Source: an uncultured Clostridiaceae bacterium
Lineage (GTDB): Bacteria; Bacillota; Clostridia; Lachnospirales; Lachnospiraceae
NCBI GenBank assembly: GCA_958441075.1
Contig: CAUCBQ010000001.1
Coordinates: 1-54,233 of the forward strand
Direction of reading: 5' to 3'
Length of the DNA stretch: 54,233 nt
Below the pieces are notes generated by a model, which saw only the letters and a list, made by a program, of their open reading frames with translations, did no database searches and was not told where the DNA came from. The position numbers and the translations under genes were made by a program. Below are positions 1 to 54,233 of this stretch, in pieces (position 1 is the stretch's first letter; each line of letters starts with the position of its first letter).

Positions 1-30
1 TTTTCAGGGTTTTACATACTGTTTAATCTT

Positions 31-46
31 CAATTTTCAAGGATCT
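31..46 (-). promoter_or_regulatory. boxA-like antitermination motif of a probable rRNA operon leader
   Basis: Minus strand reads AGATCCTTGAAAATTG just downstream of three strong tandem promoters, resembling the Firmicute rrn boxA (GTTCTTTGAAAA-like). The rRNA itself is outside the window. Confidence 0.6.
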
Positions 47-73
47 TTGCTGTTGCTCACAAGCAACTTTGAT

Positions 74-102
74 AGTTTATCATAAGTCGTTTTGTTTGTC
101 AA
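74..102 (-). promoter_or_regulatory. sigma-A promoter (rrn-type, most downstream)
   Basis: TTGACA (102-97), 17 bp, TGa-TAAACT (79-74), with an A-rich UP-like tract upstream. Confidence 0.8.
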
Positions 103-157
103 CAACTTTTTTATTTTATTTTTTGTTGTTGTTTTTATTTTCAACAGCAACTTTTAT

Positions 158-186
158 ATCTTATCACAAGCAGCTGTATCTGTCAA
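158..186 (-). promoter_or_regulatory. sigma-A promoter (rrn-type, middle)
   Basis: TTGACA (186-181), 17 bp, TGa-TAAGAT (163-158). Confidence 0.8.
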
Positions 187-240
187 CAACTTTTTGATCT
201 TTTTTCAAGATCATTTCCACTGTTTTCGCAGTGGAACTAT

Positions 241-269
241 AATATAGCATTTTACTGTTTAAATGTCAA
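241..269 (-). promoter_or_regulatory. sigma-A promoter (rrn-type, most upstream)
   Basis: TTGACA (269-264), 17 bp, TGc-TATATT (246-241). Confidence 0.75.
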
Positions 270-461
270 GGGAATTTGTCCCATTTTTTTAAACAATTTT
301 TAACCGGATTTTACATTCAAATCACTGACGCTATATATGCCCATTTTACAGGTCCGCTTCTATATCCAGCGGTTTTATAATCAGGCCAGTCAAAATAACT
401 CCAGGCCGATTGATACCTGAATTGTTTGAATTGAAGATATTGTTGATGTAATATGTATATT

Positions 462-494
462 AAAAATGCGCTCCCGTAAATACACGGCAGCGCA
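462..494 (-). terminator. intrinsic terminator after cvpA-family gene
   Basis: TGCGCT/CCGT stem followed by a T5 tract on the minus strand. Confidence 0.6.
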
Positions 495-509
495 AATATG
501 CAGTCTTTA

Positions 510-1226
510 CTAAAATTTCCCTCTTATAAAGCTGCTAAGCACAAAATCCAAAGGATTATATTGATATAGAAAAGACAGCCAGTCGCTGGCATTAATCTGC
601 TGTTCAAGAAACTGTCCCACAGGTGCAGCCCCAAAAAACTTCAGCACAACTCCGGCAATCCATAAAATCAGAAGTCCCTGAGCCAATCCCATAATAGCTC
701 CTGCCAGCTGATTTAAACCGCATATAACGGGAAGCCGTGCAATTAAATCCATCCACCGGATCAAAACACGAATCAAAGCATAACTCATTACAAAAATAAG
801 CGCACTGCAGACTGCATGAATCACCATATCTGCCAGACAGGTGGTGATATATTCTGCAAACCGATCCACTCCCAGAATATTATAAAACTCGCTGTTGTTA
901 TTTTCAATCAGAATATCCTTTATGGTCTGGGGCAATTTCAGCCCTTCAATGATCGTTCTCTGAGACGCAGGAGCTTGTACATCTCCCTCCCCTGCTTCTT
1001 CCCAGCCAGATACTGCCAAAATAACCTCCGCTGCCCGACCGCGTATCTGAGGATTGGTTTCAATAAATTCTGTCACTGTCGGTGTAGCTATTTTTACAAA
1101 ACAAAGGGTAAGCACCAGCGCACCTACAGAAACACATTGCCTTAAAAATCCTCTGTGGTGACCATACAAAACCATCCCTATTAAAAATACGGCTGCCGCA
1201 ATGGGCAGCCAATGTTCCATCATCAT
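510..1226 (-). CDS. CvpA (colicin V production) family membrane protein
   Basis: N-terminal GxxRGF motif, C-terminal 'LNQLAGAIMGLAQG' motif, several hydrophobic helices. Confidence 0.8.
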   Translation of the reverse strand: MMMEHWLPIAAAVFLIGMVLYGHHRGFLRQCVSVGALVLTLCFVKIATPTVTEFIETNPQIRGRAAEVILAVSGWEEAGEGDVQAPASQRTIIEGLKLPQTIKDILIENNNSEFYNILGVDRFAEYITTCLADMVIHAVCSALIFVMSYALIRVLIRWMDLIARLPVICGLNQLAGAIMGLAQGLLILWIAGVVLKFFGAAPVGQFLEQQINASDWLSFLYQYNPLDFVLSSFIRGKF

Positions 1227-1249
1227 GCCTGTACTTCTTTCAGTCTTTA

Positions 1250-2080
1250 TTATGTGAGTACCCAGGTTCGGATGGCAGCTGCCACTCCGTCCTGGTCATT
1301 TGTAAGTGTTACCTCATCTGCTGCTTCTTTTATCTGGTCAGAAGCATTTCCCATAGCAACCCCAATTCCAGCTGCTTTAAGCATAGAAATATCATTTTCT
1401 CCATCTCCAAAGGCCATGGTTTCTTCTCTGGGGATGCCAAGATAGTCTGCCAACCATAAAAGCGCATTTCCCTTTGTGGCCTCTTCTGCATTTATTTCCA
1501 GATTATTATACATGGACGAGCTGATGGCAAGTCCCCCAACAGCAGACAGCTTCTCCCGCAAAACTTCCTTATCTGAAAGATCTGCCAGAAAAATATTTAT
1601 CTTCTCAGCGCAATTTTTTGTTTCTGTCATATACTGATAAACATCCGGCACTACATCTCTGGTCGCCCGAACCAGCTTTTGAACCGCGGGACTTATTCCA
1701 AATTCTTCCATATGTTCGAAGAAACTGGGCTGCGTAATACCGCGGCCCTGTACATATGGGTCATACATAACATGATAATGTCTTACTATATCCAGAATCC
1801 TAAGAGCCTGTTCATTGGAAAGAACACACTGGCTTAACCGCTTCCCGGTTTCCAGATCAACCACTGCTCCCCCATTGGTTGTAATGGCATAGCGAACTCC
1901 GGGAATCGAACGAAGCTTCTCCGGAATCCCATCCGCAGGGCGTCCGGTGGTTGGTACAACCTGTATGCCCTGACGAGTACATTCCGCCAAAGCCTGTATA
2001 TTGTTCTCTGACAACCGCTTCTGATCATCTAAAAGTGTACCGTCCAAATCCAGTGCAATCAGACGAATCTGTTTTTTCAT
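1250..2080 (-). CDS. Cof-type HAD-IIB family hydrolase
   Basis: DLDGTLL motif I, TTGR motif II, KG...AFGDGENDISM motifs III/IV. Confidence 0.92.
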   Translation of the reverse strand: MKKQIRLIALDLDGTLLDDQKRLSENNIQALAECTRQGIQVVPTTGRPADGIPEKLRSIPGVRYAITTNGGAVVDLETGKRLSQCVLSNEQALRILDIVRHYHVMYDPYVQGRGITQPSFFEHMEEFGISPAVQKLVRATRDVVPDVYQYMTETKNCAEKINIFLADLSDKEVLREKLSAVGGLAISSSMYNNLEINAEEATKGNALLWLADYLGIPREETMAFGDGENDISMLKAAGIGVAMGNASDQIKEAADEVTLTNDQDGVAAAIRTWVLT

Positions 2081-4122
2081 ATAAAATGCTCCTCTTTTAA
2101 AATAAGAAGTCCTGCTTTGTCATATTTGGAAGAGAAAATCCCTGTCATCTTTTTAATCAATGACGGATTTTCCGCTTTATCTGCTGCCTCTTCAATCAAA
2201 GCCTCTGCCGCAGCCTTTGTCAGCTTTTCTCCATCCTCTTCCATGATTTCAATTCTCTCATAAAGAGCCAGCATACTCTTACCGGAAATACTGCAGTCAA
2301 TACTGCTGGCATATTCACAGGCATATTTTGCAAATTCATCAATATCCATTTCCTGCTCCGGTTCCTCAAAAACCGGCTCTTTCACAGGCTGTACCGGAGG
2401 TTCCGGAACAAGAGGAATCACTTGTCTGCGTTTAGGGGCAGCCGGCTTCTCCTCCTTTTCAGCATCAGACGGCTGAACGGCCGCCTGATACGCAGGACGG
2501 GACGGAAGAATATCATCCGCTTTCTCTGCATCTTCCTGTTCAGCAACCGTCTTTTGCGGAAGAACGGGCGCTGTGGATGCAGGGTCTTCATGAAGCTTCA
2601 CCGCGCGGACCGGACGGATATCCGGCTCTATGTTTCTGGTCTGCTCCTCTACAGAGGTTCCAATACACTCAAAACGCTTTGCCAGCCCCGGATATGTTCT
2701 GTGGAGTTCTTCCAGACGCTCCGCCGTATCAATCAGCACAACGCTCATACCTGTCTCATCTCTTGCCATAAGCTGATTAAGCTCCTGGAGGATGGATTCA
2801 TTCATATCTCCAGCCTGTTCAATAATCAGATCTTTTCCGGTAAGCTTGTCAGACAGCGTAAAAATTCCTCTGTTATTTAAGCGGGAACCTGTAATCTTTG
2901 CTGCCTGATTCTTAGCTCCTGTTTCCTGATGAATCCGTTTTAACGTCTTTACAGCCAGTTCAAAACCCTTTTCAGGTTCATCCGCTTCGATCATCAGATG
3001 ATTGGAGCCGCTGTATATCGGTCCTTTTTTTAAATGGCGTATATCGGTCAGAACCTGAGTCTGTGCTGCCTGAGTTTCTTCACTGTATCCGTGTTCCTCT
3101 GCCAGACGGGACATCTCCTTTGCAAGATCTTCCTGCACCTCAGCCTCATGTATCCGCGCACGAAGGGTCTCGTCTTCTCCCGCAGATGGCTGGGATACCG
3201 CAGCCGGTTCAGAAGCCATTTCCTGCTCACTGTCAGTTTCTGGCTCTTCCTCCTCCGATTCCTGCACAGCCTCAGAAGAGGCCGGTTCTTCCCCGATCTC
3301 TTCATCCGCAGATACCATCTCATGCTGCTCCTCAGGCTCCTCCCAAATATCCTCTTCCGGTTCAGGTTCTTTTGTATAGGCCGCTTCCTGCTGATACATA
3401 GAATCAGCCTCTGTCTCCGGCTCCTCCTGTGTATTATCCTCATCAATCGGAAGAACCATAGGCTTTTTCTTATTGTACTCTTTTTCCACGGCCTTTAACC
3501 GCGCCTCATACTTACCCTTGTTTTCCACCAGATCCATCTGATACTCTGTAAGGGGGGCATACTGAACCTTTAAATCAATCGCCTTATCTACATACTTTCC
3601 TGTACCGAACATAAGCATAATCTTATCACAGGTCATCACACAAAGCTGCTCCATATGAGCCGCATTGTAAAGCTCTGCCAGTTCATAAAGCCATTTCTCA
3701 TCCAGCTCTACATTGCAGTACTGCTCCAGAGTATGAATCAGCTGTTCTACCGGGGCTCCCTTGGCTCCCAAAATCAAATACCGCAAAATATACTGCCTGG
3801 GGTCTTCCGGAGCCAGCTCGCAAAATTCCCGGTAATAATCCTCTGCTTCATCCGGACTTCCCTCTTTGATTGCCAGTTCTGCCAGCTTATACAAAAGGCG
3901 TTTTCCCATAGGTGCCCGCTCAAAGGCCAAAAGAAGAATATCCTTTGCCTCCTGATATTCTCTATTTTTTTCATAAACCCCGGAAACCATGGACAGGATA
4001 TTGATATTGCGGACTCTTCTCCAGTCAATGGTATCCGCAATCTTCATAGCTGTCTCAAAATCTTCTGAGGCAATCTTCTTCTTAATCTGATCAATCCTTA
4101 AATTAAACTCATATTTATCCAT
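2077..4122 (-). CDS. TPR-repeat protein with acidic linker and degenerate CbbX/SpoVK-like AAA+ domain
   Basis: Helical TPR-like N-terminus, E/P-rich linker, then NHLMIEAD...LIIEQAG...YPGLAKRF resembling an AAA+ core. Start moved to ATG 4122 on RBS spacing (GGGAG). Confidence 0.7.
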   Translation of the reverse strand: MDKYEFNLRIDQIKKKIASEDFETAMKIADTIDWRRVRNINILSMVSGVYEKNREYQEAKDILLLAFERAPMGKRLLYKLAELAIKEGSPDEAEDYYREFCELAPEDPRQYILRYLILGAKGAPVEQLIHTLEQYCNVELDEKWLYELAELYNAAHMEQLCVMTCDKIMLMFGTGKYVDKAIDLKVQYAPLTEYQMDLVENKGKYEARLKAVEKEYNKKKPMVLPIDEDNTQEEPETEADSMYQQEAAYTKEPEPEEDIWEEPEEQHEMVSADEEIGEEPASSEAVQESEEEEPETDSEQEMASEPAAVSQPSAGEDETLRARIHEAEVQEDLAKEMSRLAEEHGYSEETQAAQTQVLTDIRHLKKGPIYSGSNHLMIEADEPEKGFELAVKTLKRIHQETGAKNQAAKITGSRLNNRGIFTLSDKLTGKDLIIEQAGDMNESILQELNQLMARDETGMSVVLIDTAERLEELHRTYPGLAKRFECIGTSVEEQTRNIEPDIRPVRAVKLHEDPASTAPVLPQKTVAEQEDAEKADDILPSRPAYQAAVQPSDAEKEEKPAAPKRRQVIPLVPEPPVQPVKEPVFEEPEQEMDIDEFAKYACEYASSIDCSISGKSMLALYERIEIMEEDGEKLTKAAAEALIEEAADKAENPSLIKKMTGIFSSKYDKAGLLILKEEHFI

Positions 4123-4152
4123 CTTATGCATCTCCCTGCCGTAAGCGGCATT

Positions 4153-4749
4153 TTAAAGCTCGGTCCTTCCTTCCAGTGCCCGAAGCAGCGTTACTTCGTC
4201 AATGTATTCCAGATCTCCGCCTACGGGCACACCGCTGGCAATCCGGGTAACTTTAATTCCGGTAGGCTTTATCAGCTTGCTGATATACATAGCTGTCGTT
4301 TCACCTTCCAGACTGGAATTGGTTGCAATAATAACTTCCTCCACATCAGACTGAAGGCGCTGCATCAGCTCCTTCAGCTTAATATCATTGGGGCCAATCC
4401 CCAACATGGGGGAAATAGCTCCATGGAGTACATGGTAGACTCCGTTATATTTGCCGGTTTTCTCATAGGCCGCCAGGTCACGGGTATTTTCCACCACCAT
4501 AATAGTGCTGTGGTCGCGTTTTGCACTGCTGCAAATCGGGCAAAGTTCTTTGTCTGTGAGCGTAAAACACTCTTTGCAGTAGCGTACATTATTTCTGGCG
4601 CCTGTCATGGCTCCTGCCAACTGTTCTACCTGCTCCTTAGGCATATTTATGATATGAAATGCAAGTCGCTGGGCAGATTTTGCGCCTACTCCGGGGAGCT
4701 TGGACAATTCTTCGATCAGCCTGCTGATCTGACTGCTGTAATAATCCAT
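4153..4749 (-). CDS. recR: recombination mediator RecR
   Basis: [11 protein letters not shown]hH, CxxC...CxxC zinc finger, Toprim region, [10 protein letters not shown]. Confidence 0.97.
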
Positions 4750-5105
4750 CAGAAGGGAAAGCCTCCGCCCAGGGCGCCGCCCAGTCCGCCGGTCAGTCTG
4801 GACATAGCCTCTGCACTGTCAGCCTCCATCTGGCGGAATGCCTCATTAGTGGCTGCCACAATCAGATCCTGAAGCATCTCAATATCATCCGGATCAACCA
4901 CCTCTTCTGCCAGCTTAACAGAAACTACTTCCTTTTTTCCGGACACTGTTACGGTTACGGCCCCGCCGCCTGCTGCTGCTGTGTACTCCTTTTCCTCTAA
5001 TGCCTTTGTTGTTTCCTCCATCTGGCGCTGCATACGCTGTGCCTGCTTCATAAGATTATTCATATTTCCCGGCATACCGCCTGGGAATCCGCCACGTTTT
5101 GCCAT
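4749..5105 (-). CDS. YbaB/EbfC family nucleoid-associated protein
   Basis: [12 protein letters not shown]...AGGGAVTV...[15 protein letters not shown]; lies between dnaX and recR. Start reset to ATG 5105 after AGGAGG. Confidence 0.95.
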
Positions 5106-5163
5106 GGTATTGTTCCTCCTCTTTCTGCTTTGGCCTCTGGGGCCTGTTTTATATGAAAATGTG

Positions 5164-6873
5164 TCAGTCTTCGTAAGTAATATCCATATGGATCTTTTCT
5201 TCCAAATCCTCTTTTGTAACGTAAATCGTATCCAGACGTTCGCCCCGGCCAGCCAGTCTGGTCTTAAAATAAATGGATTTGCCGTAGGCAGCCTCCACCT
5301 TGCGCTCCAACTCCCCAATCACAGTGGGGCGCTTCCCCATATCATAGCTCATAGAGTCTAAAAATACAATGGTAAGACAGCCTTCGCCTCCTGGTTCCAC
5401 CATAGTGTCCCTCAGATAAGACCTGGCTCCGCCGCCGATACTGCGGACAATTTTCGCCCATTCATTGCGGATCAGGTTCAGATCCTCCAGCTGGGCCTTC
5501 GGAAGCGAAACCGTTTCTGCCGGTGAAGACAAAACTGCCGGAGCTGCTGACTGCTGACCGCCTGCAGGATCAGGTCCGGCGGACGGCTGACCGGAAAAAC
5601 CGGATGCTCCTGACGGCATACTGCCCGGAAAGGCAGATACACCCGTTGGCTGACCGTCTGAAGTTCCATAAGCTGCCGCACCGTAAGCCGCCTGTCCGGC
5701 GCTGATTTCTCTTGCCTCTATATCCTCTAACTGCTCCTCCAGCTGATGAATACGCTGTAAAACAGAATCCAGATCCGGCTCCATAGCCGGGTGTGTCAGA
5801 CGAATCAAAGCCACTTCCAGCAAAACACGCTTCTGGCTTGCATAACGCAGTTGATTGGACAGGTCCGAAAATACCCGGATATAACGCATGAGGGTATTCC
5901 CATCTGCCCTGGTGCAGTCTTCCTTCAGCTGCTTTAAATTCTCCTCGGACAGATCCACCAGGCCCTCCGGATCATCTGCACTCTGAACCAGAAGGAGATT
6001 CCGCAGATACCAGATAAAATCTGTAACAAACTGTCCCAACTCACGGCCCTGAATTACAATTTCTTCCAGTTCTGTGATACAGTCTCTGGTTCTTCCCTCT
6101 GTAACCGCATTGAACATACGGCTGAATACGCTGGAATCTACCGCTCCAAGAACCTCAAGGGCATTTTCATAGGTAAGAAGCCTTCCATAATGAAAGGCAA
6201 CACACTGATCCAAAAGACTCAATGCATCACGCAGAGAACCGTCAGCAGCCTTTGCAATATACATTAACGCTTTATCCTCTGCCTGAATCTGTTCCGCCTG
6301 TGTCAGCTCTCTTAACCTGTCTGCAATGGTTTCCAGAGAAATTCGCTTAAAATCATACCTCTGACACCGGGATAAAATCGTAATGGGTATCTTGTGAACC
6401 TCAGTAGTTGCCAGAATAAAAATCACATAGGACGGCGGCTCCTCCAATGTTTTTAACAAAGCATTAAACGCTCCTATAGAGAGCATATGAACCTCGTCAA
6501 TGATGTAAACTCTGTATTTTCCCTCTGTAGGGGGATACTGCACCTGTTCTCTGATATCACGGATGTTTTCCACACCATTATTGGATGCTGCATCAATCTC
6601 CACTACATTCATAGAGCTTCCCTCTAAAATGGAGCGGCAGGATGCACACTGGTTGCACGGGCTTCCGTCTATGGGATGCTCACAGTTTACCGCCCTGGCA
6701 TAAATTTTAGCGATACTGGTTTTTCCTGTACCTCTGGTTCCGCAGAACAGATATGCATGACCAATCCTGTCTGAGGTAATCTGGTTTTTTAGTGTCTGTA
6801 CCACCGGGTCCTGACCCTTAACGTCCTCAAAGGACGAAGGGCGCCACTTCCGGTATAAAGCCATATACGACAT
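5164..6873 (-). CDS. dnaX: DNA polymerase III subunit gamma/tau
   Basis: LYRKWRP, GTRGTGKTS Walker A, EIDAASN, IIDEVHML, SRCQ. Confidence 0.97.
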   Translation of the reverse strand: MSYMALYRKWRPSSFEDVKGQDPVVQTLKNQITSDRIGHAYLFCGTRGTGKTSIAKIYARAVNCEHPIDGSPCNQCASCRSILEGSSMNVVEIDAASNNGVENIRDIREQVQYPPTEGKYRVYIIDEVHMLSIGAFNALLKTLEEPPSYVIFILATTEVHKIPITILSRCQRYDFKRISLETIADRLRELTQAEQIQAEDKALMYIAKAADGSLRDALSLLDQCVAFHYGRLLTYENALEVLGAVDSSVFSRMFNAVTEGRTRDCITELEEIVIQGRELGQFVTDFIWYLRNLLLVQSADDPEGLVDLSEENLKQLKEDCTRADGNTLMRYIRVFSDLSNQLRYASQKRVLLEVALIRLTHPAMEPDLDSVLQRIHQLEEQLEDIEAREISAGQAAYGAAAYGTSDGQPTGVSAFPGSMPSGASGFSGQPSAGPDPAGGQQSAAPAVLSSPAETVSLPKAQLEDLNLIRNEWAKIVRSIGGGARSYLRDTMVEPGGEGCLTIVFLDSMSYDMGKRPTVIGELERKVEAAYGKSIYFKTRLAGRGERLDTIYVTKEDLEEKIHMDITYED

Positions 6874-6885
6874 AGGGCCTGCTCC

Positions 6886-7980
6886 TTATTCGTCTCCGAA
6901 ACTGATCCCAATCATTTTAGCTTCCTTTATCATGGAACAGTCTGGATCTACGGTCTTTAATTTACCCGCCACCTCAGAGAGAGGCACTTTGGTAATCTCA
7001 TTATTTTTCAAAGCTACCATATAGCCGTATTCCTCATCTGCAATCAGTCTGGCTGCCGCTGCTCCCAGTCTGGTTGCAAGAACACGGTCATAAGGACATG
7101 GTTCCCCGCCCCTCTGCATATGTCCCGGAACTGTGACGCGGACTTCACTTCCAGTTACCTCCTGAATCCTGGCCCCGATCTCATAAGCAACAGACGGATA
7201 GACCACTCTGTTCTTCTTCTTTTCTTTTAATTCCTTCTTGGTCATGCTGGCATCCTCTTTTGATATGGCTCCCTCTGCCACTGCCAGGATGGAAAAACGC
7301 TTGCCTGCCCTGGAGCGCTTTGTGATCGCATCGCAGACTACGTTAATGTCATATGGAATTTCAGGAAGAAGGATAATATCGGCCCCTCCCGAAATACCTG
7401 CATAAAGGGTAAGCCAGCCTACCTTATGGCCCATAACCTCTACGATAAAAACACGGCCATGGGACGCGGCTGTGGTATGGATACAGTCAATAGCATTGGT
7501 AGCAATCTCCACTGCACTGTGAAACCCAAAGGTCATATCGGTTCCCCAAAGGTCATTATCTATCGTTTTGGGAAGAGAAACTACATTAAGACCTTCCTCA
7601 CTGAGAAGATTGGCTGTTTTCTGGCTTCCGTTTCCGCCTAAGACTACCAGACAGCTGAGCTTCAGCTTACGGTAGGTGTGCTTCATAGATTCTACCTTGT
7701 CCAGACCATTCTCGTCCGGCACCCGCATCTGCTTAAAAGGCTGGCGTGAGGTTCCCAGGATCGTTCCTCCCTGGGTGAGAATACCGGAAAAATCAGAGGG
7801 CTTCATGATGTGATAATCCGCATACATCAGGCCCTTATAGCCGTCCTCGAAACCAATGATCTCTACATCATCAAACATATTGTATAAGGATTTTGCCACG
7901 CCGCGCATAGTGGCGTTTAATGCCTGGCAGTCGCCGCCGCTGGTTAAGATTCCTATTCTTCTCATATTGCGTTCCTCCAT
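6886..7980 (-). CDS. pfkA: 6-phosphofructokinase (group III type, probably ATP-dependent)
   Basis: TSGGD, GGTILGTSR, GGNGS, PKTIDND, EVMG, GHMQRGG motifs. Confidence 0.92.
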   Translation of the reverse strand: MEERNMRRIGILTSGGDCQALNATMRGVAKSLYNMFDDVEIIGFEDGYKGLMYADYHIMKPSDFSGILTQGGTILGTSRQPFKQMRVPDENGLDKVESMKHTYRKLKLSCLVVLGGNGSQKTANLLSEEGLNVVSLPKTIDNDLWGTDMTFGFHSAVEIATNAIDCIHTTAASHGRVFIVEVMGHKVGWLTLYAGISGGADIILLPEIPYDINVVCDAITKRSRAGKRFSILAVAEGAISKEDASMTKKELKEKKKNRVVYPSVAYEIGARIQEVTGSEVRVTVPGHMQRGGEPCPYDRVLATRLGAAAARLIADEEYGYMVALKNNEITKVPLSEVAGKLKTVDPDCSMIKEAKMIGISFGDE

Positions 7981-8056
7981 TTCAGAGTGTCAGACTCTGC
8001 ATATCCTCTTTTTTAACACCGATACACAGGAATGGTTATATTATACCCATTTTGTA

Positions 8057-8085
8057 ATTATAGCGCAAAGGGAATATGGGGGCAA
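8057..8085 (-). promoter_or_regulatory. sigma-A promoter of pfkA-dnaX operon
   Basis: TTGCCC (8085-8080), 17 bp, TATAAT (8062-8057). Confidence 0.55.
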
Positions 8086-8101
8086 GTGCAAAATGAAAAC
8101 G

Positions 8102-8150
8102 AAAAAAGACCTGAGAATGCATCGAAATCCACGCTGCTCTTTCTCAGGTC
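8102..8150 (-). terminator. intrinsic terminator of SRP RNA
   Basis: GACCTGAGAA/TTCTCAGGTC inverted repeat followed by T6 on the minus strand. Confidence 0.75.
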
Positions 8151-8170
8151 CCTCATATATTCATTATAAA

Positions 8171-8437
8171 ATCCACGCACCTTGCTTTGTGCAGGCATCA
8201 CGGACGTTACTCATGCAGTTAGCTCGATCCAGGCTGCCTTACGGCACACGAGAGCTTCTGCTTAGTGCTGCTACATTCCTGTCCTGACACGGTTCACAGA
8301 TTCCCGTTGCGTAAGACCCAAACGTCAACGCCACTTACACAAGGCAGCTCCGCAACGTGTTGCCCGAGGCAAGGTATCACCCCTGCTGGAGCGGATTGCA
8401 GGTTCAGGGCACCGCTATCTCCCCGGCTGCGTGGAAA
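8171..8437 (-). ncRNA. ffs: signal recognition particle RNA, large (Alu-containing) bacterial form
   Basis: Minus strand has the helix-8 core GAACCGTGTCAGG-ACA-GGAA-TGT-AGCAGCACTAAG, an Alu-like 5' part (GGGGAGATAGCGGTGCCCTGAACCTGCAATCCGCT) and complementary ends (CCACGCA / TGCGTGG); it lies upstream of dnaX. Ends are approximate. Confidence 0.93.
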
Positions 8438-8471
8438 GCTTATGACTGGGTTATAAATGAATTGCCTATTT

Positions 8472-8500
8472 AGTATAGCGTTGGGGGGCGGGTTTGTCAA
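8472..8500 (-). promoter_or_regulatory. sigma-A promoter of ffs
   Basis: TTGACA (8500-8495), 17 bp, TATACT (8477-8472). Confidence 0.8.
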
Positions 8501-8513
8501 GGCTATTTAAACC

Positions 8514-9662
8514 TTATCCATCAAACCGTGATGCCCGTATCACCCGAAACACCTGCTCCACCGTATCCGCCATATTGGATATGGCGTTTTGGGGATTCAT
8601 GGCTTCCTCCAGAGACACAACGGAACGAAGAATCGGGAAGAAGGCATCAATACCTGCGTCATTGCAGGCAGATGCGTCTCTCGTCACAGCACCCGCAAAG
8701 GCCAAAACCGGCTTTCCAAAAGTTTTGGCAAGACGGGCAACACCCTCCGGCGCTTTCCCCATAGCAGTCTGAGCGTCCATGCGTCCCTCTCCTGTAATTA
8801 CAATATCCGCATCCTTAATATAATCTGCCAGCCGGGTTTCCTCTAATACCAGCTTAATCCCGGATTCCAGCACTGCATTTGTAAACGAAAGAAATGCAAA
8901 TCCCAGACCGCCTGCCGCTCCCGTTCCCGGCTGATCAGGATCTGCTTGGGGGAAGGACTGACGGGCCAGAAGGGCATACCGCTCCAACCACCGGTCCATC
9001 TGGCGGGTCATCTCCGGATCAGCCCCCTTCTGAGGGCCGTAAACTGCACTGCAACCAAGATCACCGCAAAGCTTATTGGTTACATCGCAGGCAATATAGA
9101 ACTGGCAGTCTGCAAGTTCTGGAAGCACATTTTCTCCGGAAACGGTTTTTAAAAGCTCCAGTCCCCGTGCGCCATAGGGTACCTGTTTTCCTTCTTCATC
9201 CAGAAAATCATAACCCAGCGCCTGAAGCATTCCCACACCGCCGTCATTGGTTGCACTTCCGCCGATTCCCATGATAAAACGCCGGCAGCCTTTGTCCATG
9301 GCATCCCGGATCATTTCACCAACTCCATAGGTTGTAGTATAAAGAGGATTTCTCTTTTCCGGAGGCACTAATGTAATGCCCGCAGCCTGGGACATCTCCA
9401 TAATAGCCGTCTGTGTGCTTTCAATCATGCCATAACGTGCTGTAACAGGTTCTCCCAGCGGGCCGGTTACGGAAATTTCGTGAATCACTCCATTCATTCC
9501 CACTGCCAGGGCATCTACAGTCCCCTCTCCTCCATCCGCAAGAGGACGCACCTCTACCTGAGCGTCAGGATAAACACGATGGATTCCTGTCCGGATCGCA
9601 TTTCCCGCTTCCATAGATGAAAGACTTCCTTTAAATGAATCAATTGCAATCGTTACCTTCAT
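8514..9662 (-). CDS. glycerate kinase (GarK/GlxK family)
   Basis: DSFKGSL, ADGGEGT, GIGGSATNDGG, GPQKGA, GAAGGLG, TGEGRMD motifs. Confidence 0.95.
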   Translation of the reverse strand: MKVTIAIDSFKGSLSSMEAGNAIRTGIHRVYPDAQVEVRPLADGGEGTVDALAVGMNGVIHEISVTGPLGEPVTARYGMIESTQTAIMEMSQAAGITLVPPEKRNPLYTTTYGVGEMIRDAMDKGCRRFIMGIGGSATNDGGVGMLQALGYDFLDEEGKQVPYGARGLELLKTVSGENVLPELADCQFYIACDVTNKLCGDLGCSAVYGPQKGADPEMTRQMDRWLERYALLARQSFPQADPDQPGTGAAGGLGFAFLSFTNAVLESGIKLVLEETRLADYIKDADIVITGEGRMDAQTAMGKAPEGVARLAKTFGKPVLAFAGAVTRDASACNDAGIDAFFPILRSVVSLEEAMNPQNAISNMADTVEQVFRVIRASRFDG

Positions 9663-9854
9663 ATGAACTTCCTCCTTTACGGACCTGAATTTTCTGTTTT
9701 AATCTCTGTTTTCTCTTCTATTCTTCTATTGTAGCTGTAAAATGGGGAAATAGATATGTTATATATACTGTTTTTATGTTATAATTTGCTTTGTAATATA
9801 TTATCAGTAACAATATGGCAGAAATTACAGAAACATTCAAAGAAAGGAACGGCC

Positions 9855-10034
9855 ATGGCACAGACAAACTGCGAATCCTGCATGAATTACGAATACGATG
9901 AAGATTATGACTGTTATATCTGTACAAAGGATTTGGATGAGGATGAAATGGTTCGGTTTATCCGGGGAGAATTCAAAGACTGTCCTTACTATCGATTTGG
10001 AGACGAGTACCAGATTGTAAAAAAGCAGATCTGA
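9855..10034 (+). CDS. small Cys-rich acidic protein (DUF6472-like)
   Basis: 59 aa MAQTNCESC...C...LDEDE...CPYY...DEY..V.KQ, with an AAAGGA RBS. Confidence 0.75.
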   Translation: MAQTNCESCMNYEYDEDYDCYICTKDLDEDEMVRFIRGEFKDCPYYRFGDEYQIVKKQI

Positions 10035-10047
10035 CAGGAGGATATGG

Positions 10048-11151
10048 ATGATCACAAAAGTAAGCCGCCGTCTGGCACAGCAGATTGTGGATACGGTAAA
10101 GGATGTATGCGGCAGAGATATCAACTTTATCGCCCCTTCAGGCACTATTTTCGCCAGTACAGACAAACAGCGGATCGGAGAATTTCATGAGATCGGGCAG
10201 CGAGCCGCCAAAATAAAAACTACAATCGAGGTACAAAGTGACGGCAGCTTTCAGGGAACGCAAAAGGGCGTAAATATTCCCGTTTTTCATCAGGGAATCC
10301 TTCTTGCAGTCATCGGGATCAGCGGGCCGCCGGAGGAGGTACGCAAATTCGGCTATCTTGCCCTGCGGATTACAGATCTCTTAATCCGTGAGCAGGAACT
10401 GGCTGCCGCTACCCGTTCCAGACAGGAGAAAATTCAGTATCTGGTTCATTCTCTGATCCACTGCGAAGAAACAGATCCCAGTTTTTTAGAAAACTGTCTG
10501 GAAGAATTTCAGCTTTCAGCTGACAGCCGCTTTCTGGTGTGCTGCATCCGGCTGAACGAACGGTATCATCCGGCTAATATCTCCATGTTTGAACGGGATT
10601 TAAGACAGCTTCTTCAGTCCGTTGGAATTGCATTCAGCTGTTTTGAATACCCCAGAGAATATATTGCCCTTATTCCGGAAGATGATCAGCAAAAATGCAA
10701 AAACAGATTGATGCATTTTGCTTCCGTTCAGAAAGACATTCTTTCAGCAGGTCTGGGAACTGCCTGCAATCTGCCGCGTCTATACCACTCCTACCGGGAA
10801 GCATTGACCTCTCTGGGAGCCGCACAATTTTCAGAAATTCCCTTCTGCTGTTTTGAAGAGCTGGATATAGAAATCCTGTTAAGCAGCATAGATCCGGACT
10901 GTCAGAAAGATTACCTGCAAAAGACTGTTTCCGGACTGAATGAGGATGATCTTCACCTCCTCCAGGTGTATTATGATGAGAATATGTCACTGACAAATAC
11001 CGGATCACGGCTGTTTCTTCACAAAAACACGCTCCAGTATAAGCTGAAACGCATTGCGAGAATAACCGGATACGATCCCCGGATCTTCCGGGACGCAGCT
11101 GCCCTGTATCTGGGTCTGAAAATATGGCAGGAAAACAGCGCTTCCCGGTAA
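10048..11151 (+). CDS. cdaR: CdaR family sugar-diacid-responsive transcriptional regulator
   Basis: N-terminal LAQQIV...DINFI...RIGEFHE sugar-diacid recognition domain; C-terminal LFLHKNTLQYKL PucR-type HTH; divergent from glycerate kinase. Confidence 0.88.
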   Translation: MITKVSRRLAQQIVDTVKDVCGRDINFIAPSGTIFASTDKQRIGEFHEIGQRAAKIKTTIEVQSDGSFQGTQKGVNIPVFHQGILLAVIGISGPPEEVRKFGYLALRITDLLIREQELAAATRSRQEKIQYLVHSLIHCEETDPSFLENCLEEFQLSADSRFLVCCIRLNERYHPANISMFERDLRQLLQSVGIAFSCFEYPREYIALIPEDDQQKCKNRLMHFASVQKDILSAGLGTACNLPRLYHSYREALTSLGAAQFSEIPFCCFEELDIEILLSSIDPDCQKDYLQKTVSGLNEDDLHLLQVYYDENMSLTNTGSRLFLHKNTLQYKLKRIARITGYDPRIFRDAAALYLGLKIWQENSASR

Positions 11152-11159
11152 ACAGATCC

Positions 11160-11741
11160 TTATCCGCGCCGCAGCTCCTTAAAAAAATCTGTCATCAGGC
11201 AGGAGCATTCTCCCCCAAGAATACCTGTTTCTACTTTCACCTGATGGTTAAATCCAGATTCCTGCAGGATGTTTAACACCGAACCGGCACAACCTGCTTT
11301 GGCATTCATGGAACCAATGACTACGCGGGGAATCCGGGCCTGTACAATCGCCCCGGCGCACATGGGACAGGGCTCCAGCGTAACATACAGCGTACAGTCC
11401 TCCAGCCGCCAGTCCCCCTCTTTTTTGCAGGCCCTTTTTATAGCTGTAATTTCTGCATGAGAAAGAACGGTTTTATCTGCATTTCGGCGGTTATAGCCTC
11501 TGGAAATGATACGGCCCTCTTTTACAATTACGCACCCAATAGGAACATCTCCGATGGCAGCTGCCTTTTTGGCCTGACGAACCGCTTCCTTCATAAAGAC
11601 CTCATCTGTCCGCCGGGCTGTCTTTGCCGCCTCCTCTGCCGCAAGAGCAGCCTGACGCTTTTTCTCATTTCGCTGCTCCCAGCGACGCCTGCGGGTTTCA
11701 AGGCCTTTTGCATTTGCCAGAGCAATTTCCTGTTCGGTCAT
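11160..11741 (-). CDS. tadA: tRNA adenosine(34) deaminase
   Basis: VPIGCVIV, HAE, TLEPCPMCAGA, FNHQV motifs; charged N-terminal extension. Confidence 0.92.
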   Translation of the reverse strand: MTEQEIALANAKGLETRRRRWEQRNEKKRQAALAAEEAAKTARRTDEVFMKEAVRQAKKAAAIGDVPIGCVIVKEGRIISRGYNRRNADKTVLSHAEITAIKRACKKEGDWRLEDCTLYVTLEPCPMCAGAIVQARIPRVVIGSMNAKAGCAGSVLNILQESGFNHQVKVETGILGGECSCLMTDFFKELRRG

Positions 11742-11821
11742 AAGATACGTCTCCTTTTCATCCTGTGTATTTTTTTATTATAAATGAAATTATAAATTTT
11801 GCAAAGGAAGGATCAATCAGT

Positions 11822-12517
11822 ATGAAAATATGCGGACTTCAAAAAACTACGCTGCTGGATTATCCGGGAAAAGTAGCCGCCACACTCTTTACAGCCGGAT
11901 GCAGCTTCTCCTGTCCCTTCTGTCACAACAGCGGGCTCCTTGGAAATAATGCAGAAGCAGTCTGTTCTCAGGAAGATATAATGGCATTTTTAGAAAAACG
12001 GAAAAATATATTGGAAGGCATCTGTATCACCGGCGGAGAGCCCATGCTGCAGCCTGATCTGGAAGCTTTTATACGGTCCGTCCGCAGTCTGGGTCTGGCA
12101 GTAAAGCTGGATACAAACGGGTATCAGCCGGATGTGCTCATTGATCTCTGTGAAAAAGGACTTTTGGACTATGTAGCCATGGATATTAAGGCTGGAAAAA
12201 GCAATTATGCGCGGATAAGCGGACACCCATCACTGAATCTGGATCGGATTGACCGAAGCATCCAATTTCTCCTGAAAGGTAAAATTCCCTTTGAATTCCG
12301 CACCACCGCGGTAAAAGGACTTCACGATCAAAGTGATTTTGAGGAAATCGGGCCATGGATTCAGGGATGCGCCCAATATTTTCTCCAGTGTTATCAGGAA
12401 TCCGGGCAGGTACTGTCCCCCGATTCCTGCAAAAGCTTTTCCCGTGGGGAAATGGAAGAATTCGCCCGGATTGTATCCCCTTATGCAGGAAGCGTGAAGC
12501 TTCGGGGAGTTGACTGA
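11822..12517 (+). CDS. nrdG: anaerobic ribonucleoside-triphosphate reductase activating protein (radical SAM)
   Basis: GLQKTTLLDYPG, CSFSCPFCHN (CxxxCxxC), TGGEP, KLDTNG, EFRTT. Confidence 0.85.
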   Translation: MKICGLQKTTLLDYPGKVAATLFTAGCSFSCPFCHNSGLLGNNAEAVCSQEDIMAFLEKRKNILEGICITGGEPMLQPDLEAFIRSVRSLGLAVKLDTNGYQPDVLIDLCEKGLLDYVAMDIKAGKSNYARISGHPSLNLDRIDRSIQFLLKGKIPFEFRTTAVKGLHDQSDFEEIGPWIQGCAQYFLQCYQESGQVLSPDSCKSFSRGEMEEFARIVSPYAGSVKLRGVD

Positions 12518-12532
12518 TCTGACAGCGCCCGG

Positions 12533-13627
12533 TCAGTCTGTATTTTCCATACTGACGTCCACATACCAATAGCCGAACCGTCCATTTTGAACCGGCTGCT
12601 TTTTGGCAAGGACGAAGTGCGGAAATCCGAACATGGAAGCCATATATTTTTCGTTGCTGTAATAATGGCCCGGAACTCCGAGAATATAACGCACCCGTCT
12701 GCGCACCTCATCACCCACACGGGCAAATACCAGATAGCGGTAATTATAATATCCATGAAGCAGAAAACTGTTGTTTCCATAACTCCAGTTTTCTCTGGGC
12801 AGAAGACCGATATCCTGAGGCCGTATAGTAAGAATCTCAATAGAACCCGGACTGTCAAATGCCTGAATCTTGGGATATCGTTTACGAAATGTTTCCCACA
12901 GAATCTCCGGGGTTTTTGCACTCTCCTCCCGGTCCAGACGTGCCAGTTCCTCCGGATCTCCCAAAGGGAGTTCTTCCTGAGGAGATGAAAGGGGGAACGA
13001 ACCGGAAGACTCTGCTTCAGATAGCCGTGAATCCTCCGAAGGCGTCTCCTGAATCTGGCTTTCCTCTTCTTCAGGCTCCGATTCCACTGTTTCTTGTGGG
13101 GCTGTTTCCTGCTCCTTTACTTCCAAAACCATCTTCTCCCGCTCTGCCTCCAGACGTTCCTCCTCTGCCTGAATTTCCTGATTCAGTTCAGTCAGCTTTC
13201 TATGAATCTGCTCGCTCTCATCTCCCACATTCTGAGATGTTACCTCTGCCAGATCTACCTCTGCCGCCTGAGTAACCGCATCCTCCCAAATTGTCTTATA
13301 AATCCGCCAGTCCTCCCCCTTCTCATGAACAGAAAGACCATAGCATGCTTCCATCCCGCAGCCTGATCCCCCAATATTTTCCAGAGGAATCACAGCCCTG
13401 AACTCACCTGCACCATTGTGAATAAAGATATTTCCCAGAAAAATCTCCCTATCCGGCGCCAGAAGGTATATACCCAGATCACCGCCGCCCGAATAAACCT
13501 TTTTTACATTTATATTCAGTCTGCATTGACCGCTTCTTGCCTCCAGCTTTGCAAAACCTATATTTTTCCCCTTTACACTGCCTTCATATGCATAAATATA
13601 CGAAATCAATCTTCTATAATTTACCAT
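12533..13627 (-). CDS. conserved hypothetical protein (DUF6128-like), possibly sporulation-related
   Basis: YRRLISYIY..KN.GFAK N-terminus; NNSFLLHGYYNY and GYWY C-terminus; GAGGAG RBS before ATG 13627. Confidence 0.7.
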   Translation of the reverse strand: MVNYRRLISYIYAYEGSVKGKNIGFAKLEARSGQCRLNINVKKVYSGGGDLGIYLLAPDREIFLGNIFIHNGAGEFRAVIPLENIGGSGCGMEACYGLSVHEKGEDWRIYKTIWEDAVTQAAEVDLAEVTSQNVGDESEQIHRKLTELNQEIQAEEERLEAEREKMVLEVKEQETAPQETVESEPEEEESQIQETPSEDSRLSEAESSGSFPLSSPQEELPLGDPEELARLDREESAKTPEILWETFRKRYPKIQAFDSPGSIEILTIRPQDIGLLPRENWSYGNNSFLLHGYYNYRYLVFARVGDEVRRRVRYILGVPGHYYSNEKYMASMFGFPHFVLAKKQPVQNGRFGYWYVDVSMENTD

Positions 13628-13717
13628 TTTCCTACTCCTCGCACCATTTCCGAATCGCTCCATCCCGGACCTGTCTGCCTGTCCCCAGATGACAGCACAT
13701 TTTCCGCTGCTACCATT

Positions 13718-13747
13718 ATTTATATGATTTTCCTCTTGAAAGTATGT
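13718..13747 (-). promoter_or_regulatory. sigma-E-like sporulation promoter
   Basis: ACATACT (13747-13741), 14 bp, CATATAAAT (13726-13718). Confidence 0.45.
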
Positions 13748-13819
13748 TGGGAAAATGTTATTCTATATGAAGAAATTTGCAAAAAAGTTTTTCATTTTCT
13801 GGAAAGGGTGGATATCATT

Positions 13820-14545
13820 ATGAGAATCTGCAAAGCAAAAAATTATGATGAAATGAGCCGTCAGGCTGCCAATGTTATTTCTGCACAGGTAATCATGAAA
13901 CCAAACTGTGTACTGGGTCTGGCTACCGGTTCTTCACCGATCGGCACCTACAAGCAGCTGATTGAATGGTACAATAAGGGCGATCTGGATTTCTCCAATG
14001 TAAAAACAGTAAATCTAGATGAATACAAGGGACTTACAAAGGATAATGACCAGAGCTACTACTACTTTATGTATAACAATCTCTTTAAGCATATCAACAT
14101 TGACTTAAACAATACAAATATTCCTGACGGAACAGAGCCTGACAGCGCTATTGAATGTGCCCGCTACAACCGTGTGATTGACGATATCGGCGGCATTGAT
14201 CTTCAGCTTTTAGGAATCGGACATAACGGTCACATCGGTTTCAATGAGCCTGATTCTGAATTTGCAAAGATGACCCACTGCGTAGACCTGACAGAGAGCA
14301 CCATTGAGGCAAACAAGCGTTTCTTTGCTTCCATCGACGATGTCCCCAGACAGGCGTATACCATGGGAATTAAGACCATTATGCAGGCAAAAACCATCCT
14401 TCTGATTGCCAGCGGCGCAGATAAGGCCCGCATCCTCCGTGAAGCTCTCTGCGGCCCTGTAACTCCTCAGGTTCCCGCTTCTATCTTACAGCTTCACAAT
14501 AATGTAATCGTAGTGGCTGATGAAGCAGCTATGGCTGAGTTTTAA
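13820..14545 (+). CDS. nagB: glucosamine-6-phosphate deaminase
   Basis: LGLATGSSP, NLDEY, GIGHNGHIGFNEP, TMGI, PASILQLH. Confidence 0.97.
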   Translation: MRICKAKNYDEMSRQAANVISAQVIMKPNCVLGLATGSSPIGTYKQLIEWYNKGDLDFSNVKTVNLDEYKGLTKDNDQSYYYFMYNNLFKHINIDLNNTNIPDGTEPDSAIECARYNRVIDDIGGIDLQLLGIGHNGHIGFNEPDSEFAKMTHCVDLTESTIEANKRFFASIDDVPRQAYTMGIKTIMQAKTILLIASGADKARILREALCGPVTPQVPASILQLHNNVIVVADEAAMAEF

Positions 14546-14569
14546 ATTCAGACAGGTATGAACTAATTG

Positions 14570-14618
14570 AAAATCCCTCTGCGGCAGACTGTACAGCGGT
14601 ACCGCAGAGGGATTTTTA
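14570..14618. terminator. bidirectional intrinsic terminator (nagB / GntR gene)
   Basis: AAAATCCCTCTGCGG ... CCGCAGAGGGATTTT between convergent genes. Confidence 0.8.
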
Positions 14619-14638
14619 TTTTCTTACTGCATTTCTTA

Positions 14639-15274
14639 TCAAAATATGATTTCATGCATATATTCTTCAATATCATCACTCAGTATCTTTTTAGCTTTAT
14701 CCAGATCGCCTGTCATTAAAGAATTAATAAGATTCACATGATTTCTGGCATCTGTCTTACGCTTTTGATTCCAGACATTCGAATAATATTGATTAGAGGC
14801 CCTGATCGAAAAGATCATTGCGTCAGACAGTGCCTTTTTATAAAAACTGTTATTACTGAAGGAACACAGCAGCTGGTGAAACTGATTGTTTAAAGTCCAG
14901 TGAATCTTTACATCCAGATCATCCTTGTGTATTACCGACTCATCATTTAATGCACTTAACTGCCTGTATTCATTTTCACCCATCTGAGGATACGCAGCCT
15001 CCAGAGCTGCAAGTTCTATGGTCTTGCGAAATTCTACCAGCTCGCGAATCTGCGTGGGATGAATCATCTCCAGCTGATAACCATATCGGGGAATATTCTT
15101 TAATATCCCCTGACTGCAGAGCTGAACCAGAACCTCTCTGACAGTCGTTTTACTTGCAGAATATTTTTCAATCAAATCTTTTTCATTTAAAATTGTATTG
15201 GCTGGATAGTCTCCATTTAAAATATGCGCCAGTACCTCTTCATAAACACGGTCTTTTACAGAAACCCTTTCCAC
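14639..15274 (-). CDS. GntR (FadR/FCD) family transcriptional regulator
   Basis: N-terminal wHTH (LNEKDL...SKTTVRE), FCD domain with NNQFH. Confidence 0.9.
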   Translation of the reverse strand: MERVSVKDRVYEEVLAHILNGDYPANTILNEKDLIEKYSASKTTVREVLVQLCSQGILKNIPRYGYQLEMIHPTQIRELVEFRKTIELAALEAAYPQMGENEYRQLSALNDESVIHKDDLDVKIHWTLNNQFHQLLCSFSNNSFYKKALSDAMIFSIRASNQYYSNVWNQKRKTDARNHVNLINSLMTGDLDKAKKILSDDIEEYMHEIIF

Positions 15275-15309
15275 TATATCCCGCTCCTCTCTGGTATGTT
15301 TGCAAACAC

Positions 15310-15348
15310 AAAAAGCGGCTGCCTGCAGAATCTGTCAGGGGCAGCCGC
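15310..15348 (-). terminator. intrinsic terminator after ABC operon
   Basis: GCGGCTGCC/GGCAGCCGC stem plus T5 on the minus strand. Confidence 0.7.
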
Positions 15349-15359
15349 CTAACGCATAC

Positions 15360-16199
15360 CTATCCTTTTACTGCTCCTGCCATCATACCTGATTTTTGGA
15401 ACCTTTGCAAGAACAGATAAAGTAAAATAATCGGAATTATAACCAGCGTAGTGCCTGCCAGAATAACCGGCCACGGCGTAGACAATCCTTCACTGACCGG
15501 AAGCAGGGAAATCGTCACCATAAGGGTATATTTGGCTGACTTTCTCAGATACAGAAGAGGCCAGAAAAAGTCATTCCATCTGGCAATCAGAGTAATTGCA
15601 GCCCATGATGCCAATGCCGGTTTAATAACCGGAAGCACTATTTTAGTAAAAATACCAAAATCCGTACAGCCGTCTACCCTTGCAGCCTCAATCAATTCAT
15701 CCGGGATATCGCTCATATACTGATGCATATAAAAGATACCTACTGCTGTCGCGATACGCGGAATAATCAGAGACCACAGGCTGTTAATAAGGTTAAACTT
15801 CTTCATGAGAATAAACAGCGGCACGGCCCCTACCTCGGGCGGGATCAGCATGGTTGCTATTACAAAGTAAAACAGGAAATTCCTGCCCGGAAAACGGAAT
15901 TTGGAAAATGCAAACCCGGCTAAAGCACAGAAATAAAGCGTTGTTACGGTACCAATCAGAGTTGTAAACACACTGTTAAACAGATTCTGTCCCAACGGAA
16001 TCATTTCAAACAAACGCTTAAAGTTTGCCAGCGTAGGTTCCTTTACCAGAATGGACTGAAATCCGCTGATGCTTTCTGTGGCAGGCTTCAGGGAGATCAG
16101 ACACATCCATACAATAGGAAATATACATGCAAGGGAGATCACCGTCAGCGCACCATAAACCAGAAGAGTATTGCATCTTTGTTTTGTTTTATATCCCAT
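15360..16199 (-). CDS. carbohydrate ABC transporter permease (MalG type)
   Basis: EAARVDG EAA loop, WNDFFWP. Confidence 0.93.
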   Translation of the reverse strand: MGYKTKQRCNTLLVYGALTVISLACIFPIVWMCLISLKPATESISGFQSILVKEPTLANFKRLFEMIPLGQNLFNSVFTTLIGTVTTLYFCALAGFAFSKFRFPGRNFLFYFVIATMLIPPEVGAVPLFILMKKFNLINSLWSLIIPRIATAVGIFYMHQYMSDIPDELIEAARVDGCTDFGIFTKIVLPVIKPALASWAAITLIARWNDFFWPLLYLRKSAKYTLMVTISLLPVSEGLSTPWPVILAGTTLVIIPIILLYLFLQRFQKSGMMAGAVKG

Positions 16200-16209
16200 A
16201 TGCGCCTCC

Positions 16210-17079
16210 TTACAGCTCGCCCTGTTTCTTTCTCGCTACAAACTGCACGGCAGAAAGAATTCCCAGAATTATAATAAGTACTACACCAATGGCTGACGCA
16301 TATCCCATATTGAATACGTTGAATCCGGATTCATACATATACTGGAACAATGATGTATTGGACGCGCCCGGTCCCGGAAGTATATATGATTCATTAAACA
16401 GCTTCCAACTGTCCACAGTAACTGTAATCGAGCAAAAAAACAGAATATTGCGTAACAGGGGCAGTGTAATATAGAAAAACTGCTTCAGCTTTCCTGCTCC
16501 GTCTACCGTTGCCGCTTCGTAATAATCGGCAGAAATATTTAAAAGTCCCGATAATACGATCATGGTAAACCACGGTGTATTTCTCCATACATTTAAAAGA
16601 ATAACCGGTATTTTCGAAAAACGGGTATCTGTCAGCCACCCAATTCTCTCTATTCCAAACAGCGCTAAAAACTCATTGATCAAACCTGTATTTTCATCAA
16701 AAAGCATTCTGAAAATCAGACCCATTGCAATCGCAGCGCAGATATTTGGCAGAAATGTAATTGTCTTAAAAAATGACTTATGCCTTAATGCATTGCTGTT
16801 TAAAAGACTGGCAATTATAACCGCAAGCACCAGTATCATCACCATACCGGTAATCCAATATACTACTGTATTTACCAGAGATTCCCAAAACAGGTTGTCA
16901 ATGAGAATCTTCTGGTAATTTTCTGTTCCGCACCATACCGGATCTCCAATCCCTTTCCATTCCGTAAAGGATATATAAAAAGTCCAAATCGTAGGAATCA
17001 GCTGGAACAGAAAAAACAGTATGAAAAATGGAAGAATAAACAAATACGGCGCTTTATATTTTTTGATTTTCTTTAACAT
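16210..17079 (-). CDS. carbohydrate ABC transporter permease (MalF type)
   Basis: YYEAATVDGA EAA loop, GYASAIG. Confidence 0.93.
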   Translation of the reverse strand: MLKKIKKYKAPYLFILPFFILFFLFQLIPTIWTFYISFTEWKGIGDPVWCGTENYQKILIDNLFWESLVNTVVYWITGMVMILVLAVIIASLLNSNALRHKSFFKTITFLPNICAAIAMGLIFRMLFDENTGLINEFLALFGIERIGWLTDTRFSKIPVILLNVWRNTPWFTMIVLSGLLNISADYYEAATVDGAGKLKQFFYITLPLLRNILFFCSITVTVDSWKLFNESYILPGPGASNTSLFQYMYESGFNVFNMGYASAIGVVLIIILGILSAVQFVARKKQGEL

Positions 17080-17093
17080 TTATCTCCTCATCA

Positions 17094-18521
17094 TCACTTA
17101 ATGATCTCAGCCTGACCGATCTTTGCTTTGAGGTTTTTATCCATATTGGCAATTGCCTCTTCCATTGTCTGGTTTCCTGCAATATAGGTTTCCAGCTCTG
17201 CAGTAATAATTTCATCTGCCTCTGCATCCTGAGGTGTCACAACAAGATTGGATGAACCATTTTCAAGACATTTTCCTTCCATTTCACGGAAAGACTGTCC
17301 GCCGTAAAAATCAGATGGCTCTTTCCAGAATTCATCTTCAAGCATTTCCGTTGAGATCGGATTTGCATATGGAGCATTCTGGGATTCCATAGATTTTACC
17401 CATTCTGTACGGGATGGCGTATCAAAATGGAAATCATGCCACATCTGCTCCAGAAGGCCGGCATAAACATTATCGCCCTTGTTTACAATGCAGAAATAGG
17501 ATGATACGGGTGCTCCGGCTGTGCCGTTTTCCTCAAATACCGGAGATGGCATTACACGCCACTGACCAGCTGTTGCCTGACAGTTCATTCTTAAAAATTC
17601 ATCCCAGAATGCGCCAATATAGAATGTAGCTACCTGCTGGCTGTTTACTGCGTCATAAAGAGCCGGCTGCATAATCTGTGACTTCAATAATAAGCCTTCA
17701 CTGTTGAGAGTATCCAGCATACCAAAAGCCTTCTTTGCTCCTTCATCGCTTCCTAATACAACTTGACCGTTCTCATCCCAGATTCTTGCTCCTGCCTGAG
17801 GCATAAGGCCGCGTCTTCCCCAGTATCTCCATGTCATGGAGTCAGGACTGATATAGGAAAGATACACTTCGCCGCCGCTTTTTTCCTTCAGCTGACGTCC
17901 TGCTTCCACATATCCCTCAAAAGTAGACATCTGTGCCGGATCTACTCCGTATTTGTCGAAAATTTCCTGATTATAAAACAGCACGTTTGGTCTTACCGAT
18001 TCTGGAAGTCCATAAATCTTTCCGCTGATGGTCGCATCATTCGTCGCTCCTTCAACCATCCCGTCAATATACTGAGACACAAATTCTGTTTCATCTCTTA
18101 AAAGTCCAGCCTGAGCCAGATCCAGAATATTAACCGGATCAATATACACTGCATCCGGAAGATCATCCTCCGCTCCCGCAAGAGCTGTCATGGTAATCTT
18201 TTCGCGGCTCTTAGCCTGACTTTCATTCTGTACAATTTCAAGTGTCACCTCAGGGGCAATATCTCTGTGACGCTCCAGCCATGCATCGAAATACTCTTTT
18301 AAATACTGTGGCTGTCCTGTTCCGTAAATCGTAACCGTACCGGCAGGATAAACTGTTTTTTCTTCAGATGCATCTTTCTTTTCTTCAGCCTCTCCCTTTG
18401 CCGCCTCTGTCTGTGCTCCTGAAGCTGCCGTTGTTTCTGCCGGTTTCTCAGAACCAGAGCATCCCCAAAGCGCCCCTGCTGCCAATGCTGCCGCCATTAA
18501 ACATACTGTTCTTTTTTTCAT
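17094..18521 (-). CDS. carbohydrate ABC transporter solute-binding lipoprotein
   Basis: MKKR signal with LWGC lipobox; GKIYGLP...LFYN..IF motif of sugar-binding proteins. Confidence 0.9.
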   Translation of the reverse strand: MKKRTVCLMAAALAAGALWGCSGSEKPAETTAASGAQTEAAKGEAEEKKDASEEKTVYPAGTVTIYGTGQPQYLKEYFDAWLERHRDIAPEVTLEIVQNESQAKSREKITMTALAGAEDDLPDAVYIDPVNILDLAQAGLLRDETEFVSQYIDGMVEGATNDATISGKIYGLPESVRPNVLFYNQEIFDKYGVDPAQMSTFEGYVEAGRQLKEKSGGEVYLSYISPDSMTWRYWGRRGLMPQAGARIWDENGQVVLGSDEGAKKAFGMLDTLNSEGLLLKSQIMQPALYDAVNSQQVATFYIGAFWDEFLRMNCQATAGQWRVMPSPVFEENGTAGAPVSSYFCIVNKGDNVYAGLLEQMWHDFHFDTPSRTEWVKSMESQNAPYANPISTEMLEDEFWKEPSDFYGGQSFREMEGKCLENGSSNLVVTPQDAEADEIITAELETYIAGNQTMEEAIANMDKNLKAKIGQAEIIK

Positions 18522-18546
18522 TTTCCTTCCTCCTTGCATAATTTTT

Positions 18547-19506
18547 TTACACGTCTCTTGCTGCCTCTGCTATCGCACGAATACGTTCATACGGAATCTC
18601 TGTGGGAAGCGTACAGTCTGCACCCAGAATAAACCTCTTCTTTCCGTAGGTTTCAATCAGCTTCTTAGAAGTCTCCTTAAGTTCATCTATGCTTCCGTCT
18701 ACCATTACGCCGCTTCTGTTTGCAAGGCCTCCCATAATGGTTACATCTCCAAAAAGCTCTCTTCCTTCCTCAATGCTGAACGGAGCTTCATAAACTCCCC
18801 AGTTTACAACATCGCTCAGTTCTTTGTAGGAAGCATATCTCTGCATATTCAGCCCATCCTTGCACATATGAAGGAACGTATAGCCTCCGGCTTCCTTTAC
18901 TGCCTGAAGAATCTGCTTATCAAAGGTTTCGATGCATTCTGCAAATTCCTCATCTGTAAAATAACGGTGCTCTGCTCCCAACGCGGCATAATACACGCCG
19001 TCTACTCCCAGTTCAATATATTTTTGAGCCAGTCTGGCCATACAGTCTGCAATTCTCTTCCATGCCTCAATCATGGGCTTTTTATTTTCCCTGAAATGAG
19101 TTACCTGCAGTTCTCTTACTGCTTCGTATCCATATCTTGCCTCAATGGGATGAATGGCTGAAGCGCAAATTCCATGAAGTGTTCCCAGAGAAAATGCATC
19201 CGGATCTGCCTGATCCATAATCCGCTTAACCAGTTCAATCTGATTTAACATAAAACTGTCATTCAGGCTCAGGGCCGGAATTTTATTCCAGTCATCCGGG
19301 GTCCGGATCTCCCCAAAATCCGGAACCAGATTTTCATTCATGATTTTAATAATATCCGTATCTGTCTCACGAAAAAAATCGAGGTGGAATTTCAAATCTT
19401 CCTCTACCGTCATCGACGTCCTGGGAAAATGAAGGGAAAAACCGGTGGGCACATGATCCGGCACCTCTCCCCTGATTGCAGCAATTACACGTTCTCTCTT
19501 GTTCAT
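18547..19506 (-). CDS. uroporphyrinogen decarboxylase/MetE-fold (MtaA/CmuA-like) family protein
   Basis: MNKRERV..AI.G...D..P N-terminus, LHMC (HxC) and ILGADC motifs. Confidence 0.8.
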   Translation of the reverse strand: MNKRERVIAAIRGEVPDHVPTGFSLHFPRTSMTVEEDLKFHLDFFRETDTDIIKIMNENLVPDFGEIRTPDDWNKIPALSLNDSFMLNQIELVKRIMDQADPDAFSLGTLHGICASAIHPIEARYGYEAVRELQVTHFRENKKPMIEAWKRIADCMARLAQKYIELGVDGVYYAALGAEHRYFTDEEFAECIETFDKQILQAVKEAGGYTFLHMCKDGLNMQRYASYKELSDVVNWGVYEAPFSIEEGRELFGDVTIMGGLANRSGVMVDGSIDELKETSKKLIETYGKKRFILGADCTLPTEIPYERIRAIAEAARDV

Positions 19507-19685
19507 GGCACTCTCTCCTTTTTATAGCCGCTATTTTGCAAAATGCCCTCCAGCCTCTTCCTTACGTCCATTTGTATAGGCATTTTGCTGTTCATGTTAT
19601 TAATCATACTACAAACCATTCTATATATCCATGGATTTATAGTACAATTTTTTTATTATTTTTTGTGCACTTTTTACATTGACTC

Positions 19686-19728
19686 AAAAAAACCGGTTCA
19701 AATACCTTAACAGGTATCTGAACCGGTT
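19686..19728 (-). terminator. intrinsic terminator
   Basis: AACCGGTTCA..TACC/GGTA..TGAACCGGTT stem plus T-tract on the minus strand. Confidence 0.8.
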
Positions 19729-19750
19729 CTGTCCATACAATGGTTTTTAT

Positions 19751-20299
19751 TTACTCCACATCCTCAAATGCTGTCACATACTCGAGTGCTGACGCACCCT
19801 CCATATCCTGACCATCAATCTGTACCGTCAAAGTGGAGAGTTCAAAATTTTCTATAAAGGTATTTCCAATTTCCACCAGAAACTGAGCGTCACTGACGCC
19901 TTCTTTATTCTCTGCCTGGTTTAAGTTGAGAACGCCCTTTGCATTCTCCTCTTCACCTGTTTTATTAAAGGCAATAACCTCTGTTCCCTCAGTGAAAATA
20001 CCGTATTCCACCATCTTGTCTACCAGTGCCTGGGCATTGAGATCGTCGTCTTCAAGGGAATCCATCTCCTGAACCAGACTGTCTCCGGCACCCTTGTGGT
20101 AAACAGAAATAACAGCCACTGGCTCTATATTGGGATCAGGAACCTTGTCAGAAGCTCCGCCGGTGGTTGGAACCACTGCCGGGCCTGAATTCTCCGCTGC
20201 TGCTGTTGTTTCTTCCTTCTTCTTCTCAGTTGTAGGCGTACAGGCTGCAAGGGAAACTGCCATCATTGCCGCCATCAGGCCTAATAACCATTTTTTCAT
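19751..20299 (-). CDS. lipoprotein with GerMN-like C-terminal domain
   Basis: LAAC lipobox, low-complexity linker, 'IGNTFIENF...LTVQIDG' GerMN-like end. Confidence 0.6.
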   Translation of the reverse strand: MKKWLLGLMAAMMAVSLAACTPTTEKKKEETTAAAENSGPAVVPTTGGASDKVPDPNIEPVAVISVYHKGAGDSLVQEMDSLEDDDLNAQALVDKMVEYGIFTEGTEVIAFNKTGEEENAKGVLNLNQAENKEGVSDAQFLVEIGNTFIENFELSTLTVQIDGQDMEGASALEYVTAFEDVE

Positions 20300-20316
20300 T
20301 TTAAAAACTGCCTCCT

Positions 20317-20760
20317 TTAATTCTTCTCAAAGCTACGAAACCAGGAGGTCAGCTTTGTGAGCGCTTTTACAAGAGCCTTCATCTCCTCATCTGTCAGCGC
20401 ATCCATCACTCCCTGTATCATCTGTTCATGAAAATACTTATGATGCTCGTATGCCTTGATTCCTTTTTCAGAAAGTGAAATATAAACTACCCGCCGGTCT
20501 TCTGTGCTGCGGCTGCGCACCACATAACCCTTTTTTACAAGGCTGTTCATGGAGATGGTCAGCGTTCCTACTGTCACCGACAGTTCCTTTGCAATGGATG
20601 ACATATTTTTCTTCGTTCCCACGCCGATTGCATGAATCACATGCATATCATTACTGGTCAGATCCTTGTTTTCATAGCTGGTAATAGCCTTTTCTTCGAT
20701 ATCATTGATATCCCGGAACAGATTTACCAATACATCGTTCAGTGTATCGTAGGTCTCCAC
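20317..20760 (-). CDS. fabT: MarR family regulator, FabT-like fatty-acid synthesis repressor
   Basis: LVNLF.DI..IEE..I...DLT..DMH.I..IG...VTVGTLT.S.N.L..KGY..R.RS..DRRVV closely follows streptococcal/enterococcal FabT; GTG start after AAAGGA. Confidence 0.7.
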   Translation of the reverse strand: METYDTLNDVLVNLFRDINDIEEKAITSYENKDLTSNDMHVIHAIGVGTKKNMSSIAKELSVTVGTLTISMNSLVKKGYVVRSRSTEDRRVVYISLSEKGIKAYEHHKYFHEQMIQGVMDALTDEEMKALVKALTKLTSWFRSFEKN

Positions 20761-20859
20761 GTCTCTTCCTTTCACTTTCCTCAGTATCTTTCAGATACGC
20801 TCTACTGATTGTACAGTATTTTCCTGTGTCATACAAGTCCTAAAATACTTATAAAATTA

Positions 20860-22290
20860 TTAAAAAAATGTGTCCTGCCCCTCTTTTGCAAACACCAGAC
20901 GTTTAAATGCCTCACCCCGCTCTTCAAAATTGCGGAATATTCCATAGCTGGCAGCTGCCGGTGACATAACACAGCTGCGGCCCGGTCTTGTTACCCTTTT
21001 CGCCAGACGGACTGCATCCTCCAGATGAGCTGCCAGAAGCAGTCTGGACGTGTTTTTAAAATGAGGATAATCCGAAGCGATTTCATCAAAGATTCTCTTT
21101 CCTGTAGCCTCCATCAGTATAATATGGGGAACTTCTGACTGGGACAGGTATTCGATCAGCTCTCTGTAATCAATCCCGCGGTCCATGCCTCCGATCAGGA
21201 CAGTATCCGTATCCTTCAGGGTTTTTAATGCCTGAATGGCTGTTTCGCAGATTGTGGAAATAGAATCATCATAGTATTTAGCTCCATTTACTTCCCCCAG
21301 ATACTGCAGACGGTGAGGAAGGGGTTCATACTCTTTAATACCTTCTGTAAACATCTCCTCCGGCATTCCCAGAAGACTGCACACAACATATGCCATACCG
21401 ATATCAAAGTAATTGTGCTGGCCCAAAAGGCGGATCTGGTCTGTAGGGATCTGATAGCTGCGACCTTCATAATGAATGGATGTGATCCCCTGATTTTCCT
21501 CTATATACAGAGAAGCCTGCTCCCCGCATCCTGTTTCCCGACGGTTTTCCCCCTTCCAGAAGCGCTCCAGAGGCGGTTCCGGAAAGGCGGGCTTTGCTGT
21601 AATCAGCCTGGAAGCGCAGGTTCCCGGCTCAGGCAGACACTGGACACTGCAGATCAAAACATCTTCCGGCGTCTGATTCAGAAAAATATTCTCCTTGGCC
21701 CGCACATACTTCTCCATGGTTCCATAGTGATCCAGATGCTCCTCATGGATATTGGACAAAATGGCAATATGCGGCGAAACAGTCATATATTCCAGCTGAT
21801 GGCAGGACAGTTCGCAGACAATCCTTGTCTCCGGCCCAATTTCCTCCATAAGGTCAAACACAGGAATACCGATATTTCCCACCAGAACTGTATCGTATCC
21901 TGCATGCTTCAGGAGATGGTACAAAAGAGTAGTGATGGTACTCTTTCCCTTAGTCCCTGTGATTCCGATAATCTGGTCACGGAAGCACTGAAAAAACAAT
22001 TCTGTCTGTGAAATGATGCGGCAGCTGTAATCCTGAATTGGTCTTTCAAGTACCACGCCGGGACTTTTAAATACAATATCGTAATCATTCAGACAGCTCT
22101 GATAATCAGGACCGCAGATCCACTTTCCAATTCCCTCCGGCAGTTCCCCGGGCGCTGACTGGTCGGCAACATCTACTGCCTGAAAGGTTCCCAGACGGCG
22201 CAGCAGATTCCAGGTGGATTTCCCTTCTCTTCCAAATCCCAGTAAAAGTACCTTCTTTCCCCGTATCCAGGGATCTATTTTCTCTATCAC
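20860..22290 (-). CDS. murD: UDP-MurNAc-L-Ala-glutamate ligase, MurD2-like
   Basis: GFGREG, KSPGV, GITGTKGKST, GNIG, EEHLD, PHRL, DDSIST, SPAAAS; GTG start after GAGGAG; directly downstream of a murL-like gene. Confidence 0.88.
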   Translation of the reverse strand: MIEKIDPWIRGKKVLLLGFGREGKSTWNLLRRLGTFQAVDVADQSAPGELPEGIGKWICGPDYQSCLNDYDIVFKSPGVVLERPIQDYSCRIISQTELFFQCFRDQIIGITGTKGKSTITTLLYHLLKHAGYDTVLVGNIGIPVFDLMEEIGPETRIVCELSCHQLEYMTVSPHIAILSNIHEEHLDHYGTMEKYVRAKENIFLNQTPEDVLICSVQCLPEPGTCASRLITAKPAFPEPPLERFWKGENRRETGCGEQASLYIEENQGITSIHYEGRSYQIPTDQIRLLGQHNYFDIGMAYVVCSLLGMPEEMFTEGIKEYEPLPHRLQYLGEVNGAKYYDDSISTICETAIQALKTLKDTDTVLIGGMDRGIDYRELIEYLSQSEVPHIILMEATGKRIFDEIASDYPHFKNTSRLLLAAHLEDAVRLAKRVTRPGRSCVMSPAAASYGIFRNFEERGEAFKRLVFAKEGQDTFF

Positions 22291-22307
22291 AACATTCTCC
22301 TCGTCTT

Positions 22308-23768
22308 TTATGCTTCCTTTGTACACCTTGATCTGACATAATTCTCCCAGGGCTCAGGCACCAGATTGCTGCTGTCAAAATAGGCAGAAAACTGATCCTT
22401 TCCCGACTGATACCGGTTATACAGGCCGGTTCCCTTATAATAGTCCAGAAGAAGGGGCAGCTTCCTTCCCTCTTTCTCCATCCGGTCAATGGTCAGTACA
22501 ATGGCTGAATTGATCTCATCCCTGCTTCCCACACATTCAAAAGGCTTTTCCTCCCGAATGCCTGTAAGCTGATCTAAAAGAGGCTTCATTTCCTCATCCT
22601 GCAGCATATTTCTGCCAAAGATCCTCTCCACCTCTTCTTCTGAAAGGAAGGGCGACAGAATCAGATATACAAACAGGCACTTGGGACAGCGTCCGCACCA
22701 GCTGTCCGTCTTGCTTCCCGCATTACAGCTTCTGAAAACAGCATGGTACTGCTTCTGTCCTGCAAAGAAACGGGCGATCTGAAACTCGCTTAATGGGCGC
22801 AACATACTGAAATAGTACGCACTTCCGGGAAGGTATTCTGCCTCATAGCGGTGAAAGTCTTCCTCAAATTTGAAGCTCTTGGAATACTGATGATTCACCG
22901 TGCTTCCCTTTACCGTGCTTTCATTGGCGCTGGATTCATTTGAGAGGGCCACATAGGAAAGACCAGCCATCCTGGCTGCCATGATGCTTGAAAATGCCAC
23001 CAGCGCTGAAAAAGGGGTATGTCCGTTTAAATAGCCCTGACGGTTTAATTCCAGCATATTCTGATCCAGGGTACGTTTTACATAAATCACCTGACTCTCA
23101 TCTAATCCTGCTGCCTCTGCCGTATGAATCGTGGCTCCTCTGGAATTAATGATATAAGCATACACAGGAACTCCCAGCCCCTTTAAAAGCTCCAGGGTCA
23201 CAGCAGAATCCTTTCCTCCGCCCACAGGAACCAGCACTCCCTTTTCAGAGCCTCTGACGGAAGAAAGCCGTCCCTGGCCGAAGATAATCTCTGGTTTTCC
23301 GGCTGCTGTAAATCCTTCCGGGGCGCATTCGTTTTCAGCACAGCATACCTCTGTTCCCCTGCCAGATCTGCAGTGAATCTCCATAAAATCCTGAGGATCT
23401 GCTTCTGAAATATGATTCACATAGAAAAATTCTCCCAGCCCATTAAAATACAGATCCTTCCACCAGAGAATCTGGCTGCTGTTTAACCTTCCCGCCTCTA
23501 CGATTACCTCCGGGGAACAGGTAATCTTCCAGTAGCTTACCAGTTCAACCATCCCTAAAGAGAATACCATTTCCTGAAACAGACTGTCATTTCCCCAATT
23601 TTTTCCATCTTTTGACCTCTTGGGAAAGGTCCAGACGGGGGCAAAGGATGACAGCCCTTCTATTTCAAAATCATATGTAATCTTATATGTAAGTTCTGTT
23701 TCTTCTGTTTTATATCCATGATAATAAAAACGCGGAAATTCCTTCCGAAATTTCTGATATCGTTCCAT
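22308..23768 (-). CDS. murL: UDP-MurNAc-L-Ala-L-Glu epimerase (MurL-like, PP-loop)
   Basis: VSYWK, VPVGGGKDS PP-loop, NGHTPFS, SNESSA, NHQYSKS, YFSMLRP, FRSCN, WCGRCPKC, KPFECVG; AAAGAGG RBS before ATG 23768. Confidence 0.8.
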   Translation of the reverse strand: MERYQKFRKEFPRFYYHGYKTEETELTYKITYDFEIEGLSSFAPVWTFPKRSKDGKNWGNDSLFQEMVFSLGMVELVSYWKITCSPEVIVEAGRLNSSQILWWKDLYFNGLGEFFYVNHISEADPQDFMEIHCRSGRGTEVCCAENECAPEGFTAAGKPEIIFGQGRLSSVRGSEKGVLVPVGGGKDSAVTLELLKGLGVPVYAYIINSRGATIHTAEAAGLDESQVIYVKRTLDQNMLELNRQGYLNGHTPFSALVAFSSIMAARMAGLSYVALSNESSANESTVKGSTVNHQYSKSFKFEEDFHRYEAEYLPGSAYYFSMLRPLSEFQIARFFAGQKQYHAVFRSCNAGSKTDSWCGRCPKCLFVYLILSPFLSEEEVERIFGRNMLQDEEMKPLLDQLTGIREEKPFECVGSRDEINSAIVLTIDRMEKEGRKLPLLLDYYKGTGLYNRYQSGKDQFSAYFDSSNLVPEPWENYVRSRCTKEA

Positions 23769-23865
23769 ATAAACCTCTTTCTGCCGTATGCCTCTGTAAA
23801 ACAGCGGCGTTTTCCGGAAACAGCTTCCGCTTATTTTCTGCGGAAATCCGGGGTGTACACGGTCA

Positions 23866-23894
23866 ATTATAGTGTGCAAACGGTTATTTTGCAA
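23866..23894 (-). promoter_or_regulatory. sigma-A promoter of murL-murD
   Basis: TTGCAA (23894-23889), 17 bp, TATAAT (23871-23866). Confidence 0.7.
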
Positions 23895-23917
23895 TGGATA
23901 TTTCCTCTTGTTCTTCC

Positions 23918-24445
23918 TCAAACCATCATGGATGACAAAACAGCGCTGACAGCCAGACTGACGGCAGATGCCAGCAGCCCCCCTGCCAGTACATACCGGG
24001 TACGCCGGATTCCCACAGACCCGAAATAAACGCTCATGCAGTACAGAACGGTTTCTGTGCTGCCCATAAGAATCGAAGCCATGAGCCCCACTCTGGACTC
24101 TGTGCCGTATTCCTTAAAAAGATCCAGAACCAGTCCTGTGGCAGCAGAATTTGATACCAGCCGAACCAAAGCCGCAGGAATAATGGGGGGAGGAAGCCCC
24201 AAAACAGCTGCCGGAGCCTTCAGTATATCTCCCAATGTATCTAACAGACCGGAGGAACGAAGTACACCTACAGATACCATCAGCCCAATAAGCGTAGGAA
24301 AAATTCCTCCTACGGTTTTTACCCCGTCCTTCACCCCCCGGATAAAATCATCCAGTACCGGACGGCCGGATAAAAGGCCAAAGCCTACAATATAAAAAAT
24401 CATAAGAGGCACCATGGCCTCTGATAAGAAAAGAAGAAATGACAT
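23918..24445 (-). CDS. spmB: spore maturation protein B
   Basis: F..G.KDG, P.LIGLMV.VG.LR.SG, GSTET..Y.MSVYFGSVGI..TRY. Confidence 0.9.
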   Translation of the reverse strand: MSFLLFLSEAMVPLMIFYIVGFGLLSGRPVLDDFIRGVKDGVKTVGGIFPTLIGLMVSVGVLRSSGLLDTLGDILKAPAAVLGLPPPIIPAALVRLVSNSAATGLVLDLFKEYGTESRVGLMASILMGSTETVLYCMSVYFGSVGIRRTRYVLAGGLLASAVSLAVSAVLSSMMV

Positions 24446-24492
24446 AAAAACCGCCTGACAGACCTTTGATACAGCCTATTCCTGTCAGACGG
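24446..24492 (-). terminator. intrinsic terminator of cysK overlapping the spmB promoter/RBS
   Basis: CCGTCTGACAG ... CTGTCAGGCGG stem followed by TTTTT and then the spmB ATG. Confidence 0.65.
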
Positions 24493-24501
24493 CGATTATG
24501 T
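24473..24501 (-). promoter_or_regulatory. sigma-E-like promoter of spmB
   Basis: ACATAAT (24501-24495), 14 bp, AATAGGCT (24480-24473). Confidence 0.5.
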
Positions 24502-24520
24502 AATGCTTTAACTGTCTTTG

Positions 24521-25456
24521 TTATTCTGCCCCAAAAAGCGGTGTGGAATAATACCTGTCTCCGCTATCCGGCAACAGCACTACGATGGTTTTTCCTTCAT
24601 TCTCAGGCCGTCTGGCAGCCTGCAGGGCCGCATAAAGCGCTGCACCGGAAGAAATACCCGTCAAAATTCCCTCTGTTCTGGCCAGCATACGGGCTGTTTC
24701 AAAGGGAACTTCATTATCCACAGAAATGATCTCATCGTATACCTCTGTGTCCAGCACCTCAGGCACAAAGCCTGCCCCAATCCCCTGAATTCCATGAGGG
24801 CCTGCGGCACCTCCTGACAATACCGGAGAAGAGGACGGTTCTACCGCAATTACCTGGATATCCGGATTTTTCTCCTTCAGATAACCGCCGGTTCCTGTGA
24901 TAGTTCCGCCGGTTCCTACAGAGGCTACGAAAATATCTACCTGTCCCTCTGTATCTCTCCAGATTTCCGGCCCGGTAGACTCTCTGTGCGCTCTGGGGTT
25001 CACCGGATTTACAAACTGGCCTGCTATCATGCTTCCCGGAATTTTTGCTGCCAGCTCCTCTGCCCTTGCAATTGCTCCGCTCATCCCCTGAGCCCCCGGC
25101 GTAAGCACAATCTGTGCCCCATATGCCTTTAATATATTTCTGCGCTCTTCGCTCATGGTATCAGGCATGGTAAGGATCACCTGATAGCCCTTAGCGGCTG
25201 CAATAGCCGCCAGCCCAATACCTGTATTTCCCGAAGTAGGCTCGATAATCACAGAACCTTCTTTTAAAATCCCTTTTGCCTCTGCATCTTCAATCATAGC
25301 CTTTCCCACTCGGTCCTTCACGCTTCCCGCCGGATTTAAATACTCCAGCTTCAGGAGAAGCCTTGCCTTTAAGCCTTCCTTTTTTTCCAGGTTTACAGCC
25401 TCCATCAAAGGCGTATTTCCTACCAGTTCTGCAATTCCTTTCAATATACCTGCCAT
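24521..25456 (-). CDS. cysK: cysteine synthase A
   Basis: [38 protein letters not shown]. Confidence 0.96.
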
Positions 25457-25643
25457 AAATCTCCTCCCTGATCGTAATTCGCGAAACGATGGATTTTCCC
25501 CTATATTATAGCAGATTATTTTTCGGCTTTTTTAACAAAAACCTTAAAAAAAGATACCAATTTCCAAAAAGATTCGATATAATATAGAAAACTCCGTCCC
25601 TGACGGCGAAAAAATGCACAGAACAGATAAAGGGGGCTATGAA

Positions 25644-26987
25644 ATGGCAGATATATGGGATTTTTTTGAAAATATGGATGAGCTTGTTTATGCATCCGAT
25701 ATGGATACATACGACCTTGTATATATGAACCGGAGGGGAATGGCGCAATATGGGCTCACAGAAGCCAGCCAGTATCAGAACCGGAAGTGCTACGAGCTTC
25801 TCCAGAACTGCTCTGCTCCCTGCGCCATGTGTACCAATGATAAACTCTGTCCCGGAGAATTTTTTGAATGGTCCCGGTATAATCCCATTGTAAAACGGGC
25901 CTATATTCTCAAGGATACTATGGTGGTTAAAAACGGAAGAAGGCTGCGCATTGAGATCACCATTGATATGAATATTCATCAAAGAGAAAAACTGACCATT
26001 GAGGACCAGACGGATACAGAGGCACTGGTCAACGAGGGGCTTCGCTTTGCTCTTGCTGCGGAAACGCCCATGCGCTCTATCGACATTCTGCTTCAATATA
26101 TGGGGCAGAGCTTCAACGGAGACAGATCCTATATCTTTGAGAGAAACAGCCGAAACACCTTTGATAATACCTTTGAATGGTGCTCCAATCAGGCATCCTC
26201 CCAGAAAAATATGCTCAAAGATATTCCTGAACAGTCGTTAAGCAGCTGGATTCAGGCTTTTAACCGAAATGAAAATGTGCTTATCACAGATATCGAAACG
26301 ATCTGTACCTGCGATCCTGATATTTATGCTTTGCTGAAGCCCCAGGACATCCATTCTCTGGTTGTAAGCCCCATTATGGATGGACGGAGGCTGATCGGAT
26401 TTTACGGAATTGATAACCCGCCGCCGGGGCTTTTAAATCATATTTCATTCATGTTACAGCTCTTTGGCCATTTTATTTCTGCGCTTTTAAAACGCCGTGA
26501 TCTGGTGGAGCGGCTGGAAAATCTGAGCTTTTACGACCAGCTTACGGAAACCCGGAACCGTCATGCCATGAATAAGCTTTTAGGCCATATCTCCCGGGAA
26601 AGCAGCCTTGGAATCCTGTATGCGGATGTTATGGGACTAAAGCAGATCAACGACACTCAGGGGCATGAGGCCGGGGATCAGGCTCTGATCCGGTGCAGCC
26701 GCTGCCTTATGAATCATTTTCCCCAAAATACCGTCTTTCGTATCGGCGGAGATGAATTCCTGGTTCTATGCGTAAACTGGTCTCAAATGGAATTTGAACA
26801 TGCCGTAGACGGTTTAAAGCATGATATGGTAGAGGGCGTCTCTTTTATGGCACTGGGCTCAGTATGGACCCCCCGGTGCGATGAAAATGCAGAAAAATAT
26901 ATTTCTGACGCAGACAGCCGGATGTACGAAAACAAACGGGCATACTACCAGGCCAAAGGCCATGACCGCAGAAAACGGAGGGAGTAG
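25644..26987 (+). CDS. sensor (PAS-like + GAF) diguanylate cyclase
   Basis: KCY...PCAMC PAS-like N-terminus, DRSYIFE..EWC GAF, DQLT..RN, LKQINDTQGH.AGD, RIGGDEF. Confidence 0.9.
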   Translation: MADIWDFFENMDELVYASDMDTYDLVYMNRRGMAQYGLTEASQYQNRKCYELLQNCSAPCAMCTNDKLCPGEFFEWSRYNPIVKRAYILKDTMVVKNGRRLRIEITIDMNIHQREKLTIEDQTDTEALVNEGLRFALAAETPMRSIDILLQYMGQSFNGDRSYIFERNSRNTFDNTFEWCSNQASSQKNMLKDIPEQSLSSWIQAFNRNENVLITDIETICTCDPDIYALLKPQDIHSLVVSPIMDGRRLIGFYGIDNPPPGLLNHISFMLQLFGHFISALLKRRDLVERLENLSFYDQLTETRNRHAMNKLLGHISRESSLGILYADVMGLKQINDTQGHEAGDQALIRCSRCLMNHFPQNTVFRIGGDEFLVLCVNWSQMEFEHAVDGLKHDMVEGVSFMALGSVWTPRCDENAEKYISDADSRMYENKRAYYQAKGHDRRKRRE

Positions 26988-27010
26988 GGCATATTTGCCT
27001 GCTCCCCTTT

Positions 27011-27619
27011 TTATTTTCCGCCTTTCCTTCCCATTATTTTACAAAATATTACTGCTGCCACTGTACTTGCAGCGGTAGCCGCAAGGCAGGGCCCTGTTAT
27101 GGCTGCCGGAGACGGACTGCCATACTGGCTGCGGTAAGCAATCATATTCACAGGAATCAGCTGCAGAGAAGAAATATTCAGTATCAGAAAGGTACACATA
27201 TCCGCAGTAGCCATAGAAGGATCGCGAAACGGTATTTTCTCACTTCCGGCTTCTCCCTCCTTTTTCAGCTCCTCCATTGCCTTTAAGCCAGCCGGTGTGG
27301 CAGCCCATCCAAGACCTAAAATATTTGCGATGAAATTAATGGAAATCTGACGGGCCGCCTCGCTGTCCGGCGAAAGACCGGGGAAAAGGAAGCGCAGTAT
27401 CGGTTTCATTGTCCTTGAAAGACGTTCGATCAGCCCCGCTCCCCTGCCGATTTCGAGTATTCCCGTCCACAAAGACATAACTCCCAGCATTGTGATACAC
27501 AGGGCTACCGCCTCCTTTGCGGAAGCCAGAGCGCCCTGAGTGACCTGATCCAACCGCCCATGGACAGCCGCCCACAGAATTCCGGACAAAATCATTCCAG
27601 ACCAAAGGGTGTTGAGCAT
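27011..27619 (-). CDS. spmA: spore maturation protein A
   Basis: MLN.LW, ANILGLGWAATPAGLKAM, FLILNISSLQLIP; start reset to ATG 27619 after AAGGAG. Confidence 0.9.
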   Translation of the reverse strand: MLNTLWSGMILSGILWAAVHGRLDQVTQGALASAKEAVALCITMLGVMSLWTGILEIGRGAGLIERLSRTMKPILRFLFPGLSPDSEAARQISINFIANILGLGWAATPAGLKAMEELKKEGEAGSEKIPFRDPSMATADMCTFLILNISSLQLIPVNMIAYRSQYGSPSPAAITGPCLAATAASTVAAVIFCKIMGRKGGK

Positions 27620-27653
27620 AGATGCATCTCCTTTTCCAAATATAAGCTCTGAT

Positions 27654-27682
27654 ATTTTATGATACAGCACCCGGGAATATCC
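27654..27682 (-). promoter_or_regulatory. sigma-E-like promoter of spmA
   Basis: GGATATT (27682-27676), 14 bp, CATAAAAT (27661-27654). Confidence 0.6.
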
Positions 27683-27687
27683 CCCTC

Positions 27688-27718
27688 TTGACACCACACC
27701 CTACCCTTCTGATATAAT
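27688..27718 (+). promoter_or_regulatory. sigma-A promoter of yitT-family gene (19-bp spacer, extended -10)
   Basis: TTGACA (27688-27693), 19 bp, TATAAT (27713-27718) preceded by TGa. Confidence 0.65.
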
Positions 27719-27790
27719 AAAAATGCAGCCACCGGCAGAAGGATATTTGCCGGATACAGGCTGTAGTATATTCAGAAAGGATGTTTTAAT

Positions 27791-28453
27791 ATGTTGCAGC
27801 TGAATAAGCTGTCGCGCACTGTCACACGGGAGCTTAAGGAAACCTTTGTTCCCAAAACGGTTGTTTCTATTATCGCCGGAACAGCCATTACTACCTTTGG
27901 ACTTTATAATGTCCATCAGCAGGCAGATATCACGGAGGGCGGTATCCTGGGCCTGATTCTTCTGCTGAATTTCTGGCTGAGTATGTCCTCCTCCCTTTTA
28001 TCTCCGGTACTGGATTTTCTCAGCTATCTCATGGGATTTAAGTACCTTGGAAAAGAATTTTTGAAAACCTCCATCTTTGCCACTATCTGCATGGCCGGAT
28101 TTTTCCGCCTGTGGGAGCTGTTTCCGCCGGTTCTTCCCAGTCTGGCCCATGTGCCTCTGGCTGCCTCCATCGCAGGCGGCTGTTTTATCGGAATAGGCTG
28201 CGGCCTTGTTGTCCGTCAGGGAGCCTCCTGTGCAGGTGACGACGCTCTGGCCCTCGTAATCGCCAAGATAACAGGCTGGCGAATTTCCAGAGCCTATCTT
28301 TTTACAGACCTTACGGTGCTCGTTTTGTCCCTGTCCTATATTCCTGTAAAACGAATCATATATTCTCTGATTACAGTTACGATCTCGTCTTACCTGATTG
28401 ATTTTATTACTAATTTCGGGCGAACGAAGGAAAATACTGCTGCTGAAGCATAG
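27791..28453 (+). CDS. YitT family membrane protein
   Basis: ITEGGILG, GG.F.GIG.GL..R.G...GDD, D..VL motifs; hydrophobic helices. Confidence 0.85.
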   Translation: MLQLNKLSRTVTRELKETFVPKTVVSIIAGTAITTFGLYNVHQQADITEGGILGLILLLNFWLSMSSSLLSPVLDFLSYLMGFKYLGKEFLKTSIFATICMAGFFRLWELFPPVLPSLAHVPLAASIAGGCFIGIGCGLVVRQGASCAGDDALALVIAKITGWRISRAYLFTDLTVLVLSLSYIPVKRIIYSLITVTISSYLIDFITNFGRTKENTAAEA

Positions 28454-28469
28454 TATTGTATATATTAAG

Positions 28470-28651
28470 TTATCCACAACCTAAATATAGTATTTTGTCG
28501 AATTTCCACCATATATCTTGTGTTTGCCGGTGGATAATGTGGATAACTTTGTGGATAACCTTGTTTATACTCTGGGGAAAGGCCGGGGAAAACATGGGGA
28601 AATGTGTAGTTTTATGTGGAAACAGCAATTATTGTTAAATATTTATCCACA
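28470..28651. promoter_or_regulatory. DnaA-box cluster
   Basis: Perfect TTATCCACA at 28470-28478 and 28643-28651, perfect TGTGGATAA at 28538-28546 and 28550-28558, near-matches at 28529-28537 and 28615-28623. Confidence 0.8.
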
Positions 28652-28716
28652 ATTTTAACCTGTTTTTCCTGTTTCTGTAAAATTATTTACATTTTTTTAC
28701 GTTTTTATAAACCCTA

Positions 28717-28747
28717 TTGACCTTAGAGCCGCTCCATCCTTTATCCT
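28717..28747 (+). promoter_or_regulatory. MerR-type promoter/operator (19-bp spacer with dyad)
   Basis: TTGACC (28717-28722), 19 bp containing GAGC-C-GCTC, TATCCT (28742-28747); next to a MerR-family gene. Confidence 0.6.
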
Positions 28748-28767
28748 TACCCTGTCAGTAATGACGC

Positions 28768-28804
28768 AGACCCGCCAGGGAGAAACGCTTCTCCCGGCGG
28801 GTCT
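28768..28804. terminator. strong GC-rich hairpin, probable terminator
   Basis: AGACCCGCC-A-GGGAGAA / TTCTCCC-GGCGGGTCT immediately after the merR stop codon. Confidence 0.7.
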
Positions 28805-28810
28805 TCCCCT

Positions 28811-29635
28811 TTATTTTCTTTCACCAGCCTGTACAACAGGCATATAGAGCTCCAGATAATAGGTATTTGTCTCCTCTCCCAAAAAAGAACTCATATTATT
28901 AGAATACAGAATCCCTTCCGGAACAAGCCCATGGCTGCATCCCCACTCCTCCATCCTTTGGGCCATGGAAGCATCGGGAAACAGATCCTCAGATGACTCT
29001 ATGGTATAAATACAGGGTACAGGTTCTGTAGGTGGGTAGCTTGAAAGGTCAAACCGCTTGCTGATAAACGGCTCCAAGCCTTTATATACCAGCAGCTTAG
29101 TCCCCTGGCTCTCCAGCTGACCATCTCTGACGGAAAACTGATTATAAAAATACGTCATATCCAGCCCGCTTACCTCGGACGACATGGAAAACCACTGGCG
29201 AAGCCCCTCATATATATCCTGACAGGTATCCAGAATATATGCCTCTGGAAAGCTTTTTAACGTATACCTGCCGGAGCATTCTTCAATACGGTCCATATCT
29301 GTCAGAGTCAGCTCCAGCCTTGCAATTGTCTGCCTGTGGCGCCGAATCTCCTTCTCCTCTTCCTGAACTCTCTTTTTTAAATGCTCCCGCATATTGGCGA
29401 CGCTTTTATCGTCTTTTACAAAATCCCTGATTTCTTCCAGGCTGTCATTCATTTTCCTGCGGTAAACGATACACATCAGCCGGTAAATGTCATCCTCTGA
29501 AAAATATCTGTAGCCATTTTCCTTCTTCTGAGAACGGATCACGCCCTTTTTCTCGTAAAAACGCAGGGCATCCCGACTCATCCCCACAATGCGCGACACA
29601 TCTCCGATGAGATACTCCTTTTTCTTCTCTGCCAT
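28811..29635 (-). CDS. MerR family transcriptional regulator with C-terminal effector (GyrI-like) domain
   Basis: YLIGDVS...SRDALRFYEKKG...ENGYRYF HTH, coiled coil, C-terminal YLELYMPV. Confidence 0.9.
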   Translation of the reverse strand: MAEKKKEYLIGDVSRIVGMSRDALRFYEKKGVIRSQKKENGYRYFSEDDIYRLMCIVYRRKMNDSLEEIRDFVKDDKSVANMREHLKKRVQEEEKEIRRHRQTIARLELTLTDMDRIEECSGRYTLKSFPEAYILDTCQDIYEGLRQWFSMSSEVSGLDMTYFYNQFSVRDGQLESQGTKLLVYKGLEPFISKRFDLSSYPPTEPVPCIYTIESSEDLFPDASMAQRMEEWGCSHGLVPEGILYSNNMSSFLGEETNTYYLELYMPVVQAGERK

Positions 29636-29733
29636 TCTCCCATCCCCTGTCATTTTCTTATTTTAACGCTTTCTTAATGCATCTATCTTACCTGTAATTC
29701 CTTTGCCGGTCAATGGAGGGGGGATTATAATAC

Positions 29734-29761
29734 AAAAGAGCCGGATCACTCCGGCTCTTTT
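29734..29761. terminator. intrinsic terminator of the fab/acc operon
   Basis: AAAAGAGCCGGA-TCAC-TCCGGCTCTTTT perfect hairpin. Confidence 0.85.
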
Positions 29762-29767
29762 CGCTTT

Positions 29768-30904
29768 TTATCCAATCAGCAGCGCATTCATAACCTCTTC
29801 TACCGTCTCAATCCGGTCTGAACGGAAGGCATTGCTTCCGCAGAACAGCAGGGCCGCATCTTCATCTCCTTCTGCGGCATTCACCAAAGCTCTGGTGATG
29901 CAGTAGGGAATGGTCTTTATATCGCAGTGCTCCAGACACTGGAAGCAGGATTTGATGGCAGGCCGTTCTCCTTCCTTAATCTTCTTTAAGAAGGGATTTA
30001 AAATGGCTCTTCCCGGCATACCCACAGGGCTCTGGGTGATGACAATATCTTCCTTTGAAGCCTCGATATAGGTCTGCTTATAGGCATCGGGGGCATCACA
30101 CTCCTCAGTCGTCACAAAGCGGGTGGCAACCTGAACGCCCTCTGCTCCCAGCTCAAACTGGTGCTTTACATCCTCATGAGTGTAAATGCCTCCGGCAGTT
30201 ACCACCGGGATATGAGTTTCATACTTATCCTCATAGCCCTTTACCACCTTCATGATGGCCTTTACTTCCTCGTCATAGGCAGCCTGGTTATAGCTTGTCT
30301 CCACATCTGTACTGTCAGCCCCGTACTGTGCCAGCTGCTCCTTTGTAAAGCCCAGATGGCCTCCTGCCAGAGGTCCTTCTACCACTACAAAATCAGGAAC
30401 CCTGTGATACTTTCTGTCCCACATCTTACAGATCACCATAGCGGCCTTTGCAGTCGATACAATGGGAGCCAGCTTGGTACGGCGAAGGAACTTTTTGCCC
30501 ATTGCCTTCATTTCCTCATAAGCTGCTTCTGCATATTCCGGCAAAGATACAGGAAGTCCGGCTCCCGATATAATGGCGTCGGCTCCTGCCTTCACGGCCT
30601 CCTTCACCCACATATCGTAGTGCTTTGTGGCTACCATAATGTTAAAGCCGATTGCTCCCTCAGGAGCAATTTCTCTGGCCTTTTTAAACTCATTACGGAT
30701 CGCACGCAGATTGGCCTCAACGAAGTTCGTTTTAAAATCCGGCTCTCTGAAACCGATCTGAGCAGTGGAGATAAGCCCCATTCCGCCGGCCTTTGCCACG
30801 GCTCCGGCCAGACGGTGGAGGCTGATTCCAACCCCCATTCCACCCTGGATCACCGGTTTTTCTATTTTAAGATCACCAATTACCAATGGTTTGAAATTAC
30901 TCAT
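29768..30904 (-). CDS. fabX: nitronate-monooxygenase-family flavoprotein, FabX-like (FMN + Cys cluster)
   Basis: IQGGMGVGIS, VEGPLAGGHLG, SPVGMPGRAI, CxxCxxxC...YCI; last gene of the fab operon with a TGATG overlap. Confidence 0.7.
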   Translation of the reverse strand: MSNFKPLVIGDLKIEKPVIQGGMGVGISLHRLAGAVAKAGGMGLISTAQIGFREPDFKTNFVEANLRAIRNEFKKAREIAPEGAIGFNIMVATKHYDMWVKEAVKAGADAIISGAGLPVSLPEYAEAAYEEMKAMGKKFLRRTKLAPIVSTAKAAMVICKMWDRKYHRVPDFVVVEGPLAGGHLGFTKEQLAQYGADSTDVETSYNQAAYDEEVKAIMKVVKGYEDKYETHIPVVTAGGIYTHEDVKHQFELGAEGVQVATRFVTTEECDAPDAYKQTYIEASKEDIVITQSPVGMPGRAILNPFLKKIKEGERPAIKSCFQCLEHCDIKTIPYCITRALVNAAEGDEDAALLFCGSNAFRSDRIETVEEVMNALLIG

Positions 30905-32661
30905 CACATTCTCCTAAATCTCTGATATCTGTGTTCTGCCAGTTCCTCTTCTGTCATAGCCTGATAGGCTTCAAAGAAGCCTGCCATGGCCTGATCCATA
31001 AATCCGGCAATACGGTACAGGGTATCTGTACTTGCGGGATCTTTTTCCGGAATAATCTTCTCGATCAGCCCCAGCTTCTTTAAATCTGCCGCTGTTACCT
31101 TCATGACCTCCGCTGCTTCAGGGGCCTTTTTGCTGTCCTTATAGAGAATGGAGGCAAAGCCTTCGGGAGACAGGATGGAGTAGATCGCATTTTCCAGCAT
31201 CCATACCTCATCTGCCACAGCCATAGCCAAAGCGCCGCCGCTTCCGCCTTCTCCGATCACGATGGAAAGAATGGGAACCTTCAAATCTGACATTTCAAAG
31301 AGATTCCTTGCAATGGCTTCTCCCTGTCCTCTCTCCTCTGCCTCTAGGCCGCAGAAGGCTCCGGGAGTATCTACAAAGCAGACAATGGGACGCCCAAAGG
31401 CTTCCGCCTGCTTCATCAGGCGCAGGGCCTTGCGGTAGCCGTCCGGGGATGGCATACCAAAGTTGCGCTTAATATTGTCTTTGGTATTTTTTCCCTTCTG
31501 CTGACCGATTACCGTAACCGGCATCCCGTGGAACATGGCAATGCCGCCTACAATTGCGCCGTCATCCTTAAAATAACGGTCTCCATGAAATTCAATAAAC
31601 TCGTCAAACACCGCATTGATATAGTCAAGAGCTGTGGGCCGGTCGGATCTTCTGGAAAGGAGAACCGTATCCCAGGCTGTCTTTTCATGGTGTTCTTCTG
31701 CCTTTGACTGATGCCGGGAAATTTCAGAACCGGTTTCATGCATTTTCTGCACCTGAACATCACCGCCTGAGCCTGCTCCTGACTCCAGAGCAGTCATACC
31801 GTGCTTTCTGTGCATATATAAGATCTGACCGATCACACGCTTCTGATCCTTTCTCTCCAGGATCATATCCACAAAACCGTGATCTAAGAGAAATTCTGCC
31901 CGCTGGAAGCCCTCAGGCAGCTTCTGACCGATGGTCTGCTCGATCACTCTGGGACCTGCAAAACCAATCAGGGCATGGGGTTCTGCGATAATGATATCAC
32001 CCAGCATGGCAAAGCTTGCAGTCACTCCGCCTGTAGTTGGATCTGTGAGCACGCTGATAAAGAGCTGTCCGGCCTCATGGTGGCGCTTTAAGGCGGCGGA
32101 GGTCTTTGCCATCTGCATCAGAGAAACGATTCCCTCCTGCATTCTGGCGCCTCCGGAGCAGGCAAAAAGAATCACCGGAAGCTTCTCTCTGGTAGCCCGT
32201 TCTACAGCCTGGGTGATCTTTTCCCCTACCACATGGCCCATACTGCTCATGATGAACCGGGCGTCACAGACGCCGATGACAGCAGGATTTCCCTCAATCG
32301 TGGCCTTGCCTGTGACGATCGCCTCATTTAAACGGCTTTTTTCTCTGGCAGCAGCCACCTTTTTCTCATAATTAGGAAAATCCAGAGGGTTGGAAAAGGG
32401 CATATCCTGATTCCATTCCTCAAAGGTTCCCTCATCTGCAAGCATTTCAATCCGGCGGTATGCGTGAACGCGGAAATAGCCGTCGCATTTGGGGCAGACG
32501 TAATAATTGTTCACCACATCCTCCACATAGATCGGCTGCCCGCACTTATTGCACTTGCGCCACAATCCCTGAGGGATGGAGGGCTCTTCGCTGTCTCCGG
32601 CCTTGGGCCTGTAGATCGTATCAATCTTGGTATACGTTTTTTTGAACATATTACGCAGCAT
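30904..32661 (-). CDS. accDA: acetyl-CoA carboxylase carboxyltransferase, fused beta+alpha subunits
   Basis: N-terminal LW.KC..C...VCPKC zinc finger, SGGARMQEG and [11 protein letters not shown] (AccD), then a linker, then [25 protein letters not shown] (AccA) in one ORF. Confidence 0.93.
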
Positions 32662-32687
32662 AAGGCTACTTCCTTTCTAATCTCTGA

Positions 32688-34040
32688 TTATTTAACATAC
32701 TCCGGAAAATATTTCTCGATAAATCCCGTATCCGTATCACCGCTTCGGAACGCTTCATTTTCCAGAATCTCATACTGGAAGTTGATATTCGTCTCAATTC
32801 CCTCGATAATCACCTCGCCAAGGGCGCTCTGCATCTTGGCAATGGCAGCTTCACGGTCTTTATCGTATACGATCAGCTTCATAAGCATGGAATCATAGTT
32901 TGCCGGAACCTTGTAGTCGCTGTAAATATGGGTATCTACCCGGACTCCGTTTCCTCCGGGAAGATGTACGGTCTGAATCCGTCCCGGACAGGGCATAAAA
33001 TGCTTCTGCGGATTCTCGGCATTGATACGGCACTCAATGGCATGGCCGCGGATCTCTACCTGATCTTGAGTCACGCTTAAGGGCTCTCCGGCTGCAACGC
33101 GGATCTGCTCCTTGATCAGATCAAGGCCGGATACCATTTCCGTTACAGGATGCTCTACCTGAATACGGGTATTCATTTCCATAAAATAGAAATTCTTGTC
33201 CTTATCCAGAAGAAACTCTATGGTTCCCGCATTTTCATAGCCAACGGACTTTGCAGCCCGTACTGCTGTCTCTCCCATCTTTTTGCGAAGCTCCGGTGAA
33301 ATAACGCTGCAGGGCGCTTCCTCTAAGACCTTCTGGTGGCGCCTCTGGATAGAGCAGTCTCTCTCTCCCAGATGAATTACATTTCCAAAGCGGTCTGCCA
33401 TAATCTGAAATTCCACATGGCGGGGCTTTTCAATATATTTCTCAATATACATGGTATCGTCTGAAAATCCCTTTACAGACTCCAGCTGAGCCGCATTAAA
33501 ATACTCGGTAAAGTCCTCTTCACTTCTGGAAATACGCATTCCCTTGCCGCCGCCACCGGAAGATGCCTTAATCATTACGGGAAAGCCGATTTCCTTTGCC
33601 ATGGCAAGTCCGTCTTCCGCTGTGTATACAGCCTCCTTGCTTCCGGGAACTACGGGAACCCCGGCTTCAATCATGGTCTTTCTGGCTGCGGATTTATTTC
33701 CCATCCTGTTAATAATTTCTGCCGAAGGGCCAATAAAAGTGATATTGCATTTGCTGCACAGCTCTGCAAAACGGGCATTTTCAGAAAGAAAACCAAAGCC
33801 CGGATGAATCGCATCTGCCTTCATAGCTACGGTTGCAGCCAGAATCCGCTCCATATTCAGATAACTCTGACCGGAAGCAGCAGGGCCGATGCAGATGGCT
33901 TCGTCGGCTAAAAGGGTATGAAGGCAGTCTCTGTCTGCCTCAGAGTACACAGCTACCGTCTGAATCCCCATCTCACGGCAGGCGCGGATGATGCGGACTG
34001 CGATCTCACCTCTGTTTGCAATCAAAATCTTGTTAAACAT
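32688..34040 (-). CDS. accC: biotin carboxylase
   Basis: ANRGEIA, HPGFGFLSEN, GGGGKG, ERDCSIQRR, EMNTRIQVEH. Confidence 0.97.
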   Translation of the reverse strand: MFNKILIANRGEIAVRIIRACREMGIQTVAVYSEADRDCLHTLLADEAICIGPAASGQSYLNMERILAATVAMKADAIHPGFGFLSENARFAELCSKCNITFIGPSAEIINRMGNKSAARKTMIEAGVPVVPGSKEAVYTAEDGLAMAKEIGFPVMIKASSGGGGKGMRISRSEEDFTEYFNAAQLESVKGFSDDTMYIEKYIEKPRHVEFQIMADRFGNVIHLGERDCSIQRRHQKVLEEAPCSVISPELRKKMGETAVRAAKSVGYENAGTIEFLLDKDKNFYFMEMNTRIQVEHPVTEMVSGLDLIKEQIRVAAGEPLSVTQDQVEIRGHAIECRINAENPQKHFMPCPGRIQTVHLPGGNGVRVDTHIYSDYKVPANYDSMLMKLIVYDKDREAAIAKMQSALGEVIIEGIETNINFQYEILENEAFRSGDTDTGFIEKYFPEYVK

Positions 34041-34054
34041 TCTATTTCTCCCTA

Positions 34055-34480
34055 TCAGCCAATCATAAAGGTCAGCTCTCCGGTAACAGCTACCTTTCCG
34101 TCTACCGTAGCTGTGGCCTTTCCGATGCCTACCGGTCCCTTCTGGCGGATAATCTCACACTCTAAGCGCAGACGGTCTCCCGGAACTACCTTGTGCTTGA
34201 ATTTCAGTTTGTCAATGCCGCCGAAATATGCTGTTTTTCCCTTAAAGCCCTCCTGAGACAGAATGGCAACTGCTCCGGTCTGAGCCAGAGCTTCTACCAT
34301 CAGAACTCCCGGCATAACGGGCTCCTGCGGAAAATGGCCTCTGAAAAAGGACTCGTCATATGTGATTGCCTTGTAGCCTACGGCTCTTACGCCGGGCTCC
34401 AGCTCCTCAATGCAGTCCACCAGCAGGAAGGGGTGGCGGTGGGGAATAATCTCCTGAATCTCTTTAATACCCATTAACAT
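34055..34480 (-). CDS. fabZ: 3-hydroxyacyl-ACP dehydratase
   Basis: PHR.PFLLVD, GHFP..PVMPGVL.VEALAQ. Confidence 0.96.
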
Positions 34481-34504
34481 ATCTTAATCCTCCTGATGTA
34501 TGCC

Positions 34505-35035
34505 TTATTTAATGCGGAACAGTGGCTGTCCGTACTCTACCACATCCTCGTTGTTTACGAGGACTGCCTCTACTACGCCGTCATATTCGCTCTCAATCTC
34601 ATTCATCAGCTTCATAGCCTCGATAATGCCGAGAGTCTGTCCCTTTTTCACTGTATCTCCCACTTTTACATATGGTTCTGCATCAGGAGAAGATGAACTG
34701 TAGAAGGTACCTACCAGCGGAGAGGTGATTACCTTATCAGAGCCGATATCTGTTCCTGCCTCTTTTGCGTCTGCGGGAGCGGCTGTCTGTGCTGCGGGTA
34801 CACCTTCCGGAGCCTGTACGCCGGAAGCGGTCACTGCCTCATGGGCAGAAAGAACGTGAGCCGGGCCGGGAGCTGCAAATACTGCCGGGGCAGCCGGGGC
34901 GCCTACGGTTACGATCTTTGCCTCTTCCTTTTCCTTTTTCAGAGAAATCACCGTATCTCCCTGCTCCAGCTTAAAGCTGGTTAAACTGGAATCAGACACA
35001 GCCTGAACCAGTGTAAGGATTTCATCGATATTCAT
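34505..35035 (-). CDS. accB: biotin carboxyl carrier protein
   Basis: Ala/Pro linker, [17 protein letters not shown]. Confidence 0.95.
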
Positions 35036-35054
35036 TTTCATGTCCTCCTGTTCC

Positions 35055-36293
35055 TTACTCTGTAAATTTCTTTACAATCAGGCTGGCATTGTGTCCGCCA
35101 AAGCCCAGTGAGTTGCTGATTGCATAATTTACATCCATTTCTACGCCGTCACCCTGAGTGTAATCCAGATCGCAGCCCTCGCCTGGCTCCTCAAGACCAA
35201 GAGTAGCATGAACATAACCGTCCTGAATGGATTTTACACAGGTAATGAACTCTACGCCGCCTGCTGCTCCCAGAAGATGACCGATCATAGACTTGGTAGA
35301 ATTAATCTTCACCTTCTCTGCCTGATCCCCAAGAGCCAGACGAATCGCCTTTGTCTCAAAGAGGTCATTGTGATGGGTGCTGGTGCCGTGAGCATTGATA
35401 TAATCTACCTGCTCCGGCATGATCTCTGCGTCCTTCATGGCAAATTCCATAGCCTTCGCAGCGCCGCTGCCGTCCTCAGCAGGGGAAGTGATATGGTATG
35501 CGTCGCAGGTAGCTCCGTAGCCCACTACCTCTGCCAGAATATTGGCTCCTCTGGCCTTTGCATGCTCCAGAGACTCTAACACAACCACACCTGCGCCTTC
35601 ACCCATAACAAAGCCGTTTCTGTCCTTGTCAAAAGGAATGGAAGCACGCTTTGCGTCGTCTGTTGTATTTAAAGCAGTCAGAGCAGTAAAGCCTGCAATG
35701 CCAATGGGTGTAATGCTGGCCTCAGTTCCTCCGGCTACCATCACATCTGCCTCGCCGTACTGAATGGCGCGGAAGGCTTCTCCGATGGAGTGAGTACCGG
35801 TTGCACAGGCAGTCACCACGTTGATACATTTGCCCTTAAGTCCAAACTGGATCGCTACGTTTCCTGCTGCCATATTGCAGATCATCAGAGGAACCAGAAG
35901 AGGTTCTACACGGCTGGGGCCTTTTTCCAGAAGCTTCTTCTCACTGCGCTCCATAGCCTGAAGGGAACCGATACCGGAACCTACGCTGACGCCTACACGG
36001 AAAGGATCTTCCTTTTCCATGTCAATGCCGGACTGATCTAAAGCCTGCTTTGCCGCAGCTACAGCAAACTGGGAAAATGGCTCCATACGGCGGGCTGTCT
36101 TCGGCTCCATGTATGCCTTGGGATCAAAATCCTTTACCTGAGCTGCCAGCTTGCATTTGTAATCAGTTGTGTCAAAATAGGTAATGGGTGCAATACCCAG
36201 TGTCTTATCCTTTAAGGCCTGCCAGAAGCTCTCCACATCATTTCCGATGGGTGTAATGGCTCCCATGCCTGTTACTACTACTCTTGTCTTCAT
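35055..36293 (-). CDS. fabF: beta-ketoacyl-ACP synthase II
   Basis: [32 protein letters not shown]. Confidence 0.96.
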
Positions 36294-36324
36294 ATGATCC
36301 GCTCCTTCTCTTTCCGGTCTGCAG

Positions 36325-37065
36325 TTACATGGCCATTCCGCCGTCTACGCTGATGACCTGTCCTGTGATGTATCTGGCGTCCTCAGATGCCAGAAATGCA
36401 ACTGTATTGGCAATATCTTCTACTTCCCCGAAATTCTTCATGGGAATCTGCTCCATCAGAGCTTTTTTAATGTCATCCTTTAACACATCCGTCATCTCTG
36501 TGCGGATAAATCCGGGAGCAATGGCATTTACGGTAATACCACGGCTTGCCATCTCTCTTGCCACGCTCTTTGTGATTCCGATTACGCCTGCCTTTGCAGC
36601 GCAGTAATTGGCCTGTCCTGCATTTCCAAGCACACCGGATACAGATGAGATATTGATAATCCTTCCGGATCTCTGCTTTAACATCTGACGTGAGATGTGA
36701 TGAATGCAGTTGAATACACCCTTTAAGTTGGTCTGGATCACTGCGTCAAAGTCTTCCTCAGACATTTTCATTACCAGGTTGTCTCTTGTGATGCCTGCAT
36801 TATTTACAAGGATGTCCAGACGACCGTACTTTGCCACAATTCCGTCCAGCATTTCCTTGCTGCTGTTAAAGTCGGAAACATTGCACTGCACTGCCTCCGC
36901 GCTGCCTCCGGCCTCCCGGATCTCCTGTACTGCTTCCTCTGCCTTTGCAGCAGAACCGTTATAGTTTATGATCACTGTTGCGCCCTTTGCAGCCAGTGTT
37001 TTTGCGATCTGGCGGCCAATTCCGCGGCTTGCGCCCGTTACCAGTGCGATCTTTCCTTCCAGCAT
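36325..37065 (-). CDS. fabG: 3-oxoacyl-ACP reductase
   Basis: [22 protein letters not shown]. Confidence 0.96.
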
Positions 37066-37066
37066 A

Positions 37067-37993
37067 TTAATTCTCCTTTAAAGCTTCGATTACTTTGTCA
37101 ATGTCTTCTAATTTCTCTATGTTCAGACTCTTTACACTGCGGTCAATCTTGCGCATAAAGCCTGTCAGCGTACGTCCCGGACCGATCTCAATAAAAGTAT
37201 CCACACCGTCTGCCAGCATAGCCTCTACGCTCTGCTGCCATTTTACAGAAGAAGATACCTGACGGGTCAGAAGCTCCTTTACCGGAGCTGCCTCTGTCAC
37301 ATATTCTGCGGTCACGTTGGCAACATAAGGAATCTTTGGAGCATTTACTTCTACCTGAGAAAGCACCTCTCCCAGCTTCTCTCCGGCTCCTGTAAGCATA
37401 CCGGAATGGAAGGGGCCGCTTACATTCAGCAAAATAGCTCTCTTGGCTCCTGCTGCCTTTAAACGCTCGCAGGCTTCCTCTACCGCTTCCTTTTTACCGG
37501 AAATAACTATCTGTCCCGGACAATTGTAATTGGCAATCCATACGCCTTCCATGGAAGAGGTAATTTCCTCAATCACAGACGCATCCAGAGCCAGAACAGC
37601 CGCCATGGCGCCTTCTCCTGCCGGAACCTCCTCCTGCATCAGGATACCTCTCTGGCGCACCGTTTTAATGGCGTCGTCCTCGCTCATCACGCCTGCTGCT
37701 GCCAGAGCGCAGTATTCTCCCAGGCTTAAACCTGCTGCCACATCGGGATGAATCCCTCTTTCTTCCAGCACCTTCATCATGGCAATACTGGTTGTTACCA
37801 TAGCTGCCTGAGTATATTCCGTAATATCCAGACGGTCGTTGGGCTCAAAGCACAGCTGGGGAACAGAGAAGCCTAAAAGCTCAGAAGCTCTGTCAAATAC
37901 CGTTCTTCCAGTCTCTGTCTGCTCATAAAAATCCTTTCCCATACCGCAGGTCTGTGCGCCCTGACCTGGGAAAATAAATGCGATCCTGCTCAT
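37067..37993 (-). CDS. fabD: malonyl-CoA:ACP transacylase
   Basis: FPGQG, GLSLGE, VSGPFHS, EIGPG. Confidence 0.96.
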
Positions 37994-37996
37994 TTT

Positions 37997-38923
37997 TTAC
38001 TCCCTGTTTAAAAGTTTCTTTGCCTGCTCCATCATCTCGTCAATCATTTCCTTACAGGTCTGTTCCTTGGAAATCAGACCGGCGATCTGGCCTGCCATTA
38101 CAGTACCGTTCATTACATCGCCTTCCTGTACTGCCTTGCGCAGGGAGCCCAGAGTCAGGTACTCCAGTTCCTCAAAGGACTTTCCTTCCTGCTCTAACTT
38201 TGTATACTCTCTTGTCATCTGATTTCTCAGGCCTCTTACCGGATGACCGTGGGTTCTTCCGGTTACTACCGAGTCAATATCCTTTGCCTTGATGATGCGC
38301 TGCTTATAGTTTTCATGTACAATGGATTCTTTTGCCACTACAAAGCGGGTTCCCATCTGAACAGCCTCTGCGCCCAGCATAAAGGCTGCTGCAATGCCTC
38401 TGCCGTCTCCGATACCGCCTGCCGCAATGACAGGAATAGAAACTGCGTCAACTACCTGAGGAACCAGAGTCATCGTCGTTTCCTCGCCAATATGACCGCC
38501 GGACTCCATACCCTCTGCCACCACTGCATCAGCCCCATATTTTTCCATACGGCGGGCCAGCGCTACAGAAGCCACTACAGGAATTACCTTAATACCTGCG
38601 TCCTTCCACATCTGCATATATTTCTCAGGATTTCCGGCTCCGGTGGTAACTACCTTAATGCCTTCCTCCACTACGACTCTTGCCACATCATCTGCATGAG
38701 GGCTTAAAAGCATTACATTTACACCAATAGGGCGGTCTGTGAGCGCTCTTGCCTTGCGGATCTCCTCACGAACGACCTCTCCCGGTGCGTTTGCCCCGCC
38801 GATCAGTCCCAGGCCGCCTGCTGCGGACACGCCTGCTGCCAGACTGTGCTCTGCCACCCAGGCCATACCGCCCTGGATGATGGGGTATTCAATTCCTAAC
38901 ATTTCTGTAATTCTTGTTTTCAT
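37997..38923 (-). CDS. fabK: enoyl-ACP reductase FabK
   Basis: PIIQGGMAW, EGMESGGHIG, AAGGIGDGRG, MAGQIAG. Confidence 0.95.
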   Translation of the reverse strand: MKTRITEMLGIEYPIIQGGMAWVAEHSLAAGVSAAGGLGLIGGANAPGEVVREEIRKARALTDRPIGVNVMLLSPHADDVARVVVEEGIKVVTTGAGNPEKYMQMWKDAGIKVIPVVASVALARRMEKYGADAVVAEGMESGGHIGEETTMTLVPQVVDAVSIPVIAAGGIGDGRGIAAAFMLGAEAVQMGTRFVVAKESIVHENYKQRIIKAKDIDSVVTGRTHGHPVRGLRNQMTREYTKLEQEGKSFEELEYLTLGSLRKAVQEGDVMNGTVMAGQIAGLISKEQTCKEMIDEMMEQAKKLLNRE

Positions 38924-39020
38924 TGTCTTCCTTCCAATAGAGGAAACAGCGTGCTTCAATCCATCCACACGCCGTCCCTCTCATTTGCTTATGCAATTTT
39001 ACACTCTGGCCTTGAGGATC

Positions 39021-39254
39021 TTATGCCTCTACGCCGTGGTTCTTTAAGTACTCCATAACATCGCCAACTGTAGACATCTTCTCTAACTCCTCTGCAGGGA
39101 TCTCTACAGAATACTCATCCTCTAAAGCCATTACCAGCTCAAAAAGATCCAGGGAATCAGCGCCCAGATCTTCCTTAAAAGAGGAAGCCTCGGTTACGGA
39201 CTCAGCGTCTACGCTTAACTGCTCTGCAATAATTTCTTTCATCTTCTCTAACAT
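39021..39254 (-). CDS. acpP: acyl carrier protein
   Basis: DLGADSLD phosphopantetheine site; acidic 77 aa. Confidence 0.97.
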
Positions 39255-39394
39255 GATCTTTGTCTCCTTTTGACATATTATTATTATATTACAATTTAAA
39301 TATTTACCATTATATTCGTGAAATGTCTATGCCCTTTTTACGGGGCTTTACATTTTTTATTTATTTTTTTGCTTTTTAAAGCATTTTTACAGAT

Positions 39395-40357
39395 TTACCA
39401 CTCTAAAAGCAGCGCTCCCCAGGTAAGACCTGCCCCGAATCCTGATAACACAACCTTTTCTCCGCGCTTCAGCTTTCCCGCACGGTTCAGCTCATCTAAA
39501 AGGATGGGAACAGAGGCTCCGGATGTATTTCCATAGCGCTCCATATTGGCAGGGAACTTTCCTATATCAACCTTCAGGCGTTTTGCAATGGACTCGATGA
39601 TGCGGTAATTGGCCTGATGGATAATGAAATGGTCAATATCTCCTGTCGTGCAGCCTGTTTCCTCCAGCACCTGGCTGATGCATTCGGGAACCTTCTTTAC
39701 TGCAAACTTAAAGACCTCCTGACCGTCCATAGCCATATATCCAAGCTCCGGCTTCCTTCCCAGAAGGAAGTTTCCGTTAGAACGCGATCCACAGGTAAGA
39801 ACCTCCCCCTTGGCTCCATTAGAATGCATATTTAATCCCAGAATACCGGTTTCCTCCGCTCTTACCACAGCCGCGCCAGCTCCATCTCCAAAAAGAACGC
39901 AGGTTCCACGGTCTGTCCAGTCAACCAGTTTACTGAGCACATCTGCTCCAATTACAAGAACCGTCCTGTATATTCCAGAGGAGATAAAGGCGTGAGCTGT
40001 ACTGAGGGCAAATACAAAGCCGGTGCAGGCCGCGCTGATATCATAACAGGCCGCATGAACTGCTCCGATCTTTGCCTGTACCTCGCAGGCTCCATTGGGG
40101 AAGCAGGAATCCGGTGATGATGTAGCCAGAAGAATCAGGTCAATTTCCTCCGGTGAAATACCCGCCTGCTCAATGGCTCTGGCCGCTGCCTTTGCCGCCA
40201 TATCAGACGTACTGTCCTCTGTGGCAATTCGTCTTTCCCTTATGCCTGTACGGCTGCGAATCCATTCATCATTTGTCTCAACAATCCTTGAAAGATCATC
40301 GTTTGTAACGATCTGTTCCGGCACATACGAGCCGGTTCCTATTATTCTGGTTGTCAT
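39395..40357 (-). CDS. fabH: beta-ketoacyl-ACP synthase III
   Basis: AACTGF, FGDGAGA, HQAN, GNTSGAS, GFGAGLTWG. Confidence 0.96.
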   Translation of the reverse strand: MTTRIIGTGSYVPEQIVTNDDLSRIVETNDEWIRSRTGIRERRIATEDSTSDMAAKAAARAIEQAGISPEEIDLILLATSSPDSCFPNGACEVQAKIGAVHAACYDISAACTGFVFALSTAHAFISSGIYRTVLVIGADVLSKLVDWTDRGTCVLFGDGAGAAVVRAEETGILGLNMHSNGAKGEVLTCGSRSNGNFLLGRKPELGYMAMDGQEVFKFAVKKVPECISQVLEETGCTTGDIDHFIIHQANYRIIESIAKRLKVDIGKFPANMERYGNTSGASVPILLDELNRAGKLKRGEKVVLSGFGAGLTWGALLLEW

Positions 40358-40431
40358 TTTTATTTACCCGGCCCTGAATGAGCGGCTCAAAAGCCTCCGC
40401 TGCCCAAGGGCTGTACCTTCCTTTACTGAAA

Positions 40432-40450
40432 TACTTTGAATCTCAAAGTA
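40432..40450. promoter_or_regulatory. FabT-type operator palindrome
   Basis: TACTTTGA-ATC-TCAAAGTA perfect dyad immediately downstream of the fabH -10. Confidence 0.75.
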
Positions 40451-40479
40451 ATACTACAAGATCATGTAGTCTTTGTCAA
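40451..40479 (-). promoter_or_regulatory. sigma-A promoter of the fab operon
   Basis: TTGACA (40479-40474), 17 bp, TAGTAT (40456-40451). Confidence 0.75.
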
Positions 40480-40632
40480 GTGATTTTAGCCGGAGAAAAT
40501 ATTCCGAATATTTACTAATTTATACCACAATTTACCAATTTAAACTTTTCCATTTATTGACTTTATTTCCGTATTTTGCTACCTTTAAGTTACAGAAGTC
40601 CATAATTTTATACCTACAAAGGAGGTCATGGG

Positions 40633-40899
40633 ATGAAAACCACAGGAGTAATCCGTAAACTGGATGAGCTGGGCAGAATCACGCTTCCTATTGAATTAAG
40701 GAGAAGTCTTGACCTGGACGTCAAAGATGGACTTGAAATTACGGTTCAGGATGACTGCATTATCCTTAAAAAAGCAGAAAGCGCAGATATCTTTACCGGC
40801 AGTACCGAGGATCTGATTGAATACGAGGGAAAGAAGGTTTCCCGCAGTTCCGTTTTAGCTCTGGCAAAACTGGCCGGACTGAATGTAGCAGAAGCCTGA
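40633..40899 (+). CDS. abrB: AbrB-like transition-state regulator (AbrB/MazE/SpoVT family)
   Basis: MKTTGVIRKLDELGRITLPIELRR; convergent with the rsmI operon as in Bacillus synteny. Confidence 0.8.
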   Translation: MKTTGVIRKLDELGRITLPIELRRSLDLDVKDGLEITVQDDCIILKKAESADIFTGSTEDLIEYEGKKVSRSSVLALAKLAGLNVAEA

Positions 40900-40933
40900 T
40901 GGGCGGCTGCAGTCTTTAAAACCTATATAAAAA

Positions 40934-40988
40934 TATCCCCCTGTGCACGCTGTATTGATATGCTCATGTATGCGCAGGGGGATGTTTT
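40934..40988. terminator. bidirectional terminator
   Basis: ATCCCCCTGTGCA ... TGCGCAGGGGGAT flanked by A- and T-tracts, between convergent genes. Confidence 0.65.
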
Positions 40989-40992
40989 GTTA

Positions 40993-41346
40993 TTATATAG
41001 AAAGCTTCCCCCGAATCGCCCTGTGATCATAGGAATCTCCCACTCCGTCTACCTGAGCGATGACGGGAACTCCGTACATCTGTGAAATAACCTGACCTGC
41101 TCCGCAGAAGGTATCGCCGTGACGCTGCATATTTCCGGATACAATCACGCCCTTTAAATGTTTGTGATTTTCTTCTAGAAAAGCAGCTACCACAGGCGGC
41201 ATAACTCCTCTGCCATCGGTATAAGTAAAAAGGATGAAGTCCTGATCCATTGTTTCTGTGCCATCCTTTATCTTCATGGCCTCTAATCCAAGAATGTGAA
41301 CCAGTTCCTCTACATTTCCGCTTCTTGAAGCATATACATATTCCAT
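40993..41346 (-). CDS. nrdI: NrdI-family flavodoxin-like protein
   Basis: YASRSGNV, FILFTYTDGRG..P..V..FL, GVIVSGN, FC.AG..IS..Y.VP. Confidence 0.75.
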   Translation of the reverse strand: MEYVYASRSGNVEELVHILGLEAMKIKDGTETMDQDFILFTYTDGRGVMPPVVAAFLEENHKHLKGVIVSGNMQRHGDTFCGAGQVISQMYGVPVIAQVDGVGDSYDHRAIRGKLSI

Positions 41347-41352
41347 AAATCC

Positions 41353-41835
41353 TTAAAACCTCCTGCTCTGTTCCCTGTTTTTGATTCTGCGGCTTCGCAG
41401 ATGGCCCTTCAGGCTGATAAAAAATCTCGCCATATGAGATGCAAGTATGATACCCAGGGCAATCGCTCCTGCCTCTGTAAGCACCAGCCCCGAGTAGGTT
41501 CCAAATTCTTCCTGATATCCCTGCACCAGATAGTACATAGTGTAGTAAAGCGCCTCTCCCGGAACCTCCGGTATAAGCATGGGAACCAGCAGAAGAATCA
41601 CCGGGGTGCGCAGTATCCGGGCCAGAATCTCGCTTAAGGCCGCCACAAAAAGGCTGGCCGCCAGAAGACCGGCAAATATACTGCACCCCAATGCTCTGCA
41701 TACAAGGTATACCGCCCAGCCTGCACCACTTCCAAGAGCAATCACAGCCAGCTTTCTGCCCCGAACGCCAAAAAGAACTGCAAAGCCAACAGAACCGATC
41801 ATTCCGGTAATGGTCTGTACCACAGAAAAAATCAT
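41353..41835 (-). CDS. threonine/serine exporter family protein (ThrE_2)
   Basis: GFAVLF, LIP.VPG..LY motifs; hydrophobic; start reset to ATG 41835. Confidence 0.85.
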   Translation of the reverse strand: MIFSVVQTITGMIGSVGFAVLFGVRGRKLAVIALGSGAGWAVYLVCRALGCSIFAGLLAASLFVAALSEILARILRTPVILLLVPMLIPEVPGEALYYTMYYLVQGYQEEFGTYSGLVLTEAGAIALGIILASHMARFFISLKGHLRSRRIKNREQSRRF

Positions 41836-42623
41836 ATCGCTCCTCCCCAAATGATAATCACAGCAAAGCCTACAGCTACTGCAACTGCCTTCAAAAGAGC
41901 CTCGCTCATATTGAGAAGTCCGCTGATCATATCTCCGTTTATCATATCTCTCAGAGAGTTGGTAAGCTGAAGCCCCGGAATTACCAGCATAATATCGCCA
42001 ATCATGATCTTGTCCGGCTGTACGCCGATTCCTGCCTTTACCAGCAACAGTACGCATATGGCTGTTACCGCACTGCAGAACATATTCTGGATAATGCTAT
42101 TCAGCCTTAAAACTGCACTTCCATGAAGCGTGGCATACAAAACAGCCCCTGAAATAGCCGCTGCTGCTCCATCCATCAGGGTACCTCCAAAAAATACAGA
42201 CAGAGATGAGGCTATCATCATATGCATTCCCAGCTCCAGGCCCGTGGAAATCCTTTTTCCGTTTTTTATTGCATCAAGTTCGGCCTTTAATTCCTCAACC
42301 CCCACAGGATCAGCGCAGATTCTGCGGGACAGTTCATTTACCTCTGCCACCTTTTCAAGATCTGTATTTCTCGTTCGGATTCGTCTTGTCTGGGTAATGG
42401 TCCTTCCATCCGAAAGCATGGCTGTGACAATAATACTGGATGTTATGGTAAATACGTCAGCCCTCACAAAACCATAAGCCATGCACAGTCTGGTAATCGT
42501 ATCCTCCACCCTGCTTACCTCTGCGCCATGCATGGCAAGCAGTTCTCCCGCATCCATAATCGCTGTCATAAAATATTTCATCCGGTCATACTCATTTTCC
42601 CCGAAAATCATTTCTCTGTTCAT
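41832..42623 (-). CDS. threonine/serine exporter family protein (ThrE)
   Basis: GAEVSRVEDTI, VNELSR, IM..IPG..LTNS.RD...GD..SG. Confidence 0.88.
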   Translation of the reverse strand: MNREMIFGENEYDRMKYFMTAIMDAGELLAMHGAEVSRVEDTITRLCMAYGFVRADVFTITSSIIVTAMLSDGRTITQTRRIRTRNTDLEKVAEVNELSRRICADPVGVEELKAELDAIKNGKRISTGLELGMHMMIASSLSVFFGGTLMDGAAAAISGAVLYATLHGSAVLRLNSIIQNMFCSAVTAICVLLLVKAGIGVQPDKIMIGDIMLVIPGLQLTNSLRDMINGDMISGLLNMSEALLKAVAVAVGFAVIIIWGGAI

Positions 42624-42656
42624 GTTTATACCATCCTCGGACAGCCCGTTTTCCTG

Positions 42657-43502
42657 TTACAGCAATCCCTGATACACGTCCCTTTTCGATATCCCCCGGT
42701 CCTTTGCAACTGCTTTCATTGCTTCTTTCTTATCCATCCCCTGAGCCAGATAATGCTCCATATGCTCTTCCAGCGTCAGAGCTTCCCAGGACTGCCTTGC
42801 TTCTTCCTGAATTTCCTGAACAGAACGGCCCCGGATCACGATTACGCACTCGCCCTTAGGTTCTTCCTCCTCATATACAGTCAGAGCCTCCGTAAATGAC
42901 GTTCTCCAGGCACTTTCAAACCGCTTTGTCAGCTCTCGGCAGATCGTAATATCCCTGTCTCCCATTGCCTCGTACAGATCCTTAAGGGTACTCTTTAAAT
43001 GGTGGGGCGCTTCATACAAGATAATGGTTCTGGTTTCATTTTTCAGTTCTTCCAAAATCCTCTGGCGCTCCTTTTTATCGCTCTTTTCCGCAGGCAGAAA
43101 AGCCTCAAAGCAGAACCGCCTGGTGGGAAGACCCGACATGGTAAGAGCCGTAATACAGGCAGCCGGCCCCGGAAGAGAGGTCACTGCAATCCCGGCCTCA
43201 TGGCACTGACGTACCAGCTCTTCTCCAGGATCGGAAATACCCGGTGTTCCCGCATCTGTAATCAGGGCAATATTTACCCCTTCCTTTAGCTTTTCCACCA
43301 GATATTTTGCCTTGTCTACCTTATTGTATTCGTGATAGCTGGTCATAGGCGTCTTTATCCCCAGATGATTTAACAGCTTAATGCTGTGACGGGTATCCTC
43401 TGCTGCAATCAGATCTGCCTCTTCCAGCGTCCGCACAACCCGATAGGTGATATCCTCCAGATTTCCAATAGGCGTTGCACACAAATATAATATTCCTGCC
43501 AT
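42657..43502 (-). CDS. rsmI: 16S rRNA (cytidine1402-2'-O)-methyltransferase
   Basis: ATPIGNLED, AEDTR, DAGTPGISDPG, YEAPH, RELTK. Confidence 0.96.
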   Translation of the reverse strand: MAGILYLCATPIGNLEDITYRVVRTLEEADLIAAEDTRHSIKLLNHLGIKTPMTSYHEYNKVDKAKYLVEKLKEGVNIALITDAGTPGISDPGEELVRQCHEAGIAVTSLPGPAACITALTMSGLPTRRFCFEAFLPAEKSDKKERQRILEELKNETRTIILYEAPHHLKSTLKDLYEAMGDRDITICRELTKRFESAWRTSFTEALTVYEEEEPKGECVIVIRGRSVQEIQEEARQSWEALTLEEHMEHYLAQGMDKKEAMKAVAKDRGISKRDVYQGLL

Positions 43503-43516
43503 GGTTCCAGCTCCTT

Positions 43517-44287
43517 TCAGTACCCGTAGGTAGTCCGTATTTCTTCGGAATATTCTCCGTTTTCGTCAAATACAATCACCGGCGCCTCTGCTTTTAAGAG
43601 AGCGCCGCCGCCGCGGACCGCCTCAATCAGCACCATATTGGCCTCCCTGTCCCTGTATGGATGGACAAACTTCATTCGCTTGGGCTCCAGACCGTGATTT
43701 TTCATGGTCTGGATAATTTCAATCAGCCGTCTTGGCCTGTGAACCATATAAAAACGGCCCCCCGGACGCAGCAGACGGGTTCCCTCCCTCACCACGTCCT
43801 CCAATGTACAGAGTACCTCATGGCGGGCGATGGCCTTGGCGTCTCCGGGATTTTTGATGCCGTGAGCGTCATTCATATAGGGCGGATTGCTGGTCACTAC
43901 ATCAAAAGAAGCCCGGGCAAAGAGCATCCCGGCCTCCTTTATGTCGCCTGTTACAATATCCACCTTTCCCTCCAGCCGGTTATATGCCACGCTTCTGCGG
44001 GCCATATCTGCGGATTCCTCCTGGATTTCCAATCCTGTAAAATGTTCTCCCTCCGTTTTGGCGCTTAAAAGAATAGGGATAATCCCGGTTCCTGTTCCCA
44101 GATCCAGAACCCGTTCCCCCTTCTTTACCGCCGCAAAGCCTGAGAGCAACACCGCATCCATTCCAAAGCAGAACGCTCCCTTTCTCTGGATGATCCCATA
44201 ATGATTCCTCTGCAGGTCATCAATCCGTTCATCGTCCCGCAGGCGGATTCCGCCTGCTTCCGTCCAGGTATGCTCTTTATTTATCAT
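43517..44287 (-). CDS. tRNA1(Val) (adenine37-N6)-methyltransferase (YabB/TrmN-like)
   Basis: DAVLL, LDLGTGTG, NPPY, ARHE. Confidence 0.9.
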   Translation of the reverse strand: MINKEHTWTEAGGIRLRDDERIDDLQRNHYGIIQRKGAFCFGMDAVLLSGFAAVKKGERVLDLGTGTGIIPILLSAKTEGEHFTGLEIQEESADMARRSVAYNRLEGKVDIVTGDIKEAGMLFARASFDVVTSNPPYMNDAHGIKNPGDAKAIARHEVLCTLEDVVREGTRLLRPGGRFYMVHRPRRLIEIIQTMKNHGLEPKRMKFVHPYRDREANMVLIEAVRGGGALLKAEAPVIVFDENGEYSEEIRTTYGY

Positions 44288-45212
44288 TGAGCTTTGACTT
44301 TCCTTCCTTTTTCTCCAGTGCTTCCAGTTTTTTCAGCTCCGTATCCGAATTTCCGCCGTCTTTAGCAGGGCGCTCCCCGTTTTTGCCCTTTTTCTTTCTG
44401 GGCTTAAACTTCAGCTCCTCTACCCTGTACTCACGAATCTCCTTCTCATCCCGGTCAACAACCACCACAACCTTTACAAGCTGACGCAGCACATTGACGC
44501 TGTGTACCTCTCCCTTTAAGCCGTCTGACGTTGTCACATAATCTCCAATCGCCGGAAGCCTGCTGTTTAACACCTCGTAGGTTTCTTCCTCATTTTTCAG
44601 GCAGCACATAAGACGGCCGCAGACACCTGAAATCTTGGTGGGATTTAAGGAAAGATTCTGCTCCTTTGCCATCTTGATTGATACGGGAATAAACTCGGAC
44701 AGATAGGAATGGCAGCACAGGGGCCTTCCACAGATTCCGATTCCGCCCATGATCTTTGTTTCATCCCTCACGCCTACCTGACGCAGCTCGATTCTGGTCT
44801 TAAATACACTTGCCAGATCCTTTACAAGCTCTCTGAAATCAATCCTTCCATCTGCTGTAAAATAAAACAGCACCTTGTTGTTGTCAAAGGTATATTCTGC
44901 ATCAATCAATTTCATCTCAAGCTTGTGCTTGCGGATCTTCTCCTGACAGATTTTAAACGCCTCTTTTTCCTTTTCCTTATTCCGGGTTTCCACTGCCCGG
45001 TCCTCGTCTGTAGCCATACGGATCACCGGCTTTAACGGCGGAACCACTTTTCCTTCCTCTACCTCCCGGTTTCCAAGCACTACATAACCGTATTCAATGC
45101 CCCTTGCCGTTTCAACGATCACATGATCGCCGGTTTTTATATCGCGGCCCGCCGGGTCAAAATAGTAAATTTTTCCTGCGGTCCGAAAACGAACGCCGAT
45201 AACTGTCAACAT
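44277..45212 (-). CDS. PSP1-domain stage 0 sporulation family protein (YaaT/RicT-like)
   Basis: GKIYYF, RIDFRELVKDL, GICGRPLCC, SGVCGRLMCCL. Confidence 0.92.
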   Translation of the reverse strand: MLTVIGVRFRTAGKIYYFDPAGRDIKTGDHVIVETARGIEYGYVVLGNREVEEGKVVPPLKPVIRMATDEDRAVETRNKEKEKEAFKICQEKIRKHKLEMKLIDAEYTFDNNKVLFYFTADGRIDFRELVKDLASVFKTRIELRQVGVRDETKIMGGIGICGRPLCCHSYLSEFIPVSIKMAKEQNLSLNPTKISGVCGRLMCCLKNEEETYEVLNSRLPAIGDYVTTSDGLKGEVHSVNVLRQLVKVVVVVDRDEKEIREYRVEELKFKPRKKKGKNGERPAKDGGNSDTELKKLEALEKKEGKSKLNDK

Positions 45213-45245
45213 AAATTCTCCTTTATACTGTATTTGCTGTCACTT

Positions 45246-46235
45246 TCAGTTTTCCTTCATCACAAGGAGCATAAGCTCCATCACAAGCTCCATATTTACA
45301 TTGGCATCCAGACGTACTCTGGCCTTATCAATGGCTGCCAGTATCCGTTCCATCCCCTCATATCCGCTTAAAGCTGCGATCTGTTTTACAGTAGAAAACT
45401 CATCTTTAAAGATCAGAAGATTAATATCCTTTGTAGTCTTATACATCAGAATATCTCTGTACCACATCTGCATAAAATCCAGACAGTCATGAAGCTCCAG
45501 ATTGTCCTCCTTTAATTTGCGGATATAATTTAACAGTTCAGAAATATCCATATCCTTTAAGTGCTTTAAAAGATGAAGGATTTCCTCATACATGAGCTTA
45601 AACTCCTCCGAATCCGCCAGATGAATAGCCTTTCCCAGATTTCCTCTGGCAAAGGCAGCATAGATCTCAGCCTGGGACTCTTCCACCTTTAATGACTGTA
45701 TCAGATATTCCTTTACCACCGAATCACGCAGGGGCTTAAGCTTCAGCTGTACGCACCTGGAAAGAATGGTGGGAAGGAAGGCGTCCGGATTCGTAGTAAG
45801 AAGCAGAATCACTGCATAGGAGGGCGGCTCTTCAATGGTTTTAAGAAGGGCATTCTGAGCCTGAACCGTCATTTTTTCCGCTTCATCTACAATGTAAATC
45901 TTATAATAGCTGCTGTAGGGCCGGACCATAATCGTATTATTAATCTGTTCCCTGATATCATCCACGCCAATACTGGCAGGTTTTTCATGGGTCACATAGA
46001 TCAGATCCGGATGATTGCCCGAAAGCACCTGCTTACAGGCATGGCACTGCATACAGGGCTCCTGTTTTCCCTTTTCACACAAAAGGCTCAGCGCAAAGGC
46101 ATTTGCAAGGGATTTACGTCCCATTCCCGCTTCACCGCTGAGTATATACGCATGAGAGACCTTCCCTGTTTCCACTGCATTTTTAAAATGCTCTTTAATC
46201 TGCTCATGTCCCAGAATATCCTTAAAAACCAGCAT
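45246..46235 (-). CDS. holB: DNA polymerase III subunit delta'
   Basis: HAYIL.G..G.G, PC..C.AC, HPD, AQNALLKTIEEPP, LPTILSRC. Confidence 0.93.
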   Translation of the reverse strand: MLVFKDILGHEQIKEHFKNAVETGKVSHAYILSGEAGMGRKSLANAFALSLLCEKGKQEPCMQCHACKQVLSGNHPDLIYVTHEKPASIGVDDIREQINNTIMVRPYSSYYKIYIVDEAEKMTVQAQNALLKTIEEPPSYAVILLLTTNPDAFLPTILSRCVQLKLKPLRDSVVKEYLIQSLKVEESQAEIYAAFARGNLGKAIHLADSEEFKLMYEEILHLLKHLKDMDISELLNYIRKLKEDNLELHDCLDFMQMWYRDILMYKTTKDINLLIFKDEFSTVKQIAALSGYEGMERILAAIDKARVRLDANVNMELVMELMLLVMKEN

Positions 46236-46317
46236 CTGCCATACCCCCTTTGGTTGCTTTTTATGCTTTAACCAGTATAGCATAACTTAATTTTGATGTA
46301 TAGCCTTTTAATATGGC

Positions 46318-46363
46318 AAAAAGCCTGTACAGGCCGCACTTCTCTGCAGCCTGCACAGACTTT
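46318..46363 (-). terminator. intrinsic terminator after uxu operon
   Basis: AAAGTCTGTGCAGGC / GCCTGTACAGGCTTT stem (G-U pairs) plus T-tract on the minus strand. Confidence 0.65.
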
Positions 46364-46387
46364 CCGACTGTTTTTATTAAATTCAAA

Positions 46388-47998
46388 TTATGCCAGATAT
46401 TTCTTCAGAACGTTTCTGACAGCGCCCGGTCCGGCAATTTCTTCTAAGAACATCTCTTCAATCCGCTCTCCGATACCGGCTTCATAAAGATCAATACCAA
46501 AAATATTTGCGTTTGATAAAATGCTCTTTAACTGACCGGTATAGGTCTCCGGCTTTCCTACCACAATTCCCTCCAGCTGCTTTGTCAGTTCAGGAACCAT
46601 AGGGTCGGCAGACAGCTCAAATGCCTTGCCTTCATCATCTACTGCCAGAAGGTAACGGCACCAGCCTGCGATTGCCAGAGGAATTGCAGTCAGCTTCTTC
46701 GCATCGCCGTACTGCGCTACATAAGATTTGATTGTCTCGCCATAGCGGATACCTACCTTCTGGGATGTATCAGTTGCGATACGCTGAGGTGTATCAGGCA
46801 TAAATGGATTCGGAATTCTTACCTGAATTACTTCATTTACAAAATCTACAGGAGAAAGAATGCCCGGATCTGTAACAACCGGCATACCCTCTACAGGACC
46901 GATCTGATGTACAAGCTTATTCAGCTGCTCATCCTTCATCTCATCTGCAATCAGGTCATATCCCAGTACGCAGCCATAAACGGCAAGAGCGGTATGGAGC
47001 GGATTCAGACAGGTTGTTACCTTCATACGCTCTACCTTATTTACCGTATCACGGTCTGTCATATATACGCCGGCCTTCTCAAGAGCAGGTCTTCCATTGG
47101 GGAATTTATCCTCGATAACCAGATACTGGGGTCCCTCTGCATTGACAAAAGGAGCAATGTAGGTCTTTTTGGAAGTAATAACCGGAGCCATATCCTCAAT
47201 TCCGGCCTTTTCCAGCTCCTGGCATACAGAGTCAGCAGGTCTTGGGGTAATTTTATCAATCATGGACCATGGGAAGGAAACCTGTGCCTCATCTGTGATG
47301 TAGGCTACAAAATCATCCTCTACAAAGCCCTTTTTGCTCCACTCTTTTGCCATGGTTACGATAGAGCTCTGGAGCTTCTCGCCATTATGAGAGCAGTTAT
47401 CCATGGAAACCACTGCCAGAGGATACTTTCCTGCCTTATAGCGCTCATAAAGCAGAGCGCACACAACTGCCATGGCAGAACCTGCCTTCTCCGGTCCGTT
47501 ATCAATATCAGCCTGAATGAACGGGAAATAAGAGCCGTCTGCTCCCTTTAATGCATATCCCTTTTCTGTAATGGTAAAGGAAATCATCTGCAGGCCGGGA
47601 TTTACAAAAATCTCTTTCAGGCGGTTCCACTGGGATGCGTCGTTAGACTGTGCCTTGATAGCCTCTGTTAAGGAACCCAGCACTCTCTTATCGGTTGAAC
47701 CGTCAGCCTTTAAGGTTACTGCCAGAACCAGATTGTCATAGGGTGCATAAATCTTGTCAACAACGTCAAAATCGAAGGTTTCAACACAGGTAATTCCCTT
47801 TGAAGCTTCGCCATTTGCAATTAAAGTATCTGCAATGCCGCCGATAAAGATACGGAAGATATTTCCGGCTCCAAAATGAACCCAGACCGGAGACTTCTTT
47901 GTTTCTTCTGCAACTGCTGCAATGTCATATGCAGGAAGAGCGACTCCCGCTTTCTCCCACTGTTCTTTTTCTTTTAAGCCGTTTAATGTTAATTTCAT
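46388..47998 (-). CDS. mannitol dehydrogenase family protein (probable D-mannonate oxidoreductase, UxuB function)
   Basis: VHFGAGNIFR, TITEKGY, SMDN, MIDKITP, LNPLH; co-transcribed with uxuA. Confidence 0.85.
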   Translation of the reverse strand: MKLTLNGLKEKEQWEKAGVALPAYDIAAVAEETKKSPVWVHFGAGNIFRIFIGGIADTLIANGEASKGITCVETFDFDVVDKIYAPYDNLVLAVTLKADGSTDKRVLGSLTEAIKAQSNDASQWNRLKEIFVNPGLQMISFTITEKGYALKGADGSYFPFIQADIDNGPEKAGSAMAVVCALLYERYKAGKYPLAVVSMDNCSHNGEKLQSSIVTMAKEWSKKGFVEDDFVAYITDEAQVSFPWSMIDKITPRPADSVCQELEKAGIEDMAPVITSKKTYIAPFVNAEGPQYLVIEDKFPNGRPALEKAGVYMTDRDTVNKVERMKVTTCLNPLHTALAVYGCVLGYDLIADEMKDEQLNKLVHQIGPVEGMPVVTDPGILSPVDFVNEVIQVRIPNPFMPDTPQRIATDTSQKVGIRYGETIKSYVAQYGDAKKLTAIPLAIAGWCRYLLAVDDEGKAFELSADPMVPELTKQLEGIVVGKPETYTGQLKSILSNANIFGIDLYEAGIGERIEEMFLEEIAGPGAVRNVLKKYLA

Positions 47999-48000
47999 TC

Positions 48001-49074
48001 TTAACCCCTCTTTGCGTTCTTGTCAATTGCTTCCCAAAGACCCTGAAGATAGCAGGCTCCCAACGCTCTGTCATACAGACCATATCCCGGCATAGCAACC
48101 TCTCCCCAGATCATTCTTCCGTGGTCAGGACGGATGCAGCCGTCAAATCCGGTGTCGTATAAGGTCTTCATGATCTCATACATATCCTTGGAGCCGTCAG
48201 AGGACAGGTGAGCAGCCTCCTCGAAATCTCTGTCGCTGTTATACTTTACATTTCTTACATGGGCAAATGGAATTCTGCCCTTTGCCATACGGATAATCTC
48301 ACAGATATCATTTTCAGGATTGGAACCCAGAGAACCTGTACACAGAGTTAAGCCGTTGTATGGCTTGTCCACTGCCTTTAACAGACGCTCGATTGTCTCC
48401 TTATTTCTCACGATTCTTGGAAGTCCGAAAATAGGCCATGCCGGATCATCCTGATGAATTCCCATATGGATGTCGTATTTCTCACATACCGGGCCGATTG
48501 CCTCCAGGAAATATACCAGATTGTTAAACAGTTTCTCTGAATCTACATCTTTATATGCATCAAATAATGCTTTCAGCTTTTCAAGACGCTCTGGCTCCCA
48601 GCCTGGCATTACAAAGCCGTTGGACATCTTTTCAATGGACTCTCTCATATGCTCAGGATCAATCTGGTCAATCACATCCTGATTATATGCAAGCACGGTA
48701 GAGCCGTCGGGTCTTTTTCTGGCAAGATCAGAACGGGTCCAGTCAAATACAGGCATAAAGTTGTAGCATACCATATGAATGCCTGCTTTTCCCAGATTCT
48801 CAAGGGTTGTAATATAGTTCTTAATGTGCTCGTCACGCTTTTCAGTTCCGATCTTAATATCATCAGAAACATTTACGGATTCAATACCCATAATAGACAG
48901 GCCGGCATCCTCAACCGTCTTCTTTAACTCTGCGATCTCTGCCTCTTCCCATACCTCTCCGGGCATCTTTCCCATAAGAGTTGTGATAACTCCCTTTACT
49001 CCGGGGATCTGACGGATCTGCTCCAGAGTTACACTGTCATAGCCTGGTCCATACCAACGTAATGTCATGTTCAT
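48001..49074 (-). CDS. uxuA: mannonate dehydratase
   Basis: LRWYG, CYNFMPVFDWTR, H.DDP, CTGSLG, RPDHGR, PGYGLYDRALG. Confidence 0.96.
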   Translation of the reverse strand: MNMTLRWYGPGYDSVTLEQIRQIPGVKGVITTLMGKMPGEVWEEAEIAELKKTVEDAGLSIMGIESVNVSDDIKIGTEKRDEHIKNYITTLENLGKAGIHMVCYNFMPVFDWTRSDLARKRPDGSTVLAYNQDVIDQIDPEHMRESIEKMSNGFVMPGWEPERLEKLKALFDAYKDVDSEKLFNNLVYFLEAIGPVCEKYDIHMGIHQDDPAWPIFGLPRIVRNKETIERLLKAVDKPYNGLTLCTGSLGSNPENDICEIIRMAKGRIPFAHVRNVKYNSDRDFEEAAHLSSDGSKDMYEIMKTLYDTGFDGCIRPDHGRMIWGEVAMPGYGLYDRALGACYLQGLWEAIDKNAKRG

Positions 49075-49136
49075 AATGTTCTACCTCCATATATTTAATT
49101 TTGTTGCTTCATCATTTTGGGCCTGATAACGCTCTT

Positions 49137-49289
49137 ACTTGTATGGTAGTATAAAATTGCAAATTGTTCAATATGTAATTTTTTATAAAAATTGACCATC
49201 TGATTTATTTATTCTGTACATATTATTTTTTATACCTCTCATATATTGACTTTTGTCCCGTTGAGTTTTAGTATAGGTAGTATGTAAGT
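49137..49289. promoter_or_regulatory. divergent promoters with GntR-type boxes
   Basis: ACTTGTATGGTAGT (49137-49150) overlaps minus-strand TTGAAC-17-TACCAT; GGTAGTATGTAAGT (49276-49289) follows plus-strand TTGACT-17-TAGTAT. Confidence 0.5.
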
Positions 49290-49332
49290 TGTTCAATAAA
49301 ACCCGTTATCGGCAAAAGGAGTGTGTATTTTA

Positions 49333-50355
49333 ATGAAAGCTGTACAAATTGTAAAGCCTGAGGATCTGAGAGTAATTGATATTGAAAAGCCTGTTATTGA
49401 CGAAAAAAACAATGTTCTTGTAAAAATGACTGCAGCCGGTATCTGCGGTTCTGACATGGGAATCTACCATGGTACCAATGCCGCAGCCACCTATCCCCGG
49501 ATCATCGGCCACGAGATGGTCGGACGTGTGGATCAGGTTGGCCCAAATGTTAAAAACCTGAAGGTTGGCGACCGTGTAATTATCAACCAGGTAACCAGCT
49601 GCGGCCACTGCTATCCCTGCCGCATGGGCCGCGGAAACGTATGCGACCATCTGGCAATCCGCGGCGTCCATATTGACGGCGGTTACCGGGAATTTATGGC
49701 TGTTCCTGAAAGCGACTGCTATATTTTACCGGATTCCCTGTCTGATACAGACGCTATTATGATCGAGCCTACTACCATCGGAATCCAGTCCTGTACACGG
49801 GCTCAGCTTGAAAAGGATGATATGCTGCTGATTTATGGGTCCGGAGCACTGGGAAGCACCATATTAAAGGTAGCCCGCCTTCTCTGCGACCATATCATTG
49901 TAGCAGATATTATGGATGACAAACTGGAAATCGCCAGACAGAACGGCGCTAAATATACAATCAATCCACTGAAAGAGGATCTCACAGAAAAAATCAAGGA
50001 ATATACCGAGGGCCACGGAAGCACCGTTTCCATCGATTCCGCCTGCACTAAGGATTCTCTCATTACGCTTTTAAAAGCAACAGGAAATGCCGGCCGCGTA
50101 ATTACCATGGGCTTTTCCGTAGCTCCTACCGAGGTAAATCAGTTCCTGATCACCTCCAAGGAACTGGATGTCCGGGGCTCCAGACTTCAGAATAAGATGT
50201 TCGGCAAAGCCATTGAACTGATCAACGAGGGCAAGCTGGATCTGAACGGCACCGTTTCACATACATTCCCGCTGATCCGTGCTCAGGAAGCATTTGACTT
50301 TAACGACAGCCATGATCCGTCTATCCGCAAGATTGCCCTTACCTTTGACTTCTAA
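49333..50355 (+). CDS. zinc-dependent sugar-acid dehydrogenase (RspB/L-gulonate 5-dehydrogenase-like)
   Basis: GICGSD, GHE, CGHCYPC...C, GVH.DGG, KELDVRGSRL. Confidence 0.8.
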   Translation: MKAVQIVKPEDLRVIDIEKPVIDEKNNVLVKMTAAGICGSDMGIYHGTNAAATYPRIIGHEMVGRVDQVGPNVKNLKVGDRVIINQVTSCGHCYPCRMGRGNVCDHLAIRGVHIDGGYREFMAVPESDCYILPDSLSDTDAIMIEPTTIGIQSCTRAQLEKDDMLLIYGSGALGSTILKVARLLCDHIIVADIMDDKLEIARQNGAKYTINPLKEDLTEKIKEYTEGHGSTVSIDSACTKDSLITLLKATGNAGRVITMGFSVAPTEVNQFLITSKELDVRGSRLQNKMFGKAIELINEGKLDLNGTVSHTFPLIRAQEAFDFNDSHDPSIRKIALTFDF

Positions 50356-50382
50356 TTATCACGTTTAAAGAAGGGATACATC

Positions 50383-51063
50383 ATGAAACTTTTAGAACGG
50401 CGGCCTTCTGAAAAGGCTCGTTCCTATGCCATACGCGTACTTCTCCACAACATCACTGCCCTGGAGCTTCCTCCGGGCAGCTCTGTCAGCGAAAACGAAG
50501 TATCTTCTGTCATGAACATATCCCGAACTCCCGTGCGGGAAGCCCTTATTGAGCTTTCCCGCATGGATCTTGTAGATATTCTTCCCAAACGGGGCAGTTT
50601 TATTTCCAAAATCGATTATGGACTGATTGAAGAATCTCGTTTTATGCGTCTCGTACTTGAAACAGCGATTGTAAAGCTTGCATGCGAGCAGGGAATTTCA
50701 CCCTCCTATATGGAGCAGCTGGAGGAGAACCTCAGGCAGGAATCCTCACTGTCCAATTCACAGGACTTTTCCGTCCAACTGGAGCTTGACAACCGCTTCC
50801 ATCAGCTTCTTTTTGAATCTGTGGGCAAATCCCGCACCTTTGACGTCATCTATTCCCAAATGATCCATTTTGACCGCCTTCGGATTCTGTCCTTAAAATC
50901 CTGGCAGGATGCACGGGTAGTGAAGGACCATCAGAATATTCTGTATGCCATCAGCCAAAAGGACTCTGAACTGGCGGAAATGCTTATCACCCGCCATTTA
51001 ACCCGGTTTCAAATCGAAAAAACAGAGCTGACCAAACGATATCCTGATTATTTTGTGCTTTAA
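50383..51063 (+). CDS. GntR (FCD) family transcriptional regulator
   Basis: SENE...SRTPVREAL, PKRGS, LDNRFH, DH..I. Confidence 0.92.
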   Translation: MKLLERRPSEKARSYAIRVLLHNITALELPPGSSVSENEVSSVMNISRTPVREALIELSRMDLVDILPKRGSFISKIDYGLIEESRFMRLVLETAIVKLACEQGISPSYMEQLEENLRQESSLSNSQDFSVQLELDNRFHQLLFESVGKSRTFDVIYSQMIHFDRLRILSLKSWQDARVVKDHQNILYAISQKDSELAEMLITRHLTRFQIEKTELTKRYPDYFVL

Positions 51064-51071
51064 TACAGCAT

Positions 51072-51120
51072 AAAGAATGCCGTTCAATCATCAGTTTTTG
51101 ATGACGAACGGCATTCTTTT
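51072..51120. terminator. bidirectional intrinsic terminator
   Basis: AAAGAATGCCGTTC ... GAACGGCATTCTTT between convergent genes. Confidence 0.85.
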
Positions 51121-51145
51121 CTCCTCAATTTATATCTGCCAGTTT

Positions 51146-52174
51146 TTAAACAGACTTATCTACTTTTACAACTACCTTCATGTAATTTCCAGGATTCTTT
51201 TCAATGTCCCTGATTGTATCAGGCGCCTCATCCAGAGAAATTGTCTTTGTCAAAATCTTTGCCACATCTACCTTCTTTGTATAGATCAGCTCGATTGCTT
51301 CTTCAAATTCTCCTGCACTTGTACGCGCTCCGCGAATATCAATTTCCTTACGTGTTATGATATCGGTAGGAATTGAGGTCTCTCTTGGCGGCCAGCCGGT
51401 AAGAGTGATTCTTCCCGCATTGCTGACAAGGTCAAGACTGGAACGAATTGCGGCATTGGACCCGCTGCACTCCATAACCTGCTGTGCCATCATTCCTCCG
51501 GTAATTTCACTTACTCTGACAGCTGCATCTTCTTCTCCGGAATTAATTACATACTCAATACCAAGCTCTTTTGCAAAGTCCAGACGCTCCTGTACAAGAT
51601 CCAGAAGAATTGCATGTGCACCGTAAGCCTGCGCAATCATACCTGCCAAAAGGCCAATGGGACCTGCTCCGATAATCGCGCAGTACTCTCCTGCCTTTAA
51701 TCCTCCTCTGTGGATTCCGTGAAGAGAAATAGTCAGAGGCTCTGCCATTGCAGCATCTGTCCAGTCCATATCCTCCGGCATTTTCACTAACATATCTGCC
51801 GGATGGCAGAAGTACTCCGCCATTCCGCCGTCAATATGTACGCCCAGCACCTTAAGGCTTGTACAGCAGTTTGTACGTCCGATGGAACATGGATAGCACT
51901 CTCCACAATAAATATAAGGATCTACAATAACTTTATCGCCCGGCTTTAATCCCTTTGGATTATCTGCTGGGATTTCCTCTACAATACCAGCCAGCTCATG
52001 TCCAATGATTCTGGGATAGGATACCAGCGTATTAGTTCCGCGGAAAGCTCCTATATCGCTTCCGCAGATACCAGCTGTAACAATGCGGATCAGCGCCTCA
52101 CCCGGCCCCGGAACAGGCTTTTCCAGCTCTACGCAGTCTACATTTCTGGGCTCTGCCAGTTTAATTCCTTTCAT
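51146..52174 (-). CDS. zinc-dependent sugar-acid dehydrogenase (LgoD/YjjN-like)
   Basis: GICGSD, YPRIIGHE, CGECYPC...NCC, GAGPIG. Confidence 0.8.
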   Translation of the reverse strand: MKGIKLAEPRNVDCVELEKPVPGPGEALIRIVTAGICGSDIGAFRGTNTLVSYPRIIGHELAGIVEEIPADNPKGLKPGDKVIVDPYIYCGECYPCSIGRTNCCTSLKVLGVHIDGGMAEYFCHPADMLVKMPEDMDWTDAAMAEPLTISLHGIHRGGLKAGEYCAIIGAGPIGLLAGMIAQAYGAHAILLDLVQERLDFAKELGIEYVINSGEEDAAVRVSEITGGMMAQQVMECSGSNAAIRSSLDLVSNAGRITLTGWPPRETSIPTDIITRKEIDIRGARTSAGEFEEAIELIYTKKVDVAKILTKTISLDEAPDTIRDIEKNPGNYMKVVVKVDKSV

Positions 52175-52190
52175 CTTTTCTCCTCCATTA

Positions 52191-52643
52191 TTAAAGCGCA
52201 ACCTTTACAACTACCTTTTTAACGAAGCATGGCCCGCCAGCCTGGCATCTTGGCTTATGAGCATCTTCAGGAGCAACAATGATCAGATCGCCCTCTTCCA
52301 GAAGAACGGTTCCGCTCAATTCCGGCTCCTCGTAGAAAATCAGGTCATTTTCCTCGATGCGTTCCTTTACTGCAAGACCCTCTCTCTTGCAGATGCCAAA
52401 CTGCTCCTTTCCCTTTGCAACGTACTGAATATCAAAGTACTTCTCATGGGTTTCAAAAAAGCCTGTCTCTGCCGGAATCGTAGTATATTCCTGAATATTA
52501 GCCACTACTGTGTCACCCATGATCGGATAACTTCCCACTGGCAGCGCGTTGATATCCGTCTCTGCCAGCCACTTATAGGCACAGGTAAATTTCTCTTCCA
52601 GATAATTATACTTCTCTGCAATACTTATATTTGAAAAAAACAT
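52191..52643 (-). CDS. YhcH/YjgK/YiaL family protein
   Basis: FETHEKYFDIQY...G.E, D..FY, P.DAHKP, VKKVVVK. Confidence 0.9.
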   Translation of the reverse strand: MFFSNISIAEKYNYLEEKFTCAYKWLAETDINALPVGSYPIMGDTVVANIQEYTTIPAETGFFETHEKYFDIQYVAKGKEQFGICKREGLAVKERIEENDLIFYEEPELSGTVLLEEGDLIIVAPEDAHKPRCQAGGPCFVKKVVVKVAL

Positions 52644-52662
52644 AATCCTTTCCTCCTGTTCG

Positions 52663-53712
52663 TTATTTGCTCGCTATATCCGTCGTGGACATATCCCCCG
52701 ACGCCAAAGCACACAGCTGCTTCCAGATTGCCTCATCTACATGGATACCGTTTTTCATGCTCTCTTCCCGTACAGCAGCAGCCCGCTGTCCCGGATAGCT
52801 TACATGACCGCCTTCCCGCTCAGGATGAGCCTTATGAACCGCTTCGATTCTACGGTTTAACATGGCCTGTATCTCTTCTTTTGAACCAAACAGATAAGGA
52901 TCATAGGCAATAAAAATCTGACAGCAGTTTGTACAGCTTCCTTTTGCCTGTATATCCATGTCTGTTCCGCTCATTCCATTAGCCATAAGAGCCGCGGCCA
53001 TATCAAGGGCAAGGGCCATTCCGCTTCCCTTCCAGTATCCCATGGGCAGCCCCCGCATGGTTTCCTCTATGGCGCCCGGATCGCAGGTCAGATTTCCATC
53101 CTTATCAAATCCTCCCGGATAGGGAAGCTGCTTTCCTGCCAGACGGTATACGCCCAGCTTTCCATATGCATACAGGCTCAGGGCCATATCAAGGACAACC
53201 GGGCCATCCTCTCTTGGGATCGCCATACAGAAAGGGTTGTTCCCCACACTGCGCTTATCGCTTCCCCACAATGGCATACAGCTTTCCGCATTAATCCAGC
53301 TCATACCCATAAAGCCTGCTTCTGCCATTCTCCATACATAGGTTGCGCCTCTCATCCAGTGAGTGGTATTTTTTAAAGCAACGCAGCCAATTCCGTGCGT
53401 TTTCGCCAGCTCTATGGCTCTGTCTGAGCAAAAGAGCGCATTTGTAATGCCAATTCCCAGCTGTCCGTCGTAGTTTTCTACTGCGCCCTTTGCTCCGACA
53501 AGCCGAGGCTCGCCTTTAATGTTGACCCATCCCTTTTGAACATATTCCACAAATCTGGGAATGCGGTTCAGTCCATGGCTTTCTACCCCATCAGCACTGG
53601 ACTGAATATGAATGGATGCGCAGATCTCCGCCTTCTCCTCTGTAAGCCCCAGATTCAGGAAAATCTGCTTTACATCCTTTTTTAACTTATCATAAGGAAT
53701 ACGAACCCCCAT
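52663..53712 (-). CDS. yiaK: 3-dehydro-L-gulonate 2-dehydrogenase (2,3-diketo-L-gulonate reductase)
   Basis: DGV.SHG.NR.PRF, HWMRG.TY, MP.WG...GNNP, GYWKGSG motifs of the YiaK/DlgD family. Confidence 0.88.
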   Translation of the reverse strand: MGVRIPYDKLKKDVKQIFLNLGLTEEKAEICASIHIQSSADGVESHGLNRIPRFVEYVQKGWVNIKGEPRLVGAKGAVENYDGQLGIGITNALFCSDRAIELAKTHGIGCVALKNTTHWMRGATYVWRMAEAGFMGMSWINAESCMPLWGSDKRSVGNNPFCMAIPREDGPVVLDMALSLYAYGKLGVYRLAGKQLPYPGGFDKDGNLTCDPGAIEETMRGLPMGYWKGSGMALALDMAAALMANGMSGTDMDIQAKGSCTNCCQIFIAYDPYLFGSKEEIQAMLNRRIEAVHKAHPEREGGHVSYPGQRAAAVREESMKNGIHVDEAIWKQLCALASGDMSTTDIASK

Positions 53713-53726
53713 AGCTTATCCCCGCT

Positions 53727-54233
53727 TTACTTGCTTGCAATATCCTTTGTTTCCATATTTCCTGCAGCCAGAGCGCAGATCTGCTCCCAGATAGCCTCAT
53801 CTACAGAAACTCCGTCCTTCATGCTCTTTTCACGAGTGGCGATTGTTCTCTGTCCGGGACAGGTCACGTGGCCGCCTTCACGCTCCGGATGAGCTGCATT
53901 TGCAGCTGCAACACGCTTATTGAGCATGGACTGGATCTCTTCCTTTGTTCCAAAAAGATATGGATCATATGCGATAAAGATCTGGCAGCATCCAGTACAG
54001 CTTCCCTGGTTCGCATTGTCCATATCGGTTCCGCACTTGCCGTTTGCCATAAGAGCTGCTGCCATATCCAGTGCAAGGGCCATACCGCTTCCCTTCCAGT
54101 ATCCGGTAGGAAGAATTCTCTTGCTGTCCTCAATGGCTCCGGGATCGCTGGTCAGATTTCCCTTTTTATCAAAACCGCCCGGATAAGGAAGCTGCTTTCC
54201 TGCCAGACGGTATACGCCCAGCTTTCCATATGC
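53727..54233 (-). CDS. yiaK: second YiaK/DlgD paralog (5' part outside the window)
   Basis: Open frame to the window edge; C-terminus collinear with 52663-53712 (GYWKGSGMALALDMAAALMANG...DIASK). Confidence 0.85.
   Translation of the reverse strand, partial: AYGKLGVYRLAGKQLPYPGGFDKKGNLTSDPGAIEDSKRILPTGYWKGSGMALALDMAAALMANGKCGTDMDNANQGSCTGCCQIFIAYDPYLFGTKEEIQSMLNKRVAAANAAHPEREGGHVTCPGQRTIATREKSMKDGVSVDEAIWEQICALAAGNMETKDIASK

Follow-up and report, generated by a model that had tools for sequence, protein, structure and literature searches.

A murL–murD2-type operon in a Lachnospiraceae genome and its predicted role in racemase-independent D-glutamate incorporation into peptidoglycan

The stretch of DNA analysed here (hereafter the window; 54,233 nucleotides) raises the question of how a Gram-positive gut anaerobe of the family Lachnospiraceae brings D-glutamate into its peptidoglycan. 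The usual enzyme, MurI, is a cofactor-independent racemase acting reversibly on free glutamate, and the unrelated MurL leads to the same end product, a stem peptide with D-glutamate in position 2. The substrate of MurL is the dipeptide linked to the nucleotide, and its reaction uses ATP and runs in one direction; a 2021 review listed the MurL/MurD2 system in some Gamma- and Alphaproteobacteria and in rare actinomycetes and called its distribution narrow (PMC8788868). An initial annotation of the window, made from the letters only, had proposed that this anaerobic Firmicute uses the Xanthomonas-type route. The family match of the MurL homologue, the specificity residues of its partner ligase and the failure to find murI all speak for that proposal, and we consider it highly probable that the gene pair is a murL-murD2 operon whose products replace MurI by L-glutamate ligation followed by epimerization.

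As annotated initially, the two open reading frames lie on the minus strand, with murL (22308..23768) placed directly upstream of the gene for a MurD paralogue (20860..22290). The probable starts of both genes are downstream of the longest-ORF starts: MurL begins with ATG at 23768, preceded by GAAAGAGG, and the ligase with GTG at 22290, preceded by the ribosome-binding site GAGGAG and located 17 nt past the murL stop. The latter choice is supported by the ligase N-terminus [V/M/L]IEKIEPW, common to the relatives. A DNA contig (X1) carries the operon with 76 substitutions in 3301 bases and zero indels. None of the RNA runs listed contains the stretch, and 0 reads came from three RNA runs that share the species label of a run containing it but were not indexed for the stretch, a count that says nothing about expression. 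Upstream of murL there is a predicted sigma-70/SigA-type promoter (23866..23894, minus strand), consisting of the -35 hexamer TTGCAA (23889-23894), a 17-nt spacer and the -10 hexamer TATAAT (23866-23871). In a consensus scan this was the top-scoring promoter-like site of the region, with 10/12 consensus matches, the scan total being at the chance level (8 sites versus a shuffle mean of 8.0). When the sequences upstream of the genus and near-genus loci are aligned, both hexamers are conserved in location as well as in sequence, in line with the sigma-A promoter of its own that had been ascribed to the pair.

The promoter is followed by a 5' leader of about 97 nt (23769..23865, minus strand), which contains a hairpin and ends in the ribosome-binding site of murL. 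Its predicted fold has a minimum free energy of -28.1 kcal/mol (z -2.44 versus shuffles), and no Rfam family was matched in the leader or elsewhere around the operon. The murL leader of 8 relatives has a conserved 15-bp stem, then a U-rich tract, an arrangement that resembles an attenuator and suggests regulated expression; the leader sequence of the window is unlike it. The pair is neighboured by genes for a Gate-domain protein, a MarR/FabT-like regulator and a lipoprotein. The Gate-domain (SpmA/B-like) gene is located upstream of the operon; a link to sporulation was considered, and the association is seen as synteny only.

The product of the first gene, which at least one public record lists as "hypothetical", belongs to the MurL family. 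It matched the NCBIfam model NF041275 with 246.7 bits (E 3e-73; model positions 52-396 of 447), a score of 247 bits being under the curated Xanthomonadales equivalog cut-off of 700 bits. The Pfam domains PF26298 and PF26299 (Atlas names MurL_epimerase_C and MurL_N) are precomputed for it, and the closest Atlas clusters are automatically named MurL epimerase and carry MurL_N and MurL_epimerase_C of Pfam 38.1. It shares 33% identity over 350 aa (E 5e-55) with the annotated MurL of X. sacchari, whose murL and murD2 sequences were drawn from a record filed as plasmid. These matches place the PP-loop protein with MurL rather than with tRNA-modifying enzymes. The motifs listed in the initial annotation (GGGKDS, NGHxPxS, SNExSA, NHQYSK, SCN, WCGxCPKC and KPFECVG) are all present, and in an alignment of 20 family sequences they occupy columns that are invariant or nearly so. 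Moreover, 40 of the 46 family-invariant residues are common to X. sacchari MurL, with the PP-loop, NHQ.SK, four cysteines and KPFECVG among them. On the minus strand, the PP-loop GGGKDS (residues 183-188) is encoded at 23205..23222, the cluster of C348, C358, C361 and C364 (SCN...WCGRCPKC), whose columns are invariant, at 22677..22727, and KPFECVG (residues 408-414) at 22527..22547. The invariant C412 of the last motif might be regarded as a candidate catalytic residue.

The AlphaFold2 model of MurL has a pLDDT of 87.8, with a low-confidence insert of about 38 residues (137-174), and its predicted fold is that of a QueC/QatC-like PP-loop protein, QatC being the best structural match. The MurL family profile also matches the PP-loop of TtuA in the PDB (E 5e-5). 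By analogy with QatC, in which a four-cysteine zinc site is formed by C334/C354/C357/C360 (PMC13279940), the MurL cysteine cluster is probably the zinc site of the QueC-like fold. The relationship to QueC is visible at the fold level only: the QueC profile (PF06508) had no hit to window MurL at E<=1 and gave weak hits in 4 of the 20 family members (best E 7.5e-4), the sequence identity to QatC/QueC is 10-14%, and a review of this family published in 2026 does not name MurL (0 occurrences). QueC was not found in the genus of the window, and no 7-deazaguanine or defence genes were seen near MurL, whose proposed substrate is a UDP-MurNAc-dipeptide. A PP-loop fold is compatible with adenylation, in agreement with the ATP-to-AMP stoichiometry that has been reported for MurL (PMC8788868). 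The likeness to QatC brings up a reading in which the pair is unrelated to peptidoglycan and serves phage defence, as QatC does, or a secondary metabolite. We give it next to no credence: nothing resembling QatA, QatB or QatD was seen in the neighbourhood, MurL is paired with a complete MurD-family ligase that passes the murD cut-off, the two genes occur throughout the genus in syntenic positions, as expected of core genes, and in the sampled genomes their exclusion of MurI is exact (see below).

The residues of the second gene product point to a ligase that accepts L-glutamate. It exceeds the murD cut-off of TIGR01087 (301 bits) and shares 27% identity with X. sacchari MurD2 and 30% with the canonical MurD of its own genome. 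The ATP- and UDP-MurNAc-binding residues N138, E157, H183, K198 and T321 are conserved. The three-domain Mur ligase family is common to it and to canonical MurD (E. coli MurD; TIGR01087), from which it differs in having E/I/R instead of D/K/K at three positions, in lying outside the dcw cluster and in being coupled to murL. The first of these residues, E184 (21739..21741, minus strand), aligns to E. coli D182 and X. oryzae MurD2 E197; the second, I344 in DSIST (21259..21261), aligns to E. coli K319, a position at which X. sacchari MurD2 has Ile as well; the third, R371 in DRG (GGMDRGID; 21178..21180), aligns to E. coli K348 and X. oryzae MurD2 R358. The initial annotation had read EEH and DDSISTI in place of the E. 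coli motifs EDH and NDSKATN. Both are present (the former within SNIHEEHLD) and align as claimed, but the lysine of NDSKATN is K319 and not K348. DDSISTI as the K348 replacement was rejected, since the alignment puts this replacement at K319 and pairs K348 with R371.

Among 95 MurD2-like sequences, the positions of E. coli D182, K319 and K348 are occupied by E in 84, I in 93 and R in 93, and D/K/K was found in 19/19 canonical MurD sequences. The E. coli K319T mutant accepts L-glutamate, and the X. oryzae MurD2 double mutant E197D/R358K switches to D-glutamate (PMC8788868). Judged by alignment, two of the three residues sit at positions experimentally tied to L-glutamate specificity in Xanthomonas MurD2. 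With the latter the window ligase shares E/I/R, DSIST and DRG, whereas the positions of X. oryzae P433 and F435 (E. coli A414/L416) are A/Y in it. These two do not decide the specificity, because the MurD2 mutants P433A and F435L retain the wild-type stereospecificity (PMC8788868).

The phylogenetic check gave a divided answer. Under LG+C20+F+G4 without distant outgroups, 17 MurD2-like sequences and Xanthomonas MurD2 were separated from 12 canonical sequences and E. coli MurD with a support of 100/99, and the ligase also grouped with Xanthomonas MurD2 under LG+G4 (SH-aLRT 91). However, when MurE/MurF outgroups were used with LG+G4, a tree in which Xanthomonas MurD2 was constrained with the canonical MurDs outscored the quick unconstrained tree by 8.2 log-likelihood units and was preferred in the AU test (p-AU 0.63). 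Whether the two MurD2 groups share one origin depends on the model.

MurL and MurI did not occur together in the genomes sampled. In a Lachnospiraceae sample of 251 genomes, one per genus except for the window's own, 17 had MurL and all lacked MurI, 220 had MurI and all lacked MurL, and 14 had neither; these counts overstate the number of independent events, because relatives are not independent. MurL occurred in 16 of the 250 sampled genera (about 6%). In the other families of the order, MurL was found in 1/16 and MurI in 15/16, the sole MurI-less one being the MurL-bearing one. In the window's own Enterocloster-like genus, MurL was present in 24/24 genomes and MurI over the cut-off in 0/24. 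Outside it, the MurD beside MurL was the sole MurD (E<=1e-50) in 12 of the 15 other MurL-bearing genera, and likewise in Ruminococcus flavefaciens Y1 and Pseudobutyrivibrio xylanivorans DSM 14809. Relatives are encoded in at least 593 stretches of a species-level genome collection. In the class of the genome labelled Duodenibacillus (G041), a class of small genomes, none of the 301 genomes sampled had a hit over the Xanthomonadales MurL cut-off, and MurL at E<=0.001 was found in 11/301.

A MurD2-like gene lies directly downstream of MurL on the same strand in 92 of 98 loci; 4 of the remaining 6 lie too close to the end of the contig to accommodate one, and 2 lack a MurD2-like gene. The gene order in X. 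sacchari is identical, with murL immediately before the MurD2 gene and either overlapping or abutting it, and the association with an absence of MurI is shared as well; the window's host differs in being Gram-positive and in also keeping a canonical MurD, and the activity of its MurL is predicted from homology of the core. Furthermore, 10 long family members were examined, and all of them turned out to be fusions of MurL with a Mur ligase, in both orders. On the other side, the family is large, and some of its members, on Pseudonocardia plasmids and at loci L073 and L097, have no Mur ligase beside them. Together with the score below the NF041275 cut-off and the habit of PP-loop enzymes such as QueC, NAD synthetase and TtuA to adenylate first and pass on N or S afterwards, this leaves room for a protein that is no epimerase: it would adenylate the glutamate alpha-carboxylate for, e.g., amidation or another stem-peptide modification, next to a second D-glutamate ligase. 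We regard this as very improbable in view of the invariant residues held in common with annotated Xanthomonas MurL and of E/I/R instead of D/K/K in the ligase. Moreover, most MurL-bearing genera have the MurD2-type ligase as their sole MurD and no MurI, so that a ligase specific for D-glutamate could not work there.

Whether the MurL/MurD2 pair is the only entry of D-glutamate in the window's organism is a separate matter. Neither murI nor a D-amino-acid transaminase gene (dat) was found in its own genome, which is weak evidence on its own, since this genome is 74.8% complete. A search for murI, dat and a second canonical murD had been suggested initially: murI was found neither in the genome nor, over the cut-off, in any of the 24 genus genomes, but a canonical murD is present and a probable Dat is encoded in 18/24 genus genomes (218-253 bits, under the cut-off of 277). 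The own genome's second MurD is canonical (D/K/K, 421 bits) and located in the dcw cluster between mraY and ftsW; the murL-coupled ligase gene lies outside dcw, as stated initially. The genus keeps both ligases in 24/24 genomes, which sets it apart from most other MurL-bearing Lachnospiraceae. Purifying selection acts on all three genes, with genus median dN/dS of 0.12 for MurL, 0.11 for MurD2 and 0.09 for canonical MurD, values that are rough because dS is saturated (1.5-2.9); canonical MurD is the most conserved of the three across the genus.

Given the canonical dcw murD and the probable Dat in 18/24 genomes, the bypass need not be the sole D-glutamate entry in the genus. Taken further, L-glutamate ligation and epimerization might be a conditional or back-up route, with the main flux going through Dat or imported D-glutamate and the dcw MurD. 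The universal presence and lowest dN/dS of the dcw enzyme, the frequency of Dat-like genes and the attenuator-like murL leader of the 8 relatives favour such a back-up, which we nevertheless think rather unlikely. MurI is missing from all 24 genomes, in all of which MurL and MurD2 are present under purifying selection, and the promoter is of a strong-consensus housekeeping type. Five genus genomes (G006, G011, G018, G019 and G022) that are 90-99% complete have neither a Dat-like gene nor a MurI-like hit. Finally, the presence of Dat does not go along with a missing MurI, because Dat-like genes (>=200 bits) are about as frequent in the order's other, MurI-bearing families (6/16).

Returning to the preferred reading, an operon that stands in for MurI, the route probably runs as follows. 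The pair would be transcribed from the conserved housekeeping-type promoter and translated in a coupled manner. MurD2 would join L-glutamate, rather than D-glutamate, to UDP-MurNAc-L-Ala. MurL, as a QueC/QatC-like PP-loop enzyme with a four-cysteine, probably zinc-binding site, would then use ATP, most likely by adenylating the glutamate alpha-carboxylate in an AMP-forming step before the inversion. In this way the MurL/MurD2 route would stand in for the MurI missing from the genus, and the canonical dcw MurD most likely serves free D-glutamate supplied by a D-amino-acid transaminase or by uptake in the gut. A wider and more speculative picture, which we hold to be improbable as a whole, is that Enterocloster-type bacteria run two MurDs of opposite stereospecificity: the dcw MurD would use salvaged or transaminated free D-glutamate, and MurD2-MurL would form D-glutamate de novo at the level of the nucleotide precursor, controlled in a large part of the genus by an attenuator-like leader RNA that may sense the supply of a wall precursor or of D-glutamate. 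More broadly, the MurD2 clade would be an ancient paralogue common to Xanthomonas, which has taken the place of MurI and MurD in a considerable fraction of the anaerobes of gut and rumen, with an occasional reversion to D-glutamate (a D/Q/K ligase beside murI in genome G040).

The route itself is a known pathway. It seems to be absent from the literature searched for this bacterial group, in agreement with the initial remark that no characterization in Clostridia was known, yet it is recognized by Pfam 38.1 and by automatic names. MurL/MurD2 are genus-wide in the Enterocloster-like group, and the gene pair also occurs in the cultured rumen species Ruminococcus flavefaciens and Pseudobutyrivibrio xylanivorans. 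The automatic label of D-glutamate ligase is probably wrong for the MurD2-type ligase in these genomes. MurI inhibitors would miss organisms that depend on MurL/MurD2, and inhibitors of MurD2/MurL meant as "pathogen-specific" would hit gut commensals too.

The two genes are arranged in tandem on the minus strand, with longest open reading frames at 22308..23921 (murL) and 20860..22326 (ligase), whereby the true starts of both are probably later. For murL this is the ATG at 23768, with GAAAGAGG just 5' and a product of 486 aa (frames in relatives are of about 470-490 aa). For the ligase it is the GTG at 22290, located 6 nt 3' of GAGGAG and 17 nt past the murL stop codon, with a product of 476 aa; the N-terminus [V/M/L]IE[K/R]I.PW common to 16 relatives falls exactly at this start. 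A promoter-like site, TTGCAA-17-TATAAT (23894..23866, minus strand; 10 of 12 matches), is kept in sequence and position upstream of the genus and near-genus loci, while the promoter scan as a whole gave 8 sites against a shuffled mean of 8.0. The murL 5' leaders of eight relatives (L016:2755-2864(-), L007:1368-1467, L014, L011, L015, L026, L010 and L031) contain a conserved 15-bp long-range stem, AAUCCGYUGU...ACAGCGGGUU, which surrounds a variable insert, is followed 3' by a U-rich tract and has compensatory changes at 4 of its 15 pairs; judged from sequence, these leaders are terminator- or attenuator-like in form, and Rfam had no family matching the murL leader. The window's own leader (23769-23865(-)) is unlike theirs in sequence and contains a different hairpin (z -2.44). 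The gene order of a Gate-domain (SpmA/B-like) protein, murL, murD2, a MarR/FabT-like regulator and a lipoprotein (19751-24445(-)) was kept throughout the genus and in the relatives closest to it, and not beyond. The window also encodes a bacterial large SRP RNA (8173-8434(-), 188.9 bits).

The motifs from which the initial annotation recognized MurL are all present, each on a column that is invariant or nearly so in an alignment of 20 family members, and comparison with the Xanthomonas enzyme bore the assignment out. The upstream protein matched NCBIfam NF041275 (MurL, Xanthomonadales) with 246.7 bits and E 3e-73, without reaching the lineage-specific cut-off of 700, and was 33% identical over 350 residues (E 5e-55) to MurL of Xanthomonas sacchari, whose record, filed as a plasmid, has murL annotated followed by murD. 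The two proteins have 40 of 46 alignment-invariant residues in common, including G184, G185 and D187 of the PP-loop, H250, N292-K297, C348/C358/C361/C364 and K408-G414. A Pfam release without PF26298 and PF26299 returned only a weak DUF6395 match. Both of these domains are precomputed for the window protein and its relatives in the protein database, and the ESM Atlas labels them MurL_epimerase_C and MurL_N (Pfam 38.1) and automatically names the nearest Bacillota clusters MurL epimerase. On these sequence grounds, the product of the upstream gene is homologous to MurL.

By sequence, the PDB contained no MurL, the sole match being the PP-loop of TtuA (E 0.41 from the single sequence and 5e-5 from a profile). 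An AlphaFold2 model built on a 20-row alignment had a mean pLDDT of 87.8 and a pTM of 0.87, with a single disordered stretch at residues 137-174. Its best Foldseek matches were QatC, QueC, TtuA and NAD synthetases, and the scores were 13.6 and 13.0 for QueC, 12.7 for Cap9 and 8-10 for other PP-loop enzymes. QatC combines a core of the QueC type with a zinc site of four Cys and with extensions at both termini (PMC13279940), and the pattern of the four invariant cysteines of MurL is comparable to the site so described. The fold matches and the cysteine pattern therefore uphold the earlier label of a PP-loop protein. The window MurL may, by analogy with QatC, bind zinc, and C412 is a candidate catalytic base. 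The X. oryzae enzyme acts unidirectionally, using one ATP and producing AMP, and adenylation of the alpha-carboxylate has been proposed (PMC8788868); the predicted fold fits this chemistry.

The downstream protein scored 301 bits (300.8) on TIGR01087, above the cut-off of 212, with 27% identity to X. sacchari MurD2 and 30% to the canonical MurD of its own genome. In X. oryzae MurD2, the residues E197 and R358, equivalent to D182 and K348 of E. coli MurD, set the stereospecificity; the double mutant E197D/R358K uses D-Glu, and the K319T change makes E. coli MurD accept L-Glu (PMC8788868). When 118 MurD sequences were aligned with MAFFT, the positions of D182, K319 and K348 were E184, I344 and R371 in the window ligase, E, I and R in X. 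sacchari MurD2, and D, K and K both in the second MurD of the same genome and in all 19 canonical MurDs of related genomes. Among 95 MurD2-like sequences, the first position was E in 84 and D in 11, the second I in 93 and the third R in 93. The alignment places the DDSISTI motif at E. coli K319, which rules it out as the replacement of K348. The window ligase differs from X. oryzae MurD2 in having A and Y at the positions of P433 and F435, where changes leave the specificity unaffected (PMC8788868). Its residues thus identify the ligase, at the sequence level, as of the MurD2 type.

The pathway dates from a 2017 discovery in X. oryzae, and a 2021 review assigns it to Xanthomonadales, to three genera of alphaproteobacteria and to four of rare actinomycetes (PMC8788868); a 2018 review adds 'low similarity' orthologues from a fungus, cyanobacteria and an amoeba. 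No account of MurL/MurD2 in Firmicutes was found in the titles and abstract openings of the non-subscription literature searched, and the initial statement that no characterization in Clostridia is known is consistent with literature of that range. The databases are ahead of the papers, as the Pfam 38.1 families and the automatic names of Bacillota clusters attest. Since the pathway has been known since 2017 and databases already name MurL, the window pair is a further case of a known pathway.

Whether the window-type and Xanthomonas ligases are one lineage was approached by three phylogenetic analyses, which differed. A quick tree under LG+G4, with MurE and MurF as outgroups, united the 32 MurD2-like rows in a single clade (SH-aLRT 98) and placed X. 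sacchari MurD2 as its sister (SH-aLRT 91). The AU test on the same set slightly favored Xanthomonas MurD2 on the canonical side (by 8.2 log units, p-AU 0.63). An LG+C20+F+G4 tree of 31 rows, from which the distant outgroups were left out, separated 17 MurD2-like sequences plus Xanthomonas MurD2 from 12 canonical sequences plus E. coli MurD (100/99). Common ancestry is therefore probable but not secure. One genome of the same order has MurI and no MurL, and its sole MurD (L133, G040:C16:12250-13950) is encoded next to murI. This MurD belongs to the MurD2-like clade, yet has D/Q/K at the specificity positions; it may parallel in nature the switch to D-Glu that the E197D/R358K mutant shows in the laboratory.

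Linkage was assessed in 98 MurL loci (10 from the genus, 80 from a species-level genome collection and 8 from another class). A MurD2-like gene was directly 3' of murL on the same strand in 92, in all of which the window MurD2 query outscored the canonical MurD query; four loci were too short downstream to judge. The remaining two, from a Ruminococcus MAG (L073) and an Oscillospiraceae MAG (L097), were without any MurD-like gene in the 4 kb 3' of murL. At E<=0.001 the family search returned 2715 clusters, and at E<=1e-30 it returned 1209; members of 840-1250 aa were common. All ten long members checked, from among P0122-P0238, carried Mur ligase domains, in both orders relative to MurL, and one such fusion (P0152, 1247 aa) has an extra peptidase M20 domain. 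MurL-like proteins of 28-30% identity also occur on three Pseudonocardia plasmids. On the one examined (L114, P. alni pPaSha1, 4764-6164), the gene is named 'hypothetical' and no Mur ligase adjoins it. The family probably includes other functions.

The window's own assembly, 74.8% complete, contains one MurL and two MurDs over the cut-off, at 420.8 bits (contig C18) and 300.8 bits (window). The former is the canonical, D/K/K enzyme and lies within a dcw cluster with mraZ, rsmH, two SpoVD-like PBPs, mraY and ftsW/spoVE; the order (C18:1-10257) is mraZ-rsmH-(ORF)-PBP-PBP-mraY-murD-ftsW, with neither murE nor murF in the interval from the PBPs to mraY, and two further Mur ligase genes stand side by side on contig C163. 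The bypass of glutamate racemase proposed initially agrees with the lack of any MurI in this partial assembly, where tblastn with four MurI of related families and the genus Dat-like protein also gave nothing at E<=1e-3.

Sampling of related genomes, whose relatedness makes the counts a consistent pattern rather than a number of separate events, extended this. The best-named relatives point to Enterocloster. MurL was present in all 24 genomes of the window's genus (truncated at a contig edge in one and interrupted by an in-frame stop in another) and MurI over the cut-off in none, with weak MurI-profile matches (<=35.5 bits) in 13. In comparison, among 16 genomes from other families of the order, MurI exceeded the cut-off in 15, and the one without it (G026) was the only one with MurL. 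Across 251 family genomes, i.e., the window's own plus one for each of 250 genera at >=90% completeness, MurL occurred in 17 and MurI in 220 (both at E<=1e-30), never together, and 14 had neither. Twelve of the 15 other MurL-positive genera had a single MurD at E<=1e-50, adjoining MurL; one (G534) had two, and G474 and G578 had none at this threshold. Likewise, Ruminococcus flavefaciens Y1 and Pseudobutyrivibrio xylanivorans DSM 14809 had no MurI over the cut-off, and their only MurD was MurL-adjacent.

Both MurD types, assigned by score class, occurred in all 24 genus genomes. The median dN/dS was 0.09 for canonical MurD (n=7), 0.11 for MurD2 (n=12) and 0.12 for MurL (n=11), with the underlying dS saturated at 1.5-2.9; all three are under purifying selection. 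A Dat-like gene was found in 18 of the 24 (TIGR01121 scores of 218-253 bits, short of the cut-off of 277); with D-amino-acid transaminase by far its best family, it probably encodes that enzyme. It was about as frequent in the MurI-bearing families of the order (6 of 16 at >=200 bits). Neither a Dat-like gene nor a MurI-like match turned up in five genomes of the genus that are 90-99% complete (G006, G011, G018, G019 and G022). The dcw MurD of G001, G006, G011 and G019 matched the model in two pieces, and its frame there is 521-528 aa long, so that an insertion of about 70 residues is implied; all four belong to the six genus genomes that lack the Dat-like gene. In our reading, MurL-MurD2 would be the constitutive de novo route in this genus, and the dcw MurD would handle free D-Glu from transamination or uptake; a bypass that acts only as a back-up route is the less likely weighting.
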